A stretch of 64,000 nucleotides of DNA from Acidimicrobiia bacterium (lineage in GTDB: Bacteria; Actinomycetota; Acidimicrobiia; Acidimicrobiales; CATQHL01). Location of the stretch: the NCBI GenBank assembly GCA_009840735.1, contig VXNF01000083.1, positions 10,040 to 74,039 of the forward strand, in the 5' to 3' direction. Position 1 is the first letter of the stretch, and each line of letters opens with the position of its first letter. Made by a program: the position numbers and the translations under genes. Below the pieces are notes generated by a model. The model saw only the letters and a program-made list of their open reading frames with translations, ran no database searches and was not told the origin of the DNA. This document shows positions 1-64,000 of the stretch, piece by piece.

Positions 1-281
1 CCGTAGGCGTCGGGTGCCGCAGGTTCCTGCTCGGGGGTCCGTTCCCCTTCGTCACCGGCGGCCTCGGCGGGGTCCTCATCGTCCGCTGCGCCCAGCGGGT
101 CGGGCCGCTCGGGCAGCTCGGCGGCGATCGGCTGGGCCGGTGGCGGATCCGTGACAGCTTCCGCGCTGGTGTCGTCCAGCGAGGCGCTCGCCGCCGGTGC
201 CGAGCCTGAGCTCATGGCCACCGTCAAGGCAGCGACCGCGGCGAGCACGGCGACGGCGGCAAGCGTGGGGCGCCACTTCAT
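1..281 (-). CDS. Exported protein, N-terminal part only (gene runs off the left edge)
   Basis: My own minus-strand translation from the ATG at 281 gives MKWRPTLAAVAVLAAVAALTVAMSSGSAPAASA..., a basic n-region plus hydrophobic core followed by an acidic, Pro-rich tail. The frame stays open to position 1. An ATGA overlap joins it to the stop of the upstream gene (278-281). It is absent from the ORF track because it has no stop in the window. Confidence 0.5.
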   Translation of the reverse strand, partial: MKWRPTLAAVAVLAAVAALTVAMSSGSAPAASASLDDTSAEAVTDPPPAQPIAAELPERPDPLGAADDEDPAEAAGDEGERTPEQEPAAPDAY

Positions 282-1141
282 AGGCTGTCTGCCCGCGCCG
301 CGGCGCCGCTGGACGGTTCGGGGCCGACCAGCGCCGAGGCGCACACACCGGCCTCATTCAGGAACCACATGCGCAGCGTGCCGTCGGTCTCCCGGCAGAC
401 CGGCGTGTGGAGGGCTTCGCCCCCACCGACCGCCGTCCGGTGTTCGATCTCGGCGCGATAGGGCGGCTTCAGGCCAACCGTCGCTGCTTCTTCCAACACT
501 GCTGTCCAGTATGCGGCGTTATTGACGTGATCCAGCACGTCGAGGTCGCACCAGCGGGGCGCCCAGTTCGCAGAGCCTGCATCGTTGGTCGGGGGCGGGT
601 GCAGGAGTGAGGCGCCGACCCGCCGTCCGCCGGCGGACGGGCCGAACGTCTCCTCGAACTGATCGGCGAGGCGGCGTGGAATTCCCGTGTCGGGGTCCAG
701 ATGCACCCACAACGCCACGGCGTCGATCTCTGCGCCGCGCGTCCCGCGCAGCCGCGTCGAGCGCTCGGCCCAACGGCTCCCGAGGCCCGAGCACCACGTC
801 GTGAGGTCGAGGGTCTCGTCGAAGCCGGCGGGGCGACCTACCGCCACGAGCAGCCGCCGCAGCACCCAGGAGCGGTCGTCGCCGAAGCCGGCGTCGAGAT
901 AGTCGTCGGTGGCGATGTCCTGCAGATGGCAGGCCAGGGCGTCGAGACGCAGCAGGCCGTCGGGACCGGCCTCGTCGAGGCGCACCCGTCGCGTGTCGCC
1001 GAACCGCCGGCCGGTCGCCGGGAGCGGCTGCAGGCTGCCGGCACCGACGACTCTCGCCACAGCCCGGACAGTAACACCGGCCCCGATCAACACCGGCCCT
1101 GCTTGGCCGGGCAATCCGGCGGGCGCCGGCGGGCCGCCCAT
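278..1141 (-). CDS. Acyl-ACP thioesterase-like (double hotdog) protein
   Basis: The 287-aa ORF contains the motif DLDVLDHVNNAAYW and the N-half pattern RLDALACHLQDIATDDY. Both are typical of acyl-ACP thioesterase and 4HBT hotdog enzymes. The exact start is uncertain. Confidence 0.65.
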   Translation of the reverse strand: MGGPPAPAGLPGQAGPVLIGAGVTVRAVARVVGAGSLQPLPATGRRFGDTRRVRLDEAGPDGLLRLDALACHLQDIATDDYLDAGFGDDRSWVLRRLLVAVGRPAGFDETLDLTTWCSGLGSRWAERSTRLRGTRGAEIDAVALWVHLDPDTGIPRRLADQFEETFGPSAGGRRVGASLLHPPPTNDAGSANWAPRWCDLDVLDHVNNAAYWTAVLEEAATVGLKPPYRAEIEHRTAVGGGEALHTPVCRETDGTLRMWFLNEAGVCASALVGPEPSSGAAARADSL

Positions 1142-1194
1142 TAGCCTGCGCTGCCGGAGCGCTGAGCCGCCGGGCGGCGGCCGGACCGGGAATC

Positions 1195-2633
<1,439 letters not shown>

Positions 2634-2717
2634 TCAGCGTAGCGCTTTGGTTGACTGCGGCATCGGCGGGCGCGGACCCGTCGCGGGCGACGCCAGAGCG
2701 GCGGGAGGAGCAGGGGC

Positions 2718-3044
2718 ATGTACGTGGTCTTGGACTTGCGAACCGGGCAGCGGAGGCTTGTGGAGGCCGACGACTTCGACCGCTTCCACATCGAGGCCGA
2801 CGGAGACCGCCACGACGTGCTGGCGGTGCTCGGCGCCGAGGCCCGTCTCGGTCGGACCCATCACCTCTGGTGGTCGGTCGAGGCGGTCCGGCGGCTGGCG
2901 GAGGCGGACCGGGTGCCGGCCTGGGACGCGCAGTTCGAGGACATGATGGCGCAGGCGGCGAAGCACGGATGGATCGACGACGCCGGCACGCACGTCCAGG
3001 TCCACATCGAGCGCCCCGGCGGCGGCATCGTCACGACTCGTTGA
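2718..3044 (+). CDS. Hypothetical protein
   Basis: A 108-aa ORF is preceded by a GGGAGGAG Shine-Dalgarno sequence a few nt upstream of the ATG. The composition is non-shadow-like. I recognise no family. Confidence 0.5.
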   Translation: MYVVLDLRTGQRRLVEADDFDRFHIEADGDRHDVLAVLGAEARLGRTHHLWWSVEAVRRLAEADRVPAWDAQFEDMMAQAAKHGWIDDAGTHVQVHIERPGGGIVTTR

Positions 3045-3072
3045 GCGACGCCCCGATCAGGCGCTGGCGGTC

Positions 3073-4047
3073 TCAGAATCGCTGCGAGAGCTGCGCGTTT
3101 TCGTCCGGCACCATGAGCGACCGCAGGTGGGCCGCCGCTGTTGCTTGGCCGGCGGCGGTCGCCTCGGGCCAGGCGCTGCCCGTGAGGCGGGCCGCCAGCA
3201 GGCCGCCGGCGAAGGCGTCGCCCGCGCCGGTGGTGTCCGGCACGTCCCCCAGGCTTGGCGGCGTGACGGGCTCGCCGTCGAATCCGCCGCCGTAGAGGCG
3301 CGTCGGGCGCGCTCCGTCCTTTACGATCACGAGGTCGGCGAGCCTGCGGTGGCCTCCTGTGGCCGCCAGCAGGGCGGCCTCGCCGGCATCGCACAGCAGC
3401 ACCTCGGCGCCGATGTCGGTGAGGGTGGACCTGAAGGCGTCGATCCCTGTGTCGCGAATGGCGCCCACGGAGCAGGCGTCAACGCTCACGGCACCGCCGG
3501 CGCCGCGGACGGCACCGATCATCTCGCAGGCCACCGAGCGGGAGGGTTCGCTCAGCAGCGAGTAGCCCGCCACATGCAGCATCGCCAAATCTTCCAGCCA
3601 CGCCGGCGTGAAGCTGGCGAAGTCGGCGCAGGCGCCCCGGTCGGTCAGCATCGTCCGCTCGCCGCCGGCGCCGAGGAGCACCACCACGGTGCCGCTGCGA
3701 CCGCCGCGGTACACGCAGGGCTGCACCCCGGCGGCGGCCAACTCCCCCAGCAGGCGGTCCCCCGGCCCGTCTTGGCCCACCTGCCCGAAGAACCGCACCC
3801 GACCTGGCCCGAGCACCCCGGCAGCGGCCACCGCCGCGTTCGCCGCGCTGCCACCGCGGCGCCGCCGGATGACGCAGGGGGTATCGGTGTCGGCCCGCAC
3901 CTCGCTGCGGTGCTGCACCACCACGTCCTCGAGCAAGTCTCCCAGGAAGCCCAGCGCCGCTGCGGGGCCGCGGTCGGGGTGCGAAGTGCGGGCCTGCGAC
4001 GCAACGGCAGGCGCGCTGGCCCGAGTCTCGGGGGAGGTGGCGGCCAT
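3073..4047 (-). CDS. PfkB-family carbohydrate/nucleoside kinase (ribokinase-like)
   Basis: The product has the C-terminal DTTGAGDAFAGGLLA anion-hole motif and an N-terminal GGSAANAAVA motif. I moved the start to the ATG at 4047 (MAATSPE...), because the 415-aa track ORF runs back into the upstream hydrolase gene. Confidence 0.8.
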   Translation of the reverse strand: MAATSPETRASAPAVASQARTSHPDRGPAAALGFLGDLLEDVVVQHRSEVRADTDTPCVIRRRRGGSAANAAVAAAGVLGPGRVRFFGQVGQDGPGDRLLGELAAAGVQPCVYRGGRSGTVVVLLGAGGERTMLTDRGACADFASFTPAWLEDLAMLHVAGYSLLSEPSRSVACEMIGAVRGAGGAVSVDACSVGAIRDTGIDAFRSTLTDIGAEVLLCDAGEAALLAATGGHRRLADLVIVKDGARPTRLYGGGFDGEPVTPPSLGDVPDTTGAGDAFAGGLLAARLTGSAWPEATAAGQATAAAHLRSLMVPDENAQLSQRF

Positions 4048-4090
4048 CGGCGGGCTCGGGGCAGGCGGCGCGACTCCGGCGCGGGCCGCG

Positions 4091-5014
4091 TCAGCGCAGG
4101 GTCTCGCAGAGCAGCGACATGAACGCCTCCGGGGGCACATGGGTGACCACCGCGGCGTTCGCAGGCTTGCCGCTGATGGCGTTGTGGTCGACGATCGTCT
4201 GGCCCCGCGCCGGGCCGTCGCCGGGCACGACTTCCACGTAGAAGTCCTGCGTCTCAGCGATCGTCGGATCGAGGGCGACCGCCATCGCCAACGGGTCCGG
4301 CAGGTCGAAGCCCACCGCACCGGTCATCCTGCCCACGAACTCCACCAAGGCGCGCTGGATGTCGCAGGTGAACTCCGAGTAGGGCGTGCCGATCGCCCGC
4401 AGCCGGGCCTCGCCCTCGGGGCCCACGAAGGCGCAGCTCCAGGACACGTCCCAGCCCACCATGGTGATCGGCATCCCCGACTCGAAGACGATGCGCGCCG
4501 CCTCAGGATCGACGAAGATATTGAACTCCGCCGCCGGCGTGATGTTGCCGGGCAGCCGCCCGGTCCCGCCCATGACGTAGCAGTGCTTCACGGCGCCGGC
4601 CAGCTCCGGTGCCCGCAGCAGCGCGGTGCCCACGTTGGACAGCGGCCCCAAGGTGACGAGGTCGATCTCGCCGGGGGCGGCGCAGATGGTCTCGACCAGC
4701 ACGTCCACCGCGTGGCCCTCTGCGGCGCTGCGCCCGCCGAGATCCAAGCCGATGTCGCCGAGGCCGTCGTTGCCGTGAACCATCTCGGCCGTGGTCAGCT
4801 CCCGGAACATGGGCTGCGCCAAGCCCGCATGCACCGGCACCGACGAGCCGCACAGCTCAACGGTGTAGAGGGCGTTCTGCACGCAGCGGTCCAGCGGCAC
4901 GTTGCCTGCGGTGATCGTCAGCGCCTCGACGTTCACCTCCGGTGCGCGCAGCGCCATGATCAGCGCAACGGCGTCGTCGGAGGCGGTGTCAGTGTCGATC
5001 AGGAATCGGCGCAC
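4091..5014 (-). CDS. Nucleoside hydrolase (inosine/uridine-preferring family)
   Basis: The N-terminal fingerprint is MRRFLIDTDTASDDAVAL (DxDxxxDD). It is followed by HGNDGLGD and a full-length IUNH-like body. Confidence 0.9.
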   Translation of the reverse strand: MRRFLIDTDTASDDAVALIMALRAPEVNVEALTITAGNVPLDRCVQNALYTVELCGSSVPVHAGLAQPMFRELTTAEMVHGNDGLGDIGLDLGGRSAAEGHAVDVLVETICAAPGEIDLVTLGPLSNVGTALLRAPELAGAVKHCYVMGGTGRLPGNITPAAEFNIFVDPEAARIVFESGMPITMVGWDVSWSCAFVGPEGEARLRAIGTPYSEFTCDIQRALVEFVGRMTGAVGFDLPDPLAMAVALDPTIAETQDFYVEVVPGDGPARGQTIVDHNAISGKPANAAVVTHVPPEAFMSLLCETLR

Positions 5015-5052
5015 GGCGTGCTCCTCAGCTTCTTCGTCAGTCCAGCGGGTCC

Positions 5053-6141
5053 TCAGCCGGCGGCCAGGCGGGCGTAGCCGGGCTTGATGACGTTGTCGAT
5101 CAGATGTAGCCGCTCGTCGAAGGGGATGAACGAGCTCTTAATTGCGTTGATCGTGAGCCAGCGCAGGTCGGACAGCGTCCAGCCGTAGGCCTCGGCGCAG
5201 AGCTGCATCTCCTTGCTGAGGCAGGTGTCGCTCATGAGGCGGTTGTCGGTGTTGATGGTGACGCGAAACCGCAGGCGCGCCAGCAGGTCGATGGGGTGCT
5301 CGGCGATGGAGGGCGCCAGGGCTGTGTGGACGTTCGAGCTGGGGCAGAGCTCCAAGGGGATGCGGCGGTCCCGCACGTAGGCGGCCAGAGGCCCGAGCTG
5401 CGGCGCGGCCTCGGGGTCGTCGGCGTCCAGGGCGATGTCCTCGACGATGCGCACGCCGTGACCGAGACGCTCGGCGCCGCAGTACTGCACCGCCTCCCAG
5501 ATCGAAGGCAGGCCGAAACCCTCCCCGGCATGGATCGTGAAGTGGAAATTGGCCCGTTGCAGGTATTGGAAGGCCGCGATGTGGCGGGTCGGCGGGTGGC
5601 CCGCCTCAGCGCCGGCGATGTCGAAGCCGACGATGCCGTCGTGACGGTGACGCACCGCCAGCTCGGCCACCTCCAGGGCGTGCGCGGCGTGGCGCATGGC
5701 GCACAGCAACCCCACGACGCGGATGCTGCGCCCCCGGCTGCCGGCGGCGAATCCGTCCAGCACGCTGCGCACCACCTCGTCGGTGCTGAGCCCTCGTTCG
5801 GTGTGCAACTCGGGGGCGAAGCGCACCTCGGCGTAGACGACGCCGTCAGCGGCGAGGTCCTCGGCGCACTCGGCGGCCACCCGGGCGATGCTCTGGGGCG
5901 TCTGCATCACGCCGAGGGTGTGGACGAAGGTCTCCAGGTAGGCCTCGAGACTCTCGCCGGAGGCGGCCCGGGTCATCCAGCGGCCCAGCTCGGCGGGGTC
6001 CCCCGTGGGCAACCCTCGATAGCCCGTCTCGGCGGCCAGCTCCACGATCGTGGCGGGCCGGAGCCCGCCGTCCAGGTGGTCGTGCAGCAGCGCCTTGGGG
6101 GCTTGCCGGATCTCCTCGGGAGACGGGACAGCGGCGTTCAC
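5053..6141 (-). CDS. add: Adenosine deaminase
   Basis: The product contains [19 protein letters not shown] and [11 protein letters not shown] motifs. I set the start at the GTG at 6141, which forms a GTGA overlap with the deoA stop. The 804-aa track ORF is an artificial upstream extension. Confidence 0.9.
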
Positions 6142-7430
6142 GCCCGCCCGCCGGCCGTGACGCGGTCCAGCACCAGCGGCTTCTTCGGGCCGGCTTCGGC
6201 GACGATCTCGAAGCCGCCCTCCAGAGCGGCCAGCGCGCCCGGCAGCAGCGACTCGTCGTCGGTGTGCAACTCCAGCAGCGGCTCGCCGGCGCGCACCGCG
6301 TCGCCCTCGGCGGCCCGGCACACCACACCGGCGGTGGGGCTCACCGGATCCTCCTTGCGGGCGCGCCCGGCGCCGAGACGCCAAGCGGCGATACCCACCG
6401 CCAGGGCGTCGAGGTGACCCAGAGCGCCGTCGGCGGGCGCGTTGATCGTCTCCACGACGCGGGCCTGCGGCAGGTCGGCGTCGGGGTCGCCGCCCTGGGC
6501 GGCGATCATTGCCCGCCAGCTGTCCATGGCGGCGCCGGTGGCCAGGACCTCGGCGGGGTCGGCGTCCAGGCCCGCCAACTCCACCATCTCCCGGGCCAAG
6601 GCGAGAGTCACCTCGACGAGGTCCGCGGGCCCGCCACCGGCGAGGGTCTCCACTGACTCGCGCACCTCTAAGGCGTTGCCGGCGGTCAGCCCCAGCACGG
6701 TGTCCATCCTTGTCAGCAGTGCCGCGGTGCGCACGCCGTGGGCCTCGCCCAGGCTGACCATCGCCTCGGCCAGCATGCGGGCAGCGGCGTGGGTCTTCAT
6801 GAAGGCTCCTGAACCGACCTTGACGTCCAGGGCCAGGGCGCCGGTGCCTTCGGCGATCTTCTTGCTCATGATCGAGCTGGCGATCAGCGGGATCGACGGC
6901 ACCGTGCCGGTCACGTCCCGCAGGGCGTAGATCCGCCGGTCGGCAGGCGCCAGCCCGGCACCGGCAGCGCAGATCACGGCGCCGACGTCGGCCAGCTGCG
7001 ACAGGATCTCGGCGTTGGAGAGGGCGGCGCGCCAGCCGGCGATGGCTTCCAGCTTGTCCAGCGTGCCGCCGGTGTGGCCCAGTCCCCGGCCCGAGAGCTG
7101 CGGCACCGCCGCGCCGCAGGCCGCCAGCAGCGGCGCCAGAACCAGCGAGACCTTGTCGCCGACGCCGCCGGTGGAGTGCTTGTCGACGGTCGGGCGGTCG
7201 AGGCCTGAGAGGTCGAGGCGCTCGCCGGAGTCGATCATGGCCTGGGTCCAGGTGGCCAGCTCGTCGCTCTGCATCTCTCGGAAGTAGATGGCCATCAGCA
7301 GCGCCGAGGCCTGCTCGTCGGGGATCGCCCCGGCGGTGTAGCCCTCGATGAACCAGGCGATCTCCGCTGGCGTCAGCGCCCGCCCGTCCCTCTTGGCGCA
7401 GATCACCTCGACGGCGGAGCAGTCGCTCAC
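6138..7430 (-). CDS. deoA: Thymidine (pyrimidine-nucleoside) phosphorylase
   Basis: The product contains [15 protein letters not shown] and [16 protein letters not shown] motifs and is 430 aa long. Its GTG start overlaps the cdd stop (GTGA at 7427-7430). Confidence 0.9.
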
Positions 7431-7840
7431 AGGTCCTCGGGGCCGAAGGCGTCAGGCAGCAGGTCACCCAAGGTGGCGTCGCGGTTGATGAGGAGTCCGG
7501 GCCCTCCGACCTCGTAGAGGACCTGGCGGCAGCGACCGCAGGGCTTGCCCGCAGGCAGGTCGTCGAGGTCGTAGCCGCCGACCACCGCCACGGCCACGAG
7601 GCGCCCGCCGCCGCTGGTGTGCAGGGCGCACACTAGTGAGCACTCGGCGCAAAGCCCCAGCCCGTAGGAGGCGTTCTCCGCGTTGCAGCCCACGAGGATC
7701 CGCCCGTCGTCCACGAGGCCCGCGGCGCCCACGTGGTAGCGGGAGTAAGGGCAGTAGGCGTTGGCGGCCACCGCCCGGGCGCGTCGGAACAGATCGTCCC
7801 AGTCCGCCGCGGCGGCCGTGACAGCCCCGCCGGCGGTCAT
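7427..7840 (-). CDS. cdd: Cytidine deaminase
   Basis: The zinc motifs CAEC and PCGRCRQ are present, along with an [13 protein letters not shown] segment. The start is the ATG at 7840, in an ATGA overlap with the permease stop. Confidence 0.9.
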
Positions 7841-9186
7841 TGCTGCTGGCCGCGCCGGTAGCGCATGCCGTCGGCGGCGGGCATGCGCAGCTTCGAGGTG
7901 TAGAACAGCAGCACCAGCAGCACCGTGATGTAAGGAAGCGCCTGGGGGAACTGCTTGGGGACTGTCTCGGTCAGGTAGTGCCACACGGCGAATCCGCCTG
8001 CGGCGATGGCCAGCCCGACCGCGGCGCGGTGCCGGCGTCGGACCAAGAACACCAGCGCCACGAGGCCCAAGGCCAGCACCACGAGCAGCAGCAGCCCGTG
8101 AACCGCGGACCGGTCGCGCAGCTGCAGCGTGTCGGTGAAGCCGAACAGCAGGCCGCCGAGCGCCGCGCCCACGGGTCGCCAGTTGCCGAAGATGGTGGTG
8201 GCGAGGCCGATGAAGCCCCGGCCCGCGGTCTGGCCCTCCCGGTAGATGCCGGTCAGCTCAATCACCAGGAAGGCGCCGCCGTAACCCGCGAAGGCGCCCG
8301 ACAGCACCACGCCGTAGTACTTGTAGCGGTACACGTCCACGCCGAGGCTGTCGGCGGCGATGGGGTGCTCGCCGCAGCTGCGCAGGCGCAGCCCCCACGA
8401 CGTGCGCCACAGCAGCCACACCGAGAGCGGCACGGTGGCGTAGGCGATGAGCGTCAGCCAGGACACCTCCCAGAGGAAGCCGCGGAGAATGCCCGCGGCG
8501 TCGGAGATCCAGAACCAGTCCCAACTCTCGATGCGCCCGAGGGCGTCCGCGGTCCCGGCCCCGCCGGCGAGGAAGGAAATGCTGAAGGAGTCGACGTCCT
8601 CAACCCGCGGCGACTGCGTGATGCCCCCGCCGGGGCGCCCCTGGAAGACCTTGTCGGACAGGAAGCGGGTGATCCCCGGCGCCATCACCAGGATGGCCGC
8701 ACCGGAGATGATGTGGTCCACGCCGAAGCTCACCGTGGCAATGGCGTGCAGCAGGCCACCGACAGCGCCGCCCGCGGCGCCGATGAGCATGCCCCACCAC
8801 GGCCCGAACTCCAGAGCGCCGTAGGCGCCGAACCAGGTGCCGAGGATGAGCATTCCCTCCAGACCGATGTTCACCACGCCGGCCCGCTCGGCGAAGATGC
8901 CTCCCATGGCGGGCATCAGGATCGGCACCGCGTAGGCGAGCGCGATCGACCAGGTGGTGCTGTTGGCGAGCTGGTCAGTGGCCGGCCGGGCGAACTGCTC
9001 GGTGATGGCGAGCAGCGCCACGCCGATGACGGTGACGGCGGCGAGCTGCAGGCGGCGCTGGAACTGCCGGTCCTGCGGTGTGTTCGTCGGGCGCGGGTAC
9101 CAGCTGGGTCGGCCGGCGAAGCGCTCGAAGGGCCGCCAGGGCTGTTGGGCGCCGTCGCCGGGGGTGGTGTCTGAGGAGAGCGTCAT
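7837..9186 (-). CDS. ABC transporter permease (BMP/nucleoside-type)
   Basis: This is a polytopic membrane protein with 449 codons. It lies in an operon with a BMP binding protein and a duplicated-ATPase ABC component. An ATGA overlap joins it to the upstream permease. Confidence 0.85.
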   Translation of the reverse strand: MTLSSDTTPGDGAQQPWRPFERFAGRPSWYPRPTNTPQDRQFQRRLQLAAVTVIGVALLAITEQFARPATDQLANSTTWSIALAYAVPILMPAMGGIFAERAGVVNIGLEGMLILGTWFGAYGALEFGPWWGMLIGAAGGAVGGLLHAIATVSFGVDHIISGAAILVMAPGITRFLSDKVFQGRPGGGITQSPRVEDVDSFSISFLAGGAGTADALGRIESWDWFWISDAAGILRGFLWEVSWLTLIAYATVPLSVWLLWRTSWGLRLRSCGEHPIAADSLGVDVYRYKYYGVVLSGAFAGYGGAFLVIELTGIYREGQTAGRGFIGLATTIFGNWRPVGAALGGLLFGFTDTLQLRDRSAVHGLLLLVVLALGLVALVFLVRRRHRAAVGLAIAAGGFAVWHYLTETVPKQFPQALPYITVLLVLLFYTSKLRMPAADGMRYRRGQQQ

Positions 9187-10370
9187 GGCGCGGGCCTCGA
9201 GTCGGGCGCGGCAGCGTCGGTGGCGCCCTCAGCGGGCGGATCCGCCTCGCTGGAGGCCATGGCGAGCGAGGCGGCGCGGGCTTCTTCGTCCTGGCGGCGC
9301 CGCTGCACCACGACGTAGGTGATGACCGCCGCGAAGATGATGATGCCCTTCATGATCTCCACGATCTCCTGGGGGGCGTCCCCGTGGACGTCGAGGATCG
9401 GCGCCGCGCTGTCCAAGAACCCGAACACCAGCGCGCCGATGGCGATGCCGCCCGGATGGTTCTGGCCGAGCAGCGCCACGGCGATGCCGGCGAAGCCGAG
9501 GTTCTGGGTGAACTGCAGCCCGTAGGCGTAGTCGCGTCCCAGCACCTCCGGCAGCCCCACGAGCCCCCCGACCGCCCCACTGAGCGCCATGGCCACGATG
9601 ACGGTGCGCTTGGGGGAGACGCCGGAGGCCTCGGCGGCCAGCGGGTTGATGCCCGAGGCCCGCAGGTCGTAGCCGGGCCGCGTCCTCGCCACGTAGAGCC
9701 AGTAGAGGATCCCGATGATGATCGCCACGATCACGAACCCCCACAGCACCCGACCCTTGGAGATCTCCCGCGTGAACAGCTCGACGAAGCCGTTGAGGTT
9801 CGGCATGCGGCCCGAGGGCGGGATCTCGGCTGTCTCCTGATTGAGGCTCTCGTCGGGCACGTCCCACTGCCTGAAGAGCATCGCCACGACCAGGCTGATC
9901 GAGATTGCGTTGAGCATGATCGTGGAGATCACCTCATGGATGCCGCGGGTCACCTTCAGGACGCCGGCGATCAGCGCCCACATCGACCCGGTCGCCATGC
10001 CGACCAGGATGATGACCGTCAAGTGCAACGGCGCGGGCAGCGACAGCTCGGCGGCGACCTGCGCGGCGATGATCGACGCCAGGATGTACTGGCCCTCCAC
10101 GCCGATGTTGAAGAGGTTCATGCGGAAGCCGATCGCCACCGCCACCGCCGACAGGTACAGCGGCGTGGCCCGGTTGACCATGTCGACGAGGGTCTCCAAC
10201 TCGAACCCGTAGGAGAACATCCGCCCGTAGGCCGGGAAAGGGTTGCTGCCGCTGAGCACGAGCGCGATCGACGCCACCGCCAGCGACAGGATCAGCGCCG
10301 CCACGGGAGCGGCCAAGGCCAGCGTCAGGCGGCGGTGCGCCGGCAGCCGGTAGGCGGCGCGAGCGGTCAT
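9183..10370 (-). CDS. ABC transporter permease (BMP/nucleoside-type)
   Basis: The product contains the segment MNLFNIGVEGQYILA, typical of simple-sugar and nucleoside ABC permeases. I moved the start to the ATG at 10370 (MTARAAYRL...), in an ATGA overlap with the ATPase stop. Confidence 0.85.
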   Translation of the reverse strand: MTARAAYRLPAHRRLTLALAAPVAALILSLAVASIALVLSGSNPFPAYGRMFSYGFELETLVDMVNRATPLYLSAVAVAIGFRMNLFNIGVEGQYILASIIAAQVAAELSLPAPLHLTVIILVGMATGSMWALIAGVLKVTRGIHEVISTIMLNAISISLVVAMLFRQWDVPDESLNQETAEIPPSGRMPNLNGFVELFTREISKGRVLWGFVIVAIIIGILYWLYVARTRPGYDLRASGINPLAAEASGVSPKRTVIVAMALSGAVGGLVGLPEVLGRDYAYGLQFTQNLGFAGIAVALLGQNHPGGIAIGALVFGFLDSAAPILDVHGDAPQEIVEIMKGIIIFAAVITYVVVQRRRQDEEARAASLAMASSEADPPAEGATDAAAPDSRPAP

Positions 10371-11905
10371 GCGGGCTGGGGCTCCTCGACGTCGGCGGCC
10401 GCGCCGGTCATGTGGGCGCCCAGCTCCCGGGGGGTGACCGTCGCCGGATCCAGCGCGGCGGAGATGCGGCCGCGGAACACGACGAGCAGGCGGTCCGAGA
10501 GCCCGATCAACTCGTCTAGATCGGCTGATACCAGCAGCACCGCCAGCCCTTGCTCGCGGGCGCGGTGCAGGGTCTCCCAGACGGCGGCCTGCGCGCCCAC
10601 GTCGATGCCTCTCGTGGGGTGCGCGGCGATTAGCAGGTTCGGCGTCATGACCATCTCGCGCCCGATGATGAGCTTCTGCTGGTTGCCGCCCGAGAGCGCA
10701 TGGGCCGCCACGTCGGGCCCCGGCGTGCGCACGTCGAAGGCGGCGATGAGCTCCCGGGTCCGCTGGCGCGCTGCCTTGGGGGTCAGCCAGAAGCCGTGGC
10801 GCGAGTACGGCTCCTTGCTCTGGTGGCCGCACATGGCGTTCTCCCACAGGGGTGCCGGCAGCAGAAGGCCTCGCCGGTGACGATCCTCGGGGATGTACCC
10901 GACGCCCGCCTCGCGTCGCTGGCGCACCGTCCACTCGTTGATCTCGCTGCCCTCGAGGAGAACTTGGCCCCCAGCGGGCGCCCGGATCCCCAACAGGGCC
11001 TCCACGAACTCGACTTGGCCGTTGCCTTCCACGCCGGCCATGCCCACGATCTCGCCGCGGCGCACCTCCAGGCTGATCCCCTTGACGACCGCCCGCTCAT
11101 CGTCGTCGAGCACCGAGAGATCCTTCACCTCCAGGGCGACGGCGTCCTGTGCCGCCGTGGTCCGGGCCTCCGGCGTGGGAAGCTCCGAACCGACCATCAG
11201 CTCCGCTAGATCGCGCGGCGACACCTCCTCGGGCTTCACCGTGGCGACGGTCCGCCCCGCTCGGAGCACGGTGATCGTGTCGGCGATCTCGAGCACCTCG
11301 TCCAGCTTGTGGTCGATGAAGACGATGGTCTCGCCGCGGGCGCACATGTCCCGCATGTTGCGGAACAGCTCCTCCACCTCGTGGGGGACCAGCACCGAGG
11401 TGGGCTCGTCCAGGATGAGAATGCGGGCGCCCCGGTAGAGCACTTTGATGATCTCGACGCGCTGGCGCTCGCCCACGCCGAGGTTCTCGACCGGTTCGTC
11501 GAGGTGTACGTCGAGTCCGTAGGCGTCGCTCAGCTCGGCCACGCGCCGGCGAGCCCTGGCGAAGTCGATGCGCCCGGCGCGCCCGGTCGGTTCGGCGCCG
11601 AGGATGATGTTCTCCAGCACGGTCAGGTTGTCGGCCAGCATGAAATGCTGGTGCACCATGCCGATGCCGGCAGCCAGGGCGTCCCGCGGCGAGCGGAAAT
11701 GCACCTCGTCGCCCCTCACGACGATGCGCCCCTCGTCGGCGGGGAGCATGCCGTACAGCACGTTCATGAGCGTGGACTTGCCGGCGCCGTTCTCGCCGCA
11801 GATGGCGTGGATCTCGCCCTCGGCGACGGTGAGGTTGACGCGGTCGTTGGCGAGCACGCCGGGGAACCGCTTCGTGATGTCCTCTAACGACAGAGCCGGC
11901 GTCAT
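10367..11905 (-). CDS. ABC transporter ATP-binding protein (two fused ATPase domains)
   Basis: The Walker A is GENGAGKST. LSGGNQQK-type signature motifs are present, and the two nucleotide-binding halves total 512 aa. Confidence 0.9.
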   Translation of the reverse strand: MTPALSLEDITKRFPGVLANDRVNLTVAEGEIHAICGENGAGKSTLMNVLYGMLPADEGRIVVRGDEVHFRSPRDALAAGIGMVHQHFMLADNLTVLENIILGAEPTGRAGRIDFARARRRVAELSDAYGLDVHLDEPVENLGVGERQRVEIIKVLYRGARILILDEPTSVLVPHEVEELFRNMRDMCARGETIVFIDHKLDEVLEIADTITVLRAGRTVATVKPEEVSPRDLAELMVGSELPTPEARTTAAQDAVALEVKDLSVLDDDERAVVKGISLEVRRGEIVGMAGVEGNGQVEFVEALLGIRAPAGGQVLLEGSEINEWTVRQRREAGVGYIPEDRHRRGLLLPAPLWENAMCGHQSKEPYSRHGFWLTPKAARQRTRELIAAFDVRTPGPDVAAHALSGGNQQKLIIGREMVMTPNLLIAAHPTRGIDVGAQAAVWETLHRAREQGLAVLLVSADLDELIGLSDRLLVVFRGRISAALDPATVTPRELGAHMTGAAADVEEPQPA

Positions 11906-11946
11906 GGCGTCGCGACCGACCTCCTCCGTGAGGCGGTGTCGGCGGA

Positions 11947-14061
11947 TCAGCCGGTCGTCTCCGGCACGACGATGTCGCCGCGGATGATGGCCTGCTTAAG
12001 CTCCTCGAGCTGCGGGATGATGTCGTTCATGAAGCCGCCGGAGATGGAGTAGCCCACCCCGTTGGCTGCGAGGTCGAAGACCGTGACGCCGCCGGTGAAG
12101 GTGCCGTTCACCACCCTCTCGATGGCGGTGTAGACAGCCACGTCCACCCGCTTCAGCATCGAGCTGAGGATGTAGGGGCGGACCTCCTCCGCGGACGTGA
12201 AGTACTGGTCAGAGTCCACGCCGATGGCCCACACCTTGGAGCCGCCCGCCTCGCTGAACTCCTTGGCCGCCTCGAACAGGCCCGCGCCCGTCCCGCCGGC
12301 GGCGTGATAGATGACGTCCGCGCCGCTCTCGTACATGGACTGGGCGATGATCTTGCCCTCCGCGGGCTGCGACCAGCCGTCGAAGTCGGGCGGCTCGGTC
12401 ACATAGGCGTCCAGGATCTCGATGTTCGGGTCGATGGCTCGGACACCGGCCTCGAAACCGGCGTGGAAGCGCCGAATCAGCGGGATGTCAACGCCGCCGA
12501 TGAAGCCGACGGTTCCGGTGGTGGACTTCAGCGCTGCGGCCGCGCCGACGAGGAACGAGCCTTCGTGCTCGGCGAAGACCAGCCCGGCGAGGTTGTCGGT
12601 GCCGTCGGGGGCGCTGTCGATGATGCCGAAGAGCGTGTCGGGGTTGTTGGCGGCCACCTCGGTGATGGACTCGCCGAACAGGAAGCCCACGCCGATGACG
12701 AGGTCGGCGCCGTCGGCGGAGAGCTGCAGCATCTCGGCCCGGTTGGAGCCGTCGGGGTTGGGCGAGGCCTCGGTGGTGTTCACGCCCAGCTGGGCTGCGG
12801 CCCGGTCGAGCCCGGCGGCGGCGGAGTCGTTGAACGACTGGTCGCCGCGCCCGCCGATGTCGAACACCAGCGCCGCGGTCACGTCCTCGCCGCCGCCGCG
12901 CTCGGTGGTCTCGGGCACCACGATGCTGCCGCCCACGATGGCCTGCTTGAATTCCTCCAGCTGCGGCACGATGTCGTCCACGAACCCGCCGGTTGTGGAG
13001 TAGCCGACGCCGTCCACGGCAAGGTTGAAGACAGTGGTGCCGCCGGTGAAGTCGCCGTTGGCGGCCGCTTCGATGGTGCTGTAGACGGCCACGTCCACCC
13101 GCTTCAGCATCGAGGTGAGGATGTAGGGGCGGACCTCCTCCGCGGAGGTGTTGTACTGGTCGGAGTCCACGCCGATGGCCCACACGTGGGTGCCGGTCGA
13201 CTCGCTGTACTCCTTGGCCGCCTCGAACAGGCCCGCGCCCGAGCCGCCGGCGGCGTGGTAGATGACGTCCGCTCCCGCCTCGTACATCGACTGGGCGACG
13301 ATCTTGGCCTCCGCCGGCTGGAACCAGCCGTCGAAGTCGGGCGGCTCGGTGATGTAGGCGTCCAGGATCCGGATGTCCGCGTTGACGGCCCTGGCGCCCG
13401 CCTCGAAGCCGGCGTGGAAGCGCCGGATGAGGTCGATGTCGACGCCGCCGATGAAGCCGACGGTTCCGGTGGTGGACTTCAGCGCTGCGGCCGCGCCGAC
13501 GAGGAACGAGCCTTCGTGCTCGGCGAAGACCAGCCCGGCGAGGTTGTCGGTGCCGTCGGGGGCGCTGTCGATGATGCCGAAGAGCGTGTCGGGGTTGTTG
13601 GCGGCCACCTCGGTGATGGACTCGCCGAACAGGAAGCCCACGCCGATGACGAGGTCGGCGCCGTCGGCGGAGAGCTGCAGCATCTCGGCCCGGTTGGAGC
13701 CGTCGGGGTTGGGCGAGGCCTCGGTGGTGTTCACGCCCAGCTGGGCTGCGGCCCGGTCGAGCCCGGCGGCGGCGGAGTCGTTGAACGACTGGTCGCCGCG
13801 CCCGCCGATGTCGAACACCAGCGCCGCGGTGATGTCCTCAGCGCCTGGCGGCGGTGGAGGCGGTGGCTCTGCCGGTGCGTCAGCTGGCGCCTCTGCGGGC
13901 GCGTCGGCGGGCGGTGGGGCAGGCGACTCGGATGCTCCGTCATCTGCGGCCGGCGCCGGTGGCGGGGCTGTCGTCGTCGGCTCGTCGTCGCCGCCGCACG
14001 CTGCGGCAACCATCACGGTGGCCAGCAGGATTGCCAGCAGTCCGGTGATCCCTCGTCGCAT
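11947..14061 (-). CDS. Tandem-duplicated BMP-family ABC substrate-binding lipoprotein
   Basis: I set the start at the ATG at 14061, giving MRRGITGLLAILLATVMVAAACGG, a lipobox signal peptide. An Ala/Pro-rich linker follows. After it come two complete BMP (basic membrane protein/PnrA-like) domains with a 951-nt period. Confidence 0.85.
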   Translation of the reverse strand: MRRGITGLLAILLATVMVAAACGGDDEPTTTAPPPAPAADDGASESPAPPPADAPAEAPADAPAEPPPPPPPGAEDITAALVFDIGGRGDQSFNDSAAAGLDRAAAQLGVNTTEASPNPDGSNRAEMLQLSADGADLVIGVGFLFGESITEVAANNPDTLFGIIDSAPDGTDNLAGLVFAEHEGSFLVGAAAALKSTTGTVGFIGGVDIDLIRRFHAGFEAGARAVNADIRILDAYITEPPDFDGWFQPAEAKIVAQSMYEAGADVIYHAAGGSGAGLFEAAKEYSESTGTHVWAIGVDSDQYNTSAEEVRPYILTSMLKRVDVAVYSTIEAAANGDFTGGTTVFNLAVDGVGYSTTGGFVDDIVPQLEEFKQAIVGGSIVVPETTERGGGEDVTAALVFDIGGRGDQSFNDSAAAGLDRAAAQLGVNTTEASPNPDGSNRAEMLQLSADGADLVIGVGFLFGESITEVAANNPDTLFGIIDSAPDGTDNLAGLVFAEHEGSFLVGAAAALKSTTGTVGFIGGVDIPLIRRFHAGFEAGVRAIDPNIEILDAYVTEPPDFDGWSQPAEGKIIAQSMYESGADVIYHAAGGTGAGLFEAAKEFSEAGGSKVWAIGVDSDQYFTSAEEVRPYILSSMLKRVDVAVYTAIERVVNGTFTGGVTVFDLAANGVGYSISGGFMNDIIPQLEELKQAIIRGDIVVPETTG
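12491..12879. repeat. 389-bp perfect direct repeat, copy 1 (inside the BMP gene)
   Basis: By base-by-base visual comparison this segment is identical to 13442-13830, at an offset of 951 nt. The flanking sequence on both sides of each copy is diverged. Confidence 0.9.
13442..13830. repeat. 389-bp perfect direct repeat, copy 2 (inside the BMP gene)
   Basis: This segment is identical to 12491-12879. It encodes the same ~129 aa, ITAALVFDIGGRGDQSFNDSAAAGLDRAAAQLG...TGTVGFIGGVDI. Confidence 0.9.
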
Positions 14062-14212
14062 CTTGACCTCGCTTCTGTTTGCGGTTCTCAATTCGGGGCC
14101 GTGGCCCGCTCCCGGTGTACGGCGGGTTGCGGGTGCCCAGGTTCCCGAGGGGGAACAGCTCCCTTGCCCTGCTGGCGGTCCCAGGGGATCGCCGCCTGCC
14201 GACGGGCGAAGC

Positions 14213-14737
14213 CTAACCGGGACCGGGCCGCCGCGCGGCTCGCCTCGGGCGCAGCCCGCTTGCTCCGCTGCGGGGCTCCGCCAGCGCTCCGCTGCGGGGC
14301 TCCGCCAGCGCCGGGCCCCCGCGGCGGGTTCGCTTGAGACAGTTCCGGCAGCCGAGACGGCGGCGGTTGCGGGCGACCAGCGCGTAGACGCCGGCGGCGA
14401 GGAGCGAGATCCCCGGCCAGGCCAAGACCCGCCCCAGGCGAGCCCAGACGCCCTCGCAGGCCCCCAGCGCGGCGGCGATCGCCCGGTGCCCGCGGCGGCG
14501 GCCACCGACATCGATCCACCAGGCGGCCTCGGCGGCCTGCTGTGCGGTGAGACCGAGGGCAGCCAAGTCAGCCCGCTCAGCGGGCACGACGGCGACGTCA
14601 GCGGTCAGCCTGGCGCGGATCCAGTCGGCGCAGCGACCGCAGAAGGCGCAGTCGCCGTCGTAGACGAGCGCCGGGAGGTCGGGTGCCGCCGGGCCGACTT
14701 CGGTGTGGCTCACTGCGACGCCTGGATCCGGAGGCAT
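14213..14737 (-). CDS. DCC-family thiol-disulfide oxidoreductase (DUF393)
   Basis: The motif LVYDGDCAFCGRCADWI matches the YDGxCxxC signature of the family. I chose the ATG at 14737 so that the gene does not overlap the bL37-like ORF. A GTG a few codons downstream is also possible. Confidence 0.65.
   Translation of the reverse strand: MPPDPGVAVSHTEVGPAAPDLPALVYDGDCAFCGRCADWIRARLTADVAVVPAERADLAALGLTAQQAAEAAWWIDVGGRRRGHRAIAAALGACEGVWARLGRVLAWPGISLLAAGVYALVARNRRRLGCRNCLKRTRRGGPALAEPRSGALAEPRSGASGLRPRRAARRPGPG
14262..14309. repeat. Perfect 24-nt tandem duplication (2 copies)
   Basis: The unit gctccgctgcggggctccgccagc occurs twice in tandem. It encodes ALAEPRSG-ALAEPRSG in the C-terminal tail of the DCC-family ORF. 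Confidence 0.85.
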
Positions 14738-14766
14738 CGCCGAGCGGGCGCGCCCTGCTGGCGCGG

Positions 14767-14856
14767 CTAGGAGTTCCGGCCCAGGTTGGGCTTGCGCCCG
14801 TGGTTTGCCTTCTTGCGCCGGGCGTTGGCCCGCTTGCGCTGGGTGCGCTTGGACAT
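14767..14856 (-). CDS. Ribosomal protein bL37-like micro-protein (29 aa)
   Basis: My own translation gives MSKRTQRKRANARRKKANHGRKPNLGRNS*. A strong GGAGG Shine-Dalgarno sequence sits at 14862-14867, about 6 nt upstream of the ATG. The KKANHGxKPN core resembles the actinobacterial bL37 peptide as I recall it. The ORF is too short for the track. Confidence 0.6.
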   Translation of the reverse strand: MSKRTQRKRANARRKKANHGRKPNLGRNS

Positions 14857-14925
14857 CGCTACCTCCTGAGGGCAAGCCTACCGGCCCGGCCGCGGCTCGG
14901 AGCAGGCCGATACCCTGCCCCCGCG

Positions 14926-16002
14926 GTGCAGCGTTTCGGGCTCGTGGGCCTGCCCAACTCCGGGAAGTCTTCGCTCTTCAACGCCCTGACCGGCGGTGAC
15001 TCGCCGGTGGCGCCCTACCCGTTCGCGACCGTCGGCACGCATCTGGGCGAGGCCAGGGTGGCCGACGAGCGCCTTGACGGGATCGCGCTGATGAGCGAGT
15101 CCGCCAAGGTCACGCCCGCGACGGTCCAGTTCAGCGACATCGGCGGTCTGGCCGCGGGCGCCGCCGCAGGCGAGGGGCTCGGCAACCGTTTCCTGGGCGG
15201 GATCCGGGAGGTGGACGCGCTGGTGCTGGTCCTGCGCGCCTTCGCCGACGAGGAGGTCGATGGCCTCGAGGATCCGCTGGAGTCGCTGCTGAGCTTGGAG
15301 CTGGAGCTGAGCTTGGCCGACCTCGACAGCCTGCAACGTCAGATCGACAAGAAGCGCCGGCAGGCGAAGGGTGACGCCGCCCTGGGCCCCGAGGTGGCGC
15401 GCATGGAACGCGCCGCGGCCCTCCTCGACGCCGGCACGGCGCTGTGGCGAAGCGATCTGCCTCTCGGCGAGCGAGAGCTGCTGGCCCCACATTTCTTGCT
15501 GACCAACAAGCCGGTCCTGGCCGTGGTCAACGTCGACGAGCCCGGCCCCGCGGGTGAGGCTGAGGGTGCGGTCGCGGCGGTGGCCGAGGCATTCGGGGGG
15601 GCGCCGGCCCTGGCGGTTTGCGCCCGGCTGGAGGCCGAGGTGGCGGAGCTGCCAACCCACGAGCGAGCCGAGATGTCCGAGAGCTTTGGTCTCGGCGCGG
15701 GCGCCCTGGCGCGGCTGGTGTCGGCCTCCTATCGGGCGCTGGGACTTGAGACGTTCTTCACCACCGGCCCCAAGGAGACCCGGGCGTGGCCGTTCCCCGC
15801 CGGCGCCACCGCCGACCGCTGCGCCGGGCTCATCCACAGCGACTTCCAGCGGGGCTTCATCCGGGCCGAGACCATCCAGTGGGCGGACTTGTTGGAGATC
15901 GGTTCATGGAGCGCAGCCCGCGCCGCCGGGCGGCTGCGGGCGGAAGGCCGCGGCTACCGGGTCCAAGACGGCGACGTGCTGGAGATCCGCTTCAACGTCT
16001 AG
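14926..16002 (+). CDS. ychF: Redox-regulated ATPase YchF
   Basis: The GTG at 14926 gives VQRFGLVGLPNSGKSSLFNALT, the G1 motif. The C-terminal TGS-domain ending is DGDVLEIRFNV. The resulting ~358 aa matches the family length. The track ORF is over-extended upstream. Confidence 0.9.
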   Translation: MQRFGLVGLPNSGKSSLFNALTGGDSPVAPYPFATVGTHLGEARVADERLDGIALMSESAKVTPATVQFSDIGGLAAGAAAGEGLGNRFLGGIREVDALVLVLRAFADEEVDGLEDPLESLLSLELELSLADLDSLQRQIDKKRRQAKGDAALGPEVARMERAAALLDAGTALWRSDLPLGERELLAPHFLLTNKPVLAVVNVDEPGPAGEAEGAVAAVAEAFGGAPALAVCARLEAEVAELPTHERAEMSESFGLGAGALARLVSASYRALGLETFFTTGPKETRAWPFPAGATADRCAGLIHSDFQRGFIRAETIQWADLLEIGSWSAARAAGRLRAEGRGYRVQDGDVLEIRFNV

Positions 16003-16044
16003 ACGAGTTCCTCGACCCGGAACTTCGTCGAGCCCGCGACGGGG

Positions 16045-17103
16045 TCAGCGCACGGCGTCAGCGTCCGGGCGCGACCGCGGGCAGCAGCCGGCGGCGCAGG
16101 CGTCGGGCCAGGGACCTGCGTCTCCAAGGGCGCGGCGCGGCGCGCCCGGATCGAGCCGCTCGCCGATCAGCTCCACGATCATGGCCACGAAGACGGGGTG
16201 GGCGCCGACGGTGGGCGAACGCACGAGGCGCATGCCGATCGCCGCCGCCACGCCGGCGGCTTCGTCGTCTAGGTCGTGGATCACCTCCATGTGGTCCGAC
16301 ACGAACCCCAACGGCACGAGCACCACGTTGCCCACGCCCTCCCGGTGCAGCGCCGCCAAATGGTCGGCAACGTCCGGCGCCAGCCACGGGTCGCCGGGCC
16401 GACCGCTGCGGCTCTGGTAGACGAGATCCCAACCGCCCGCCTCGCCACCCTGGGGCACCCTCGCAGCGATCAACCCGGCCGCTTGGCGCAGCTGGCGCTC
16501 GTAGGGCGCGCCGGACGCCATGGCCGCCGGGATGCTGTGAGCCGAGAACACCAGGCGAGCCGGTGCCGCCGAGGGGCTGTCCGCCAAGCGGGACAGCGCG
16601 CCGCGCACACCCTCGGCCATGGGTTCGATGAACCCTGGATGGTTCCAGAAGAGGCGCAGCTTGTGGATCTCCGGTGCACCGTCGCAGCCTGCCACCGCAC
16701 CGTCGATGTCGTCCTGGTACTGGCGGCAGCCCGAATAAGAGCCGAAGGCCGAGGTCACGAAGGCCAGCGCCCGGCGCACGCCGTCGGCGCGCATCGCCGC
16801 CACAGTGTCGGCGAGTAGCGGATGCCAGTTGCGGTTGCCCCAGTAGACCGCCAGGTCGAGGCCGATTCTCGCCAGAGCCGCCCGCAGAGCCGCCACGAGC
16901 CGACGGTTCTGGTCGTTGATCGGGCTGCGGCCCCCGCGACGCAGGTAGTGCTCCGCCACCGCTTCCAGCCGGCTGGCCGGGACGTCGCGGCCGCGGGTCA
17001 CATTGCGCAGGAAGGGCATCACCTCCTCGGGGCCTTCGGGGCCGCCGAAGGAGACCACGACGACGGCGTCGTAGTCCGAGGGGGCGCATTGAGGTGCATG
17101 CAT
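16045..17103 (-). CDS. hemH: Ferrochelatase (coproporphyrin-type likely)
   Basis: The product contains AVVVVSFGGPEGPEEVMPFLRNV, SPINDQNRRL and PLGFVSDHMEVIHDLD motifs. Confidence 0.9.
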   Translation of the reverse strand: MHAPQCAPSDYDAVVVVSFGGPEGPEEVMPFLRNVTRGRDVPASRLEAVAEHYLRRGGRSPINDQNRRLVAALRAALARIGLDLAVYWGNRNWHPLLADTVAAMRADGVRRALAFVTSAFGSYSGCRQYQDDIDGAVAGCDGAPEIHKLRLFWNHPGFIEPMAEGVRGALSRLADSPSAAPARLVFSAHSIPAAMASGAPYERQLRQAAGLIAARVPQGGEAGGWDLVYQSRSGRPGDPWLAPDVADHLAALHREGVGNVVLVPLGFVSDHMEVIHDLDDEAAGVAAAIGMRLVRSPTVGAHPVFVAMIVELIGERLDPGAPRRALGDAGPWPDACAAGCCPRSRPDADAVR

Positions 17104-17232
17104 CGCCCGACACCGTAGGCAGCAGCGGCGGCGGTCCGCGCTCCGCCCAGCGGGCGCAGCCCCGCCTGCGGCGCCGTTTGCGGCCGCTGGATTTGGAGGT
17201 AGACGGCACCATGCGGTAAGGAAACTCCACCA

Positions 17233-18129
17233 ATGGTCACCAACGACGCCTCAGTTCGCCCCAGCCGGGTGGCCCGGCTCGCCGCGCTCGCGGTGGTGAT
17301 CGCCGCGGCCGTGGTTGCTCCAGGCGCGGCAGCCCGGGAGTTGCAGGGCGACGAGCACCGCCCGTACACCAGCGACCGGTTGGCGCAGCAGGACCTCGCC
17401 TGGGCCGAGGAGAACCTGGAGGCGGCCAAGCGCCGGCTCGCCCAGCGCACCTCGGAGTTCGACGTGCTCCTCGCGGAGGCCGCCGACCTCGCTGGGCTCG
17501 AGCAGCAACTCCTCAACGAGGTCATCGAGTCTCGGAGCCGCGCCGCGGACCTCATCGTAGTCTCCTACATGACGGGCCGCTTCGGGGCGTTGAGCGCCGA
17601 GCTGCTGGCGCTGGAGCACCTCATCGACGCCCTCTACCTGCAGAACCTGCTGGCGGCGCGGGTCACCGCCATCGCCGACGCCTATGGCGACTACGAGCGG
17701 CTTCTGGGCGAGGCCGGGGATCGCCTCGTACTCGTGTTCGACCGCATCGAGGTGGTACACCGCGACATCCAGCTGGCGCGCCGCGACGTGCCGCTGCTCG
17801 AGGAGCGGCTGACCGAGGCCCGCTGGGTCGCCTCGGTGGCGGCGATCCACGGCGAGGCCGACGCGGAGCTGGCCCGCCGCGGGCGGAGCGATCCCACGCC
17901 GGCCCAGTGGGAGGCGCTGCGGCAGTGCGAGTCGTCGGGGAACTATCTCGTCAACACCGGCAACGGCTATTTCGGCGCCTACCAGTTCGATCAGCCGACT
18001 TGGGAGTCCGTCGGCGGCAGCGGGCGACCGCACTGGGCCGAACCGGTCGTGCAGGACGCCAGGGCGCGCCTGTTGTTCGCACGGCGGGGCTGGCAGCCCT
18101 GGCCCATCTGCGGGCGTCATCTGCGCTGA
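17233..18129 (+). CDS. Secreted coiled-coil protein with C-terminal Rpf (resuscitation-promoting factor) transglycosylase-like domain
   Basis: The N-terminus is signal- or TM-like (RLAALAVVIAAAVVAPGAAA). A long heptad-like helical region follows. The C-terminal segment WEALRQCESSGNYLVNTGNGYFGAYQFDQPTWESVGG...WPICG matches the Rpf domain consensus. Confidence 0.75.
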   Translation: MVTNDASVRPSRVARLAALAVVIAAAVVAPGAAARELQGDEHRPYTSDRLAQQDLAWAEENLEAAKRRLAQRTSEFDVLLAEAADLAGLEQQLLNEVIESRSRAADLIVVSYMTGRFGALSAELLALEHLIDALYLQNLLAARVTAIADAYGDYERLLGEAGDRLVLVFDRIEVVHRDIQLARRDVPLLEERLTEARWVASVAAIHGEADAELARRGRSDPTPAQWEALRQCESSGNYLVNTGNGYFGAYQFDQPTWESVGGSGRPHWAEPVVQDARARLLFARRGWQPWPICGRHLR

Positions 18130-18181
18130 CGCTCCTCGCCGCCGCCCCGCCGCAGCCGGCCGAGCCGATATCCTGCGTCTC

Positions 18182-18826
18182 GTGACCACCGATACGAAGC
18201 CCGTCCCCGCGACCTCGGTCCTGCAAGTCACCGACGAGGCCGCCGAGGTCGTGCGCGGCGCGCTCGGCGAAGAGGATGACGGCGCAGCGCTGGGGCTGCG
18301 TGTGGCAGTCTCGGGCACCGAGATGTCGCCCAGCATGACCTTCGAGTTCTCCTACGACCTGTCTCTGCACGAGCTCGACGACCTCCACACCGGTGACGTG
18401 ACCTACGAGGTCGCCGGGCTGACCGTCATCGTCCCGGGGGACTCAGTCGAGAACCTCACCGGCGCCACCCTGGACGTGCCCAGCAATCCCCTGCAGGGTG
18501 GCCTGGTGATCCGCAACCCCAACCGCCCCGACATGGCCGACCGCATCGACCTGTCGGAGTCCGGCTCGGTGGCCGAGCGGCTTCAGGATCTGCTCAACAA
18601 CCACGTCAACCCGTCGCTGGCTTCCCACGGCGGGTACGTGGAGCTGGTGAAGGTGGAGGGCAGCAAGGCGTTCCTGCTGATGGGGGGCGGCTGCCAGGGT
18701 TGCACGATGAGCGCCGCCACGCTGCACCAAGGCGTCGCCGCGATCATCTCCCAGCACGTGCCGGAGATCCTCGACGTGATCGACGTGACCGATCACGCCG
18801 CCGGCGAGAACCCCTTTTACCAGTAG
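18182..18826 (+). CDS. Fe-S cluster biogenesis protein, NfuA-like (degenerate IscA/HesB-like N-domain plus Nfu C-domain)
   Basis: The C-terminal half contains NPSLASHGGYVELVKVEG...GGGCQGCTMSAATL, the CxxC Nfu motif. The start is a GTG. Confidence 0.8.
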   Translation: MTTDTKPVPATSVLQVTDEAAEVVRGALGEEDDGAALGLRVAVSGTEMSPSMTFEFSYDLSLHELDDLHTGDVTYEVAGLTVIVPGDSVENLTGATLDVPSNPLQGGLVIRNPNRPDMADRIDLSESGSVAERLQDLLNNHVNPSLASHGGYVELVKVEGSKAFLLMGGGCQGCTMSAATLHQGVAAIISQHVPEILDVIDVTDHAAGENPFYQ

Positions 18827-18852
18827 CGTTACCAGTAGCGTTACCAGTAGCG
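18817..18852. repeat. Three perfect 12-nt tandem units (ttaccagtagcg)
   Basis: The first unit contains the NfuA-like stop codon. Each unit carries an in-frame TAG, so the frame reads ..YQ* RYQ* RYQ*. A short CCTCC-GGG-GGAGG hairpin follows at 18857-18869. Confidence 0.85.
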
Positions 18853-18890
18853 CCCGCCTCCGGGGGAGGACAGACGCAGCGCGGACAGGC

Positions 18891-20735
18891 TCAGTCGAGC
18901 GCCTGCCGTGCGGTCGCCGCGATCGAGGCCGCGTCGAGGCCGCAAGCCGCCAGGATCTCGTCGGGCTTGCCGTGGGGGAGGTAGGCGGTGGGGATCCCCA
19001 GGATCCGCAGCGCCGGCATGGCGCCGGGTCCGTCCATGGCGCTCAGCGCGGTGGCGATGCCGGCGCCGGCGCCGCCCTCGCGGATGCCGTCCTCGACGGT
19101 GACCACCAGCGCGTGCGCCCGGGCGTCGCTCAGCATTGCCTCGTCCAGCGGCGTCACCACGCGCACGTCCCAGACCGAGGTGGAGACCCCGTGGCCCTCT
19201 AGCTGCTCCGCGGCCTGCTCGGCGGCCTCGAGCATCTTGCCCACCGCCAGCAGGCAGACGGTGTCGCCGTTGCGCACCTTGCGCCCGGCGAGTCCTCGGC
19301 CTACCTCGTCCTCGGCGACTTGGCGGGCCGCGGTCTTGGGCCAGCGGATGGCGACGGGCCCGTCGGTCATCTCCAACGCTTGGGACAGCATGACCTCCAA
19401 CTCTTGGTACGACGACGGGGCCATCACGCACATGCCGGGCACCTTGGTGAGTAGCGCCATGTCGAGGATTCCGTGGTGCGAGGGGCCGTCGTCGCCGGTG
19501 ATGCCCGCCCGGTCGATGCAGAACACCACCGGCTGGCGGTGCAGCCCCACGTCGAGGTTGACCTGATCGAACGCCCGCGTGAGGAACGTGGAATAGATGG
19601 CCACCACGGGACGCAGGCCGCCCATCGCCATGCCGGCCGCGGAGGTGACGGCGTGCTGCTCGGCGATGCCCACGTCCACGAAGCGGTCGCCGAAGCGGTC
19701 CTTGAAGGTCAGCAGACCGGTGGAGTCGGGCATGGCGGCGGTGATCGCCACCAGCTCCGGCCGGGACTCGGCCTCCTTCACGATGGCGTCGGCGAAGGCC
19801 TGGGTGTAGCTGCCGAGCTTGGTCTGAGAGGTGTCGTGCATGCGCTTGACGGGGTCGCTCTCGGCGGGGGCGTACCCGCGGCCCTTATCGGTCAGCACGT
19901 GTACGACGACCGGGCCCTTCAGCTCGGCCGCGTGACGCAGGCTGCGCTCCAGGTTACGGATGTCGTGACCGTCGAACGGCCCGGTGTAGCGGACGCCGAG
20001 GTCGGAGAAGAACGAGGGCGACTCCTGCAGCTCCCGCACGCCGGCTTTGACGGCGTCCACGACCCGGTCGACGTGCTCGCCGACGAGCGGCAGATCGCCC
20101 AGGATGCGCTCGATCCGCTCCTGCTGCTGCACGAACGCCGGATTCACCGCCAGGCGGGCGAGTCGTTCGCTCAGCCGGGACACCGTGGGGGCGTAGGAGC
20201 GGCCGTTGTCGTTGAAGATGATCACCACGTCCAAGTTGGAGTGGCCCAGGTTGTTCAGACCCTCGAAAGCCATGCCGCCGGTCATCGACCCGTCGCCGAT
20301 GACCGCCACGACGCGGCGGCGAGGGGCGCCGCGTTGCTCCGCCGACCGGTAGGCGAGCGCGAGGCCGTGGGCGTAGCTGAGCGAGGTCGAGGCGTGGCTG
20401 TTCTCCACCCAATCGTGCTCTGACTCCTCGCGCGACGGGTAGCCCGACAGCCCGCCCGGTTTGCGCAACTCTTCGAACAGCTGCGATCGGCCGGTGACGA
20501 TCTTGTGGACGTAGGCCTGATGGCCCGTGTCCCAGATGATGGCGTCGGTGGGGGAGTTGAAGACTCGGTGCAGGGCGATCGTCAACTCGACGGCCCCGAG
20601 GTTCGAGCCCAGATGGCCGCCGTGGGTGGTGACCGCCTCCACGATGAACGCCCGGATCTCCTCGGCGAGCGCGTCGAGCTCGTCGTAGTCCATCTCCCGC
20701 AGAGCCGCGGGGGTGATGGCCTGATTCAGCAGCAT
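18891..20735 (-). CDS. dxs: 1-deoxy-D-xylulose-5-phosphate synthase
   Basis: The product contains GGHLGSNLGAVELTIALH, GDGSMTGGMAFEGLN (the ThDP motif) and FDVGIAEQHAVT. It is a full-length 614 aa. Confidence 0.95.
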   Translation of the reverse strand: MLLNQAITPAALREMDYDELDALAEEIRAFIVEAVTTHGGHLGSNLGAVELTIALHRVFNSPTDAIIWDTGHQAYVHKIVTGRSQLFEELRKPGGLSGYPSREESEHDWVENSHASTSLSYAHGLALAYRSAEQRGAPRRRVVAVIGDGSMTGGMAFEGLNNLGHSNLDVVIIFNDNGRSYAPTVSRLSERLARLAVNPAFVQQQERIERILGDLPLVGEHVDRVVDAVKAGVRELQESPSFFSDLGVRYTGPFDGHDIRNLERSLRHAAELKGPVVVHVLTDKGRGYAPAESDPVKRMHDTSQTKLGSYTQAFADAIVKEAESRPELVAITAAMPDSTGLLTFKDRFGDRFVDVGIAEQHAVTSAAGMAMGGLRPVVAIYSTFLTRAFDQVNLDVGLHRQPVVFCIDRAGITGDDGPSHHGILDMALLTKVPGMCVMAPSSYQELEVMLSQALEMTDGPVAIRWPKTAARQVAEDEVGRGLAGRKVRNGDTVCLLAVGKMLEAAEQAAEQLEGHGVSTSVWDVRVVTPLDEAMLSDARAHALVVTVEDGIREGGAGAGIATALSAMDGPGAMPALRILGIPTAYLPHGKPDEILAACGLDAASIAATARQALD

Positions 20736-20782
20736 GGATGAGCCTTCCGGAGACCGTCAGGGGAGCACACGTGGGGAATACT

Positions 20783-21757
20783 CTAGTGAGCGACGCCGCG
20801 CGGGGCGGTAGTGGCGGGGAGTTCGTCGTTGTCCCGGCGGCGCTGCAACCGCCGGGCGCGGCGCTGCTGGCTCCAGCGCACCAGGGGAGTCGCCCACGCC
20901 AGAGCCACGAGCGCGCAGGCGGCGCCGGCCGCGGCGTCGATCCAGTAGTGGTTGGCGGTCACCACCACGGCGAACAGGGTCAGCAGCGGGTAGAGGTAGA
21001 GGAGCAGGCGGCCCCAGCCGTTGCGGATCCGACCGCGCAGCGCCAGGAAACACCAGAACGCCCAGGCGAAGTGGATGCTGGGCATCGCTGCGTACTGATT
21101 GGAGAGCGTCTGGAAGGTCCCCGAGTCGAACGACCAGAGCCCTCCGTAATGGACCATGGTGTCGACGAAGCCCGCATCGGGCAGGCAGGCGCCGTACGGC
21201 CCGCAATCGCCCAACAGTCGCGGCGGCATTAGGGGGAACAACGCGAAGCCCACAAGCCCCAGCCCGGTACACAGCAAACCGGTCGTCCGCCACCGCTGAT
21301 AGACCTCCGGGAACTTCAAGTAGAGCCAAGCCATCGCAAAAAATGTCACGGTGAAGTGCAGCAGGCCGTAGAACACGTTCCACACCGCGATGAAGGCGTC
21401 CCAGCCGAGGAACCAGCCCTGCACGGTGGACTCGAAGTAGAGGCCGAGCGCCCGCTCCAGCTCGATCACGATCTCGGCGTTGTTCAAGGCGTGGACCGGC
21501 CCCACCGCGGCCGAGCCGAACCGGTTCCGGACGATGCCGTAACCGACGTAGAACAGCCCGATGAGGAGGATCTCCCGCCACCAGCGGATACCCAACTCCT
21601 GGCGCTTGGCGCCGTTCGATCCCCCGACGAGGCCCTCGAATCGGCGCAGCAGCGGGGACTCGGCCCACCGCTGCCTCCGGTCGTGGTGCCCACGGCGGCT
21701 CGGTCGGACGACCCCGGTGGTCACGGGAACCTCAGACGAGAGCCTCGGCGCGGTCAT
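20783..21757 (-). CDS. PAP2-superfamily membrane protein (Aur1/Ipt1-like PAP2_C type)
   Basis: This is a polytopic protein with the motifs NQYAAMPSIHFAWAFW and TANHYWIDAAAG. It overlaps the end of the upstream flippase-like gene by ~26 nt, so the start is uncertain. Confidence 0.7.
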   Translation of the reverse strand: MTAPRLSSEVPVTTGVVRPSRRGHHDRRQRWAESPLLRRFEGLVGGSNGAKRQELGIRWWREILLIGLFYVGYGIVRNRFGSAAVGPVHALNNAEIVIELERALGLYFESTVQGWFLGWDAFIAVWNVFYGLLHFTVTFFAMAWLYLKFPEVYQRWRTTGLLCTGLGLVGFALFPLMPPRLLGDCGPYGACLPDAGFVDTMVHYGGLWSFDSGTFQTLSNQYAAMPSIHFAWAFWCFLALRGRIRNGWGRLLLYLYPLLTLFAVVVTANHYWIDAAAGAACALVALAWATPLVRWSQQRRARRLQRRRDNDELPATTAPRGVAH

Positions 21758-22823
21758 CGTCGGCTTCGGGCGGGTCCGCTGGGATGCGTCGGCGTCCGAA
21801 CAGCCGGTTGCCGAGCAGCACCGCGGGCAGTCCGGGGAGGCTGCACAGCAGGATCAGCAGCCCGATGAGCAGGCCCAACGAGAACGCCTGCTCCTCGGGC
21901 GCGCCGACGGCAGTCAAGAAGAGCACCAGCGAGGCCTCGCGCACGCCGAGGCCGCCGATCCCCAGCGGCAGGACCTGCAGCATTAGCACCGCCGGGAAGA
22001 ACGCCAAGAGCGCGGTGAACCCCACCTCGTCGATGCCCATCGCCTCGGTGGCGCACCCCACCGCCAAGAGAACGCACAGCTGGTAGACCACCGAGGCCAC
22101 CAGCAGCCGCACCGCTGCCCGCGGCTGCGCCTTCAGCGCCTCGAGGGCGAGGTGCATGGCGTTGAGGTAGCGGGCGATGCCGCTGCGATCCTTCAGCCAG
22201 CGGCCTGTGGCGTTGTGGCCGACCACGTAGAGCAGGGTGCCGAAGGCGGCGAGGGTGACGCAGGCGAGCGTTATGGCGGTGGCCGACGAGGCGCCCAGAC
22301 TGGCCAGCGGCGGGTTCAGCGCCAGGCCGACGAAGGTGAACATGGGCAGCACCAACCACCCTGAGAGCCGCTCGAAGATCACCGAGGCGAAAGCCGCGGG
22401 CGGCTTGCCGGTGTCGCGCCCCAGCCGGGTCACGCGCAGCACGTCCCCGCCGATGGTCGTCGGCATCACGTTCGACACGAACTGCCCGGCGATGAAGTGC
22501 GACAGGATCCCGCGCAGGGGAACCTCGAGGCGTAGCGCCTCGGTCACCTGCCGCCAGCGGAGAGCCGCGAGCACCAGCGACAGTCCCATCAGGGCGAAGG
22601 CCCCGAACAGCCAGAACGGTGTCCAGCGGTTCCAGTCTGGGAGCAGCTTGGAGGCGTCGAGATTCGGACCCTGGACGATCAGGAAGGTCAGCAACCCGGC
22701 GCTGATGCCCGCACGGAGGGCGTAGACGGTCCAGGTGCGCTTGCGGTCCATGGGTTCCTTGAGAGGAGCGGGTTGCGTCGGCGTCCGGGCGGCTCGAGGG
22801 CGCGCCGCCGCTTCGTGGGGCAT
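21732..22823 (-). CDS. Flippase-like / lysylphosphatidylglycerol-synthase TM-domain family membrane protein (UPF0104)
   Basis: The protein has about 8 TM segments and contains TTIGGDVLRVTRLGRD and LPLGIGGLGVREASL segments, typical of this family. Confidence 0.7.
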   Translation of the reverse strand: MPHEAAARPRAARTPTQPAPLKEPMDRKRTWTVYALRAGISAGLLTFLIVQGPNLDASKLLPDWNRWTPFWLFGAFALMGLSLVLAALRWRQVTEALRLEVPLRGILSHFIAGQFVSNVMPTTIGGDVLRVTRLGRDTGKPPAAFASVIFERLSGWLVLPMFTFVGLALNPPLASLGASSATAITLACVTLAAFGTLLYVVGHNATGRWLKDRSGIARYLNAMHLALEALKAQPRAAVRLLVASVVYQLCVLLAVGCATEAMGIDEVGFTALLAFFPAVLMLQVLPLGIGGLGVREASLVLFLTAVGAPEEQAFSLGLLIGLLILLCSLPGLPAVLLGNRLFGRRRIPADPPEADDDRAEALV

Positions 22824-23038
22824 GACGCGGCGCGGCTCTGACCGGAGTGCCGATCGGTGGCGGTCAGGTTACTCGTGCGCGGCGGGGCAGTGAACTGAGC
22901 GTCTGGACAGGCGATCGCCGCGGGCAGCGGCCTATGGCGACGGACAGACGGTGAACCGCCCCGACTGTCGTCCAGCTGCGGAGTGGGCGCGGTCGCTCGC
23001 GCCGCGGCGGCTCCATCCCGGCGGCGGCTCCGCGGCGG

Positions 23039-23425
23039 TTACTGCGGCGGCAGGTACTCGCCGAACCGCTGGCGCTCGACGACGATCCGCACGATGCGTC
23101 CGCTGCCCACCAGGTCGCCGTCGGCGTCGCGCGCCTCCACGCTGAAGGTGAGCCGCCGCCCCTCGACCCGCTCGAGGCGCGCCTTGGCGAACACCGTGCG
23201 CCCCACCGGGACGGGCCGCACATGGTCGAAGTGGACCCGCATGCTGACGCTGGTGGAGCCGCTGGGGAGCTTGTCGCCGAGGGCGTCGATGGTGGCTGCC
23301 TCGCTGAGGGCCAAGAGGATCGGCGTGGCGAGGATCGGGAACTCGCTGGAGCCGACGGCCGCGCCGGTGTCGGCCTCGCCGACGGTCCGCTCGGCGCTGC
23401 CGCGGGCACCAGCTTCGAGAATCAT
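23039..23425 (-). CDS. Hotdog-fold thioesterase family protein
   Basis: I set the start at the ATG at 23425 (MILEAGARGS...). The pattern VGTSVSMRVHFDHVRPVPVGRTV...ARDADGDLVGSGRIVRIVV is typical of small hotdog thioesterases. Confidence 0.65.
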   Translation of the reverse strand: MILEAGARGSAERTVGEADTGAAVGSSEFPILATPILLALSEAATIDALGDKLPSGSTSVSMRVHFDHVRPVPVGRTVFAKARLERVEGRRLTFSVEARDADGDLVGSGRIVRIVVERQRFGEYLPPQ

Positions 23426-23660
23426 GACAGCAACCTGGGGGTCTCCTCGTCGCGTTGGCGCGTGGTGCGCGCGGCTTGTTTTAGCCGGAATCGGCACCGA
23501 GCGCGGGCTTCGACCGCGACACCAGCGCGGTTACCCTGCGCGACGCGGTGCCCCTCGCTCCCGGCGCGGGCGCCGCCTGATGGTGGTTTGATGCGACCCG
23601 ATCGGACCCATTCGGATTATACCGAAATACATTGGCTTCCTTGAAAACTAATATCAGGTC

Positions 23661-23688
23661 TTGACACAGTTCAGAGAACCGCTAGGGT
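23661..23688 (+). promoter_or_regulatory. Candidate sigma70-type promoter (TTGACA-16 nt-TAGGGT) in a locally AT-rich spacer
   Basis: TTGACA lies at 23661-23666 and TAGGGT at 23683-23688. The pair sits ~95 nt upstream of the protease ATG, in the only conspicuously AT-rich stretch of this part of the window (23600-23680). Confidence 0.3.
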
Positions 23689-23782
23689 GGTGCCCGGGTC
23701 TGGTCTCCGCGACGCTCAACCGCTGCTTGAGTTTCCGCCGCGGAGATTCCGACCTCTCGGAACGCGCGGAGGAGGAGCAACC

Positions 23783-24139
23783 ATGGGCGAGACCCGGGTG
23801 GACGTGACGATCAGGAACCCCGCGGACTCGCGGCGCTGCTGGGAGGGCGAGTTCGTGGTGGACACGGGCGCGATCGACTCGGTGGTGCCGCGCCGGCACC
23901 TCGAGGCCATCGGCGTTGAGCCGTTGGAGGACGCGGTCTACCTGCTGGCCGACGGCAGTGAGTTCCACACCCAGACAGCTCTCGCTCAGATGGAGTTCGA
24001 GGGGCGCCGTCTGGGCTCCACCGTGATCTTCGGCCCCGACGACGTGGATCCGCTGCTGGGGGTCACGGCCTTGGAGTCCGGCGGCTTCGCCGTAGACCCC
24101 GTGAACAACGAACTCCGCAAGGTTGTGCGCCGGCTGTAG
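23783..24139 (+). CDS. Retropepsin-like (clan AA) aspartyl protease family protein
   Basis: A GGAGGAG Shine-Dalgarno sequence precedes the ATG at 23783. The catalytic-type motif FVVDTGAIDSVVP and the ending [16 protein letters not shown] are present. The ~118 aa length is typical of single-lobe bacterial retropepsins. Confidence 0.7.
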   Translation: MGETRVDVTIRNPADSRRCWEGEFVVDTGAIDSVVPRRHLEAIGVEPLEDAVYLLADGSEFHTQTALAQMEFEGRRLGSTVIFGPDDVDPLLGVTALESGGFAVDPVNNELRKVVRRL

Positions 24140-24399
24140 CCCGTCTCGGTGCCGTGAAGGGCCAGAACCCGGACTGGGGTTTCGACCGGGGGCGCAATGT
24201 GGCCCGCGCCATCCTCGATCGGTTTGTCACCCCAAGCGTCGTCTCCCGTCGAGGGTCGCCCTTCGATCGGTCGTGGCGTGCGCTGGCGGGTCGCCGCGAT
24301 TGTGACGAGTTCCTCGTGGGTGAACTCTCGGTTCTCAAACTCGATGGCAATCGCAATGGCCGCCTCGTCGCTTAGTGTTGCCATAGGTTTCTGACTCAT
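23986..24399 (-). CDS. Hypothetical protein (uncertain; 3' part overlaps the protease gene convergently)
   Basis: The ATG at 24399 has an AAGGAC Shine-Dalgarno sequence ~6 nt upstream. The N-terminal ~40 aa ([36 protein letters not shown]) look protein-like, but the rest is low-complexity. The frame only closes at 23986, ~150 nt inside the convergent gene. Confidence 0.3.
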
Positions 24400-24638
24400 T
24401 GGCGTCCTTTTGTCAGGAAGTGCCGGAACGTGCGCCGGAGCGGCATGGCGTGGATGACCGCATGACCGTTGGCACATTCAAGGTACAGGGTTTGGGCAGG
24501 TTGCCAGCGGTGTCGGGCCCTGTCGTCGAAGGCGGTGGGAGCCCAGCCGGTATACTCGCTGGCGACGGGGGGGCGGACGACAGCACGAGCAGCACTTCGA
24601 GCGGCGCTTCGACAGCCGGGAACGATGATCGAACCACA

Positions 24639-25829
24639 GTGAGCCCCACCCACATCTTCACGTCGGAATCGGTGACCGAAGGCCACCCCGACAAGATGGC
24701 CGACCAGATCTCCGACGCCATTCTCGACGCCCTCATCGCCAAGGACCCCAACAGCAGGGTCGCCTGCGAGACGTTCCTCACCTCTGGCCTCTGCGTCGTG
24801 GGCGGCGAGATCCGCACCGAGGCTTGGGTCGACATTCCGACGATCGTGCGCGAGACGATCTGCGGCATCGGCTATGACCGCAGCGACGGCGGCTTCGACG
24901 GCAACACCTGCGGTGTGCTCCTCGCCATCGGCGAGCAGTCCGAGGCCATCACCGACGCGGTCGAGCGCGGCGGTCCCGACGACCTCGATGGCCTCGGCGC
25001 CGGCGACCAAGGACTGGTGTTCGGATACGCCTGCACCGAGACCGACACGCTGATGCCGCTGCCGATCCACTTGGCGCACCGCATGGCCGAGCGGCTGGCC
25101 GAAGCCCGCCGGGCCGACACGCCGCCCTACCTGTGTCCCGACGGCAAGACGCAGGTGACCGTCCGCTACGAGGGGCCGAAGGCCGTCGGCGTGGACGCAG
25201 TGCTGGTGTCCACGCAGCATTCCGAGTGGATGGACCGCAGGACCATCAGCGACGACGTGTTCGAATGCGTGATCCGTCCGGTGCTCGAAGAGGCAGCGAC
25301 GAACGCCGCCGGTCGCCTCGACATCGACGATCCGAGCGTGTACGTCAACCCTTCGGGGATGTTCGTGAAGGGAGGCCCCGCGGCCGACGCCGGGCTCACC
25401 GGACGCAAGATCATCGTCGACACCTACGGCGGGATGGCCCGACACGGCGGCGGCGCCTTCAGCGGCAAGGACCCGACCAAGGTGGATCGCTCGGCGGCGT
25501 ACGCGGCCCGCTGGGCGGCGAAGAACCTCGTCGCCGCCGGCGCGGTGGAACGCTGCGAGATCCAGGTGGCCTACGCCATCGGCGTCCCGCAGCCCGTCTC
25601 GCTCATGGTGGAGTCCTTCGGCACGCACCGCGTCGACCCTGAGCGGATCGAGCCGGCGGTCCGGGAGGTGTTCGACCTGCGCCCGGCCGCGATCATCCGC
25701 GACCTCGACCTGCTGCGGCCCATCTACGGGGCCACCGCCGCCTACGGCCACTTCGGCCGCGAGCGCGACGAGTTCACCTGGGAGCGCACCGACCGCGTCC
25801 ACGAACTGCGATCGGAACTCGGCCTCTGA
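24639..25829 (+). CDS. metK: S-adenosylmethionine synthetase
   Basis: The GTG at 24639 gives [31 protein letters not shown]. The motifs [12 protein letters not shown] and [16 protein letters not shown] are present. The upstream 80 in-frame codons of the track ORF are not MetK-like. Confidence 0.95.
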
Positions 25830-25903
25830 GCCGCGCCCCGAGCCGCCAGCCGCAGCCAACCGAACCCGAATCCGCTGCCCGGCGCGGCCCGCGGGTCGTC
25901 CGA

Positions 25904-27748
25904 GTGCTGACCGACGTGGTCGCCCTCGAGCGGGAGTTCGACTACGCAGTACCCCAGGCCTGGCACGACGACGGCCGGGCTGGCCGGCTGACGGTAGGCA
26001 CGATGGTCCGAGTAACCCTCAAGGGCCGGCGAGTCGGCGGCTGGGTGACCGCCTGCGACCCGCCGTCTGGGGAACCGCCCGGCCACCCGGTGCCCCCAGG
26101 CGGGTTGCGGGCAGGGGGCGACTCGAGGACCGCCGTCGGGCCTGCGCCGGAGTTGGCGCCTTTGGCCAAACTGGTCGGGGTCGGCCCGCCCGCGGAGGTC
26201 CTGGAGTTGGCCGGCTGGGCGGCCCGGCACTGGGCGGGCCGTCGGGCGACGTTCTACGGGACTGCCTCGCCGCCGCGGGTCGTCGGGGACATTGCTCGCA
26301 GCGCCGCGCGCCGGGTGCCGGCGCTGCTGCCCGCTGACGCTGCCGCCGCGGCCGGCGCTTCGGTCTGGGAGTCCGCCTTCGATCGGGCGGTGTCGCTGGT
26401 GCGGATCCCGCCTGCCGGTGACCGGGGACCGCTGCTCTCCGCGGCGCTGCGGCGCGGCGACGTGCTGCTGGTGGTGCCGGGGGTCGCGGAGGCGTCCCGC
26501 CTGGCCGCATGGGTTCGCCGCCGGGGGGTGCCTGTGTCGTTGCTGCCCGAAGGCTGGGCGCAGGCCGCTGCGGGCGGCGTGGCAGTGGGAACCCGCGCCG
26601 CGGTCTTCGGCCCCATGCCCCATCTGGCGGGAATCGTGGTCCTAGACGAGCACGACGAGTCCTTGGTGGCCGCCGACTCGCCGTCTTGGAGCGCCCGCGA
26701 GGTGGCCGTGGAGCGGGCCCGCCGCGCCGGCGTGCCGTGCGTTCTGGTCTCGCCCATCCCCAGCCTCGAGGCCCGCGTGCTGGCATCGGGGGAGCCGCTC
26801 ACCTCGGCTCGTCCCATCGAGCGCGAGGGCTGGCCGAACGTGGAGGTCGTGGATCAGCGCGACCCCGAGGTGGGCCGCGCCGGGCTGTTGAGCGCAACGC
26901 TGGTGGCCCGCCTGCGCTCCTGCGACCGCGCCGTCTGCGTGCTGAACCGCAAGGGGCGGGCGCGGCTGCTGGCCTGCACTGGCTGCGGCGACCTCGTGGT
27001 CTGTGACGCCTGCGGTGCCACCGTCGGCGAGGTCGTCCCGAACGGGACCGATGAGCGCCCCGGTGCCCTGGTGTGCGCCCGCTGCGGCGAGCGGCGCCCG
27101 AGGGTGTGCTCGAGCTGCGGAGCGACGCGCCTGAAGACCCTGCGTCCGGGGGTCAACAAGCTGCGAGAGGAGCTCGAGGTTCTGCTGGGTGAGCGGGTCA
27201 CCGAACTGACCGGCTCGACAAGCTCCGGCGAGCCCGGCGACCTGTCTAGTCGGATCGTTATCGGCACCGAGGCGGCGCTGCACCGGGTGCCGCGCGCCGA
27301 CCTGGTGGCGTTCTTGGACTTCGATCAGGAGCTCTCGGCGCCGCGCTACCGCGCCAACGAGCAGGCCATGGCGCTGCTGGCCCGCGCCGCCCGGCTGGTC
27401 GGGCCTCGCAGCGGCGGGGGCCGCATTCTCGTGCAGACGCGCCGGGCTGACCACCCGGCCGTCGAAGCCGCCCGCGCCGCCGACCCGGATCTGCTCAGCC
27501 GCCACGACCGCGAACTGCGCCGCCAACTCGGCTTCCCGCCGTTCGGGGCGCTCGCCGAGGTCGCAGGCGAGGCGGCCGGCGCCTTCATGGGTGGTCTGGG
27601 TCGGCCGCTCGGCCTCGAGGTCTCCGAGCTGGGCGAGAACCGTTGGGTTGTGCGTGCCGCGGATCGAGATCAGCTCCTCGACGCGCTGGCAACCGTCGAG
27701 CGCCCTCCCGGCCGCCTGCGCCTGGCCATCGACCCGCTCCGCCTGTGA
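25904..27748 (+). CDS. priA: Primosomal protein N' (PriA)-like, Walker A absent
   Basis: The Cys-rich zinc region is CTGCGDLVVCDACG...CARCGERRPRVCSSCG. The C-terminal segment LGFPPFGALAEV is present, and a DEHDES box stands in the DExH position. No GxGKT/S motif occurs anywhere in the 614 aa. Confidence 0.8.
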   Translation: MLTDVVALEREFDYAVPQAWHDDGRAGRLTVGTMVRVTLKGRRVGGWVTACDPPSGEPPGHPVPPGGLRAGGDSRTAVGPAPELAPLAKLVGVGPPAEVLELAGWAARHWAGRRATFYGTASPPRVVGDIARSAARRVPALLPADAAAAAGASVWESAFDRAVSLVRIPPAGDRGPLLSAALRRGDVLLVVPGVAEASRLAAWVRRRGVPVSLLPEGWAQAAAGGVAVGTRAAVFGPMPHLAGIVVLDEHDESLVAADSPSWSAREVAVERARRAGVPCVLVSPIPSLEARVLASGEPLTSARPIEREGWPNVEVVDQRDPEVGRAGLLSATLVARLRSCDRAVCVLNRKGRARLLACTGCGDLVVCDACGATVGEVVPNGTDERPGALVCARCGERRPRVCSSCGATRLKTLRPGVNKLREELEVLLGERVTELTGSTSSGEPGDLSSRIVIGTEAALHRVPRADLVAFLDFDQELSAPRYRANEQAMALLARAARLVGPRSGGGRILVQTRRADHPAVEAARAADPDLLSRHDRELRRQLGFPPFGALAEVAGEAAGAFMGGLGRPLGLEVSELGENRWVVRAADRDQLLDALATVERPPGRLRLAIDPLRL

Positions 27749-27784
27749 ACCCCACGAGCTGGCGACCACTCGTAGGCTGGGGCG

Positions 27785-28426
27785 GTGAGCGTTGGGGAGG
27801 CGCGAGACCTAGCGGCGGTGCTGCGCCAGAGGCTGGGGGCCGAGCGGGGGCGCTGGGCGTTGCGGTGCCTCAACAAGGCGGCCGAGGCGTTCCAGTCGGA
27901 GTACCACCGGGAGGCGCTGGCGCAGCTGCGACCGGTGATGGACACCGAGGCGGCCGACGTGGCCGAGGTGCGCGAGCTGCACGGCCTGATCCTGTACCGG
28001 CTGCGGCGCTGGCGGGCGGCGGCTCGGGAGCTGGAGGCCTTCGGCGCCCTCACCCGCAGCTGCGAGCAGACGCCCGTGCTGGCCGACTGCTATCGGGCAA
28101 TGGAGCGCTGGGACAAGGTGGAGGAACTCTGGGACGAGCTGCGCCGCGAGAGCCCGTCAGCGGGGCTGGTGGCCGAGGGGCGGATCGTGGCCGCCGGCGC
28201 GCTCGCCGACCGCGGCCGGCTTCCTGACGCGGTCGCCTTGCTGGCCGACGGCTGGCGCACGCCCCGCAACCCACAGGAGTTCCACCTGCGCAGAGCGTAC
28301 GCCCTAGCCGACCTCTACGACCGCGGCGGCGACCAACCGGCTGCCCGGCGGCTGTTCACCTGGATCGAACGCCACTCGCCCGGATTCGCCGACTCGACCG
28401 ACCGCCTCGCCGACCTGTCCGCCTGA
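27785..28426 (+). CDS. Hypothetical helical-repeat (TPR-like) protein
   Basis: This is a 213-aa ORF with a GTG start. It is Ala/Leu/Arg-rich with helical repeat character. I recognise no specific family. Confidence 0.45.
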   Translation: MSVGEARDLAAVLRQRLGAERGRWALRCLNKAAEAFQSEYHREALAQLRPVMDTEAADVAEVRELHGLILYRLRRWRAAARELEAFGALTRSCEQTPVLADCYRAMERWDKVEELWDELRRESPSAGLVAEGRIVAAGALADRGRLPDAVALLADGWRTPRNPQEFHLRRAYALADLYDRGGDQPAARRLFTWIERHSPGFADSTDRLADLSA

Positions 28427-28636
28427 GGGAGGGCGAACCCCATCGGTTAGTCGGCCATCGTGGCCGATCAGGACCAACTGCCGACGGAGGTGTCCGGCGT
28501 AGCGCAGAGAGTCAGCTGGGAGGAGCGCCCGATTGGCGTCGCCGACGGCTGTCACCGGGGTAGGGTCGCCGCGACGGGCACCGCCGCAGAGACCCCGCCG
28601 TCATGCCCACCCATCGAACCGCACAGGAGCCGCCCT

Positions 28637-29689
28637 ATGCGAGACGTCGCAGCTCTGTTGGGCGAGGACGCTGACGACCTGCTCGGCCACACCGCTAAAG
28701 CCATTCCCGCTGAGGACCTGCACCTGCCCGGCCCGGATTTCGTGGATCGCGTAGCCGCCGCCGGCGCCCGCTCGCCGCAGGTCCTGCGCAACTTGCAGGC
28801 GCTGTTCGACCACGGCCGCCTAGCCGGCACCGGCTACGTGTCGATCCTGCCGGTGGACCAGGGCGTCGAGCACTCCGGCGCCGCCAGCTTCGCTCCCAAC
28901 CCGGGCTACTTCGACCCCGAGAACATCGTGCGCCTCGCCGTCGAGGGTGGCTGCAACGCCGTGGCCTCCACCTTCGGCGTGCTCGGCGCGGTTTCCCGGC
29001 GCTGGGCGCACCGCATCCCGTTCATCGTGAAGCTCAACCACAACGAGCTGCTGAGCCATCCCAACAGCTACGACCAGGTGATCTTCGGCAGCGTCGAGCA
29101 GGCATACGAGTTGGGCGCCGCCGGCGTAGGTGCCACCGTTTACTTCGGGTCGCCGCAGTCGCGCCGGCAGATCGTCGAGATCAGCGAGACCTTCGAGGAG
29201 GCTCACCGGCTCGGCATGTTCTGCGTGCTGTGGTGCTACCTGCGCAGCGACGCCTTCAAGACCGGCGGCGTGGACTACCACGGCGCCGCCGACCTCACCG
29301 GACAGGCCAACCACCTCGGCGTCACCATCGGCGCCGACATCATCAAGCAGAAGCTGCCCGAGAACAACGGCGGCTACGGCGCCGTGGGTTTTGGGCGCAC
29401 CAGTCCGCTCCTCTACAGCGACCTCACCTCCGACCACCCGATCGACCTGACGCGCTGGCAGGTCGTCAACTGCTACATGGGCCGGGCGGGGCTCATCAAC
29501 TCCGGCGGCGCCAGCGCCGGCGCCGCCGACCTGGCCGAGGCGGTGCGCACCGCGGTGATCAACAAGCGGGCCGGCGGCACCGGGCTCATCAGCGGGCGCA
29601 AGGCGTTCCAGCGCCCGATGGCTGACGGCATCGAGCTGCTCGGCGCCATCCAGGACGTCTACCTTGACGCCTCCATCGGGGTGGCCTGA
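28637..29689 (+). CDS. fbaB: Class I fructose-bisphosphate aldolase (FbaB/DhnA type)
   Basis: From the ATG at 28637 (AGGAG Shine-Dalgarno 7 nt upstream) the 350-aa product is near-colinear with E. coli FbaB as I recall it. Shared segments include [51 protein letters not shown] and [15 protein letters not shown]. Confidence 0.85.
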
Positions 29690-29872
29690 AGCCCGGCCAC
29701 CTCCAGCGCCACCAGACCGCCGCCTCCTGATCCCGGCCCCGGATCGATTTCCAGGCATGCCTCCGCCAGAATGACCCGCCGCAATGACGGTCGGTGGCCG
29801 GGCGCGATTTCCCCCTTCAACGGGCCAGCTTGTCGTATCGTGACGTCGGTGCGACCTGTCCGCGACCGGCTG

Positions 29873-29888
29873 TGTGAACAAGGTCACA
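29873..29888. promoter_or_regulatory. Perfect CRP/FNR (GlxR-type) palindrome TGTGA-N6-TCACA
   Basis: The sequence is tgtgaacaaggtcaca. It lies ~137 nt upstream of the korA GTG, within a 335-nt intergenic region. Confidence 0.5.
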
Positions 29889-30024
29889 CTCAGGCTCACA
29901 GGGCCCAAGTCCGGCCCCGGCCCCGGCGCGGCGGTACTAGATTGCAGGACTGGTCGGCCGCCCGGCGCAGAGCCGCAGCCAGAGGCACCGACACACGCGG
30001 ATCCCCAAGACCGAGGGAACACAC

Positions 30025-31894
30025 GTGACCGATACCGCCACGCAGCAACCGGCGTCCCGACTGGACCTCGACCGGTTGGTCATCCGCTTCGCCGGCGACT
30101 CCGGCGACGGCATGCAGCTGACCGGCGACCGCTTCACCAGCGCCAGCGCCCTGTTCGGCAACGACCTCGCCACCCTGCCGGACTTCCCCGCCGAGATCCG
30201 GGCGCCGGCCGGCACGCTGCACGGCGTCTCGGCCTTCCAGGTGCAGGTGGCGAGTGACACGGTAACCACGCCCGGCGACGCCCCCACGGTGCTCGTGGCC
30301 ATGAACCCCGCCGCGTTGCGCAGCGAGTTGGGCCGCCTCGAGGCGGGCGGCACGGTGATCGTCAACTCCGACGCCTTCGAGGAGCGCAACCTCGACAAGG
30401 CCGGCTACAGCGACGACCCGCTGGCCGACGGCACCCTCGACGGCTACGCCACGTACCTGGTGCCCATGACGAGCCTCACCAAGGAGGTCTGCAAAGACCT
30501 CGGTGTGAAGCCCCGCGACGCCGAGCGCAGCAAGAACTTCTTCGCGCTCGGGGTGGTGAGCTGGCTGTTCGACCGTCCGGTCCAGCCCACCCTGGACTGG
30601 ATCGAGATGAAGTTCGGCAAGCGGCCCCTCGTGGCGGCCGCCAACACGGCGGCCTTCAAGGCCGGCCACGCCTTCGGCGAGACCGCCGAGATGTTCCAAG
30701 CCACCTACACGGTGCGCCCTGCCGAGCTCGAACCGGGCACCTACACCAGCATCAATGGCAACACGGCGCTGTCGTGGGGGCTGATCGCCGCCGCCCAGCA
30801 GGCCAAGCTGCCGCTGTTCCTGGCCTCATACCCCATCACGCCGGCCTCCGACATCCTGCATGAACTGTCGGGGCGCAAGAACTTCGGCGTGCGCACCTTC
30901 CAGGCCGAGGACGAGATCGCTGCCGTCTGCGCCGCAGTCGGCGCCTCTTTCGGCGGCCACATCGGCGTCACCACCACTAGCGGCCCCGGCTTGGCGCTGA
31001 AGGCCGAGACCATCGGTCTGGCGCTCAGCATCGAGCTTCCGCTCGTGGTGATCGACATTCAGCGGGGCGGCCCGTCCACGGGTCTGCCCACCAAGACCGA
31101 AGCCTCGGACCTCAATCTGGCGCTGTACGGCCGCCATGGCGAGGCCCCGCTGCCGGTCGTGGCCGCCTACAGCCCCTCGCAGTGCTTCTTCGCCGCCATC
31201 GAGGCGGTGCGGATCGCCCTCAAGTACCGCACGCCGGTGATCCTGCTCTCCGACGGCTATCTGGCGAACGGCTCCGAACCGTGGCGCCTGCCCGACCTGG
31301 ACGACCTGCCCGACATCAGCGTCGATTTCACCACCGCGTTCAACGACACTGACGAGGACGGCGCCCCGGTCTTCCGGCCCTACAAGCGCGACCCCGAGAC
31401 GCTGGCCCGGCCCTGGGCGATCCCGGGCACCCCTGATCTGATGCACCGGGTCGGCGGGCTTGAGAAGGAGGAGGTCACCGGCAACATCTCCTATGCGTCC
31501 GCCAACCACCGCCGCATGACCGAGCTGCGCGCCGCCAAGGTGGACGGCGTGGCCGCTGACATCCCGCCGACGATGCTCGACAGCGACGGTCCGGCGGAGA
31601 TGGCGGTGCTGTCGTGGGGCTCGGTGTGGGGAGCGGTCACCAGCGCGGTCCGGCGGGTGCGCCCCGCCGGCGTCGCCGTCGACCACCTGCACCTCACCCA
31701 CCTCAACCCGCTGCCCGCCGACTTGGGTGAGGTGCTGGGCCGGTACCGCAGCGTGCTCGTCCCGGAGATGAACCTGGGGCAGCTGGCCTCGGTCGTCCGA
31801 TCCCGCTACCTGATCGACGTGCAGTCGATCACCAAGGTGGAAGGGGTGCCGTTCACGGCGAGCGAGATCGCCGCCGCCATCGCAGGAGCCGCAG

Positions 31895-31905
<11 letters not shown>
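30025..31905 (+). CDS. korA: 2-oxoglutarate/2-oxoacid:ferredoxin oxidoreductase subunit alpha
   Basis: The product is 626 aa and contains the motifs GDSGDGMQLTG, ASYPITPASDILH and TTTSGPGLALK. Confidence 0.9.
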
Positions 31906-32923
<1,018 letters not shown>

Positions 32924-32966
32924 CGCTCGTCTCCTCGCGGCACGGGCCGGGGATCGCGGTGCCGCT

Positions 32967-33788
32967 GTGAGTGCCGCGCGCAATGTCGTCATCGACCTCG
33001 ACGGGGTCATGTGGGTGGGGGAGCGGCCCGTGCCCGGTGCGGCCGAGGCGGCCAACCGGCTGGCGGCGGCGGGTTGGCGCGTGGTCTATGTGACCAACAT
33101 GTCGCGTCTCACCGTCGGCGCGCAGCAGGAGCGGCTGGCGCGCTGCGGGGTGCGTCCGCTGACCGAGGTGGTCACCTCAGCCACGGCGGCTGCGTCGCTG
33201 CTGGCGCCGGGGGACCGGGTAATGGTCTGCGGCGGCGCTGGCATCGTCGAGGCCGTCGAGAGCACCGGCGCCGTTGTGGCCTGCTTTGCGGGCGATCGTT
33301 CGGGCTCGCAGCCGACCGCCGACGGGGACCGCACCGGGGAGCGCTTTGACGCGGTCGTGGTGGGGATGGATCCGAGTTTCGATTACAAGGCCTGCGGTCG
33401 GGCCATGCGTGCGGTGCGGGCCGGGGCTCGCCTCATCGGCACGAACCACGACCCGACCTATCCCACGCCCGACGGCCTCGAGGCCGGCGGGGGAGCGATC
33501 CTGGCGGCGGTGGCCACCGCAGCGGAGACCGAACCTACCCTCGCCGGCAAGCCCAACGAAGCCACGGTGAGCTGCGTGCGGCGGCGCCTCGGGGTTGGCC
33601 CCGGCGTTGTGGTTGGTGACCGCCCCGACAGTGACGGCCTGCTCGCTGAGGCGCTGGGTTTCGATTTCGCCCTGGTTCTGAGCGGCGTGACAGGGCGGGC
33701 GGACCTGCCGGTGCAGCCCGAGCCGGCAATCGTTGCCGCTGACCTCCCGTGCGTGGTCGACGCCCTGCTCACAGAACCGGTCGGCTAG
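32967..33788 (+). CDS. HAD-superfamily subfamily IIA hydrolase
   Basis: The product has a VIDLDGVMW (DxDG) N-terminal motif, GKPN, and a distal VGDRPDSD motif. Confidence 0.75.
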   Translation: MSAARNVVIDLDGVMWVGERPVPGAAEAANRLAAAGWRVVYVTNMSRLTVGAQQERLARCGVRPLTEVVTSATAAASLLAPGDRVMVCGGAGIVEAVESTGAVVACFAGDRSGSQPTADGDRTGERFDAVVVGMDPSFDYKACGRAMRAVRAGARLIGTNHDPTYPTPDGLEAGGGAILAAVATAAETEPTLAGKPNEATVSCVRRRLGVGPGVVVGDRPDSDGLLAEALGFDFALVLSGVTGRADLPVQPEPAIVAADLPCVVDALLTEPVG

Positions 33789-33797
33789 TTCAGGGCG

Positions 33798-34634
33798 GTG
33801 AACTCCCCTAGGCGGCGCCGACTCGATGCCGAGCTGGTGCGCCGCGGGCTGGCAGCCAGCGGGGAGCAGGCCCGCCAGCTGATCGACGAGCGGGCGGTGA
33901 CGGTCAACGGGGCGGTCGCCGAGCGAGCCGCCCGGGCAGTGCTTCCCGGTGACGCCCTCGATGTGCTGCGTCCACCCCGCTTCGTGGGCCGGGGCGGAGA
34001 GAAGCTCGACGGCGCCCTGACGGCGTTAGGCCTCGAGGTGCGCGGTCGGCGCTGCATCGATGTGGGCGCTTCCACCGGCGGATTCACCGACTGTCTCCTG
34101 CAGCGGGGCGCGGCGAGCGTGGCGGCCGTGGACGTGGGCCGGGCGCAGCTGCATGAGCGCCTACTGGCCACCCCGCGGGTGCGTAACCACGCCGGGGTGA
34201 ACGTCCGCCATCTGCAGCCCGGCGAGGTCGGCGGCCCGGCGGACCTCGTGACCGTGGATCTGTCGTTCATCAGTCTCCGGGTGGTGATGGCGCGCCTCGC
34301 TGCGCTCGCCGCTGCTGGCGGCGACCTGTTGGCGCTGGTGAAGCCGCAGTTCGAGGCCGGCCGGCGCGAGGCCGCCGCCGCCAAGGGTGTGATCCGCTCG
34401 CCGGGGGTGTGGCGGCGCACCCTGACCGAGGTGATCGCCGTCGCCGAGGCGGAGGGACTCGCCCCTCAGGCGGTGGTGCTGGCGGACCCGCCCGGCGCCG
34501 AGGGCAACGCCGAGTTCTTTCTGCACTGCACCAAGCCGCCAGCGGGGGACTGCGCCCCGCCGGCGTCGGCGCTCGGTGGCACCGTCGATGCGGCGGTGCG
34601 GGCCGCAGCATCGCTCGGCGGTCTCGTAGTCTGA
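33798..34634 (+). CDS. tlyA: TlyA-family rRNA (cytidine-2'-O)-methyltransferase
   Basis: The S4-like N-terminus is RLDAELVRRGLAASGEQARQLI. The SAM-binding motif DVGASTGGFTDCLLQRGA and the segment LVKPQFEAGR are present. Confidence 0.85.
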   Translation: MNSPRRRRLDAELVRRGLAASGEQARQLIDERAVTVNGAVAERAARAVLPGDALDVLRPPRFVGRGGEKLDGALTALGLEVRGRRCIDVGASTGGFTDCLLQRGAASVAAVDVGRAQLHERLLATPRVRNHAGVNVRHLQPGEVGGPADLVTVDLSFISLRVVMARLAALAAAGGDLLALVKPQFEAGRREAAAAKGVIRSPGVWRRTLTEVIAVAEAEGLAPQAVVLADPPGAEGNAEFFLHCTKPPAGDCAPPASALGGTVDAAVRAAASLGGLVV

Positions 34635-34638
34635 GCCC

Positions 34639-35496
34639 GTGGCTCGGTTCGCGCTGGTGGTGCATCCTCGCCGCCCTCCGGCGCGCCTGCTGGCCCAGGA
34701 GTTGGCGGGCTGGCTGGCCGCCGAGGGCCACGAGGTGCGACTTCCCGGACCGGACGCCGCCTCCGCCGACCTGGCCGACTTGGCCTGTGCCGACGCGGAG
34801 GTCGGCGGGGCGGACCTCGTGGTGAGCCTCGGCGGCGACGGGAGCATCCTGCGGGCGGTCCGCTTGGCGGCCGACGCGGGCGTGGCGGTTCTGGGCGTGA
34901 ACTTCGGGCAGCTGGCCTACCTGGCCGAGCTGGAGCCCGGCGACGCCCGCGGCGCCATCGGGCGCTGGCTGGCCGGGGAGTTCGAGATCGTTGAGCGGAT
35001 GCGCTTGGCGGTGCGGGTGCGCGCCGACGGCGGCGACTACTCCGGGCCGCCGCTGGGCGCGCTGAACGAAGCCGTCGTCGAGAAGCTCGACCGGGGACGC
35101 AGCGTCCGCCTCAGCCTCAGCGTCGACGGACGCCACTTCGCCACCTACCGCGCCGACGGCCTGATCGTGGCGTCACCGACTGGGTCCACGGCGTACTCGT
35201 TGAGCGTGCGCGGCCCTATCCTTGCCCCCACGCATCAGGCGCTCGTCGTGACGCCCGTCTCGCCGCATTCGCTCTTCGACCGCTCGCTGGTGTTGCCGCC
35301 GGCGACGGACCTCCGCCTCGAGGTGACCTCCGAGCAGCCCGCCGCCTTGTCGCTAGACGGCGACGTGTGCCGGGTTCTCAGCCCCGGCGGCGTAGTGGAA
35401 TGCACCGCCTCGGCTCGACCCGCCCGCTTGGTGAGCTTCAGCCACCGCCGTTTCGACGACATCCTGAAGGCCAAGTTCGCCCTCGGGGACCGCTGA
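34639..35496 (+). CDS. nadK: NAD+ kinase
   Basis: The product contains the GGDGSILRA motif and the segments NEAVVEK and ASPTGSTAYSLS. Confidence 0.9.
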   Translation: MARFALVVHPRRPPARLLAQELAGWLAAEGHEVRLPGPDAASADLADLACADAEVGGADLVVSLGGDGSILRAVRLAADAGVAVLGVNFGQLAYLAELEPGDARGAIGRWLAGEFEIVERMRLAVRVRADGGDYSGPPLGALNEAVVEKLDRGRSVRLSLSVDGRHFATYRADGLIVASPTGSTAYSLSVRGPILAPTHQALVVTPVSPHSLFDRSLVLPPATDLRLEVTSEQPAALSLDGDVCRVLSPGGVVECTASARPARLVSFSHRRFDDILKAKFALGDR

Positions 35497-35591
35497 GAGC
35501 CAGCCGCGGCGACGCCCGCGGCGCGCAGGAGACCGCGGAGAGATCACATGCACGCCACCCATAGACGCGCCGGCCGCGCCGGCACCCCGAC

Positions 35592-37193
35592 TTGCTGACC
35601 GACCTCGTCGTTCGCAACATGGTTTTGATCGAGGAGCTGGCCCTCGAGTTCGCTGACGGCATGACGGTGCTCACCGGCGAGACCGGCGCTGGCAAGACGC
35701 TGCTCACTCAGGCAGTCGGACTGCTGGCCGGCGGGCGGGCCAATCCGGGGCTGATCCGCACTGGCGCTGCAGAAACCGAGGTCGAGGGTCGCTTCATCGG
35801 GAGCGATGGCGAGGAACTCGTGGTGCGCCGGGTCGTCCCGGCCAACGGGCGCGGCCGCGCCTACCTCAACGGACGCCTGGCCCCGCTGAGCGCCCTGCAG
35901 GAAGCCGTCGGCGACCGGGTGGACATCTGCGGCCAGCACAACCATCAAGCACTGCTGCGCCCTGCGGTGCGCCGCAGCGCGCTCGACCGGTTCGCCGGTG
36001 TCGACACCGGCCCGCTGGCCGCCGCCCGGCGGCGCTGCGCGGCGCTGAGCGAACGGCTGGCGGCGCTCGGCGGCGACGAGCGCACCCGCGCCCGCGAGCT
36101 GGACGTTCTGGAGCATCAGTTGGCGATCCTCGACGCCGCCGCCCTCGGCGACCACCGAGAGGAGGAGCAGCTCGAGGCCAGCGAACGGCTGCTGACCGAG
36201 GCGGCGGCGATTCGCGAGGCCGCCGCGGGCGCCGCCTGCCTGCTCGGCGCCGACGGCCCGGCCGGGGAGGCCCTCGGGACCGCGCAGAGCCGCCTGGACC
36301 CGTTCGATCCGTTGGCGGGCCCCGCCGACCGGCTCCGCGGGCTCATCGCGGAGGCCACCGACTTGGCCGCCGAACTCCGGCGGGTTGCCGATGAGGTGCG
36401 GGAGGATCCGGTCCGTTTGGCCGAAGTGGTGGAGCGGCGTGCCCTGTTGGCGGGGCTGCGCCGCCGCTTCGGCGCCACGCTGGCCGAGGTGATGGACTTC
36501 GCCGATGGGGCGCGTCGGCGCTTGGCGGAGCTGCAGGACGCCGAGGGGGCCGCGGCGCGGTTAGCCAGCGAACTCGAGGCGGCGCAGGAGGCCGAGCGCG
36601 CCGAGGCGGCCCGCCTGGGAGAGTGCCGTCGCCGGACCGCGCCCGCACTGGGCGAGGCGGTGACGGCGGAGCTGCGCCACCTGGCGATGCCCAACGCCCG
36701 CCTGAGCCTGCGTGTCGGCGCCGACCCGGGCGACGAAGTCGATTTCCTGTTGGCGGTCAACTCGGGGGCCGAGCCGGCGCCGCTGACGCAGGTGGCCTCC
36801 GGCGGCGAGCTGTCTCGTGGGATGCTGGCGCTGCACGTCGTCCTGCTGGCGGCGCCGCCGACGGTCCTGTTGGACGAGGTGGACGCCGGGATCGGCGGCG
36901 AGGCGGGCAACTCGGTGGGACGCGCCCTGGCCAGGCTGGCGAAGCAGCGCCAGACCCTCGTGGTGACCCACTTGGCGCAGGTCGCGGCGTACGCCGACGG
37001 CCATGTGAGCCTGCAGAAGCGCGACGACGGGGCTGAGGCGCGGATCAGCGCTCGCGTCCTCGACGGCCAGGAGCGTCTCGTGGAGTTGGCGCGGATGCTG
37101 TCGGGTTCGCCGCGCAGCGGGTCGGCCCGCCGGCACGCCGCGGAGCTGCTCGGCCGAGCCTCAGCCGAGCGCGGCGAACCGCCGCCGGCCTGA
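35592..37193 (+). CDS. recN: DNA repair protein RecN
   Basis: The N-terminal Walker A is VLTGETGAGKTLL. A long coiled-coil middle follows. The C-terminal segments are ASGGELSRGMLAL and LLDEVDAGIGG. The start is a TTG. Confidence 0.9.
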   Translation: MLTDLVVRNMVLIEELALEFADGMTVLTGETGAGKTLLTQAVGLLAGGRANPGLIRTGAAETEVEGRFIGSDGEELVVRRVVPANGRGRAYLNGRLAPLSALQEAVGDRVDICGQHNHQALLRPAVRRSALDRFAGVDTGPLAAARRRCAALSERLAALGGDERTRARELDVLEHQLAILDAAALGDHREEEQLEASERLLTEAAAIREAAAGAACLLGADGPAGEALGTAQSRLDPFDPLAGPADRLRGLIAEATDLAAELRRVADEVREDPVRLAEVVERRALLAGLRRRFGATLAEVMDFADGARRRLAELQDAEGAAARLASELEAAQEAERAEAARLGECRRRTAPALGEAVTAELRHLAMPNARLSLRVGADPGDEVDFLLAVNSGAEPAPLTQVASGGELSRGMLALHVVLLAAPPTVLLDEVDAGIGGEAGNSVGRALARLAKQRQTLVVTHLAQVAAYADGHVSLQKRDDGAEARISARVLDGQERLVELARMLSGSPRSGSARRHAAELLGRASAERGEPPPA

Positions 37194-37233
37194 TTGAGCG
37201 GCCTGCTCGGCGGCCTCGGCGCGCGGGGGCGGC

Positions 37234-37911
37234 TCAGGGTGCCTGCGCCCGCCCGTCGTCGAGGTGTTCGAGAGCCTCGGCCATGCCGCGCAGGGAGAAC
37301 TCGGCGCGGGCGAGCAGCGCGGCTGTCCCAGCGGAGTGGCCGAGTCCGGTCCGCCCGGCGAGCTGCTCGGCTGATTCCCAGCTGGCGCGCTGGTAGAGCG
37401 CGATGCTCAGCACGCGGGCGGCGGCCGCGGTCGCCTCGGCCACGAGGGACTCGCCGGTGCTCCAGTGCGACGCGCTCGCCAGGATGTCCTGCGGCCAGCG
37501 AGTCCAGGCGTCGTGTGTCCAGTCGCCGGCACCGAGTCGATGCCGCACCAGGACATCGGCGTCTCCCCACGGCCAGATGTTCCGCCAGGTCACGAGGCTG
37601 ACCCAGTTTCCCTCCGCATCGCAGGCGATCGTCAGTAGGGCGGGCGTGTCGGGCCAGCCGGACACGTTCTCGCCGATGTACTCGTAGCTGGTGGCGGGGG
37701 TGGTGATATGCGGCTCGCCGACGTCGGTGTAGTCGAAGATCCATCCCCCCGGCCGCGCCCGCGCCACCAGCGTCAGCGGTGTCAACGGCACCACTTCGGC
37801 ACCGAGCGGTGCCGTCGCCGCCTCGTGGTACAGGCTGTCGAGCGGGGCTGTGGCCGCGGGGTCGAAGTAGCACGAGGCGTGCAGGTTCAGCGACACGGCG
37901 CCGTCAGCCAC
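37234..37911 (-). CDS. Hypothetical protein (Trp-rich, no recognised family)
   Basis: This is a 225-aa ORF with a GTG start and non-shadow-like composition (W/Y/H-rich). It lies immediately after recN at the edge of an accessory stretch. Confidence 0.5.
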   Translation of the reverse strand: MADGAVSLNLHASCYFDPAATAPLDSLYHEAATAPLGAEVVPLTPLTLVARARPGGWIFDYTDVGEPHITTPATSYEYIGENVSGWPDTPALLTIACDAEGNWVSLVTWRNIWPWGDADVLVRHRLGAGDWTHDAWTRWPQDILASASHWSTGESLVAEATAAAARVLSIALYQRASWESAEQLAGRTGLGHSAGTAALLARAEFSLRGMAEALEHLDDGRAQAP

Positions 37912-38422
37912 GCTGCGGTCACCCCCACATCTCTCGAGCCGACGACGGCCCGGCCGATAGCTCGCGCGTCACCGGTCCCGCGCACCACAACGCGCCCCAC
38001 GAGGACCCTCAGGCTTGCCTCAGGCGTCGACAGCTAGCGCTCGCGTCCATGCCCCTATCCGGTTCGTCGTGCCGCGTGCCCGACAGCGATCAGGCGCCGA
38101 AACGTCAATACCCCGGGCGCATGCCACTGGAGCACTGGCGACACCGGGGAATCAGCATGAACGATACGCTCGATCCTCGCGGCGTTCAACCACTGCTCTA
38201 ATCGTCTGGGGGCGACGACCTACCCGCCGACCCACGTTCGCGATGCGGTGGTCTTGCCGTGGGAGTCTCCGCGCGGCCGCCGGTGGGCGCAGATCACGTC
38301 GTCGCTGCCTCAGCCAGCGGCGCAGGCCCGGACCGTTCCGGTGAAATTGCCGCGGCTTTGCGCAGGCTCTTGGAGGCCGCGCCCGAGTAGAAACCAGGCG
38401 GTTGTTCGATCTCGTTGGTTGC

Positions 38423-38857
38423 TCAGAGATCGCGGTAGATAGTTTGATACTCACCGAAGGTATTCATGGCGGCGCGAATGTGGGGGCCGTCGTCTCCGGC
38501 CCAGACGCACAGCGGCGCCTCGAGGCGCTCCGCGGCGGCGACTGCCTCGGCACCGAGGGTGGACAGGCGGTGTGCGCCGGCGATTTCTGCCATGCGGAAG
38601 GCAAGCTCGCGCATGGGTATGACCATGATCTCGTCGGGGAGGGCGACGAGCCGTCGACCCAGCGCGCTACGCACCTCGGCGGGCAACGAACCCGTAAGGG
38701 CGCCCCCCGTCGCGGACGAGACGCTCTTGCAAAGCCGCAGCAGGTACAGGTTCGTGGTCGCAGGCTCGTGGTCTGCCAGGATCGCCTCGAGCCCGAGGTC
38801 GATCCGGCCCGTCAGCAGGTCGTGTAGGAGATGGTCGTCGACGACCGCACTGCTCAT
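38423..38857 (-). CDS. PIN-like toxin candidate (type II TA)
   Basis: The product is 144 aa. An N-terminal VVDDHLLHDLL segment resembles PIN beta1 with its Asp. The C-terminal STLGAEAVAAAERLEAPLCVWAGDDG resembles the PIN (S/T)xxDA...APL..xD pattern. An ATGA overlap joins it to the upstream AbrB-type gene. Confidence 0.55.
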   Translation of the reverse strand: MSSAVVDDHLLHDLLTGRIDLGLEAILADHEPATTNLYLLRLCKSVSSATGGALTGSLPAEVRSALGRRLVALPDEIMVIPMRELAFRMAEIAGAHRLSTLGAEAVAAAERLEAPLCVWAGDDGPHIRAAMNTFGEYQTIYRDL

Positions 38858-39093
38858 GTGGTGGCGAGGTCGGGATCGTCGGCCAGTGACCGGACGTAGG
38901 CGGCGTGCTCGTCGCGACTAAGCAGATCGTCGAGCAACCGACCGCCCTCGCCCTTGGGCACAGTCAGGACGCCGAAGCCGAGGTCCAGCACATCGACCGG
39001 CCCCCCATTGTGGAGCCCCCAACGCCGGCGAGCCGGGGCGGGAAGGGACATCTGCCCCGACGCCGAAACCCGGAACTCGTGCAAATCGCTCAT
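38854..39093 (-). CDS. AbrB/MazE/SpoVT-family antitoxin candidate
   Basis: The ATG at 39093 gives MSDLHEFRVSASGQMSLPAPARRRWGLHNGGPVDVLDLGFGVLTVP, a swapped-hairpin AbrB-like pattern. The product is 79 aa. Confidence 0.65.
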   Translation of the reverse strand: MSDLHEFRVSASGQMSLPAPARRRWGLHNGGPVDVLDLGFGVLTVPKGEGGRLLDDLLSRDEHAAYVRSLADDPDLATT

Positions 39094-39124
39094 GCGCTCA
39101 GTGTACTTGGTAATGACCATGCTG

Positions 39125-40405
39125 CTACCAAGCACGGCGTTGCTCGCCCGCGGCGATCAGTGTTCGGTGCGGCGGTTGCCAGAGGGCGCTGATGGGGAGA
39201 GCCCAGATGCTGCCGTCGATCCGGTAGGGGATTTGCCCGCTGTACAGCACCGCGCCGTAGTGGAAGTCCCCGCCGAGGCGGTCGCGCAGCCACATGAGGT
39301 GCCGGGCGTCGTCCCGACTGACGCTTGTGGCCGACTTGACCTCGATACCGACGACACGGCCGCGGCGCTCGAGCAGGAAATCAATCTCGCGCCCGTCACG
39401 GTTGCGGTAGTGGAACAGGCCGGTTGCGGCGGAGGCGGTCTCGATGTGGGCCAGCAGTTCAGCGGCGACGAAAGTCTCGAAGAGCTGTCCGATCAGGATG
39501 CCGTCGCGTGTCAGGGTCTCGGCGTCGGCGTTAAGCAGATGGGTGGCGAGACCGGGGTCGGTGAGGTGGAGGCGCGGCGAGCGCGTGAGCCGGCGGATCC
39601 GGTTGCTGTGCCATGCAGGGACAAGTACGACGATCGAGAGGTCCTCCAGCAGCCGAACGTGGCTGTCGGCCGTCGCGCGGGCAACCTCCGCGTCTCGTGC
39701 CACTGCTTCCTTGTTGAGTTCCCGGCCAGTGCGGGCCGCGCACGAGCGCAATACGCCGCGTAGCAGTCGTGCTCTCGGGTGGCCGCCAGTGATCTGAGGG
39801 GCGTCTCGTTCGGCCAGTTGCTCGGCGTAGGCATCGAACCAGCGGGACAGGTTGCGACCCGAGTGCCGCAATGCCGCAGGGAAGCGCCCCGCCACGATCC
39901 GGTCGATGTAACTGGCGCGGCTCACCTGCGAGGTGGCGAAGGCGGGCGCCGTGGCGGCGAACAAGGTGTCGATGGGGTTGTAGGCATTGTTGTGCGCCAG
40001 TTCGGACTGGGTGAGGCCGTACATCCGGACCCGGATCAGCCGCCCCGTGCCCGGCCAGGTCTGGCTGCTGAAAGTCGCGCGGGCCGATCCGGTCACGATG
40101 AACCGCCCCGGTGCGCGCGCCCGGTCGGCGTCGACCGCCCGTTTCACGGCCGCGAGGATCTCCGGTGCCTCCTGCCACTCGTCGATCACGACAGTCCCCG
40201 AGGTGGCGGCGAGCACCCCGTCTGGATCGTCCCGCGCCGCTTGCCTCGGGCCTGGCTCCGAGAGGTCGATTACTGTGTCGACGAGCCGCCCGGCGGTTGT
40301 TGACTTCCCAACGCCGCGCGGTCCGACTAGGAAGACCGCCGGGAAGTTGGGGAGCAGTTCTTCGGCAACCAGCCTCTCGACGATTCTCGGGTACAGGTCG
40401 GCCAC
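39125..40405 (-). CDS. AAA+ ATPase with DUF4143 C-terminal domain (COG1373-like)
   Basis: The Walker A is LVGPRGVGKST and the Walker B is VVIDEWQ. The C-terminal segment REIDFLLERRGRVVGIEVK is a restriction-endonuclease-like fold typical of DUF4143. Confidence 0.85.
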   Translation of the reverse strand: MADLYPRIVERLVAEELLPNFPAVFLVGPRGVGKSTTAGRLVDTVIDLSEPGPRQAARDDPDGVLAATSGTVVIDEWQEAPEILAAVKRAVDADRARAPGRFIVTGSARATFSSQTWPGTGRLIRVRMYGLTQSELAHNNAYNPIDTLFAATAPAFATSQVSRASYIDRIVAGRFPAALRHSGRNLSRWFDAYAEQLAERDAPQITGGHPRARLLRGVLRSCAARTGRELNKEAVARDAEVARATADSHVRLLEDLSIVVLVPAWHSNRIRRLTRSPRLHLTDPGLATHLLNADAETLTRDGILIGQLFETFVAAELLAHIETASAATGLFHYRNRDGREIDFLLERRGRVVGIEVKSATSVSRDDARHLMWLRDRLGGDFHYGAVLYSGQIPYRIDGSIWALPISALWQPPHRTLIAAGEQRRAW

Positions 40406-40526
40406 GCTCGGGAGCCTACATCAGCCCTGTTGAATTAGGCGATTTGCCGAAAGATTATTATGCGACTTGTCGAAGAGTTATTTGACGAATTGATGGATCG
40501 CTGCTGCGCGATCTGCCGAGCGAGAC

Positions 40527-41606
40527 TCAGTGTTCGGTGCGGTTGTGGGCACGGCGGCGGGCGTGGCGGTCGAGGGCCAAGCGGAGCAGCTCGGCGATGA
40601 GAGTGGGGCCGTCGAGGCCGGAGACGGCCCAGAGACGGGGGTACATGGAGATGGGGGTAAACCCCGGCATCGTGTTGATTTCGCTGACGAGGAGACGCCT
40701 GTCCGGCGATGCGGCCTCGTCGTAGAGGAAGTCGACTCGGGCGAGGCCTTCGACGCCCAGCGCCCGGGCGGCGGCGACAGCGAGGCTCTGCGCCTCCTCG
40801 CTGACCGCGACGGGCAGGTCGGCGGGGGCGTGCAGTTCAGCTGTGCCGTTGAGGTACTTGTCGGCGTAGTCGTAGAACTCGCCGCCAGGCACGATCTCGC
40901 CGGGCGCAGACGCCCGCAGGTTCTCGTTGCCCAGCACTGCCACCTCGATTTCTCGTCCGGGCACGTACTCCTCGACGATCAGCCGGTCGTCGTAGCTCGC
41001 GGCCCGCATGAGCGCCGCGGCCACCTGCTCCGCGCCCGCCGCCTTGGAGATGCCGATCGAGGAGCCCAGGTTGGCCGGCTTCACGAAGACCGGACTGCCC
41101 AGGTCGGTGAGGAGTGCGGCTGGGGTCTCGGCGGTCACGTCGCCGCTGCGGAGTTCGATGTGGAGCGCTGTCGGCATCCCGGCGGCCTCAAGCAGGCGCT
41201 TGGCCACCGGCTTGTCCATGCACGCGGCGCTGGCCAGCACGCCCGGCCCCACATAGGGCACCCCGGCCATCTCGCAGAGCCCTTGCACCGTGCCGTCCTC
41301 GCCGAAGGGGCCGTGCAGGACGGGGAACACCACCAGCCGCTCGTTGGCTCTCGGTTCGAGCACCCGGTCCAACGACACCGCTGGGAGGTCGTCGCCGAGG
41401 GCGGGCAGGGCGTCTTTGTCGGCCTCGTGCTCCAAAACATCAGCGGGCGGCCGCACCCAGCGCCCCTCGCGGGTGATGCCCACGAGGTCCACCTCGACGC
41501 TCCCGGCGCGGGCGCACTGCGCCACGTAGCTGCCCGAGAGCCGCGAGACCTCGTGTTCGGCTGATCTGCCGCCGTACAGTACGACCAGCCGGATGCGCTC
41601 GGTCAC
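40527..41606 (-). CDS. ddl: D-alanine--D-alanine ligase
   Basis: The GTG at 41606 gives VTERIRLVVLYGGRSAEHEVS. The motifs VLHGPFGEDGTVQGL, FVKPANLGSSIGISK and EINTMPGFT are present. The 706-aa track ORF is an upstream over-extension. Confidence 0.9.
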   Translation of the reverse strand: MTERIRLVVLYGGRSAEHEVSRLSGSYVAQCARAGSVEVDLVGITREGRWVRPPADVLEHEADKDALPALGDDLPAVSLDRVLEPRANERLVVFPVLHGPFGEDGTVQGLCEMAGVPYVGPGVLASAACMDKPVAKRLLEAAGMPTALHIELRSGDVTAETPAALLTDLGSPVFVKPANLGSSIGISKAAGAEQVAAALMRAASYDDRLIVEEYVPGREIEVAVLGNENLRASAPGEIVPGGEFYDYADKYLNGTAELHAPADLPVAVSEEAQSLAVAAARALGVEGLARVDFLYDEAASPDRRLLVSEINTMPGFTPISMYPRLWAVSGLDGPTLIAELLRLALDRHARRRAHNRTEH

Positions 41607-41801
41607 ATGCGCCACGCTACCGGTGGCGCTGACGGGCTCGATGAAACCGACAGCCGCGTGGGCCGCTGGCGGGATCCCGAGCCGGATCCGGCCGGGGGTG
41701 TACGTTCGATCCGGTGGCCGGTCATGCTGCGCGGCGCTGGCGGCGCCGGCGAATCGAGGAGTCGGCAGCGGTCGCCTCCGTCGGGGGACCCCGGTAGCAC
41801 C

Positions 41802-43145
41802 GTGAGATTCGCGCTCTCGGAGGTGGCGACCCTCCTCGGTGGGGAGCTGATCGGGGCGGACGTGGAAGTGGCCGGGGCGTCGGTGGACTCCCGGACCTTG
41901 CGACCGGGGGAGCTTTTCGTTCCGCTCGTGGCCGAGCGTGACGGCCATGACTTCCTCGCCGCGGCGGCGGCGGCCGGGGCCGCCGGCTGTCTGGTGCAGC
42001 GGGACCGCTTGGGGGCACTGGGGGCGCTCGCGTCGCCGCTGGTCGTGGTGGAGGACACGGCGGCGGCTCTGGCGCAACTCGGCGCCGCGGCGCGGGACCG
42101 CTTCGCCGGGAACGTGGCGGGCGTCACCGGCTCGGTCGGCAAGACGTCGACTAAGGACCTGCTGGCCTCGGCGCTGAGCGTCGCTGGGCCGGTGTGTGCC
42201 AGCCCGGCTTCGTTCAACAACAGCATCGGCGTCCCGCTCACGCTGCTGGGAGCCTCGGGCACCGAGCGGGCGCTGGTCGCTGAGATCGGCACGAGCGCGC
42301 CCGGCGAGATCGCCGACCTGGCGGCGCTCGCCCGACCCGACACGGCGGTGGTCACCGCGGTGAGCGCCGCCCACACTGAGGCCTTCGGAACCCTCGAAGC
42401 GGTCGCACGCGAGAAGTCCGACCTCATAGCCGCCCTGCCGGCGACGGGCACCGCCGTTCTCAACGCCGAGGACCAGCGGGTGGCGGCCATGGCGGCGCTC
42501 ACGGAGGCGCGGGTGGTCAGCTACGGGTTCGGCGCCGGCGACGTGCGCGCCGCTGAGCCCGCCCTGGACGGCGCGCTCCGGCCCTCCTTCGTGATGGTGA
42601 CGCCGTGGGGTCGGGCACCGGTGCGCCTGCGCGCCGCGGGCCTGCACAACGCGCGCAACGCTCTAGCGGCGGCGGCGGCGGCCCTGGCCCTCGGCGTGGG
42701 CCTCGAGGGCGTGGCCGCTGGCCTGGGCCGTGCCGAGTTGTCCCCGTGGCGGATGGCGGTCGGCACGAGCGCCACCGGTGCGCTGATCATCAACGACGCC
42801 TACAACGCCAATCCCGCCTCGGTGGCCGCGGCGCTCCACGCCCTGGCGGCCGCGCCGGCGCGCCGGCGCGTGGCGGTGCTGGGCACGATGGCCGAGCTGG
42901 GCGAGCGCCACGCCGCCGAGCATGCCGCCGTGGCGGAGCTGGCTGCCGCGCTGGACATCGAGCTCCTCGCGGTGGATGAGGCGGCCTACGGCGCTCCGCC
43001 GCTGGACGGTTCCGCCGCGGCGCTCGCAGCGCTCGGGCCGTTGCGGGAGGGAGACGCCGTGCTCGTCAAAGCCAGCCGCGTCGCCGGCCTCGAACGCCTG
43101 GCGCTCGCGCTCCTGGACGAATCCGGGGGCACCCGACCCTCATGA
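41802..43145 (+). CDS. murF: UDP-N-acetylmuramoyl-tripeptide--D-alanyl-D-alanine ligase
   Basis: The GTG at 41802 gives VRFALSEVATLLGGEL. The motifs DSRTLRPGELFVPL, GVTGSVGKTSTKD and DAYNANP are present. Confidence 0.85.
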   Translation: MRFALSEVATLLGGELIGADVEVAGASVDSRTLRPGELFVPLVAERDGHDFLAAAAAAGAAGCLVQRDRLGALGALASPLVVVEDTAAALAQLGAAARDRFAGNVAGVTGSVGKTSTKDLLASALSVAGPVCASPASFNNSIGVPLTLLGASGTERALVAEIGTSAPGEIADLAALARPDTAVVTAVSAAHTEAFGTLEAVAREKSDLIAALPATGTAVLNAEDQRVAAMAALTEARVVSYGFGAGDVRAAEPALDGALRPSFVMVTPWGRAPVRLRAAGLHNARNALAAAAAALALGVGLEGVAAGLGRAELSPWRMAVGTSATGALIINDAYNANPASVAAALHALAAAPARRRVAVLGTMAELGERHAAEHAAVAELAAALDIELLAVDEAAYGAPPLDGSAAALAALGPLREGDAVLVKASRVAGLERLALALLDESGGTRPS

Positions 43146-43161
43146 TCCCTAGACTCGTCTG

Positions 43162-44211
43162 ATGGCCGCGGCGGCGTTTGAGCACATCCCCATCGTGGAC
43201 GTGGGGGGCTTGACGAACGGAGATCGACCGTCGCCGGAGCTGGCCGAGGAGTTGTGTAGTGTCGGCCACGAGGTCGGATTCATGCTCGTCGTGGGCCACG
43301 GGGTACCCGAGCGGCTGCACGATGCGACCTACGACATGATGCGGCGCTTCTTCAGCCTCCCCGTCGAGCAGAAGAGGCTGATCGACAAGCGCGCCTCTCG
43401 GCACTTCCGGGGCTGGGAGCCGGTCGGCACCGAATACACCAACAATCGCCCCGACATCCGCGAGCAGATTGACTGCTGGAGCGAGTGGCCCGCCTCAGCC
43501 CCCGACGCCGAGCCCGAGTATCTGCGCCTGCTGGGTCCCAACCAGTGGCTCCCCGATGACGTCTTGGCCGGTCACGAGGCGCTGAGCAACGAATGGTCCG
43601 GACAGTTGGGTGTGCTGGCCGGTCGCCTGCTCGCAGCGATGTGGCAAGGTCTGGGGCTGCCCGCGGCGGATTTGGAGCGGTTCATCGGCGACCGCCCCAT
43701 GTCGCTCACCAAGTTCATCCACTATCCGGCCACTCCGCCCGGCGGCGCTGGAGTGAACGCCCACCATGACACCGGGTTCCTCACGGTCCTATCGCCGGGC
43801 TCCAGCCCCGGCCTGCAGGTGCAGAACCAGGCTGGCGACTGGATCGATGTGCCGTTGCTGCCGGGGTCCTTCGTCGTGAACTTGGGCGAGAGCCTGCAGG
43901 CCATGACCGGCAACTACCTCGTCGCCACTCCGCATCGAGTCATGTCCTCGACCGAGCGCTACTCCACGGCCCATTTCTACGGGCCGTCGCTGGAGGCACC
44001 GCTGGCGCCGCTGCCGCTCGAGGGGCGCTTCGTCGCAGCGGTGGCGGCGAGTCCGCACCACGCCGATGCCGGGTTCATGGCCCGCAAGGAGGAGACCGAC
44101 GCCGGCGTCGGCGACATGGCGAGCGACTACCGGCCCGCCACCTACGGCGAGCAGCTCTGGAACTACTTCGCCCGCAGCTACCCCGAGATCGTCGCCCACC
44201 ACTACGGCTGA
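43162..44211 (+). CDS. 2OG-Fe(II) oxygenase (isopenicillin-N-synthase-like family)
   Basis: The product has a HYP...GVNAHHDTGFLTVL (HxD) motif and a distal ATPHRV His/Arg motif. The N-terminal DIOX_N-like segment is IPIVDVGGL. Confidence 0.8.
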   Translation: MAAAAFEHIPIVDVGGLTNGDRPSPELAEELCSVGHEVGFMLVVGHGVPERLHDATYDMMRRFFSLPVEQKRLIDKRASRHFRGWEPVGTEYTNNRPDIREQIDCWSEWPASAPDAEPEYLRLLGPNQWLPDDVLAGHEALSNEWSGQLGVLAGRLLAAMWQGLGLPAADLERFIGDRPMSLTKFIHYPATPPGGAGVNAHHDTGFLTVLSPGSSPGLQVQNQAGDWIDVPLLPGSFVVNLGESLQAMTGNYLVATPHRVMSSTERYSTAHFYGPSLEAPLAPLPLEGRFVAAVAASPHHADAGFMARKEETDAGVGDMASDYRPATYGEQLWNYFARSYPEIVAHHYG

Positions 44212-44300
44212 GGCTCAGTCGGGTCGGGTACGCGGCTGTGCGCTCGACGCCAAGACGGTGCCACGGCACGGGCTCGGTGCGGCCCATGCCCCGCGCGCCG

Positions 44301-44306
44301 TAGAAT
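44301..44306 (+). promoter_or_regulatory. Candidate -10 box (TAGAAT) for the tRNA gene
   Basis: TAGAAT lies 12 nt upstream of the mature tRNA 5' end. I see no convincing -35 element. Confidence 0.3.
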
Positions 44307-44318
44307 CCTGCATCCCCC

Positions 44319-44392
44319 GGACCGTTAGCTCAGACTGGTAGAGCGCTCGCTTCACACGCGAGAGGTCACTGGTTCAAGTCCAGTACGGTCCA
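44319..44392 (+). tRNA. tRNA-Val (anticodon CAC)
   Basis: A hand-folded cloverleaf fits well: acceptor GGACCGT/ACGGTCC, D-stem GCTC/GAGC, anticodon stem CTCGC/GCGAG with loop TTCACAC, and T-arm ACTGG-TTCAAGT-CCAGT. The discriminator is A. CCA is not encoded. Confidence 0.9.
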
Positions 44393-44743
44393 CTCCGCCA
44401 AGGCACGGTGCCGAAGGCCACGCTGCGGGCACAAGTTCGGGTAGCGGCCCGACGGGCCGGCAGCGAGCCCCGTCGCAGCGGGCGGCTCTGTCCCGGGGCC
44501 GCTGGACCGGCCACCTGCGAGGATGAACGGGCCAATAGACCGCAGCTAGCGTTGCCACGAGGGACGCGAAAGCGATGACGATGTCCTACACCGGTGACGA
44601 GATCCGGAGCTGGCTGCTTCAACCAGGCGACGAGGAGTTTCATCTGGTGGATGCCTTGGTAGCCGAGTCCTCGGTACGGGTGGCGGCGATCTTTGGGCGA
44701 TCTTCGCTGATCGAGTACCGCCCCGCTTGAGCCGTCGCCGTCG

Positions 44744-45526
44744 TCAGGCTGTCGGCTTCCTGTCCAGGAAGTCCTCCACGGCGTCGGCGAAGGCGCCTGG
44801 GTGCTCCAGCGGGGGACAGTGCCCGCAGCCCTCCAGCGTGATGAACTCGGCGTCGGGAAGGCCGGCGGCGAGTTCGGCGCCCATCTCCGGCGGGGTGGTG
44901 GTGTCGGCGCCGCCGGCGATCACGAGCGTCGGGTTGGCGATGGCACCGAGGTGGGGGCGCAGGTCCATGTCGCGCAGCGCCCGGCAGGAGGCGGCGAACG
45001 ACCCCGGATCGATCTCGAGGAGCACGGCGCGGCGCTCCTCGGCAGCGGAGGGGTGCGCCTCCAGGTACTCCTCGGCGAAGATCCGCTGCACCGCGATGTC
45101 CACCACGGCACCCATTCCCGAGCCGCTCACCAGGTCGCTCATGGTCGTGAAGGCGGCGCGGCGCGCGGGGGAGAAAGCGGCGCCCCCGTTCGCCACGATC
45201 AGGGGGCCGAAGCTGTCGCCGCAGGTTGCGGCGAATGCCACGCAGACGAAGCTTCCGAAGCCGTTGCCCAGCACGGCCACCTCGTTGCCGGTGACGCCCG
45301 CCGCCTCGAGCGCCTCGGCCAGCGTACCGGCGATGTCGAACAGCGTCGGAGACGGGTCGGGGATCGGTTCGGAGCCGCCGAAGCCGGGCAACCAGACCCG
45401 GTGCAGCTCGAAGCGGGCCGCCAGCCGCGGCGCCACCGGGTCGAAGGCCCGGGCATCGGTGAGCAGCGAGTGGAGCAGCACCAGAGCAGGCCCCGAGCCT
45501 TGGCGGTCGATCCGGATGCGTGTCAC
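44744..45526 (-). CDS. Alpha/beta hydrolase (3-oxoadipate enol-lactonase-like)
   Basis: The N-terminal PALVLLHSLLTD segment, the nucleophile elbow VLGNGFGSF and the C-terminal GCGHCPPLEHP are present. The product is 260 aa. Confidence 0.8.
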   Translation of the reverse strand: MTRIRIDRQGSGPALVLLHSLLTDARAFDPVAPRLAARFELHRVWLPGFGGSEPIPDPSPTLFDIAGTLAEALEAAGVTGNEVAVLGNGFGSFVCVAFAATCGDSFGPLIVANGGAAFSPARRAAFTTMSDLVSGSGMGAVVDIAVQRIFAEEYLEAHPSAAEERRAVLLEIDPGSFAASCRALRDMDLRPHLGAIANPTLVIAGGADTTTPPEMGAELAAGLPDAEFITLEGCGHCPPLEHPGAFADAVEDFLDRKPTA

Positions 45527-45563
45527 GGCGGGGTTCCCATCGGATGTCGGTATCCCGCCGGGC

Positions 45564-46562
45564 TCAGCCGACGGGCATCAGCACCTTAAGCGAGTCGGGA
45601 CTCTGCACACGCTCGAAGGCGCGGTCGACCTCCGCTAGGCCGATGCGGTCGGTGACGACCGGTTCGAGGTCCAGCACCCCTGCGGCGGCCAGTTCGATGG
45701 CGCGGGCGTAGTCGTCGGCGATGGCCGCCCGCGGGTTGTGGACGGTCAGCTCCTTGAAATACAGCTGGTAATAGGGGAGACCGCCGCCGCTGCCGGTCAC
45801 CGTCCCGAACACCAGGACCTCACCGCCGACGCGGGCCGACTCGATGGCGAGGCCGACCGTGGCCTCGGTCCCGACCGCCTCGACCGCCAAGTCCACGCCC
45901 GCACCGTCGGTGACCTCGGCAATCACCGCGGCGGCTTCGTCGGGCGCGGCCGTCGCCACCGCCCCGAAGGCCGTCGCCAACTCTCGCTTGAAGGCCGAGC
46001 GGGTCACGCCGATGACCGACGCACCCGCGGCCCGCAGCAGCTGGGTGAAGATGAGTCCGCTCACGCCCAGCCCGATGACGACGGCGACATCGCCGGGGAA
46101 GGTCGCGGCGGCACGCTGGGCGTGTACGCAGGTGCCGGCCACCTGCACCATCGCCGCCGCCTGGGACCCCAGGTGCTCCGGCACCGGGAGAAGCCGGCCG
46201 GCCGGGGCGGTCACCAGCTCTGCCCAGACCCCGTCTGCGTCCCGCCCCAGCAGCCCGCCGCGCAGGCACAGGTTCGTCCGGCCCTGTCGGCAGAGCGGGC
46301 ACGAGCCGCAGGAGACAGCCGGATCGATCATCACCCGCTGGCCGGCGGGCACACCCGTGGCGCCGCCGCAGACCACCTCACCGACCATCTCGTGTCCCAT
46401 AACCCGCGGATAGCTGATCGAAATGGCGCCGGAGAGGATCTTCACGTCGGTGCCGCAGATGCCCACGGTCTCGACCCGCACGAGCGCCTCGGGCCCGCTG
46501 GCGGGGGCAGCGACGTCGGCGTAGGCCATCCGGCCCGGAGCGGTAACCTGTACGGCCTTCAT
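45564..46562 (-). CDS. Zinc-dependent alcohol/polyol dehydrogenase (MDR family)
   Basis: The ATG at 46562, preceded by a GGGGAGGG Shine-Dalgarno sequence, gives MKAVQVTAPG. The motifs GICGTDVKIL, GHEMVGEV, CGSCPLCRQG and the Rossmann segment VIGLGVSGL are present. The 695-aa track ORF is over-extended. Confidence 0.85.
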   Translation of the reverse strand: MKAVQVTAPGRMAYADVAAPASGPEALVRVETVGICGTDVKILSGAISISYPRVMGHEMVGEVVCGGATGVPAGQRVMIDPAVSCGSCPLCRQGRTNLCLRGGLLGRDADGVWAELVTAPAGRLLPVPEHLGSQAAAMVQVAGTCVHAQRAAATFPGDVAVVIGLGVSGLIFTQLLRAAGASVIGVTRSAFKRELATAFGAVATAAPDEAAAVIAEVTDGAGVDLAVEAVGTEATVGLAIESARVGGEVLVFGTVTGSGGGLPYYQLYFKELTVHNPRAAIADDYARAIELAAAGVLDLEPVVTDRIGLAEVDRAFERVQSPDSLKVLMPVG

Positions 46563-46706
46563 ACCCTCCCCCGATTTGGCTGAGAGCGCCTCGGCAATGG
46601 ACAGTAACAGTGTGCCCCCGAGTCGCCCCTTGCGCCACGGTGACCGGTGTGCCGCAACCGCCGCTGCCGGTCCGCCGACTCGCTGCCCGCAGGAAGGTGC
46701 GCCGCG

Positions 46707-47327
46707 GTGAGCGGCCACGCCTGGGTGGTCGCGGGTGGTGAGCCGCCCGGGCGCCGCCTGCTGGGGGAGTTGGCGCCTCCGAAACTCATCGTGGCGGCCG
46801 ACTCCGGTGCCGATGTCGCTCTTGGGCTCGGGCTGAGGGTCGACGTGGTCGTGGGCGACTTCGACTCGGCAACGCCCGCAGCGGCAGCCGCGGCCGGCGA
46901 GCGGCGTCGATTCCCGACCGACAAGGACGCCACCGACCTGGCTCTGGCGTTGGCCGAGGCACGCGACCGCGGTGCCGCGAGCATCACCTTGGTGGGCGGC
47001 GCCGGCGGGCGGTTGGACCACCTGCTGGCGAACGTGGCGGCCATCACGGCCGAGGAGTTGGCCGAGGTCCGCATCGACGCCGCCATGGGTTCGGCCCGTC
47101 TCTGGGTGGTGCGCCGCGCTGAGACGCTCCGCGGCGCCGTGGGCGACCTCGTGACCTTGCTGGCCCACGGCGGTCCCGCCACCGGCGTGGGGACCTCCGG
47201 GCTGCGCTGGGCCTTGGCGGGCGAAACGCTGGAGGCGGGCTCCAGCCGGGGCGTCAGCAACGTCTTCGAAGCACGGGAGGCAACCGTGACCCTCGAGTCG
47301 GGCGTAATCCTGGCGATCCGACCCTGA
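46707..47327 (+). CDS. Thiamine diphosphokinase
   Basis: The product contains ADSGAD...VVGDFDS, KDATDLALAL and GGAGGRLDHLLAN motifs. I chose the GTG at 46707 (GGAAGG upstream). The GTG at 46647 is an alternative start. Confidence 0.75.
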   Translation: MSGHAWVVAGGEPPGRRLLGELAPPKLIVAADSGADVALGLGLRVDVVVGDFDSATPAAAAAAGERRRFPTDKDATDLALALAEARDRGAASITLVGGAGGRLDHLLANVAAITAEELAEVRIDAAMGSARLWVVRRAETLRGAVGDLVTLLAHGGPATGVGTSGLRWALAGETLEAGSSRGVSNVFEAREATVTLESGVILAIRP

Positions 47328-47474
47328 TCTGGTCGGCTGCTCGCGCCGGCGGGTCTGGTACCCGCGGCCGTTGGCCGTGGGATTCGTGACTGCGCTATCC
47401 GCGGCCACGCGCCGCCGGCGTGGCCACTGCCAGCGTCGCTGGCGTATCGTGGTGCGACAGCATCGGGAGGCGCC

Positions 47475-48353
47475 ATGGCACTGACCCAGACCCAGATCGA
47501 GGCCTACGAGCGAGACGGCTACCTGGTCGTCCAGGACGCGCTCACAGCCAGCGAGGTGGCCGAGCTGCAGGACGCGGCCGACCGCTTCGCACAGCAGGCG
47601 CTGAACCTCACCGAGGACTCCGACGTCATCGAGTTGGACGACGCGCCGCACCTAGCGGGCGGGCCGCCGCTGATTCGGCGCATTCGGAGCCCCCACACCA
47701 ACCATGAGGCCTTCGCTGAGGCATTGGCGCATCCTGGGCTGTTGGACATCGTGGAGGATCTCATCGGAGGCGCCATCCGCTGGATGCACTCCAAGCTGAA
47801 CGCCAAGCAGCCCGGCGGCGGCGGGATCGGCGAGTGGCACACCGACTGGGGCTACTACCCGCACACCAACGACTCGGTCCTCGAGGTCGGCATCGCCCTC
47901 GATCCGTGTACCGAGGCCAGCGGCTGCATGCTGGTGGTGCCCGGCAGTCACCGCGGGCGGGCGTATGACCACAGCCAGAACGGCCGCTTCGTCGGGGGCG
48001 TGCGCCCCGGCGTGTTCGACCCCGCTGACGTGGCGCCCGTGGAGCTGCAGCCCGGGGACATCTCGCTGCACCACGTCCGGCTGTTGCACGGCTCGGGCCA
48101 GAACCGCACGGACCGCCAGCGGAGGCTGCTGCTGCACGGCTACTCCGCCGTCGACGCTTGGCCGCTCATGGGCCGCAGCCAGCCCTCGGACTGGCCGGAA
48201 TGGGACGCCCAAATCCTGCGCGGCAGCCCGACAACTGAGGCCCGCCTCGAGTCCTGCCCGGTGGTGGTCCCGTTGCCCGACCCGCCCGCCTTCGGGCTGT
48301 TCAAGCTGCAGGCCACGATGGAGGAGTCGCACTTCGCCGAGACGGCCTCTTAG
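47475..48353 (+). CDS. Phytanoyl-CoA dioxygenase (PhyH) family Fe(II)/2OG oxygenase
   Basis: The N-terminal segment is YERDGYLVVQDAL. A WHTDWGY (HxD) motif and a distal HHVRLLHGSGQN His are present. Confidence 0.85.
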   Translation: MALTQTQIEAYERDGYLVVQDALTASEVAELQDAADRFAQQALNLTEDSDVIELDDAPHLAGGPPLIRRIRSPHTNHEAFAEALAHPGLLDIVEDLIGGAIRWMHSKLNAKQPGGGGIGEWHTDWGYYPHTNDSVLEVGIALDPCTEASGCMLVVPGSHRGRAYDHSQNGRFVGGVRPGVFDPADVAPVELQPGDISLHHVRLLHGSGQNRTDRQRRLLLHGYSAVDAWPLMGRSQPSDWPEWDAQILRGSPTTEARLESCPVVVPLPDPPAFGLFKLQATMEESHFAETAS

Positions 48354-48412
48354 GGCTGACGCCCGCCAGCGAGTTTCTCGTTGGGCCTGACCGATCCCCG
48401 GCGGACAGGCAG

Positions 48413-49654
48413 ATGAGCCGCACCCTCGGTCCTGCCTCGGGCCACGCCAAGGGGCCTTTCGCGGTCGACTGGGAGGAGCGCTACGACATGGCGCGCCTGC
48501 GGCGGGAGCGCCTCGCCGCCGCCCAGCGCGCCCTCACCGCAGCGGGCCTCGACGCCTTGATGGTCTGGAAAGACGAGAACGTCCGCTACCTCACCTCGCT
48601 GCGGGCACAGCTCATTGCCGGCAAGACGATGGCGCTCAACGGTGCCCTGCTCTTGCCGGCCGGTGAGCCGGTGCTGCTGTGCTCGGGCGGTGAGATCGAC
48701 AAGGTTCGGGCGGGGATGCCGTGGATCGCCGAGGCGCACGCCATCCCGATCATGGAGCAGGCCGAACTCGTGGACGGCTTCGTGGCGAGCATCCTGGGGC
48801 CGATCCTGGCCGAGCGAGGGCTCGACAGCGGACGGGTGGGGGTGGATGCTGGCAACGTCTCGTTCATCGACGCCATGCGCCGGCACCTGCCGGACCTGGA
48901 ACTGGCCGACGGCGACGCGGTGATGCAGCAGGCCCGGCTCATCAAGACCGACGTCGAGATCGCCATCATCGCCGAGGCCTGCGCCATCGGCGACGCCGTC
49001 ACGCAGCGGGCCTTGGATGAGACGAGGGCGGGCCGGCGCGAGCTGGAGGTGGCCGGCGACGCCATGCAGACGCTGTTCCGCCTCGGCGGTGAGATGGCGC
49101 ATGTCATCACGCCGTTCGTGGCCTCCGGCGAGCACATGTCGCCCCCACACCGCCTCGCCACCGACAAGTTGATGCGCAACAGCGACCTCTGCTTCATCGA
49201 CATCGGCGCCGCCTGGAATGGGTACTTCGCAGACATCGGGCGCACCACGGTTATCGGTCGCCCCAACCGGCGCCAGCAGGAGATCTACACGGCCGTCTAC
49301 GAGGGTTTGATGGCGGGGATCGACAGGATGCGGCCCGGCGCCACCACCGCGGAGGCCGCCGACGCCGTCGTGGCGACCATCGGCGCCCACGGGCTGGCCG
49401 AGCACCTGTTCAGCCTGTTCATCGGCCACGGCATCGGCGTGGGCGCCAACGAGCCGCCCTACATCGGCGAGCGCATGCCGGGCGCCACCGACACGGAGTT
49501 CCGCCCCGGCATGGTGTTCGCGGTGGAGCCCCTGGTGTGGGTGCCGGGCGTGCCCGGCGGCGGAGGGGTGCGGATCGAGGACATGGTGCTAGTGACCGAG
49601 GACGACCCGGTGGTGCTGTCCCGTGTCGAGTACGAAGAGAGGCTGCTGCTATGA
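48413..49654 (+). CDS. M24-family metallopeptidase (creatinase/prolidase-like)
   Basis: A creatinase-like N-domain is followed by a pita-bread C-domain with the motifs CFIDIGAAWNGYFADIGRT, IGHGIGV and EPLVW...VRIEDMVLVT. Confidence 0.85.
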   Translation: MSRTLGPASGHAKGPFAVDWEERYDMARLRRERLAAAQRALTAAGLDALMVWKDENVRYLTSLRAQLIAGKTMALNGALLLPAGEPVLLCSGGEIDKVRAGMPWIAEAHAIPIMEQAELVDGFVASILGPILAERGLDSGRVGVDAGNVSFIDAMRRHLPDLELADGDAVMQQARLIKTDVEIAIIAEACAIGDAVTQRALDETRAGRRELEVAGDAMQTLFRLGGEMAHVITPFVASGEHMSPPHRLATDKLMRNSDLCFIDIGAAWNGYFADIGRTTVIGRPNRRQQEIYTAVYEGLMAGIDRMRPGATTAEAADAVVATIGAHGLAEHLFSLFIGHGIGVGANEPPYIGERMPGATDTEFRPGMVFAVEPLVWVPGVPGGGGVRIEDMVLVTEDDPVVLSRVEYEERLLL

Positions 49655-50649
49655 GCGATGGGAACGAGCCGGTCCGCTTGGGGGTCGTGGGTCTGGGCTG
49701 GTGGGGCGGCGAACTGGCCGACGCCGCGGCCCGCAGCGGCGCGGCTGTGGTGGCGTGCTATGCCCGCACCGATTCGGCCCGGCTGGACTTCGCGGAGGCC
49801 TGGGGCTGCCGGGCGGCCACGTCGTTCCGCGAGCTGATCTCCGCCGACGATGTGGAGGGCGTCGTGCTGGCGACGCCGCACAGCGTCCACGGCGAGCAGG
49901 TCCGCGAGGCGGCCGCCGCCGGCAAGGCTGTGCTGGTGGACAAGCCGTTCACGTTGAGCGTCGCTGACGGGCAGCGCGCCGTCGCCGCCGCGGCCGACGC
50001 CGGGACGGTGCTCATGGTGGGCCACCAGCGGCGTCGAGCCGCCGCGGTCCGGCGCATCCGCGCCATGCTCGACGACGGGCGCCTCGGCACGCCGCTGCTG
50101 GCCACGTCGGTGTTCACCGTGGGCCGCGGCTTCCCGGCGAACTGGCGGTCGTCGCGGCACGAGAGCCCCCTCGGCGGCATGACCGGGCTCGGCGTTCACA
50201 TGATCGACACGTTCCACTACCTCCTGGGCCCGATCCGCCGGGTCAGCGCCTTCAGCAACGGGGTGCTGGCGGGTGAGCCTCTGGACCACGCCACCGGGCT
50301 GCTGTTCGAGTTCGCCTCCGGCGCCGTGGGCAACCTCGTGACCTCCCACTTCAACCCGTTGACGGAGGAGCTCTGCGTCTTCGGCTCGGCGGCCTCCGCG
50401 GCCAGCACCGACGAAGGGACCCGACTGTTCACCCAGCAGCGCAGCGAGACGGCGCGCCGCGAGGTGCCGCTTGCGGCCACCGACCCGCTGGCTGAGCAGC
50501 TAGCGGAGTTCGCCGCAGCCGTTAGGGGCGAAGGCTCTGTCGAGACTGACGGCGAGGCGGGCCTCGCGGTGATTGCCGTGCTCGAGGCCGCTGTCGCCTC
50601 AGTCGAGCGCGGCGAGGCGGTCGACGTGGCCGAGTTCGCCGGCGACTAG
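49651..50649 (+). CDS. Gfo/Idh/MocA-family oxidoreductase
   Basis: The ATG at 49651 (ATGA overlap with the M24 stop) gives MSDGNEPVRLGVVGLGWWGG, a Rossmann motif. The segments ATPHSVHGEQ and VLVDKPF are present. Confidence 0.85.
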   Translation: MSDGNEPVRLGVVGLGWWGGELADAAARSGAAVVACYARTDSARLDFAEAWGCRAATSFRELISADDVEGVVLATPHSVHGEQVREAAAAGKAVLVDKPFTLSVADGQRAVAAAADAGTVLMVGHQRRRAAAVRRIRAMLDDGRLGTPLLATSVFTVGRGFPANWRSSRHESPLGGMTGLGVHMIDTFHYLLGPIRRVSAFSNGVLAGEPLDHATGLLFEFASGAVGNLVTSHFNPLTEELCVFGSAASAASTDEGTRLFTQQRSETARREVPLAATDPLAEQLAEFAAAVRGEGSVETDGEAGLAVIAVLEAAVASVERGEAVDVAEFAGD

Positions 50650-50662
50650 CCAGTCCGCCGCG

Positions 50663-50697
50663 CCCGCAGATCCAAAGAACTATCTTGGATTTGCGGG
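50663..50697 (+). terminator. Stem-loop, 13-bp stem (one G-U), 9-nt loop; candidate terminator without a U-tract
   Basis: The arms cccgcagatccaa (50663-50675) and ttggatttgcggg (50685-50697) pair. The structure begins 14 nt after the oxidoreductase stop codon. Confidence 0.4.
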
Positions 50698-50702
50698 GCA
50701 TG

Positions 50703-50753
50703 CGCCCTCGTCGGGCCCGGAAACTTGCTCCCTCATGGCCCCGACGAGGGGCG
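50703..50753 (+). other. Second long stem-loop (11 bp contiguous, plus 2 bp past a bulge)
   Basis: ccctcgtcggg (50705-50715) pairs with cccgacgaggg (50740-50750). It follows the first hairpin directly and lies upstream of the giant gene. Confidence 0.4.
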
Positions 50754-50947
50754 AATTGTAAGTGGCACTTTCAATCCGCACCCTCGGGGCCGGGCTGCCG
50801 GGGCGTGAGATGCACCGAGATTGCCTCGCCGGGCGGGGCACGGCCGTAGCCGACCGCGCCCACTTGCGATGCGGGGGGATACAGTCCGGTTGTTCGCTGG
50901 AGGTTGCGAGTCGGGCGTGTGGGTTCTTGTCGCCGGGGAGAGAGGGC

Positions 50948-53900
50948 GTGGTGGTAGCTGATTGGGCCCCACCTGACGGGAAGTTGGGCCGCTTCGTCGC
51001 AGAGGAGTCGCAGAATTCCCTTGACGCCTACCGCGCCCAGCCGATCAATCTGCGAGCGAATGTCGCTGAGGAGCGGGACATCATCCAGGGTGGCTACCAA
51101 GATCGGCAGCTCGTCGAGCTGGCCAAGAACGGTGCCGATGCGATCTGGTCTCGGGCTCACGCTCGGGGCGGCGAGCTCGAGCCAGCCGATAGCGATTGCG
51201 GCGAGGATGCGTCGGCAACTCCCGGACGACCTGCCCAACCGTCAGGGCGCGAGTCGTCGGGGGGTTCCCGTGGACGGATCGAAGTCCGTCTCACCGGCGA
51301 CTGCCTCTACTGCGCAGACGACGGCGAACCCATCAACTGCCATGGTGTCACGGCGCTCATGTTCTCGCGACTCGGCACCAGACGAGGGACCGATCAGATC
51401 GGCATGTTCGGGCTCGGCTTCAAGTCCGTGCTCGGCGTCAGCGACTCGCCGGAGTTCTTCAGCCGGTCAGGCTCATTTCGCTTCGACCGCGCCGAGTCGC
51501 GCCGGCGCGTGCGCAAGGTGGTGCCGGACGCTGAGGAGTGCCCGGTGCTTCGCCTCCCCGAGCCGATCCACCCCGCCGAGTGCTCCCGCCGCGACGACGT
51601 GCTGGCGGACCTCATGGACTGGGCGGCCAACATCGTGCGGTTGCCGCTCAAGGGCGGGGCGCACCAAGGCCTGCTCTGTCAGATGCGAAAATTTCCCGCG
51701 GAGTTCCTGCTCTTCGTGCCCCACGTCGCCAAGATCGCACTGATCGACGATTCCGACACGCCGAATCGGGAGTTCGAGGTGGAGCAGGTCGACGGCGATT
51801 ATCTCCTCGCTGGCGGGGACGAGACCAGTCACTGGAGGTTGTTCGAACGCGCCCATGAGTTGTCGGCGGACGCTCTTGTGGCCCGGATGGACGGCGACGA
51901 CCGCCACGAAGTTTCGGTTCGCTGGGCGGTGCCAATCGACCGGCTTGGCCCATCCACGAAGTTCTGGGCGCACTTCCCGACCGAGACGGAGAGCCTCGTG
52001 CCCGGAATCTTGAATGCGCAGTGGAGGACCGACCACACGTGGACGCACCTGCATGGCAGACCCTACAACGACGACTTGATCGGCGCCGCGGCACAGCTGA
52101 TCGCGGAGGCGCTGCCCGAACTCTCGACCGCGGAGGACCCGGCGCAACACCTCGACGCCCTGCCTCGCCGCGGCGAACGCGGGGACAACTACTTCGCGGA
52201 CCGTATCCGAAGCCGGCTTTTCGAGCTGGTGCAGGAACGGGAGATCGTGCCCGACCAAGACGGGAAGTTGCGTTGCGCGCGGACCCTCAAGTACCCGCCC
52301 GACGTGGGCGCTCGGGCGCTGGATCGGTGGGCGGCCTATCCCGGTCGTCCCCGCGACTGGCTCCACCACGCGGCGCTTCGGACTCAGCAGCGCCGCTCGA
52401 CCGTCGCTCGACTGTGGCACGGCGACGCGGCTGGCAGCACCAACCCAAAGCTCCCGGATGCGCGAATTGCCGAGTGGTTGGAGGCGCTCACCGCCGCCGC
52501 GGCCCCCGGCGACAGGGTTGAGGCGTCAAGGGCGGCAGTGCAGACCGCCGCGCTCATTCCGTCAGATCGCCGCGGTTCCGGATTGGGGAAGATCATCCTG
52601 ACGGCGCAGGGCGCTTGGGAATACCCCGACGTCGATCGGCTCGAACTGCCGGACGAGTCGACGGTCGAGGACTCCGAGATCGCCCCTGCCGTCTCCGTCC
52701 ATCCGGAGTTGGCATCGGATCCCCAGACGCGGAAGGCGCTGGAGGATCTGGGACTGAGACCGCCGTCGGATGAGAGGCGCTTCCGCCGCGCGGCCGATGC
52801 CGTGCTGAGGTCACGGTGGCCATCTGACGACGCCGACCGTCACACGCGGTTCTGGGAGTTGTCACGCAAGCTGGACGTCGCTGGAGCGCTCAAGATCATG
52901 GACGATTGCTGGAACCAGGTCATTGAGGAGTGGCGGGACCGGATCATTGGAGAGCTCAGGTATTGGGGCGCCCAGCTTCGAGTGCGGACTCGCGCGGGTG
53001 GCTGGGAGTCGATCTGCTCGGTCCTGATGCCGGAAGACATCGTGCCCGGCGACGGGAGCCGAGACGACGGCGCAACGGTCGACCTGGAGTTCCACTCGCC
53101 CAATGAGGCACTACTGCGCCGACTCGGAGCGGTGGAAAGCCCCGAGGGCGGCCGGGACCTGTCGGTGGAACCGGGATTCGAGGCGTATCGTGAGGATCAC
53201 AGAGCCGCGTTCCTCCAACAACCGAATCTTGCGTGCACACCGGGTAGCAAGCGGCGTCCGCAATCCAAACGACTTCAGTTCGTATCGGAATGTGGCGTCG
53301 GCCCGCTCGGGGTTCTCGCCGCGCTCTCCGAGGAGGGCAAGGCGCTCTACACGCAGGCACTACTGGACTCGGACGACTGTTTCGCGCCGTGGATCATGCG
53401 GCATGACCTCCAGAACCCGTGCAACTGCCCGAAGATGGAGTGCGCGCCGCTGGCGGTGAGCGCCATCCGGGCACACGGTCGCATCCAGACCCGCGACGGG
53501 ATCGTTCCGTTCTCGGACGCGCTCGGCAAGCCTCCGCCGAATTCTGTCGCTCTGGAGGCCCTGCTGCGGCATCGGAAAGCAGAGCAGATCAAGCAGGCAT
53601 TCGATCTTGACGATCCGAAACCCGAGGTATACGGCGAGGAGGATCCGACCCCGCTGACCGAGGTCTGGCCCGGTCTCGCGAGCTATCTGAATCCAGGGCA
53701 AATTCGGGTCGCGCTCGTCCGCTGCGGTCGCATTCGCGTCCTGGAGGACGAACGCGAGAGTGCCTTCGACGGGGATGTGGTGTACCTGGCCGCAGCCAGC
53801 GAGTCTGACATGGACCTGGCGCACCAGCCGCGGCTCGTGGCGCAGGCACTCCAACTCGACCTGTCCGATTCTGAGATTCAGAGGATCCCGGCCTATCGGC

Positions 53901-55600
53901 CGCCAGCGGAGATCGCGGAGCGGCGCGCCAGGGTGCGCGCCTGCGAGACCGACGAGCGGCGCCTGCTCGAAGCTGTGGGGGTCGATGCGCTGCGCGGTGG
54001 CCTGCCTGCGTCCCTGCTCACGGTGATCGCCCCGGATGGCGGCGAGTTGAGCGACGAGGAGGTCGCCAAGGCCGCTATCGCTGTCTCCGGAACCGGCGTG
54101 CTGAGACACTACAAATCTCACCTACGAGACCTCGATCCGCCGCCGCAGCTGGCAGGGTCGCGACTCGCCATCGAGTTCGTCCGCTCCCTCGGGCTCCCCG
54201 ACGACTGGGCGGGGTCGCGCAGCGCGAAGCCGGATCCGTTCGAGGAGGTCGACGCCCGCCCGCTCCCGAAGCTTCACGACTTCCAGGAGACGATCGTCGG
54301 CAACGTGCGGCAGATGATTCGGGAAGGCTCCGGGAGCACTGGCGGGGGCCGCGGCTTCCTCAGCCTCCCGACCGGCTCTGGCAAGACCCTTGTCGCCATT
54401 CAAGCGATAGTCGAGGAGATTCGCGCCAGGCACGAGAACGGGGCGGCGGGGCCACTCGACGGCCCGATTCTCTGGGTCGCCCACCGGGGGGAACTCTGCG
54501 AACAGGCGTTTGTGGCGTGGCAGCAGGTTTGGGCGAACATCGGACCGACAGGTGTGCGGCTCCGCGTCTCTCGGCTGTGGGGCGGCCAGGAGGAGCCACG
54601 AGCCGTGGACTATCCGCACGTGGTGGTGGCGACAGTCCAAACGCTGCGATCCAGGATCAGGGCTGGCTCGGAGGCGAACTGGTACTCGGAGAACGTCCCC
54701 TTGGTGGTGTTCGACGAAGCGCATCGAGCGATAGCACCCGAATCCACGACGGTGCTCAAGGCCATCGGCCTGGAGGGAGCCAGCAGAGCCCAGGAGTCGC
54801 TGCTGTTGGGACTCTCAGCCACTCCGCACCGGGGCTACAACGACGAGGAGACCCGACGTCTGGCTCGCCGCTTCGATGAGAACCGCCTGGATCGAGGTGT
54901 TTTCGAGAGCGACGATGCAGAGCAGGTCATCTCCGAATTGCAGGGACGCGGCGTTCTCGCGTACGCAGATCATGAGTTCCTTGTGGGTGCAACGGTCGAG
55001 TTGAGCGAGGCGGATCTGGAAGGACCCAAGCGGTTCATCCGGGAGGAACGCGACGCGGCTGGCAGAACTGGCCCGATTGACTGGGACGACCCAGACACAC
55101 TTGTCAGGCTGCGGGTCCACTCGGAAGGCGAACTGGCCCGCCGTGCCGCCGCCGACCAAGGCCGCTCACTGCGGATCATCGAGCGATGCGCCGAGCTCGC
55201 CGAGGAACGGCAGATCGTCGTCTTCGCCACGACGGTCGAGCACGCGCAGACCGTCGCAGCCGCGCTCGAGCTGCGGGGCATCACGGCGCGGAGCGTGAGC
55301 GGTGACACGCGTCCCGCGGACCGCAAGCGGGCGGTCGAGGGATTCCGGCGGGGCGACGTCCGGGCGCTCGTCAACTACAACGTGTTCACCGAGGGATTCG
55401 ACGCCCCCAAGACTGAAGCCATCGTCGTGGCCCGCCCTGTCTCCCGCCCCAACGCCTACTTCCAGATGATCGGCCGAGGTCTGCGGGGACCGGAGAACGG
55501 CGGCACCGAGCGCTGCCTCATCGTCAACGTGCAGGACAACTTCGGGAGGTTCGGGTACAGCTTGGCCTTCACCGAGCTGGACTGGCTCTGGGCCAGCTGA
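50948..55600 (+). CDS. Giant fusion protein: sacsin/MORC-like GHKL ATPase, unknown ~700-aa region, SF2 DEAH helicase (ResIII plus Helicase_C)
   Basis: The continuous frame spans 50762-55600 (1612 codons). I favour the GTG at 50948, which follows the purine-rich GGGGAGAGAGGG. GHKL motifs are the N-box LVELAKNGADA (51116-51142), ADDGEPI (~51317) and the G2 box IGMFGLGFKSV (51398-51430). A sacsin-repeat-like FWAHFPTETESLVPGILNAQW lies at ~51962. Helicase motifs are I LPTGSGKT (~54366), II VFDEAHR (~54706), III LSATPHR, V FTEGFDAP and VI QMIGRGLRG (~55460). Confidence 0.8.
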   Translation: MVVADWAPPDGKLGRFVAEESQNSLDAYRAQPINLRANVAEERDIIQGGYQDRQLVELAKNGADAIWSRAHARGGELEPADSDCGEDASATPGRPAQPSGRESSGGSRGRIEVRLTGDCLYCADDGEPINCHGVTALMFSRLGTRRGTDQIGMFGLGFKSVLGVSDSPEFFSRSGSFRFDRAESRRRVRKVVPDAEECPVLRLPEPIHPAECSRRDDVLADLMDWAANIVRLPLKGGAHQGLLCQMRKFPAEFLLFVPHVAKIALIDDSDTPNREFEVEQVDGDYLLAGGDETSHWRLFERAHELSADALVARMDGDDRHEVSVRWAVPIDRLGPSTKFWAHFPTETESLVPGILNAQWRTDHTWTHLHGRPYNDDLIGAAAQLIAEALPELSTAEDPAQHLDALPRRGERGDNYFADRIRSRLFELVQEREIVPDQDGKLRCARTLKYPPDVGARALDRWAAYPGRPRDWLHHAALRTQQRRSTVARLWHGDAAGSTNPKLPDARIAEWLEALTAAAAPGDRVEASRAAVQTAALIPSDRRGSGLGKIILTAQGAWEYPDVDRLELPDESTVEDSEIAPAVSVHPELASDPQTRKALEDLGLRPPSDERRFRRAADAVLRSRWPSDDADRHTRFWELSRKLDVAGALKIMDDCWNQVIEEWRDRIIGELRYWGAQLRVRTRAGGWESICSVLMPEDIVPGDGSRDDGATVDLEFHSPNEALLRRLGAVESPEGGRDLSVEPGFEAYREDHRAAFLQQPNLACTPGSKRRPQSKRLQFVSECGVGPLGVLAALSEEGKALYTQALLDSDDCFAPWIMRHDLQNPCNCPKMECAPLAVSAIRAHGRIQTRDGIVPFSDALGKPPPNSVALEALLRHRKAEQIKQAFDLDDPKPEVYGEEDPTPLTEVWPGLASYLNPGQIRVALVRCGRIRVLEDERESAFDGDVVYLAAASESDMDLAHQPRLVAQALQLDLSDSEIQRIPAYRPPAEIAERRARVRACETDERRLLEAVGVDALRGGLPASLLTVIAPDGGELSDEEVAKAAIAVSGTGVLRHYKSHLRDLDPPPQLAGSRLAIEFVRSLGLPDDWAGSRSAKPDPFEEVDARPLPKLHDFQETIVGNVRQMIREGSGSTGGGRGFLSLPTGSGKTLVAIQAIVEEIRARHENGAAGPLDGPILWVAHRGELCEQAFVAWQQVWANIGPTGVRLRVSRLWGGQEEPRAVDYPHVVVATVQTLRSRIRAGSEANWYSENVPLVVFDEAHRAIAPESTTVLKAIGLEGASRAQESLLLGLSATPHRGYNDEETRRLARRFDENRLDRGVFESDDAEQVISELQGRGVLAYADHEFLVGATVELSEADLEGPKRFIREERDAAGRTGPIDWDDPDTLVRLRVHSEGELARRAAADQGRSLRIIERCAELAEERQIVVFATTVEHAQTVAAALELRGITARSVSGDTRPADRKRAVEGFRRGDVRALVNYNVFTEGFDAPKTEAIVVARPVSRPNAYFQMIGRGLRGPENGGTERCLIVNVQDNFGRFGYSLAFTELDWLWAS

Positions 55601-55665
55601 CGCCGGATTGCGTGCTCGGCGTTGACACCGCGCGGCAGCTAATCAACGCTTATGTTGAAGCCGTT

Positions 55666-55684
55666 GCTTAGCGTTGGGCTAAGC
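55666..55684. terminator. Perfect 7-bp hairpin between convergent genes (GCTTAGC-gttgg-GCTAAGC)
   Basis: The hairpin sits in the 103-nt gap between the stop of the giant gene (55600) and the stop of the convergent secreted-protein gene (55704). Confidence 0.4.
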
Positions 55685-55703
55685 CCACGGTTGCGGCGCG
55701 GGC

Positions 55704-57080
55704 TCAGAGCCCGCAGCGATCCAGGATCGGCGCTGCTGCTGACTCGAAGTTGCTGAGGGTGAAGGAGGCGGTGCCGACCGGCGCGCCGTCGTAGCCGAAG
55801 ACTCGAATCACCAGGTCGGCCTCGGGATCGAGGCGGATCATGTCCACGAAATCGGCGACGAGCCACGGGGGGACCGACACGCCCGCGTCGGAACTCTGGC
55901 CCCCGGCGAATTCGAGCCACTCCTGGGTTCTGGTGGCGTCGCCGACTCGGTACTCGACCGGCACGCCGCGGCCGTAGGCGGCGGCGATTGTGCCTCCTGT
56001 GCGGATGGTGAGGGTGAGTCCGCGGGAAGCGGTCGGTGCGGTCTCGTCGATCGGCTCGGCGGTCTCGTCGGGGGTCTCAGAAGGTGCCTCGACCGTGCAG
56101 GAGATCGATAGGTCCGGCACGGCCTGAGCCTCTCGGTCGGTGATCCCCAGCCAGATGCCGGAGAGCTGGCTGGCCAGCGTCTCGCTCTCGAGGATCGGAT
56201 CTTGGCTGCTGACCCGGTGCCAGGTTCCGGAAGGCCACGGCGCTCCGCATGCCTCCGCGGGGATCCACCAGAAGTCCTCTGGTCCGGCGGGCTCCTCGTC
56301 GGTCCCTGGGGTTTCCTCGGGCCAGGTGATGGCCTCGGCTGGGGGGGTCTCGTCGCTGGTCTCTTCGGGCCGGGCGGTCTCGTCAGAGAGGGCGGTCTCG
56401 TCGCTGTCGGGCGGGGTGATTTCCTCCGGCGCTGGGGATTTGCTGGAGGCTTCGTCGGGCGAGCCCGACTCGTCCGGGGAGGCCGGCGGTAAGTCGGTCG
56501 TTGTCGGGGGGCAGCGCAGGTAGCCGCACAGGTCGTACATCGACGGCTGTTCGGCGGGCTCGTGGCTCGCTTCGAAACGGACCGTTCGCCCTGCTCGGAC
56601 GTGTGCCTCGCCGCAGATGACTTCCGCCACCCAGACCCCGGGGCCGATGCACGTGACGTGCCAGTCCGCCAGAGCCGGGTCGTACCCGATGGGCGCCGCC
56701 TGCGGGCAGTCGCCGTCGGTGGCTTCGTCGGTTTCGTCGGGCGGGGCGTGGGGGATCCACAGCGAGAATCCGGAGACGAGAACGAACGTGCCCTCGGGCG
56801 TCACCACCACGGGCGGGGCCTCAGAGACCCCCATGGCAAATCCGGGGATCGTTCCGAGAGCGTCCTCGACGAGGGCGTCCACGCCGGTGGTGTCCTCGGC
56901 GGGTGTGTCCTGCTCCTGGGCGGCGACATGGATGGCCGGCAGGGCCAGCAGAGAACCGGCCAGAATCGCCGCCAGGATGGGAGCCAGCAACCGGCCGGGC
57001 AGCCGTTCCCGGCGGGCGGGCTCGGTCCGACGGCGCGTCGGCGCCGCGGCCGGTTGCCGCTGAGGTGTGTTCGAGATCAT
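55704..57080 (-). CDS. Secreted or membrane-anchored hypothetical protein with acidic Pro/Glu/Thr-rich linker
   Basis: The N-terminus has an Arg-rich segment followed by the hydrophobic LLAPILAAILAGSLLALPAIHVAAQ. A central PEETSDETPP-type linker follows. Several Cys residues are spaced through the protein. An ATGA overlap joins it to the upstream lipoprotein gene. Confidence 0.6.
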   Translation of the reverse strand: MISNTPQRQPAAAPTRRRTEPARRERLPGRLLAPILAAILAGSLLALPAIHVAAQEQDTPAEDTTGVDALVEDALGTIPGFAMGVSEAPPVVVTPEGTFVLVSGFSLWIPHAPPDETDEATDGDCPQAAPIGYDPALADWHVTCIGPGVWVAEVICGEAHVRAGRTVRFEASHEPAEQPSMYDLCGYLRCPPTTTDLPPASPDESGSPDEASSKSPAPEEITPPDSDETALSDETARPEETSDETPPAEAITWPEETPGTDEEPAGPEDFWWIPAEACGAPWPSGTWHRVSSQDPILESETLASQLSGIWLGITDREAQAVPDLSISCTVEAPSETPDETAEPIDETAPTASRGLTLTIRTGGTIAAAYGRGVPVEYRVGDATRTQEWLEFAGGQSSDAGVSVPPWLVADFVDMIRLDPEADLVIRVFGYDGAPVGTASFTLSNFESAAAPILDRCGL

Positions 57081-58534
57081 GGAGCAGGGGCCTCCTGTAC
57101 CGCTTCGGCCTCCTCCTGCGGCGCCTCGTCCTCGGGAACGAGTTCGGCGATCACCTCGTCCGGCGCCGACGGGTTGCTGGCCGCCTCCCAGGCCACGCCG
57201 GGGTCGTCATCGGCGGCGAGGTCGGCGAGCACCTCGGGCGGAGTGGCCGGATTCGCGGCAACGGCCCGCCGAACGAGGAAGTCGTCATCGGTGGCCAGGT
57301 CGGTCAGCGCCGACGTCGGGGTGCTCGGATTGCCGGCCACCAGGGAGCGCACCGTCGGGTCCTGGTCTCCGGCCAGGTCGCTGAGGGTCGCTGCCGGGGC
57401 GACCGGGTTGCGGGCCACGCCGATGAGGGCGCCGGGTGCGGCACACCCGAAGACCTCGTTGCGGCGGAGGAAGCGCCCGACGGCGGCCTGATCGGCGAGC
57501 GCGGCGAGCAGACTCGGCGGGGTTGACCGATTCTCCGCCACGGCCCGGCAGGCCATGGGGTCCACGGTGCTGGCGACGATGTGCGCTAGGGCGTCGGGCG
57601 GCGCGTTCGGATTCGACGCGACCCAAACCGCCACGTCCGGCTCGGGGTCCCAAGCGAGCGCCAGCAGCGCGCCCGCCGGAGTGCGCGGGTTGGCGGCGGC
57701 CCATTGGCGAGCCGGCAGGTCAGCGGTCAAGGTGGCGAGCACGGCGTGCCACGGGCCGGGATTGGCGGCGGCGCCGCGCCGCGGATCCGGCTGCACCGGC
57801 TCGGGCTCCACCTCTTCGGGCTCCTCCGGCAGGGGCTCCAACTCGCCAGGCGGGCGGCGAACCTCAGGCAGGTTCCTGGCCTGGGGCCAGTTCGACGGGT
57901 TGGCGGCCGCCAGCCAGCGCACGCCGGGATCGCCGTCGGACAGCAGGCCCGCCAGCACGGTCGGCGGCGTCGCCGGATTGGCTGCCACCGCCCGGCGCAC
58001 CGCCACCTCGGCGTCGGTCTCGGAGCCGACGAGCTCGGCGAGCGCGCTCGGCGGCGTCGAGGGATCCGCGGCGCGCTGCAAGTCGCGCTCGGGGTAATCG
58101 GTGGGCTCGTCGCCCGTCGGCGTCACCGCGGCGGACACGAGATCCTCGGCAGGATCCATCGCCGACTCCTCGGCCTGCGCGGGCGGCTCGACAAGCTCCT
58201 CCTCTGGCGTGGCTTGGTCCCCGGCATCGTTTGGTTCGCCGAGGTCGTCTTCGGGTGGCGCGGCTGCCACGGTCGGCTCGTCGGGCTCGACGATGGACTC
58301 GTCCAAGCCGTCGGCATCGTCGAACTCCTCCGGCAGCGCCTCGGGGGCGGGGCGCGGCAGTGAACTCACGAGCGGGGACCGCTCGGTCGTGGCGGTGGTC
58401 TCCTCGGCCACGGGGGCCGGGGCGGCGACGGCCGCCGGCGGCGCCGGAGGCGGCGACGATGAGCCGCCGATAGCCGAACAGGCGCCGCCGACGCCGACGG
58501 CCAGCGCCAACACGCCGGCGAGGCGCCGTGTCAC
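57077..58534 (-). CDS. Lipoprotein with ~10 leucine-rich-variant (LRV)/HEAT-like repeats
   Basis: The lipobox is MTRRLAGVLALAVGVGGAC. An acidic Pro/Glu linker follows. After it come reiterated units of the form (A)xNPxTPxxxLxxLxxDxDxxVRxxVAxNP. Confidence 0.7.
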   Translation of the reverse strand: MTRRLAGVLALAVGVGGACSAIGGSSSPPPAPPAAVAAPAPVAEETTATTERSPLVSSLPRPAPEALPEEFDDADGLDESIVEPDEPTVAAAPPEDDLGEPNDAGDQATPEEELVEPPAQAEESAMDPAEDLVSAAVTPTGDEPTDYPERDLQRAADPSTPPSALAELVGSETDAEVAVRRAVAANPATPPTVLAGLLSDGDPGVRWLAAANPSNWPQARNLPEVRRPPGELEPLPEEPEEVEPEPVQPDPRRGAAANPGPWHAVLATLTADLPARQWAAANPRTPAGALLALAWDPEPDVAVWVASNPNAPPDALAHIVASTVDPMACRAVAENRSTPPSLLAALADQAAVGRFLRRNEVFGCAAPGALIGVARNPVAPAATLSDLAGDQDPTVRSLVAGNPSTPTSALTDLATDDDFLVRRAVAANPATPPEVLADLAADDDPGVAWEAASNPSAPDEVIAELVPEDEAPQEEAEAVQEAPAP

Positions 58535-58720
58535 GCGGGCTCCGTCAGTTGGGCTGAAGCAGTGCGCAGCGCCGCGCCCGCAGGTTCGCGGCGCGGCAAG
58601 TCGTCAACGAGAATGTCAACGCTCCCTTGCGTTCTGTGAGAATGAAGCGGCCAGTCTGGCAGCGATTGCGGGGAATGCCACGCAGTCGGCGCTCTGGCAG
58701 GCGGCGCCCGACGATCGGCG

Positions 58721-59521
58721 CTAATCAGCGGCGTGGGCCCACCAACGGCCGCGGCGGTGCTCGAGTTCCAGTTCCATGGAGAAGCAGGCGCTTAGACACG
58801 CCGCGGTGAGCACCTCCTCAATGGGTCCCGCGCCGACGACCCGGCCCCCGCGCAGCAGCAGCGCATGGTCGAACCCCGCCGGGATCTCCTCGACGTGGTG
58901 GGTCACGAGCACCGTCGGTGGCGTGGTCGGATCCGCGCTGAGGGCGTCCAGAGAGCGCACTAGCTCCTCCCGCCCGGCGAGGTCGAGCGCCGCGGTGGGC
59001 TCGTCCAGCAGCACCAGGCCGGGGCTGGTCATGAGCGTTCGGGCGATCTGCACTCGCTGGCGCTCACCCGAGGAGAGCAGGCCGAACTGCTGGGCCGCCA
59101 GGTGGCCGCAGCCCATTCGCTCCAGCAGGTCGGCGGCCCGCTGGCGGTCGGCGTCGCTGTAGCTGTGCCACCAGGGCTCCAAGGCGCCGTGTCGGGCCGT
59201 CACAACGGCGTCCAGCGCGCTGATCGTGGGGCGGATGCGGTCCGAGAGCATGGCTGAGGCGTAGCCCACGCGGTGGCGCATGCGGCGCACGTCCACCCGT
59301 CCGAGCCGGCGCCCGAGGACCTCCACGGTGCCTTCGGTGGGGTGAAGGTAAAGGGAGGCGACCCGCAGCAGCGTGGACTTGCCGGCACCGTTGGGGCCCA
59401 GCACCACCCAGCGCTCGCCCGGCTGCACGGTCCAGTTCACGCCGGTGAGCAGCGGACGGCGGTCCCTCACCACGCCGACGCCGCTGAGGCGCAGCGCCGG
59501 GGTCATCGGCCCGGTGCTCAT
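58721..59521 (-). CDS. ABC transporter ATP-binding protein (stand-alone NBD)
   Basis: The ATG at 59521 forms an ATGA overlap with the upstream gene. The Walker A is GPNGAGKSTL, the signature is LSSGERQRV and the Walker B is LVLLDEP. Confidence 0.85.
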   Translation of the reverse strand: MSTGPMTPALRLSGVGVVRDRRPLLTGVNWTVQPGERWVVLGPNGAGKSTLLRVASLYLHPTEGTVEVLGRRLGRVDVRRMRHRVGYASAMLSDRIRPTISALDAVVTARHGALEPWWHSYSDADRQRAADLLERMGCGHLAAQQFGLLSSGERQRVQIARTLMTSPGLVLLDEPTAALDLAGREELVRSLDALSADPTTPPTVLVTHHVEEIPAGFDHALLLRGGRVVGAGPIEEVLTAACLSACFSMELELEHRRGRWWAHAAD

Positions 59522-61488
59522 CGGCTGGCGGCCCCCGCCGCGCCGGTGACCTGCCCGGTCGCCGCGGCGCCGTCGCCTGTGGCGTGGGACTCCCAGGCGG
59601 CGAACATGGCGGCGTAGAGCCCGCCGGACTCGACGAGCTGCTCGTGGCTTCCGATCTCGGCGATCCTCCCATTGTTCACCACGGCGATTCGGTCGGCGCG
59701 CATGGCCGTGGCGAGGCGGTGCGCCACGATCACCGCCGTGCGTCCTTCCAGCAAGGCGTCCAGCGCCCGCTCCACACGCGCCTCGGATCGCAGGTCCAGG
59801 TTCGAGGTGGCTTCGTCCAGGATCAGCACCCGCGGCCGGGCCAGGAAGGCGCGGGCGAGGGCGAGCAGCTGGCGCTCGCCCGCCGACAACGAGGCGCCGC
59901 GCTCGTGGATCGGCGTGTCCACGCCGTCGGGCAGCGACGCCACGAACGCTTCCAGGCCCACCACCCGGCAAGCCTCGGCTACCTCGTCGTCGCCGGCGTC
60001 GGGCCGGGCGAAGCGGATGTTGTCCCCGATGGTCCCGTTGAACAGGAACGGCTCCTGGGGCACGACGCCGAACTGACGGCGCAGCGACTCCAGCTGCACG
60101 CCGCGCAAATCGGCGCCGTCGATGCGCACTGTGCCCTCGTCTGGGTCGTAGAACCGCACCGCCAGCTTGGCGATCGTGGACTTGCCGGCCCCGGTGGCGC
60201 CGACGATGGCGAGGCTTGCTCCTGCGGGGATGTCGAGATTCACGTCCGCCAGCACCGGATCGCCGCCGTCGTAGGAGAACGACACCCCCTCGAAGCTGAT
60301 CCGGCCCTCGATGGGTCCGAGAGGCGCCGCGTCGGGCGCTTCGGCCACCTCCGGCTGCCGGGCCAGCAGCTCCCGCAGTTTGGCGGCGGCGGACTGGCCC
60401 TGCTGGTAGGCGTTGTGGAGCATCACCAGCTGGCCGATGGGGGCGAAGAACGCCGTCAGGTAGAGGGCGAAGGCGGTGAGGGCGCCGAGCGTGAGGCGAC
60501 CGTCGATCACCAGCCAGCCGCCCACGCCCAACACGACCGCCTGGCCGATAATGCCGACGCCCTCGGCTGCGGAGGCGTACAGCGACGACACCCTGGAGGT
60601 GTAGACGTTGGCGTCCTCGTGGTCGGTCACCACGACCTGGTGCTGTGCCACGTTGCGACGGCGGCGGTTGTAGGCGGTGATCGTGCGCATGCCGGCCAGG
60701 TTCTCCGACAGGTCCGCCAGCACGACGGCGATGCGGTCCCGCACCCGGTCATAGCCCGACTCCGAGGCGCGTCGGAACCACAGCGACAGCACCAGCGTGA
60801 CCGGCACCACGACGCCCACCGTCAGCGCCGCCAGCGGGACGTTGAGGTAGAACAGCACGCCGGTGATGACCGCCAAGGTCAGGCCCTGCACGACCATCAT
60901 CACGAGCCCCTCCTGCAGCAGCATCGTGAGGGCCTCGACGTCGCTGGTCATGCGAGACATCAGCACGCCCGCCCTTTCGGAGGTGTAGAAGCTCAGCGAC
61001 ATTCGCTGGAAATGGCTGAAGACCCGCACCCGCAGGCCGTACATGAGGCGTTCGCCGAGGCGGCCGCCGAGGGACGTGCGGGCGCGCCCCGCCGCCATGT
61101 GGACAGCCACGGTGGCGAAGTAGACCGCCGCCACGATGCCCAGGATGTCCAGCCGGCTCGTCGCCACGCCTTCGTCGATGCCTATCTGCATCAGCAGCGG
61201 CCCCGCCTGGGTGGCGGCGGCCTCGATGACCACCAGAGCCACGACCAGCAGCACGCGCCGTCGGTGCGGGCGCAGCATCGTCCGCAGCGACAGCGGCGCG
61301 GCCGCCGGCGCCCGGTGCGCGAATTCCACCTCGGGCTCGGGGTGGGCGGGCTCGGACTCGAGTATGTCCGCCGCCCGGTCGATCATCTCGGAGGGGATGC
61401 CCGCGAACGGCAGTCCGGCGGCGGCGTTGGCCTGCGAGGAGGACGGGCCCTGGGGCCCGGCCACGTAGGCGCCGCCCATGAAGCTCAC
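59518..61488 (-). CDS. ABC exporter, fused permease/ATPase (type I exporter half-transporter)
   Basis: Six TM segments are followed by an NBD with GATGAGKST, LSAGERQLLALARA and ILILDEATS motifs. A GTGA overlap joins it to the upstream paralogue. Confidence 0.9.
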   Translation of the reverse strand: MSFMGGAYVAGPQGPSSSQANAAAGLPFAGIPSEMIDRAADILESEPAHPEPEVEFAHRAPAAAPLSLRTMLRPHRRRVLLVVALVVIEAAATQAGPLLMQIGIDEGVATSRLDILGIVAAVYFATVAVHMAAGRARTSLGGRLGERLMYGLRVRVFSHFQRMSLSFYTSERAGVLMSRMTSDVEALTMLLQEGLVMMVVQGLTLAVITGVLFYLNVPLAALTVGVVVPVTLVLSLWFRRASESGYDRVRDRIAVVLADLSENLAGMRTITAYNRRRRNVAQHQVVVTDHEDANVYTSRVSSLYASAAEGVGIIGQAVVLGVGGWLVIDGRLTLGALTAFALYLTAFFAPIGQLVMLHNAYQQGQSAAAKLRELLARQPEVAEAPDAAPLGPIEGRISFEGVSFSYDGGDPVLADVNLDIPAGASLAIVGATGAGKSTIAKLAVRFYDPDEGTVRIDGADLRGVQLESLRRQFGVVPQEPFLFNGTIGDNIRFARPDAGDDEVAEACRVVGLEAFVASLPDGVDTPIHERGASLSAGERQLLALARAFLARPRVLILDEATSNLDLRSEARVERALDALLEGRTAVIVAHRLATAMRADRIAVVNNGRIAEIGSHEQLVESGGLYAAMFAAWESHATGDGAAATGQVTGAAGAASR

Positions 61489-63200
61489 GGCGCCGGCCTC
61501 TCGGCGGTCGTGAGGCCGAAGACGGCCGGCGAGGCGGCGTCGGGGCCCGGCGGGTGGCGCTCGGCCTGGCGCGCCTCGGCGTCGGCTAGGACCTGCACGT
61601 AGCTGGTCTGGGTGGCCATCAACTCGGCGTGGCTGCCGGTGGCTGTGACCCGGCCGCCCTCGGTGAACACCACCCGGTCGGCCAGAGCGATCGTCGAGAG
61701 CCGATGGGCGATCAGCAGGGTGGTCCCCCCGGCGCGCCGCTGGCGCAACCCCGCGCCGATGGCCTCCTCGACGCCCATGTCCACGGCGCTCAAGGCGTCG
61801 TCAAGGATCAGGACGCTCGGCGCCACGAGCAGCGCCCGGGCGAGCGCGATCCGCTGCCGCTGGCCGCCGGACAGCGTGTAGCCGCGCTCGCCCACGACCG
61901 TGTCGTAGCCGTCGGCTAGGGCGGCCACGGTCTCATGGATCTGCGCCACCTGCGCCGCCCGGATGACCTCGTCGAGCGGCGCGTCGGGCCGGCCGAAGGC
62001 GATGTTGTCGCGCAGGCTGACCGAGAAGAGGAACGGCTCGTCGAATGCCGCCACCACGTTGGCGCGCAGCGACTCCACGTCGAGGCGGCGCAAGTCGAAG
62101 CCGTCGAGGCGCACCGCCCCGGCGTCGGGGTCGTAGAAGCGGGCGGCGAGACGCGCTGCGGTCGACTTGCCGCAGCCGGTTGGCCCCACCAACGCCACCG
62201 TCTCGCCGGGCTCGATCCGCATGTCGAATCCGTCCAGCACCGGGACCGCTGAGCGGCCCTCGCCCCGGCTGTAGGCGAAGGTGACGCCCTCGAAGCTCAG
62301 GCGGCCCTCGGCGCGCCGAAGCACCGTCGCGCCGGCCGGCGAGTCGATCTCCGGGGGAGTGTCGAGAACCTGGAAGATCCGCTCCGCCGAGGCGGCCGCC
62401 CGCTGACTCTGCATCACGATGAAACCGAACATCCGAAAAGGCAGCTGCAGCATGATGATGTAGGCGCCGAAGGCGAAGAGCGTGCCGATCGACACCTGCC
62501 CGTCGATCGCCAGCCAGCCCCCGTAGAGCAGCACTAGCCCCATGGCGATCCGCGGCAGCGCTTCCAGCAGCGGGTTGTGGCGGGCGCGCACGTCCACGCT
62601 GGTGGCCGACGCCCATTGGAGCCGCCGGGCGGCGCGGGCCAGTTTGGCGATCTCGGCCCGTTCGGCGGCGAACGATTTCACGACCCGGGTGCCGTTGACG
62701 TTCTCGTCCACGACCGCCGCCACCTCGGCGCTGCGACCCTGGATGATCCACGACAGCGGCAGGAACCTGTTCCGGAAGCGGTTCCCCACCAGCGTGGCGA
62801 CCGGCAGGGTCGCAAGTGCCACGAACGTGAGCGGCACATGGATCCACAGCATCAGCCCGAAGGCCAGGAAGAACGTGAGCACCGCCATCCCCAGCATGGG
62901 GGCGAAGGCGAACAGGATCTGGATGGAGCGGATGTCGGTGTTGGCGCGGGAGATGATGTCGCCGGAACTGCTGCGGTCATAGAACGAGAACGACAGCCGG
63001 CTGAGGTGGCGCTGAATGATCATCCGCAGCTCGCTGTCGATGCGCAGCGACAGCTTGAAGAGCAGGTAGCGGTAGGCACCACCGGTTAGCCCGCGGGCGA
63101 CCGCCAGAGCGCCCAGCAGGATGCACAGGGTCCGCAACCGGTCACTTGAGCCGACGCCGGCTGCGTCGATGGCTTCGCGGGCCACGGCGGGGACCGCCAC
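61485..63200 (-). CDS. ABC exporter, fused permease/ATPase (partner half-transporter); true N-terminus probably extends upstream
   Basis: The NBD motifs are GPTGCGKST, LSGGQRQRIALARA and VLILDDALS. The track start is the GTG at 63200. However, the in-frame upstream codons read ...KGWLRRLWPIVSAHRSLLTFGAACGAVALATQ, a typical elbow helix plus TM1, back to a stop at 63357-63359 with no ATG, GTG or TTG. Confidence 0.8.
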   Translation of the reverse strand: MAVPAVAREAIDAAGVGSSDRLRTLCILLGALAVARGLTGGAYRYLLFKLSLRIDSELRMIIQRHLSRLSFSFYDRSSSGDIISRANTDIRSIQILFAFAPMLGMAVLTFFLAFGLMLWIHVPLTFVALATLPVATLVGNRFRNRFLPLSWIIQGRSAEVAAVVDENVNGTRVVKSFAAERAEIAKLARAARRLQWASATSVDVRARHNPLLEALPRIAMGLVLLYGGWLAIDGQVSIGTLFAFGAYIIMLQLPFRMFGFIVMQSQRAAASAERIFQVLDTPPEIDSPAGATVLRRAEGRLSFEGVTFAYSRGEGRSAVPVLDGFDMRIEPGETVALVGPTGCGKSTAARLAARFYDPDAGAVRLDGFDLRRLDVESLRANVVAAFDEPFLFSVSLRDNIAFGRPDAPLDEVIRAAQVAQIHETVAALADGYDTVVGERGYTLSGGQRQRIALARALLVAPSVLILDDALSAVDMGVEEAIGAGLRQRRAGGTTLLIAHRLSTIALADRVVFTEGGRVTATGSHAELMATQTSYVQVLADAEARQAERHPPGPDAASPAVFGLTTAERPAP

Positions 63201-63402
63201 CTGCGTGGCGAGGGCGACGGCCCCGCAGGCGGCGCCGAAGGTCAGCAGCGACCGGTGCGCCGAGACGATCGGCCACAGCCGCCGCAGCCAGCCCTTGGAG
63301 GAGTCCGGGTGGATGTGTGCGGCAGCGGTGATGGCATCGGATGCTACCGGCGGACCTCAGCCTCACCGGGCCGAGGGCGCCCCTGGGATAGACTGACCGA
63401 CG

Positions 63403-64000
63403 ATCAGAGTCGCACTCGGACTTCTTGCGGTCGTCGCGCTGATCGGCGCCAACGCCTTCTTTGTGGCCGCCGAGTTCGCCGCCGTCTCGGTGCCCCGAGG
63501 ACCCCTGGAGGAGGCGGCGAGCCGCGGGCGGCGCGCCAGGCGGCGGGCCGCGCAGAGCTTGCTGAAGGTGACCGAGCGGCTCACCTTCCATCTCTCGGCC
63601 GCGCAGGTGGGGATCACGGTGATGTCCCTGTTGCTGGGCTGGGTTGCCGAGCCGCTGATAGCGGAGCTGCTGGTCGGCGCGTTCGGCTCGGTGCTGAGTG
63701 CGTCCTCGGCCCGCGCCGTGTCGGTGGCCGTGGCGTTGGCGCTGGCGATGTCGGTCACCCTCGTGGCGGGCGAGCAGCTTCCGAAGATGCTGGCGATCTC
63801 GCGCCCTCTGGCGGTGGGTTTGGCGTGCGCTAGGCCGTTGCGCCTCTACGGGTACCTCATGTGGCCGTTCGTGACCCTGTTCAACGGCACCGCCGACCGG
63901 ATCGTGCGCCGCGCCGGGCTCGAACCCGCCGACGAGCTCCGGTCGGTGCGGACGCTGCGGGAACTCGAACACATCATCCGCTCCTCAGGCAGCAGCGGCG
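63403..64000 (+). CDS. CNNM/HlyC/CorC-family (DUF21 transmembrane domain) protein, 5' part; runs off the right edge
   Basis: My own translation gives ..VALGLLAVVALIGANAFFVAAEFAAVSVPRG...LSAAQVGITVMSLLLGW...GEQLPKMLAI.., open to position 64000. It is not in the track because it has no stop. The start codon is unresolved; 63403 is an ATC, and the first GTG would fall inside TM1. Confidence 0.7.
   Translation, partial: MRVALGLLAVVALIGANAFFVAAEFAAVSVPRGPLEEAASRGRRARRRAAQSLLKVTERLTFHLSAAQVGITVMSLLLGWVAEPLIAELLVGAFGSVLSASSARAVSVAVALALAMSVTLVAGEQLPKMLAISRPLAVGLACARPLRLYGYLMWPFVTLFNGTADRIVRRAGLEPADELRSVRTLRELEHIIRSSGSSG

Follow-up and report, generated by a model that had tools for sequence, protein, structure and literature searches.

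The best-described relatives of the transporter considered here are the substrate-binding lipoproteins of the PnrA/Bmp family, which include PnrA/TmpC of Treponema pallidum, PnrA of Streptococcus pneumoniae, BmpD and BmpA of Borrelia, and Lbp of C. thermocellum. Characterised members consist of one domain, and the PnrA, BmpD and Lbp entries recovered by our PDB sequence and Foldseek searches contain bound nucleosides. To our knowledge, work on binding domains in tandem has centred almost exclusively on importers of the GlnPQ type. In GlnPQ of Lactococcus lactis, domains SBD1-SBD2 are fused to the transmembrane subunit, belong to the amino-acid-type class and differ in specificity (PMC8025302). 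The literature searched yielded no account of BMP proteins in tandem, nor of concerted evolution in them.

Here we analyse such a protein, encoded in a window of 64,000 nucleotides from an Acidimicrobiia bacterium (positions 10,040 to 74,039 of contig VXNF01000083.1, assembly GCA_009840735.1). All features described below lie on the minus strand and are given in window coordinates. The gene (11947..14061) encodes 704 amino acids plus a stop, and the PF02608 (Bmp) profile matches its product in two stretches (E = 5.6e-121, 403.6 bits against a gathering score of 24.1), the best of which, residues 397-702, spans profile positions 4-300 of 301. This bears out the original prediction of a 705-codon lipoprotein with two tandem BMP domains and a 951-nt period. 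Alignments of either half with the PnrA/Bmp proteins named above run over the full length, at 30-34% identity (E about 1e-43). Unlike those one-domain members, this protein carries two complete domains behind a Pro-rich tether of about 50 residues.

A GAGG motif lies 5′ of the ATG, and the translated N-terminus (MRRGITGLLAILLATVMVAAAC) contains a signal peptide with a lipobox (MRRGITGLLAILLATVMVAAA/C; 13996..14061), VAAAC at residues 18-22, of which A21 and C22 are unchanged in 34 of 34 tandem homologues. The Pro/Ala-rich tether between anchor and first domain (residues 23-74; 13840..13995) is predicted to be disordered, with pLDDT below 50 over residues 16-74, and in some orthologues it is swapped for an Ala/Glu-rich tether of about 150 residues. 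Comparison of the sequence with itself at an offset defines repeat unit 1, domain D1 (residues 75-391, 951 nt; 12889..13839), and repeat unit 2, domain D2 (residues 392-704; 11950..12888). The interdomain linker, of some 10-18 residues, falls within residues 377-394 (12880..12933), includes PETTERGGGEDV, and in the AF2 model lacks regular secondary structure between H359-376 and E395-399. In this model D1 (residues 78-376) and D2 (395-694) each form an alpha/beta binding-protein unit; its overall confidence is moderate (mean pLDDT 74.6, pTM 0.60) and its placement of D1 relative to D2 is unreliable. The best Foldseek matches of the predicted fold are Lbp, BmpD and PnrA (7x0r, 6shu, 6y9u, 2fqw), with E-values of 1e-18 to 1e-20 and TM-scores, normalised to the target, of 0.66-0.75.

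Directly downstream of the lipoprotein stop codon (11947-11949) are the genes of an ABC importer, in which the permeases are separate genes that begin two positions further down. They comprise a 512-residue ATPase with two fused ABC_tran domains (10367..11905; PF00005, two stretches) and two BPD_transp_2 permeases (PF02653), one at 9183..10370, called as a 395-aa gene at the conspecific locus, and the other at 7837..9186. Co-directional genes at 3073..7984 have Pfam matches to cytidine deaminase, pyrimidine-nucleoside phosphorylase, adenosine deaminase, IU-nucleoside hydrolase and PfkB kinase. The lipoprotein gene is the first of an operon in which a CUT2-type ABC importer, made up of this fused ATPase and the two permeases, is encoded together with enzymes of nucleoside catabolism. 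The sole NCBIfam match, NF047927 (putative vitamin B6 ABC transporter BMP-type binding protein), covers both halves; we rejected this identity because it scores 192.5 bits against a curated cut-off of 400 and the operon context is that of nucleosides. A 714-aa open frame on another contig of the same genome, suspected of being a second double-BMP gene, proved to be a single distant BMP-like ORF cut by the contig start.

Residues that contact the nucleoside in PnrA form an aromatic sandwich around it and an Asp/Asp/Lys set for the ribose (PMC7093131; PMC13325309). Aligned with 2fqw, both halves possess equivalents of PnrA Asp27, Phe36, Asn37, Asp108, Phe186, Asp238 and Lys260, namely D84/F93/N94/D165/W246/D299/K320 in D1 and D401/F410/N411/D482/W563/D616/K637 in D2. 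The second stacking aromatic is thus Trp here, where PnrA has Phe. Apart from this Trp, the contact residues are unchanged in 34 tandem homologues, as is the specificity loop DIGGRGDQSFND, which is identical in D1 and D2. The few fixed differences between the domains (in the 3′ segment, T/I 282, V/I 302, G/R 303 and S,T/D 305) fall outside the residues mapped to the pocket. The original prediction had raised the prospect of two ligand sites with different specificity and proposed modelling both domains to compare their pockets. Comparison by alignment revealed no pocket difference, and the identity of the contact residues and loop in the two halves leaves the idea unsupported and argues against it. 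From homology, we infer that both domains capture nucleosides with equal specificity and that both deliver them.

The system resembles those of PnrA/Bmp lipoproteins in predicted fold, aromatic sandwich, ribose Asp/Asp/Lys, lipoprotein signal, and an operon shared with a double ATPase in one chain and a pair of BPD_transp_2 permeases. Like GlnPQ, it has two binding domains on a short linker that would serve one ABC importer, and by analogy with the GlnPQ tandem both domains would capture substrate and compete to dock. Each would hand a nucleoside over to one shared permease, so that every anchor would carry two receptors. Unlike GlnPQ, the tandem is a separate BMP-class lipoprotein that ends in a stop before the permease genes, and its pocket residues are the same in both halves. 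Aside from the evolution of its repeat, the transporter is otherwise ordinary.

As assembled, the two units share an exact repeat of 389 nt, copy 1 at 13442..13830 and copy 2 at 12491..12879. This is the longest exact run at the 951-nt self-offset, and the remaining unit is 74-92% identical in 51-nt bins. The run covers 156 consecutive concordant polymorphic sites (permutation P <= 1e-4), and both of its flanks are still homologous, but diverged. It encodes residues 78-207, which in the model take in the first lobe, the chain's initial crossing of the hinge and some 30-40 residues at the start of the second lobe; the earlier label of 'N-terminal lobe' is approximate.

A perfect identity of 389 nt, as originally reported, holds in the given sequence. 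In a conspecific assembly, L108, which carries the locus on a 3.17-Mb contig and is 99.3-99.6% identical to the window in the flanks, the exact run is only 241 nt long (gene positions 380-620; permutation P = 5e-5). This core corresponds to 13442..13682 in D1 and 12491..12731 in D2 of the window. The copies in L108 differ at nine sites, at gene positions 315-379 versus 1266-1330. In D1 of the window this nine-site patch (13683..13747) has the allele that is D1-type across the genus (AAAQLG...M, here allele A), and D2 of the window has allele A as well (12732..12796). The D2 patch of L108 and of 12 other species has a D2-type allele (AADFLR...L, allele B), and in all 12 of those species the patch separates D1 from D2. 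L108, the sole conspecific on a megabase contig, is therefore A/B in its D1/D2 patch alleles. None of five fragmented, scaffold-level assemblies of the species has this state: the window and L112 are A/A, and L109/L113, L110 and L111 are B/B. From contig sizes and names, we infer that these five are short-read assemblies and that L108 is a long-read one.

L113, which is B/B, differs from the A/A window at one of 14,499 non-patch sites (14,517 nt compared). Because they differ at only one other site, both patch alleles appear to be present within one strain and were probably collapsed in assembly. Metagenome assemblers tend to merge simple bubbles, and the patch would form such a bubble if the identical stretch of 83 nt upstream of it exceeded the k-mer length. 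Comparison of the assemblies thus points to a short-read assembler having merged the nine-SNP patches of the two copies as the most likely source of the perfect 389 nt, with the D2 patch as the probable site of collapse. This likely accounts for 148 of the 389 identical bases. The more secure conversion tract in this species would be the 241-nt exact run, inside a 389-nt region of about 97% identity. At face value, conversion in the window ran from D1 to D2, but we place no weight on this direction, as the D2 patch is probably mis-assembled.

The fusion itself extends well beyond this genome. Comparison of relatives for one versus two domains, proposed as a check in the original prediction, found the 951-nt tandem throughout the genus: the single-contig genomes G003, G015 and G016 carry it, as do ten or more further species, at least 13 in all. 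The suggestion that tandem-fused binding proteins are uncommon holds for an even sample of the class, where the tandem form occurred in none of 120 other species, although databases contain hundreds of tandem BMP sequences. A Streptosporangium locus, considered as a tandem from a cultured organism on the strength of a tblastn match over two domains, proved to be a separate 365-aa gene with no fusion.

Across the genus, the first 235 or so codons of D1 and D2 are intermixed, and blocks of about 100% identity occur at positions that differ between species. A Sawyer-type permutation test, which counts polymorphic sites only, was significant (P < 0.05) in the genome of the window and in seven other species (G002, G003, G007, G009, G012, G013 and G015). 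Over positions 0-700 nt of the unit, paralogues are about as similar as orthologues, and paralogue identity is higher within genomes than between them. A tree of the first 235 codons requires six label changes between D1 and D2, at least four of them forced by strongly supported branches, and an AU test rejects a D1 clade in this 5′ segment (p = 0.026). With L108 in place of the window the outcome stands: four label changes are needed, and the D1 and D2 pairs of G011 and G012 are sisters. Over 700 nt, D1 and D2 of the L108 sequence are not sisters. Trees of different segments disagree: over one stretch the paralogues cluster within genomes, over another they cluster by their place in the tandem.

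Longer tracts are found elsewhere, with exact runs of 810 nt in G020 and 952 nt in Ca. Spongiisociaceae. These lie on megabase contigs, which, like the contig with the 241-nt tract, are presumably long-read assemblies. Identical runs reach 310 residues at the protein level. In one further relative, G008, the middle unit of three is a hybrid, which fits unequal crossing-over. Since the duplication, homologous recombination between the 951-nt units has probably homogenised stretches of their first 700 nt or so repeatedly, by non-reciprocal gene conversion and/or by unequal crossing-over with expansion and contraction. The present data are compatible with conversion and with cycles of expansion and contraction alike. 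The original proposal of intragenic gene conversion fits the mosaic blocks, the significant Sawyer-type tests (including that of L108) and the discordant segment trees, and sequence comparison supports recurrent intragenic gene conversion or unequal crossing-over.

Part of each unit has escaped. Paralogue-specific 3′ segments of about 75 codons, at 12910..13134 in D1 and 11959..12183 in D2, are evident in identity profiles and trees and, in D2, in fixed differences. Here, paralogue identity is 0.76-0.80, compared with an orthologue identity of 0.82-0.90. Over the last 77 or so codons, D1 and D2 are reciprocally monophyletic in 13 species, with none of 500 shuffles as low. This clean separation implies a duplication older than the genus, and not the very recent one that the original prediction had entertained. 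The last 230 nt or so, together with the helix-1 patch in most species, stay paralogue-specific, either as too diverged to recombine or as kept distinct by selection. For the tandems of G020, Ca. Spongiisociaceae and L031, the 3′ segment is too short for firm placement and gives weak support for either a shared or an independent duplication.

Taken as a whole, the locus is quite probably a genuine, genus-wide tandem nucleoside-binding lipoprotein that arose by an old duplication and has been recurrently homogenised, with a patch collapsed in the window. An assembly artefact had also been proposed, and as a source of the whole tandem, from one BMP domain or two adjacent genes through an assembler that looped or joined strain variants, it is scarcely credible. 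The genome of the window is indeed a fragmented MAG of 126 contigs, and in Streptosporangium a separate 365-aa gene stands where the tblastn match covers two domains. However, the same 704-aa open frame and PETTERGGGEDV junction are shared by single-contig genomes and at least 13 species, the translation of 11947-14061 contains neither a stop nor a second signal peptide at the D1/D2 junction, and the flanks of the identical tract remain homologous yet diverged. The fusion is therefore not an artefact, because single-contig genomes carry the 951-nt tandem, and the artefact proposal is likely to be right for the 148 of 389 bases attributed to collapse. Equally hard to credit is purifying selection on the first lobe, in place of recombination, as the force that holds the copies identical. 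The motifs that the family conserves best, DIGGRGDQSFND and FAEHEGSFLVG, do fall within the tract, but every synonymous site is identical over 241-389 nt where orthologues differ at about 8% of sites, and the permutation test was restricted to polymorphic sites. A fresh tandem duplication whose identity is being lost from the 3′ end, without conversion, could on its own explain the near whole-unit identity in G020 and Ca. Spongiisociaceae. For this genus it is nevertheless most improbable, since the last 77 codons divide D1 from D2 into two clades in 13 of 13 species, which places the duplication before speciation; moreover, identical blocks are placed differently between species, and the tract, at 92% identity to orthologues, has diverged from them like the rest of the gene and yet is identical to its paralogue.

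There is some case for the perfect 389 nt being real, although we regard it as unlikely. A very recent D1-to-D2 conversion would have crossed the helix-1 patch, B/B assemblies would reflect the opposite conversion in sister lineages, and the population would be polymorphic for A/A, A/B and B/B. This gene family clearly undergoes conversion, the 241 and about 70-80 identical bases that the copies share around the patch give recombination plenty to work on, and exchange between units with more than 240 identical bases in common could be frequent. Both units of the window also nest among D1 sequences over the first 235 codons. However, two opposite events would be required in lineages one site apart in 14.5 kb. 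The A/B state is absent from all five fragmented assemblies and is that of the sole megabase-contig conspecific, the patch distinguishes D1 from D2 consistently in 12 other species, and the merging of bubbles would offer a route to the loss of A/B. A collapsed patch within an otherwise genuine and recurrently homogenised tandem remains our preferred reading.

For the scanning of genomes, this carries a caution: a 'perfect' internal repeat in a MAG may exceed its true length where the assembler has merged sparse differences between copies. Here the probable overstatement came to light, without reads, from a comparison of separate assemblies of one strain.

For evolution, the locus offers a clean bacterial case of concerted evolution of whole ligand-binding domains, with a sharp conserved limit and a hybrid third unit caught mid-process. 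It shares with the concerted evolution of tandem repeats in general its mosaic identity, significant identical fragments, discordant segment trees and, in one relative, a hybrid third unit. It departs from the usual case in that the repeats are whole 317-residue ligand-binding domains within one transporter gene, and in that a fixed 3′ segment withstands homogenisation in many species. We speculate, with considerable doubt, that the segments not homogenised (the last 75 or so residues and the helix-1 patch, in dozens of species) are kept distinct by selection for position-specific roles, while conversion keeps the pockets identical. Such roles could be docking on, or turn-taking at, the permease by the membrane-proximal and membrane-distal domains. 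We know of no lipoprotein-type binding protein for which a design of equivalent sites with non-equivalent delivery modules has been described; if the idea is true, this would be a natural tandem receptor with two equivalent sites and non-equivalent delivery modules. For transport, the locus adds a tandem of nucleoside receptors that is lipid-anchored and stands free of the permease, conserved across one genus of uncultured Acidimicrobiales and found again in neighbouring lineages. It is a second system, independent of GlnPQ, for studying what a cell gains from two receptors per tether.

The gene at 11947-14061, on the minus strand, encodes a 704-residue protein plus stop codon (open reading frame and translation), in which Pfam finds two full Bmp stretches (PF02608, PnrA-like). 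Its translated N-terminus, MRRGITGLLAILLATVMVAAAC, comprises a signal peptide and lipobox, and a GAGG motif lies a few bases 5′ of the start. The window corresponds to contig 44 in a 2.72-Mb metagenome-assembled genome (MAG; 126 contigs, 84% complete). On its 3′ side the gene is followed, in the same orientation, by those for a 512-aa ATPase carrying two ABC domains and two BPD_transp_2 permeases, and then by genes for cytidine deaminase (cdd), pyrimidine-nucleoside phosphorylase, adenosine deaminase (add), inosine-uridine nucleoside hydrolase and a PfkB kinase. The BMP gene stands first among nine co-directional genes spanning 3073-14061, and the company of an importer and nucleoside enzymes points to a predicted role in nucleoside uptake and catabolism. 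The upstream gene, a DCC1-like thiol-disulfide oxidoreductase, carries a 24-nt perfect tandem duplication (14262-14309) in its Arg/Pro-rich tail.

Each half of the protein aligns end to end with the PnrA proteins of T. pallidum and S. pneumoniae (E about 1e-43). An AF2 model (mean pLDDT 74.6) has a disordered tether followed by two alpha/beta binding-protein units (residues 78-376 and 395-694), and the structures that it matches best are those of Lbp, BmpD and PnrA with bound nucleoside. Orthologues in four related genomes (G013, G012, G015 and G002; L017-L020) have a helix-like Ala/Glu/Gln-rich tether of ~150 residues in place of the Pro/Ala-rich one, giving proteins of 770-780 aa. PnrA holds its ligand through an aromatic sandwich, a ribose-binding Asp/Asp/Lys set and a specificity loop around Asp27-Phe36 (PMC7093131, PMC13325309). 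Equivalents of these residues were found in both halves and, save for a Trp/Phe stacking position, are invariant in 34 tandem homologues. Few differences between the two units, D1 and D2, are fixed across the genus (T/I 282, V/I 302, G/R 303 and S,T/D 305); beyond these there are several near-fixed positions and a variable helix-1 patch, and all of these fall outside the mapped ligand contacts. We therefore infer two putatively equivalent nucleoside receptors per lipid anchor, both of which would serve the downstream importer. The suggestion that the two sites differ in specificity finds no support in this distribution of residues.

Open reading frame and self-offset comparisons bore out the repeat coordinates, 951-nt period and codon count of the original prediction in the given sequence. 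Comparing each base with that 951 nt away yields a single exact run of 389 nt (12491-12879 = 13442-13830), flanked on both sides by homologous but diverged sequence (74-92% identity in 51-nt bins). Using only sites variable among 26 related domain sequences, this run amounts to 156 consecutive concordant sites (permutation test, P ≤ 1e-4). An assembly artefact, a very recent duplication and gene conversion had all been offered as its source.

An artefact is an untenable explanation for the fusion itself. The 951-nt period recurs in full-length matches from 13 or more species of the genus; among them are three genomes assembled as a single contig (G003, G015, G016), and several others carry the gene on megabase contigs. 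All tandem species of the genus share the junction ...VVPETTERGGGED(V/I)(T/S)AAL..., and neither a stop nor a second signal peptide was found at this D1/D2 junction in the genus orthologues. Nor is the duplication recent. When a tree is built from the final ~77 codons of the unit, 13 D1 copies and 13 D2 copies fall on opposite sides of one branch (0/500 label shuffles were as low), and this clean split across 13 species places the duplication before the genus arose. When 120 other species of the class were sampled evenly, the 19 close orthologues were all single-domain, and the same holds for two of the three sister-genus species, so the tandem form is confined to certain lineages. Protein databases hold hundreds of tandem BMPs of ~690-780 aa, a triple, and larger fusions. 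Larger fusions are seen at L033 and L035 (Acidimicrobiales / Ca. Microthrix MAGs) and in P0109, P0111 and P0157. They include BMP joined to SBP_bac_3 (an amino-acid-type binding domain) and further binding-protein-like sequence in a single 700-960-aa frame; one protein of 1047 aa has three Bmp stretches, and in another, of 3060 aa, seven stretches were matched.

The D1-versus-D2 identity profile is mosaic within each genome, with near-100% blocks placed differently: unit nt 0-400 in the window's genome (G000), 459-660 in G002 and G015, 510-660 in G012, and ~200-800 in G013. Across the first ~700 nt, paralogues are as similar as orthologues, and paralogue identity is higher within than between genomes; across the last ~230 nt, paralogues share 0.76-0.80 identity against 0.82-0.90 for orthologues. 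D1 and D2 are interspersed in the tree built from the first ~235 codons: six label changes are needed, at least four of them forced by strongly supported branches, and a D1 clade is rejected over this segment (AU test, p = 0.026). Seven other species also gave P < 0.05 in the permutation test. Other lineages repeat the pattern, with long exact runs on megabase contigs in G020 (810 nt, 975-nt period), in a Ca. Spongiisociaceae chromosome (952 nt) and at L031 (416 nt, then decay toward the 3′ end). Among the 34 tandem homologues, the halves are 83-100% identical over the first 235 residues, and identity over the last 75 is equal or lower in 33; the sole exception is P0102 (0.99 versus 1.00). In G008 (L022, contig 48; protein P0007) there are three or more BMP units, and the middle one joins a D2-type helix-1 patch (AADFLRV) to a D1-type C-terminus, followed by an ERGGGED linker. 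This would be the hybrid expected from unequal crossing-over, and mis-assembly is possible in this fragmented MAG, where a contig end cuts the gene. From the mosaic blocks, discordant trees, permutation tests and G008 hybrid, we conclude that homologous recombination between units is ongoing, by conversion and/or expansion and contraction. The mosaic blocks, permutation tests and segment trees support intragenic gene conversion as a family-wide process.

The length of the window's identical tract is a separate matter, on which an assembly artefact probably does bear. Five further conspecific loci were traced through proteins 98-100% identical to the window's. They can be compared at the helix-1 patch, nine sites at gene positions 315-379 (13683-13747 in D1, 12732-12796 in D2), where alleles A and B encode AAAQLG...M and AADFLR...L, respectively, and which distinguishes D1 from D2 in 12/12 other species. 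L108, on a 3.17-Mb contig, has A in D1 and B in D2, and its longest exact run is 241 nt (gene positions 380-620). The window's MAG is A/A with 389 nt, as is scaffold L112, which matches the window exactly over 8.1 kb. Scaffold L109/L113 is B/B with 389 nt; scaffold L110 and contig L111 are B/B with 368 nt. The sample number of L113 adjoins that of the window's sample, and the two differ at the 18 patch positions and only one other in 14,517 nt. It is implausible that two strains so nearly identical were converted in opposite directions, and allele B must also be present in the reads behind L113. The simplest reading is a single A/B strain in which the assembler merged both alleles into one or the other; the window's perfect 389-nt identity is probably overstated, with identity beyond 241 nt probably an artefact. 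Judging from assembler behaviour, the 83 identical bases between copy-specific flank and patch would turn the patch into a simple bubble for k-mers < 83, and the merged path would then be traversed twice with the help of paired reads.

Recombination remains intact as the core result when the window's sequences are swapped for those of L108 in tests and trees. The 241-nt run comprises 91 concordant polymorphic sites (P = 5e-5) and D1 and D2 are still intermixed across the genus; this species' own copies lose their sister relationship across the full 700 nt. L108 also carries, in D1 only, two synonymous changes at gene positions 243 and 246 (CTC GTA in place of CTG GTG); in this strain they leave 68 nt of unbroken identity upstream of the patch. 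In L110 and L111, D2 differs from the window by a cluster of 15 substitutions (gene positions 1551-1791, 2043 and 2064) against a ~99.3% identical background, with no gain of likeness to D1; the cluster looks like a homologous-recombination tract that a more distant strain supplied.

GlnPQ, with its tandem binding domains, offers a working analogy for two receptors per importer, but those domains form one polypeptide with the membrane subunit, come from a different class and have distinct specificities (PMC8025302). On that account, membership of the GlnPQ group was rejected. The tandem BMP lipoprotein gives a familiar binding-protein family a new architecture and provides a tidy case of concerted evolution, and is as such of moderate interest.

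Follow-up and report, generated by a model that had tools for sequence, protein, structure and literature searches.

The window analysed here, a 64-kb stretch of DNA, contains on its plus strand a single open frame (50762-55600) whose start we have set at the GTG at 50948, preceded by GGAGAG, because this codon aligns with the N-termini of all homologues. The gene so delimited (50948-55600, 1,550 codons plus stop, from the open reading frame list and its translation) corresponds to the uninterrupted frame of about 1550 aa that an earlier note on this DNA had described. The features of the gene and its flanks are the following:

50663..50750, plus strand: two strong stem-loops (13-nt and 14-nt inverted repeats) in the spacer of 298 nt that follows a Gfo/Idh/MocA gene
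50948..55600, plus strand: complete gene, predicted sacsin-type GHKL ATPase, middle region and SF2 helicase (ORF list, translation)
50990..52492, plus strand: module common with Tiamat TmtA, residues 15-515 (PADLOC TmtA PDLC03964, Foldseek)
51110..51142, plus strand: GHKL N-box LVELAKNGADA, residues 55-65 (E57, N61, D64), coordinates Mg-ATP (motif positions)
51146..51259, plus strand: disordered low-complexity insertion in the GHKL domain, residues 67-104 (pLDDT <50)
51317..51427, plus strand: G1 box DDGEP, residues 124-128, and G2 box GMFGLGFKS, residues 152-160 (motif positions)
51962..52024, plus strand: sacsin-family motif FWAHFPTETESLVPGILNAQW, residues 339-359 (motif positions)
52058..54247, plus strand: conserved middle region, residues 371-1100 (model pLDDT 90.8)
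53084..53293, plus strand: hypervariable patch, residues 713-782 (comparison with a 97%-identical allele)
54269..55486, plus strand: predicted SF2 helicase core (Pfam, PDB sequence matches)
within 54269..55486, plus strand: RecA1 (ResIII/DEAD), residues 1108-1295 (Pfam)
54374-54388, plus strand: GSGKT, residues 1143-1147 (motif positions)
54713-54724, plus strand: DEAH, residues 1256-1259 (motif positions)
54815-54823, plus strand: SAT, residues 1290-1292 (motif positions)
within 54269..55486, plus strand: RecA2 (Helicase_C), residues 1414-1513 (Pfam)
55385-55408, plus strand: FTEGFDAP, residues 1480-1487 (motif positions)
55463-55489, plus strand: QMIGRGLRG, residues 1506-1514 (motif positions)
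55698..55714, no strand: short GC-rich 8-bp palindrome between convergent gene ends (folding z ~ -2 against shuffles)

The composition of the gene is atypical, as the note had claimed. Its G+C content is 66.8%, against 70.9% for the 64-kb window (only 1% of equal-sized windows are as low, and no 4.65-kb stretch lies lower), and its GC3 of 0.80 compares with 0.90-0.93 for the housekeeping genes on its flanks. Strong hairpins had been described on both sides. The upstream stems (50663-50697 and 50705-50750) do fold strongly (MFE -56.5 kcal/mol, z = -5.3 against shuffles) and probably terminate or insulate the upstream operon, whereas the downstream palindrome is weak and overlaps the stop of a minus-strand 458-aa gene. 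Neither T-tract terminators nor sigma-70-like promoters were found. Same-strand partners had been said to be missing; three upstream genes (PhyH, M24 peptidase and Gfo/Idh/MocA) do lie on the same strand, but they are metabolic, are separated from the gene by about 300 nt and the hairpins, and their adjacency to homologues is not conserved. The immediate neighbours are metabolic or transport genes and form no defence island. The gene is indeed solitary, with none of the partners known from its relatives (nuclease, methyltransferase, toxin or other) anywhere in the 64-kb window. Queries with DrmA, DrmB, UvrD-like and NERD helicase sequences (L063, L064, L088; tblastn) gave zero matches in the window, the Mza genes (MzaB, MzaC, MzaD and methyltransferase) gave none either, and nor did the BrnT HMM against its six frames. 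No self/non-self discrimination device was recognisable.

Residues 15-515 begin with the GHKL (Bergerat) ATPase, which is followed by a second domain, rich in beta structure, and by the first of the helical/beta-hairpin units. The sacsin-type N terminus proposed in the earlier note is confirmed as a prediction by the AlphaFold model of residues 1-1100 (mean pLDDT 84.5), in which a Bergerat fold with its N-box, G1 and G2 boxes is followed by a beta-rich domain (residues 228-330). The best Foldseek match of this model in PDB is human sacsin SR1 (5v44, E 2e-4, prob 1.0), and further matches are the N-domains of HtpG, Hsp90 and Grp94, MORC2 (365 aligned columns, E 0.026) and the MutL NTD. Sequence profiles gave scores below their cutoffs for the window protein, both with NCBIfam P_loop_sacsin NF047352 (45.1 bits, cutoff 50) and, weakly, with Pfam SACS PF25794 (E 0.002, 18-21 bits, cutoff 32.8). 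Three full-length homologues (P0003, P0005 and P0030) also remain below the latter cutoff, with 15-27 bits, and a helicase-less homologue from the Arthrobacter plasmid p2MP (30% identity over residues 17-726, E 1e-82) exceeds it with 33.7 bits.

All of the motifs quoted in the note (the GHKL boxes, FWAHFPTETESLVPGILNAQW and the five helicase motifs) are present and could be located by residue. The G1 box reads DDGEP, with proline in the place of the second glycine, a replacement also seen in the consensus of the family. E57, N61, D64, D124, G152, G155 and G157 are invariant in both of our alignments (39 and 112 full-length homologues). G126, F158 and K159 are invariant among the 39; among the 112, F158 is again invariant and the other two nearly so (at least 90%). 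The motif FWAHFPTETESLVPGILNAQW sits in a flexible low-confidence loop (pLDDT <50 for residues 344-367), and its W340, G353, N356 and W359 are invariant in the alignment of 39. The insertion at residues 67-104 is lineage-specific and missing from the alignment with the Arthrobacter homologue.

Two joined ATPase modules had been proposed, and both are fused in this protein, but between them lies a third conserved module, the middle region, which has no recognisable fold relative. It consists of about 730 aa of mixed alpha/beta structure, confidently modelled, for which Foldseek gave no match at E<=0.001 (best E 0.15 in PDB and 0.06 in BFVD) and the Pfam search found nothing; internal repeats were not significant by hhalign. 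No nuclease signature was detected in the protein by Pfam or by Foldseek of the middle region. Residues up to about 726 are common to the helicase-less Arthrobacter plasmid homologue. The patch at residues 713-782 concentrates 33 of the 47 amino-acid differences that separate the protein from a 97%-identical allele, together with a 7-aa indel; the helicase differs between the two by only 2 amino acids (3 nucleotide changes). A diversity-generating retroelement was considered as the source of the patch and discarded, since every type of substitution occurs and no template repeat exists in the window.

For the C terminus, Pfam, PDB sequence matches and motif positions confirm the prediction of a complete Rad25/RadD-like SF2 helicase, a putative translocase, in agreement with the intact helicase of the note. 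ResIII (E 5.5e-19, 69 bits, cutoff 22.5), DEAD (55 bits) and Helicase_C (53 bits, E 3.5e-14) pass the Pfam thresholds, and motifs I, II, III, V and VI are all present. The Walker A and DEAH boxes are invariant among the 39 aligned full-length homologues; in the alignment of 112, in which the window sequence ends at residue 1100, both are nearly invariant (at least 90%). The PDB sequence matches were RadD (6jde, the best), Hef, XPB and SauUSI. One reading of these similarities is a cellular genome-maintenance factor, in which a RadD/XPB-like repair or replication-restart helicase joined to a MutL/MORC-like clamp would be inherited vertically in the Acidimicrobiales lineage and have no immune role. 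We regard it as improbable. RadD is also the top curated helicase model (NF053632), GHKL and helicase pairs are found in mismatch repair, e.g. MutL-UvrD (PMC2292703), and no nuclease or methylase is linked to the gene in the 64-kb window; the curated match, however, stops at 95 bits, far below its cutoff of 720, and aligns with RecA2 only (residues 1401-1529).

The genomic setting and the evolution of the gene bear on the same question. The gene occupies the same slot between housekeeping genes in the window and in four sister genomes of the Acidimicrobiales (L001, L002, L003 and L005), and the content of the slot varies; in L003/L004 the orthologue has an inserted type I R-M system as its neighbour. 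Retention of a slot within one Acidimicrobiales family (flank identity down to about 75-88%) is also expected of a vertically inherited cellular factor. Universal conservation in syntenic housekeeping contexts, which the earlier note had named as refuting its reading, is thus seen in part, in these sister genomes, and would favour genome maintenance, but it does not refute the defence reading, because the slot is variable in content and the gene shows the evolution of an accessory one. Its identity is 96.5% in L001, 55.6% in L002 and 50% in L005, against 99.5-100%, 85-90% and 74-88% for the respective flanks, i.e., it diverges 3-10 times faster than they do. This rate, the atypical codon composition, the frequent broken copies among relatives and a patchy distribution over at least eight phyla at 40-50% identity all speak against a genome-maintenance factor. 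The synonymous divergence pattern across the gene is a mosaic. With dN/dS at 0.19 in the GHKL part and <1 in all three parts, all ATP-binding and hydrolysis motifs are intact and under purifying selection.

The survey of homologues yielded about 450 clusters at 50% identity and at least 120 full-length homologues. The closest full-length relatives (40-56% identity) are found in at least eight phyla, the carriers of full-length homologues at 40-54% identity including Acidimicrobiia, Chloroflexota, Acidobacteriota, Gemmatimonadota, Binatia, Spirochaetia, Verrucomicrobiota and Alpha- and Gammaproteobacteria, and the gene tree of the family mixes phyla. No family member was found in viral contigs and no full-length one in plasmids. 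Seen from these comparisons, the family is an unnamed, accessory and fast-evolving one that moves horizontally between phyla. Nearly all of the closest full-length homologues, about 60, belong to MAGs associated with marine sponges and distributed over many phyla (habitat taken from the record names), and sacsin is otherwise a eukaryotic chaperone (PMC3710099), which could suggest an 'eukaryote-like' symbiosis factor of sponge symbionts acting on the host. We find this hardly credible, given that DISARM-like operons of free-living Streptomyces and Solirubrobacterales contain homologues, that another lies on the Arthrobacter plasmid, that the protein contains a DNA/RNA translocase, and that no secretion signal is evident by eye at its N terminus.

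A way to approach the role of the gene is to look at the neighbourhoods of its relatives, in which conflict genes were repeatedly found. Three contexts are seen among the homologues: at the head of DISARM-like operons, in translational coupling with the RNase toxin BrnT, or solitary. In a deeper branch (31-38% identity), all six sampled members open an operon of 4-5 genes, with UvrD-like, DrmA (E 2e-241) and DrmB (E 6e-72) genes directly downstream and a NERD helicase present or not. In a large sister clade, brnT overlaps the start codon of the giant gene (about 20 loci), which thereby stands where the antitoxin gene would follow brnT, and the overlap is likewise 4 nt. Every BrnT-linked protein with a readable N terminus carries an N-terminal peptide (MKxEYDFSKGERGKFF) with 81% identity to residues 1-26 of the cognate 66-aa BrnT antitoxin, grafted directly before the GHKL N-terminal strap. 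The window protein starts with VVVADWAPPDG and lacks the peptide, and the whole Acidimicrobiia clade has neither peptide nor BrnT. On plasmid p2MP, the homologue lies between a C5-methyltransferase and genes resembling MzaB (a MutL-like HATPase_c_3 protein), MzaD (DUF4420, PD-(D/E)XK) and MzaC (a Z1 protein). The family is wired repeatedly into conflict modules (DISARM-like, Mza-like and BrnT toxin/antitoxin-peptide fusion), and these associations with BrnT, DISARM-like, Mza-like and type I R-M genes also stand against the genome-maintenance reading.

The same neighbourhoods could mean that the window gene has been orphaned from a system of several genes (DISARM-like or BrnT-coupled) and is either inert alone or dependent on partners elsewhere in the genome. 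The deeper branch, always first in its operon among the sampled members, and the large BrnT-coupled sister clade would fit, as would the many fragmentary copies in metagenomes and a window copy in which Pfam and Foldseek reveal no effector domain. We consider this unlikely. Solitary copies make up the entire Acidimicrobiia clade and most of the Chloroflexota members, and yet they are full-length with every catalytic residue invariant; dN/dS is below 1 in all three parts. One slot has been kept across family-level divergence, which argues for a function in the solitary state; our partner search spans the 64-kb window.

The candidate defence gene of the earlier note gains from these results, from the patchy distribution over phyla to the fast divergence relative to the flanks and the relatives in conflict modules, and a candidate role in defence or surveillance is well supported by association. 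We think it probable that the gene is functional, works on its own and belongs to an unnamed family of anti-phage or anti-plasmid nucleic-acid surveillance ATPases, the reading that appears most likely because the relatives lie inside restriction-like and toxin-antitoxin-like modules. Several results weigh against it: a 64-kb window free of known partners, metabolic and transport genes as neighbours, the slot kept within one family, no recognisable self/non-self discrimination device, RadD as the best curated helicase model, and no members in viral contigs or, at full length, in plasmids. In the mechanism that we propose, ATP binding would dimerise the GHKL heads, as in MORC, MutL and Hsp90, and the protein would consequently close as a clamp; the middle region, including the variable patch, would recognise a feature of the invading DNA or a phage protein, and the SF2 motor would translocate on double-stranded DNA. 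In the relatives the output would be delegated to linked effectors, namely a BrnT RNase held by the antitoxin peptide, or DrmAB and the NERD nuclease-helicase. For the solitary form, the most likely output would be direct interference, in which replication or transcription complexes on foreign DNA are stalled or stripped, or else cooperation with unlinked host factors.

Both the conflict systems of prokaryotes and the genome defence of eukaryotes make recurrent use of GHKL ATPases (MORC, sacsin-like, MutL-like), and we know of no sacsin-type member with a known mechanism. A broader and more tentative reading, which we offer as a possibility with less confidence than the role itself, is that the family represents a new class of immune sensor, built of a clamp, a hypervariable domain and a translocase with interchangeable outputs, independent of nuclease and modification in the solitary form, and spread by horizontal transfer in sponge symbionts. 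The conformational cycle of an ATP-driven GHKL-middle-SF2 machine would gate the output. In the BrnT clade, ATP-driven dimerisation on foreign DNA would release the RNase toxin; in the DISARM-like clade the machine would feed DrmAB; the solitary form would protect without nuclease, toxin or methylase, e.g., by clamping and by using the translocase to evict the replication or packaging complexes of phages. The transfer would have taken place among sponge symbionts, a dense community rich in phages. The family would then offer one conserved sensor scaffold in three natural output configurations (solitary, toxin-coupled and DISARM-like), so that what the GHKL-helicase senses and how it signals could be tested by swapping outputs. 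The BrnT-coupled relatives are small two-gene modules whose activation should read out as RNase toxicity, and the solitary form raises the question of whether a clamp and a translocase could interfere with invaders without a nuclease. With its closest relatives almost exclusively in sponge symbionts of at least eight phyla, the gene is also a clean example of the habitat-driven sharing of a defence-like gene. Finally, the bacterial homologues may also shed light on human sacsin, the protein behind the disease ARSACS, whose ATPase repeat is poorly understood.

To judge from its sequence, the window protein is a member of no named system, as the note had held, but the claim that it resembles none has to be amended for residues 15-515, which are homologous to TmtA of Tiamat, a system that the note had not considered. 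Tiamat (TmtA) is said to be a single-gene anti-phage system, reportedly from the work of Millman and colleagues in 2022. Eight of the nine PADLOC models for TmtA (PDLC03964-03972) match residues 15 to about 520, the best being PDLC03964 (residues 15-515, E 1.8e-38, profile positions 11-450 of 1538). Both are very large single genes, with homology over the N-terminal sacsin/MORC-like GHKL domain and some 250 following residues. A Tiamat system proper, with the window protein as a TmtA orthologue working as Tiamat does, nevertheless seems very improbable to us. Only the first ~30% of the profile is matched and nothing C-terminal, and in place of the nuclease part of TmtA, reported to be PD-(D/E)XK (bioRxiv 10.1101/2024.10.26.620412), the window protein has the 730-aa region of unknown fold and the SF2 helicase. 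We found no characterisation of the Tiamat mechanism in the searchable literature.

The note had also set the protein apart from DISARM and Mza, which is correct for the window, free of Drm and Mza genes, and has to be qualified for the relatives, embedded in DISARM-like and Mza-like operons. Mza (MzaABCDE) is a system reportedly described by Gao and colleagues in 2020 and represented in PADLOC. The likeness lies in the helicase-less p2MP homologue within its Mza-like operon, for which the TmtA models are the complete list of PADLOC matches. The window protein differs in having its own helicase, and among the PADLOC families listed for it (25 of 34 matched) there is no Mza model. DISARM, in turn, is said to have been reported by Ofir in 2018. 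Relatives of the window protein open operons of UvrD/GajB-like helicase, DrmA and DrmB, often with a NERD helicase-nuclease; the window lacks genes for DrmA (YprA-family), DrmB (DUF1998/MZB), UvrD-like and NERD proteins. Among the described components of DISARM there is no GHKL-helicase; the 'uncharacterised DISARM-like classes' centre on YprA/DrmA helicases, and GHKL, sacsin and MORC are not mentioned in that work (Bell et al. 2025, bioRxiv 10.1101/2025.09.15.676423).

By sequence, the nearest helicase cores are those of RadD, XPB(Rad25), Hef and type III Res-like proteins, with all seven motifs, but the scores are far below the family cutoffs and nothing in those proteins corresponds to the N-terminal 1,100 residues. 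A parallel in design is found in the restriction-like systems in which GHKL (MORC/paraMORC) ATPases are associated with SF2 helicases; these are sporadic and laterally mobile and are predicted to combine an ATP-driven clamp or looping device with a translocase (Iyer, Abhiman, Aravind 2008, PMC2292703). Shared with the window protein are the pairing of a GHKL ATPase with a Rad25-like or other SF2 helicase and the sporadic, laterally mobile distribution. In those systems, however, GHKL and helicase are encoded separately, together with nucleases and in most cases methylases, whereas the window protein unites both ATPases in one chain, has a GHKL of sacsin rather than MORC type, and is linked to neither nuclease nor methylase. 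The BrnT-coupled relatives, finally, are conceptually akin to the attachment of RNase-toxin domains to defence helicases, as in ArmD of ARMADA type II, a GajB-like helicase that carries a fused RelE-like domain (Bell et al. 2025, bioRxiv 10.1101/2025.09.15.676423).

The gene at 50948-55600 on the plus strand lies in a single open frame (50762-55600, from the ORF listing and its translation). With GGAGAG ahead of it, the GTG at 50948 is the start from which every homologue aligns, and this sets the product at 1,550 aa, the approximate size proposed in the earlier note, and the motifs quoted there were all located in the protein:

residues 55-65, N-box
residues 124-128, DDGEP
residues 152-160, GMFGLGFKS
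residues 339-359, FWAHFPTETESLVPGILNAQW
residues 1143-1147, GSGKT
residues 1256-1259, DEAH
residues 1290-1292, SAT
residues 1480-1487, FTEGFDAP
residues 1506-1514, QMIGRGLRG

Two alignments, one of 39 and one of 112 full-length relatives, show the residues of the N-box, G1 and G2 as invariant or at least 90% conserved; in the smaller one, those of the Walker A and DEAH motifs are invariant too.

There are three parts to the protein rather than two. In the first, the GHKL module (residues 1 to about 370), a Bergerat fold is followed by a beta-rich second domain; a flexible loop of this module bears the sacsin-type FW..FPT motif. Inside the GHKL domain there is an insertion that is missing in the Arthrobacter homologue:

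residues 67-104 (window 51146-51259), disordered, lineage-specific, 38 residues, Gly/Ser/Pro/Ala-rich, directly past the N-box helix and variable across the family

With Pfam, ResIII, DEAD and Helicase_C were well over threshold and SACS was weak, while the NCBIfam sacsin ATP-binding model reached 45 bits (cutoff 50). Residues 1-1100 were modelled with AlphaFold from 112 homologues (mean pLDDT 84.5), and the top Foldseek match of the model in PDB was the SR1 domain of human sacsin (5v44, E 2e-4, probability 1.0), followed by the N-domains of HtpG/Hsp90/Grp94, MORC2 and the N-terminal domain of MutL; comparison of this predicted structure settles the GHKL fold at the N-terminus. The middle region (residues 371-1100) is conserved over its full length across the family and, modelled alone, has a pLDDT of 90.8. 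It had no Pfam match, the model of residues 370-1100 gave no significant Foldseek match (best E 0.15 in PDB and 0.06 in BFVD), and an hhalign self-comparison found no significant internal repeats (best off-diagonal E 0.075). Residues 1108-1513 are a complete SF2 helicase, nearest by sequence to RadD, Hef, XPB/Rad25 and the type III/IV restriction helicases and far under every family-specific threshold. The product is an intact three-module, two-ATPase protein, and the sacsin-type GHKL N-terminus and intact SF2 helicase originally read from the sequence are borne out by AlphaFold/Foldseek, Pfam and the invariant motif residues. No nuclease, methylase or other effector signature was found by Pfam (whole protein and sub-regions), PDB sequence search or Foldseek of the middle region.

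The lower G+C that had been noted for the gene is real: 66.8% against 70.9% for the window, in which no other stretch of this length goes lower, and a GC3 of 0.80 versus 0.90-0.93 in the flanking genes. Strong hairpins had been described on both sides. The upstream ones stand, as two strong stem-loops in the 298-nt spacer (MFE -56.5 kcal/mol, z = -5.3), and the structure downstream is weaker (z about -2):

50663-50697, strong stem-loop
50705-50750, strong stem-loop

A promoter and terminator consensus scan had no match, the organism being high-GC and the scan therefore uninformative. Rfam identified only a tRNA in the window, away from the gene; a tRNA-Val(CAC) is found at 44319-44393 (+), and a tRNA-Ala(AGC) of 92 nt at 30714-30805 (-) was predicted by ARAGORN only and not confirmed by Rfam, neither being adjacent to the gene. 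No integrase was seen near the locus.

The statement that the gene has no same-strand partners fails literally, as PhyH, M24 peptidase and Gfo/Idh/MocA genes lie upstream on its strand; functionally it is right, because these three are unrelated to it in homologous loci. Its solitary state was corroborated by tblastn, in which the partner proteins of its relatives had no match anywhere in the 64 kb. The neighbours within 10 kb are metabolic and transport genes and two unannotated or LRV-repeat genes on the opposite strand. Such a copy might also be an orphaned module in need of unlinked partners. A 695-aa ORF at 45564-47651 (-) is an over-extension, in which residues 388-689 alone match alcohol-dehydrogenase domains; the annotation of L001, a sister Acidimicrobiales locus, has here a 332-aa ADH and a separate hydrolase gene.

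Sister Acidimicrobiales MAGs have the gene in this same position, with the PhyH/M24/Gfo genes on one side and the ABC-transporter/CNNM genes on the other; what else lies in the slot varies. Identities between these loci and the window were:

L001, flanks 99.5-100%, gene 96.5%
L002, flanks 85-90%, gene 55.6%
L005, flanks 74-88%, gene 50%

Compared with the 97%-identical allele of L001, 33 of the 47 amino-acid differences fall within residues 713-782 (window 53084-53293), together with a 7-aa indel. At synonymous sites, divergence reaches 0.04-0.05 over the first 1,100 codons and drops to 0.003 in the helicase, the flanks showing 0-0.01. This uneven divergence and the clustering of the differences make the gene a recombination mosaic with a hypervariable patch. 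A diversity-generating retroelement acting on the patch was considered and rejected, given substitutions of all types and no template repeat in the window. Judged by its substitution pattern the gene is functional: the GHKL part has a dN/dS of 0.19, and the value stays below 1 in the rest. The convergent downstream pair has likewise diverged much faster than the flanks:

55704-57080 (-), 31% identity to its L002 counterpart
57077-58534 (-), 51% identity to its L002 counterpart

The flanks of L002 are 85-90% identical. One of the pair encodes a 458-aa protein without Pfam or PADLOC match and the other a 485-aa LRV-repeat protein, both with reduced GC3 (0.84-0.87); in L002 this pair is upstream of the gene and not downstream. 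The entire interval from Gfo/Idh/MocA to the ABC transporters behaves as a variable region. One Acidimicrobiales MAG (isolate 2e4b594b) has two full-length paralogues on different contigs (L005 and L009), each 50-51% identical to the window protein; only one of them is in the conserved slot.

A large protein database contained more than 120 full-length homologues at 45-56% identity, named only generically as 'DEAD/DEAH box helicase'. An exhaustive HMMER search with residues 1-1100 returned 449 cluster representatives at E<=1e-30; as most of them are about 1,530-1,570 aa long (32-37% identity), the three-part architecture is the norm of the family. A search for N-terminal-only homologues with other architectures brought back fragments of this same family alone. 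A scan of one genome per GTDB species identified 518 relatives, the best ~60 of them full-length at 40-54% identity and belonging to Acidimicrobiia, Dehalococcoidia/SAR202/Caldilineaceae, Acidobacteriota, Gemmatimonadota, Binatia, Spirochaetia, Opitutales and Alpha- and Gammaproteobacteria. Nearly all are filed under names that point to MAGs of marine-sponge symbionts (Candidatus Poriferisocius, Spongiisocius, Poriferihabitaceae, APA_bin, SB0661, Sva0996, SAR202 bins), from which we infer a sponge origin for these closest relatives; a data note ties such MAG records to sponge genome projects (PMC12859430). In a neighbour-joining tree the Acidimicrobiia group together and the other phyla are mixed, with for example Terriglobia beside a Versatilivoraceae member and one Acidimicrobiia copy within the Chloroflexota group, a mixing that points to horizontal transfer. 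A deeper branch, at 31-38% identity, is made up of Streptomyces and Solirubrobacterales. The IMG/VR viral contigs gave helicase-domain matches only and no family member, and the PLSDB plasmids no full-length one.

Many copies are incomplete (split, truncated or interrupted), and this is so on megabase contigs as well (loci L039, L051, L052, L058, L059, L061, L062, L066 and L068; proteins P0121-P0240). At L066 the gene appears as three consecutive ORFs, the middle one (450 aa) with a ResIII/DEAD fragment. Either frequent pseudogenisation or long-read frameshift errors would produce this; the broken relatives fit an accessory gene, with assembly frameshifts as the alternative.

When the ORFs of 83 loci were clustered, no universal neighbour and no conserved downstream partner emerged, and no cluster accompanied the family gene in more than about a third of the loci. 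Several contexts do recur. In about 20 loci, mostly from Pseudomonadota, Acidobacteriota and Binatia, a gene for a BrnT RNase toxin of ~100 aa (PF04365, E 3e-25) is immediately upstream, its stop overlapping the start of the giant GHKL-helicase gene:

BrnT-coupled loci: L013:9606-14434, L011, L014-L019, L021, L023, L034, L041, L042, L045, L049, L051, L055, L058, L068, L072, L074

The giant proteins of all BrnT-linked loci with a readable N-terminus, and no others, begin with ~25 extra residues (MK.EYDFSKGERGKFFRE.AKL.LP, the start being also written MK.EYDFSKGERGKFF...). A profile of this peptide recovered a large family of 66-aa proteins (E about 1e-11; 81% identity over 26 residues), for example P0258, whose genes in unrelated genomes (loci L083-L086) directly follow and overlap brnT and are therefore cognate BrnT antitoxins. 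They consist of the shared N-terminal peptide and a tail that looks like a ribbon-helix-helix. From the shared peptide and the antitoxin position it follows that in this clade the DNA-binding tail of the antitoxin has been replaced, in effect, by a 1,500-aa GHKL-helicase. Profile search and genomic context establish this relationship; the 47-aa antitoxin-like peptide itself had no match in Pfam or PDB. The window gene and its Acidimicrobiia clade have neither BrnT nor the peptide, and no degraded remnant of either was found upstream of the window copy.

In the deeper branch, the family gene comes first in an operon followed by a UvrD/GajB-like helicase, DrmA and DrmB (PADLOC matches, E 2e-241 and 6e-72) in six of the six loci examined, joined by a following NERD-UvrD helicase-nuclease in the two metagenomic examples sampled (L088 and L089):

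DISARM-like operon loci: L063:9950-21770, L064, L065, L067, L088:1642-15092, L089:1034-16529

The DrmB-like protein is of the MZB type, and in L089 the operon also contains an inserted HNH gene and cytidine deaminase. These loci seem to represent a DISARM-like class, so far undescribed and lacking a methyltransferase in the operon; Bell et al. 2025 (bioRxiv 10.1101/2025.09.15.676423) refer to 'many uncharacterised DISARM-like classes' and mention no GHKL, sacsin or MORC component. Plasmid p2MP of Arthrobacter sp. 68b (NZ_KJ410765.1; L087:6773-16977) carries a helicase-less homologue of 1,096 aa (30% identity to residues 17-726, E 1e-82) in a Mza-like operon, in the order C5-methyltransferase, sacsin-like homologue, MzaB-like HATPase_c_3, DUF4420 PD-(D/E)XK (MzaD-like) and Z1 (MzaC-like); the sacsin-like protein matches TmtA models only, not MzaA. 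Just upstream of the orthologue in L003 (340-7946, a sister Acidimicrobiales MAG) and L004, in the same chromosomal slot, a complete type I R-M system (hsdM, hsdS, hsdR) is inserted with a YgjP-like gene. Genes of the PDC-S01 type (AAA_14 and DUF4143, a PADLOC candidate system) are at most 10 kb from homologues in about seven loci (among them L040:14828-16168, L033, L036 and L071), and an 846-aa HsdR-like protein (HSDR_N and ResIII; L022:14762-17302) is downstream of a Dehalococcoidia homologue on the same strand.

The family is accessory, laterally mobile and fast-evolving, and its members recur within restriction-like and toxin-antitoxin-like modules. A cellular repair factor would account for the RadD-like helicase and the conserved slot, but divergence, composition, patchiness and the contexts of the relatives all argue against it. 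A host-directed 'eukaryote-like' symbiosis protein is unlikely, given the homologues that free-living organisms have within DISARM-like operons. We infer instead a role in the surveillance of foreign nucleic acid; the defence or surveillance reading as a whole seems to us reasonably probable, and any specific output assigned to the solitary form is much more tentative. By analogy with MORC, MutL and Hsp90 (Iyer et al. 2008, PMC2292703, and established knowledge), binding of ATP would bring the N-terminal heads together as a dimer, closing a clamp. Translocation on duplex DNA would fall to the SF2 motor, which is of the Rad25/type III Res kind; for target recognition the best candidate is the middle region and its variable patch. 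In other GHKL ATPases the N-terminal strap swaps between protomers upon ATP binding. The BrnT-coupled relatives have their toxin-binding peptide directly ahead of this strap, so that clamp closure could free the RNase, and they suggest how the GHKL-helicase machine may signal. The solitary form might interfere directly, through clamping and translocation, or might act together with unlinked factors.

One link to a known system is that to Tiamat: with PADLOC, residues 15-515 match the N-terminus of TmtA (E 1.8e-38), covering just profile positions 11-450 of 1,538. Tiamat is a validated single-gene system, and what TmtA and the window protein have in common is this N-terminal module; the coverage rejects a plain Tiamat orthologue. 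The earlier interpretation is supported in part: its architecture, solitary gene and candidate-defence reading stand, and the claimed lack of resemblance to named systems calls for correction. GHKL ATPases and SF2 helicases in restriction-like systems have been on record in comparative genomics since 2008 (Iyer et al. 2008, PMC2292703), so that, with Tiamat, the kind of protein is known. The architecture itself, a sacsin-type GHKL with a novel 730-aa region and a fused SF2 helicase but without nuclease, had no full-length model match in PADLOC-DB 2.0.0 and no description in the searchable literature. Three features of the family appear to be new and give it an interest beyond that of the single gene: the antitoxin peptide grafted onto BrnT-coupled members, a DISARM-like operon that starts with a GHKL-helicase gene and, taking the origin from record names, the habitat-restricted spread among sponge symbionts.
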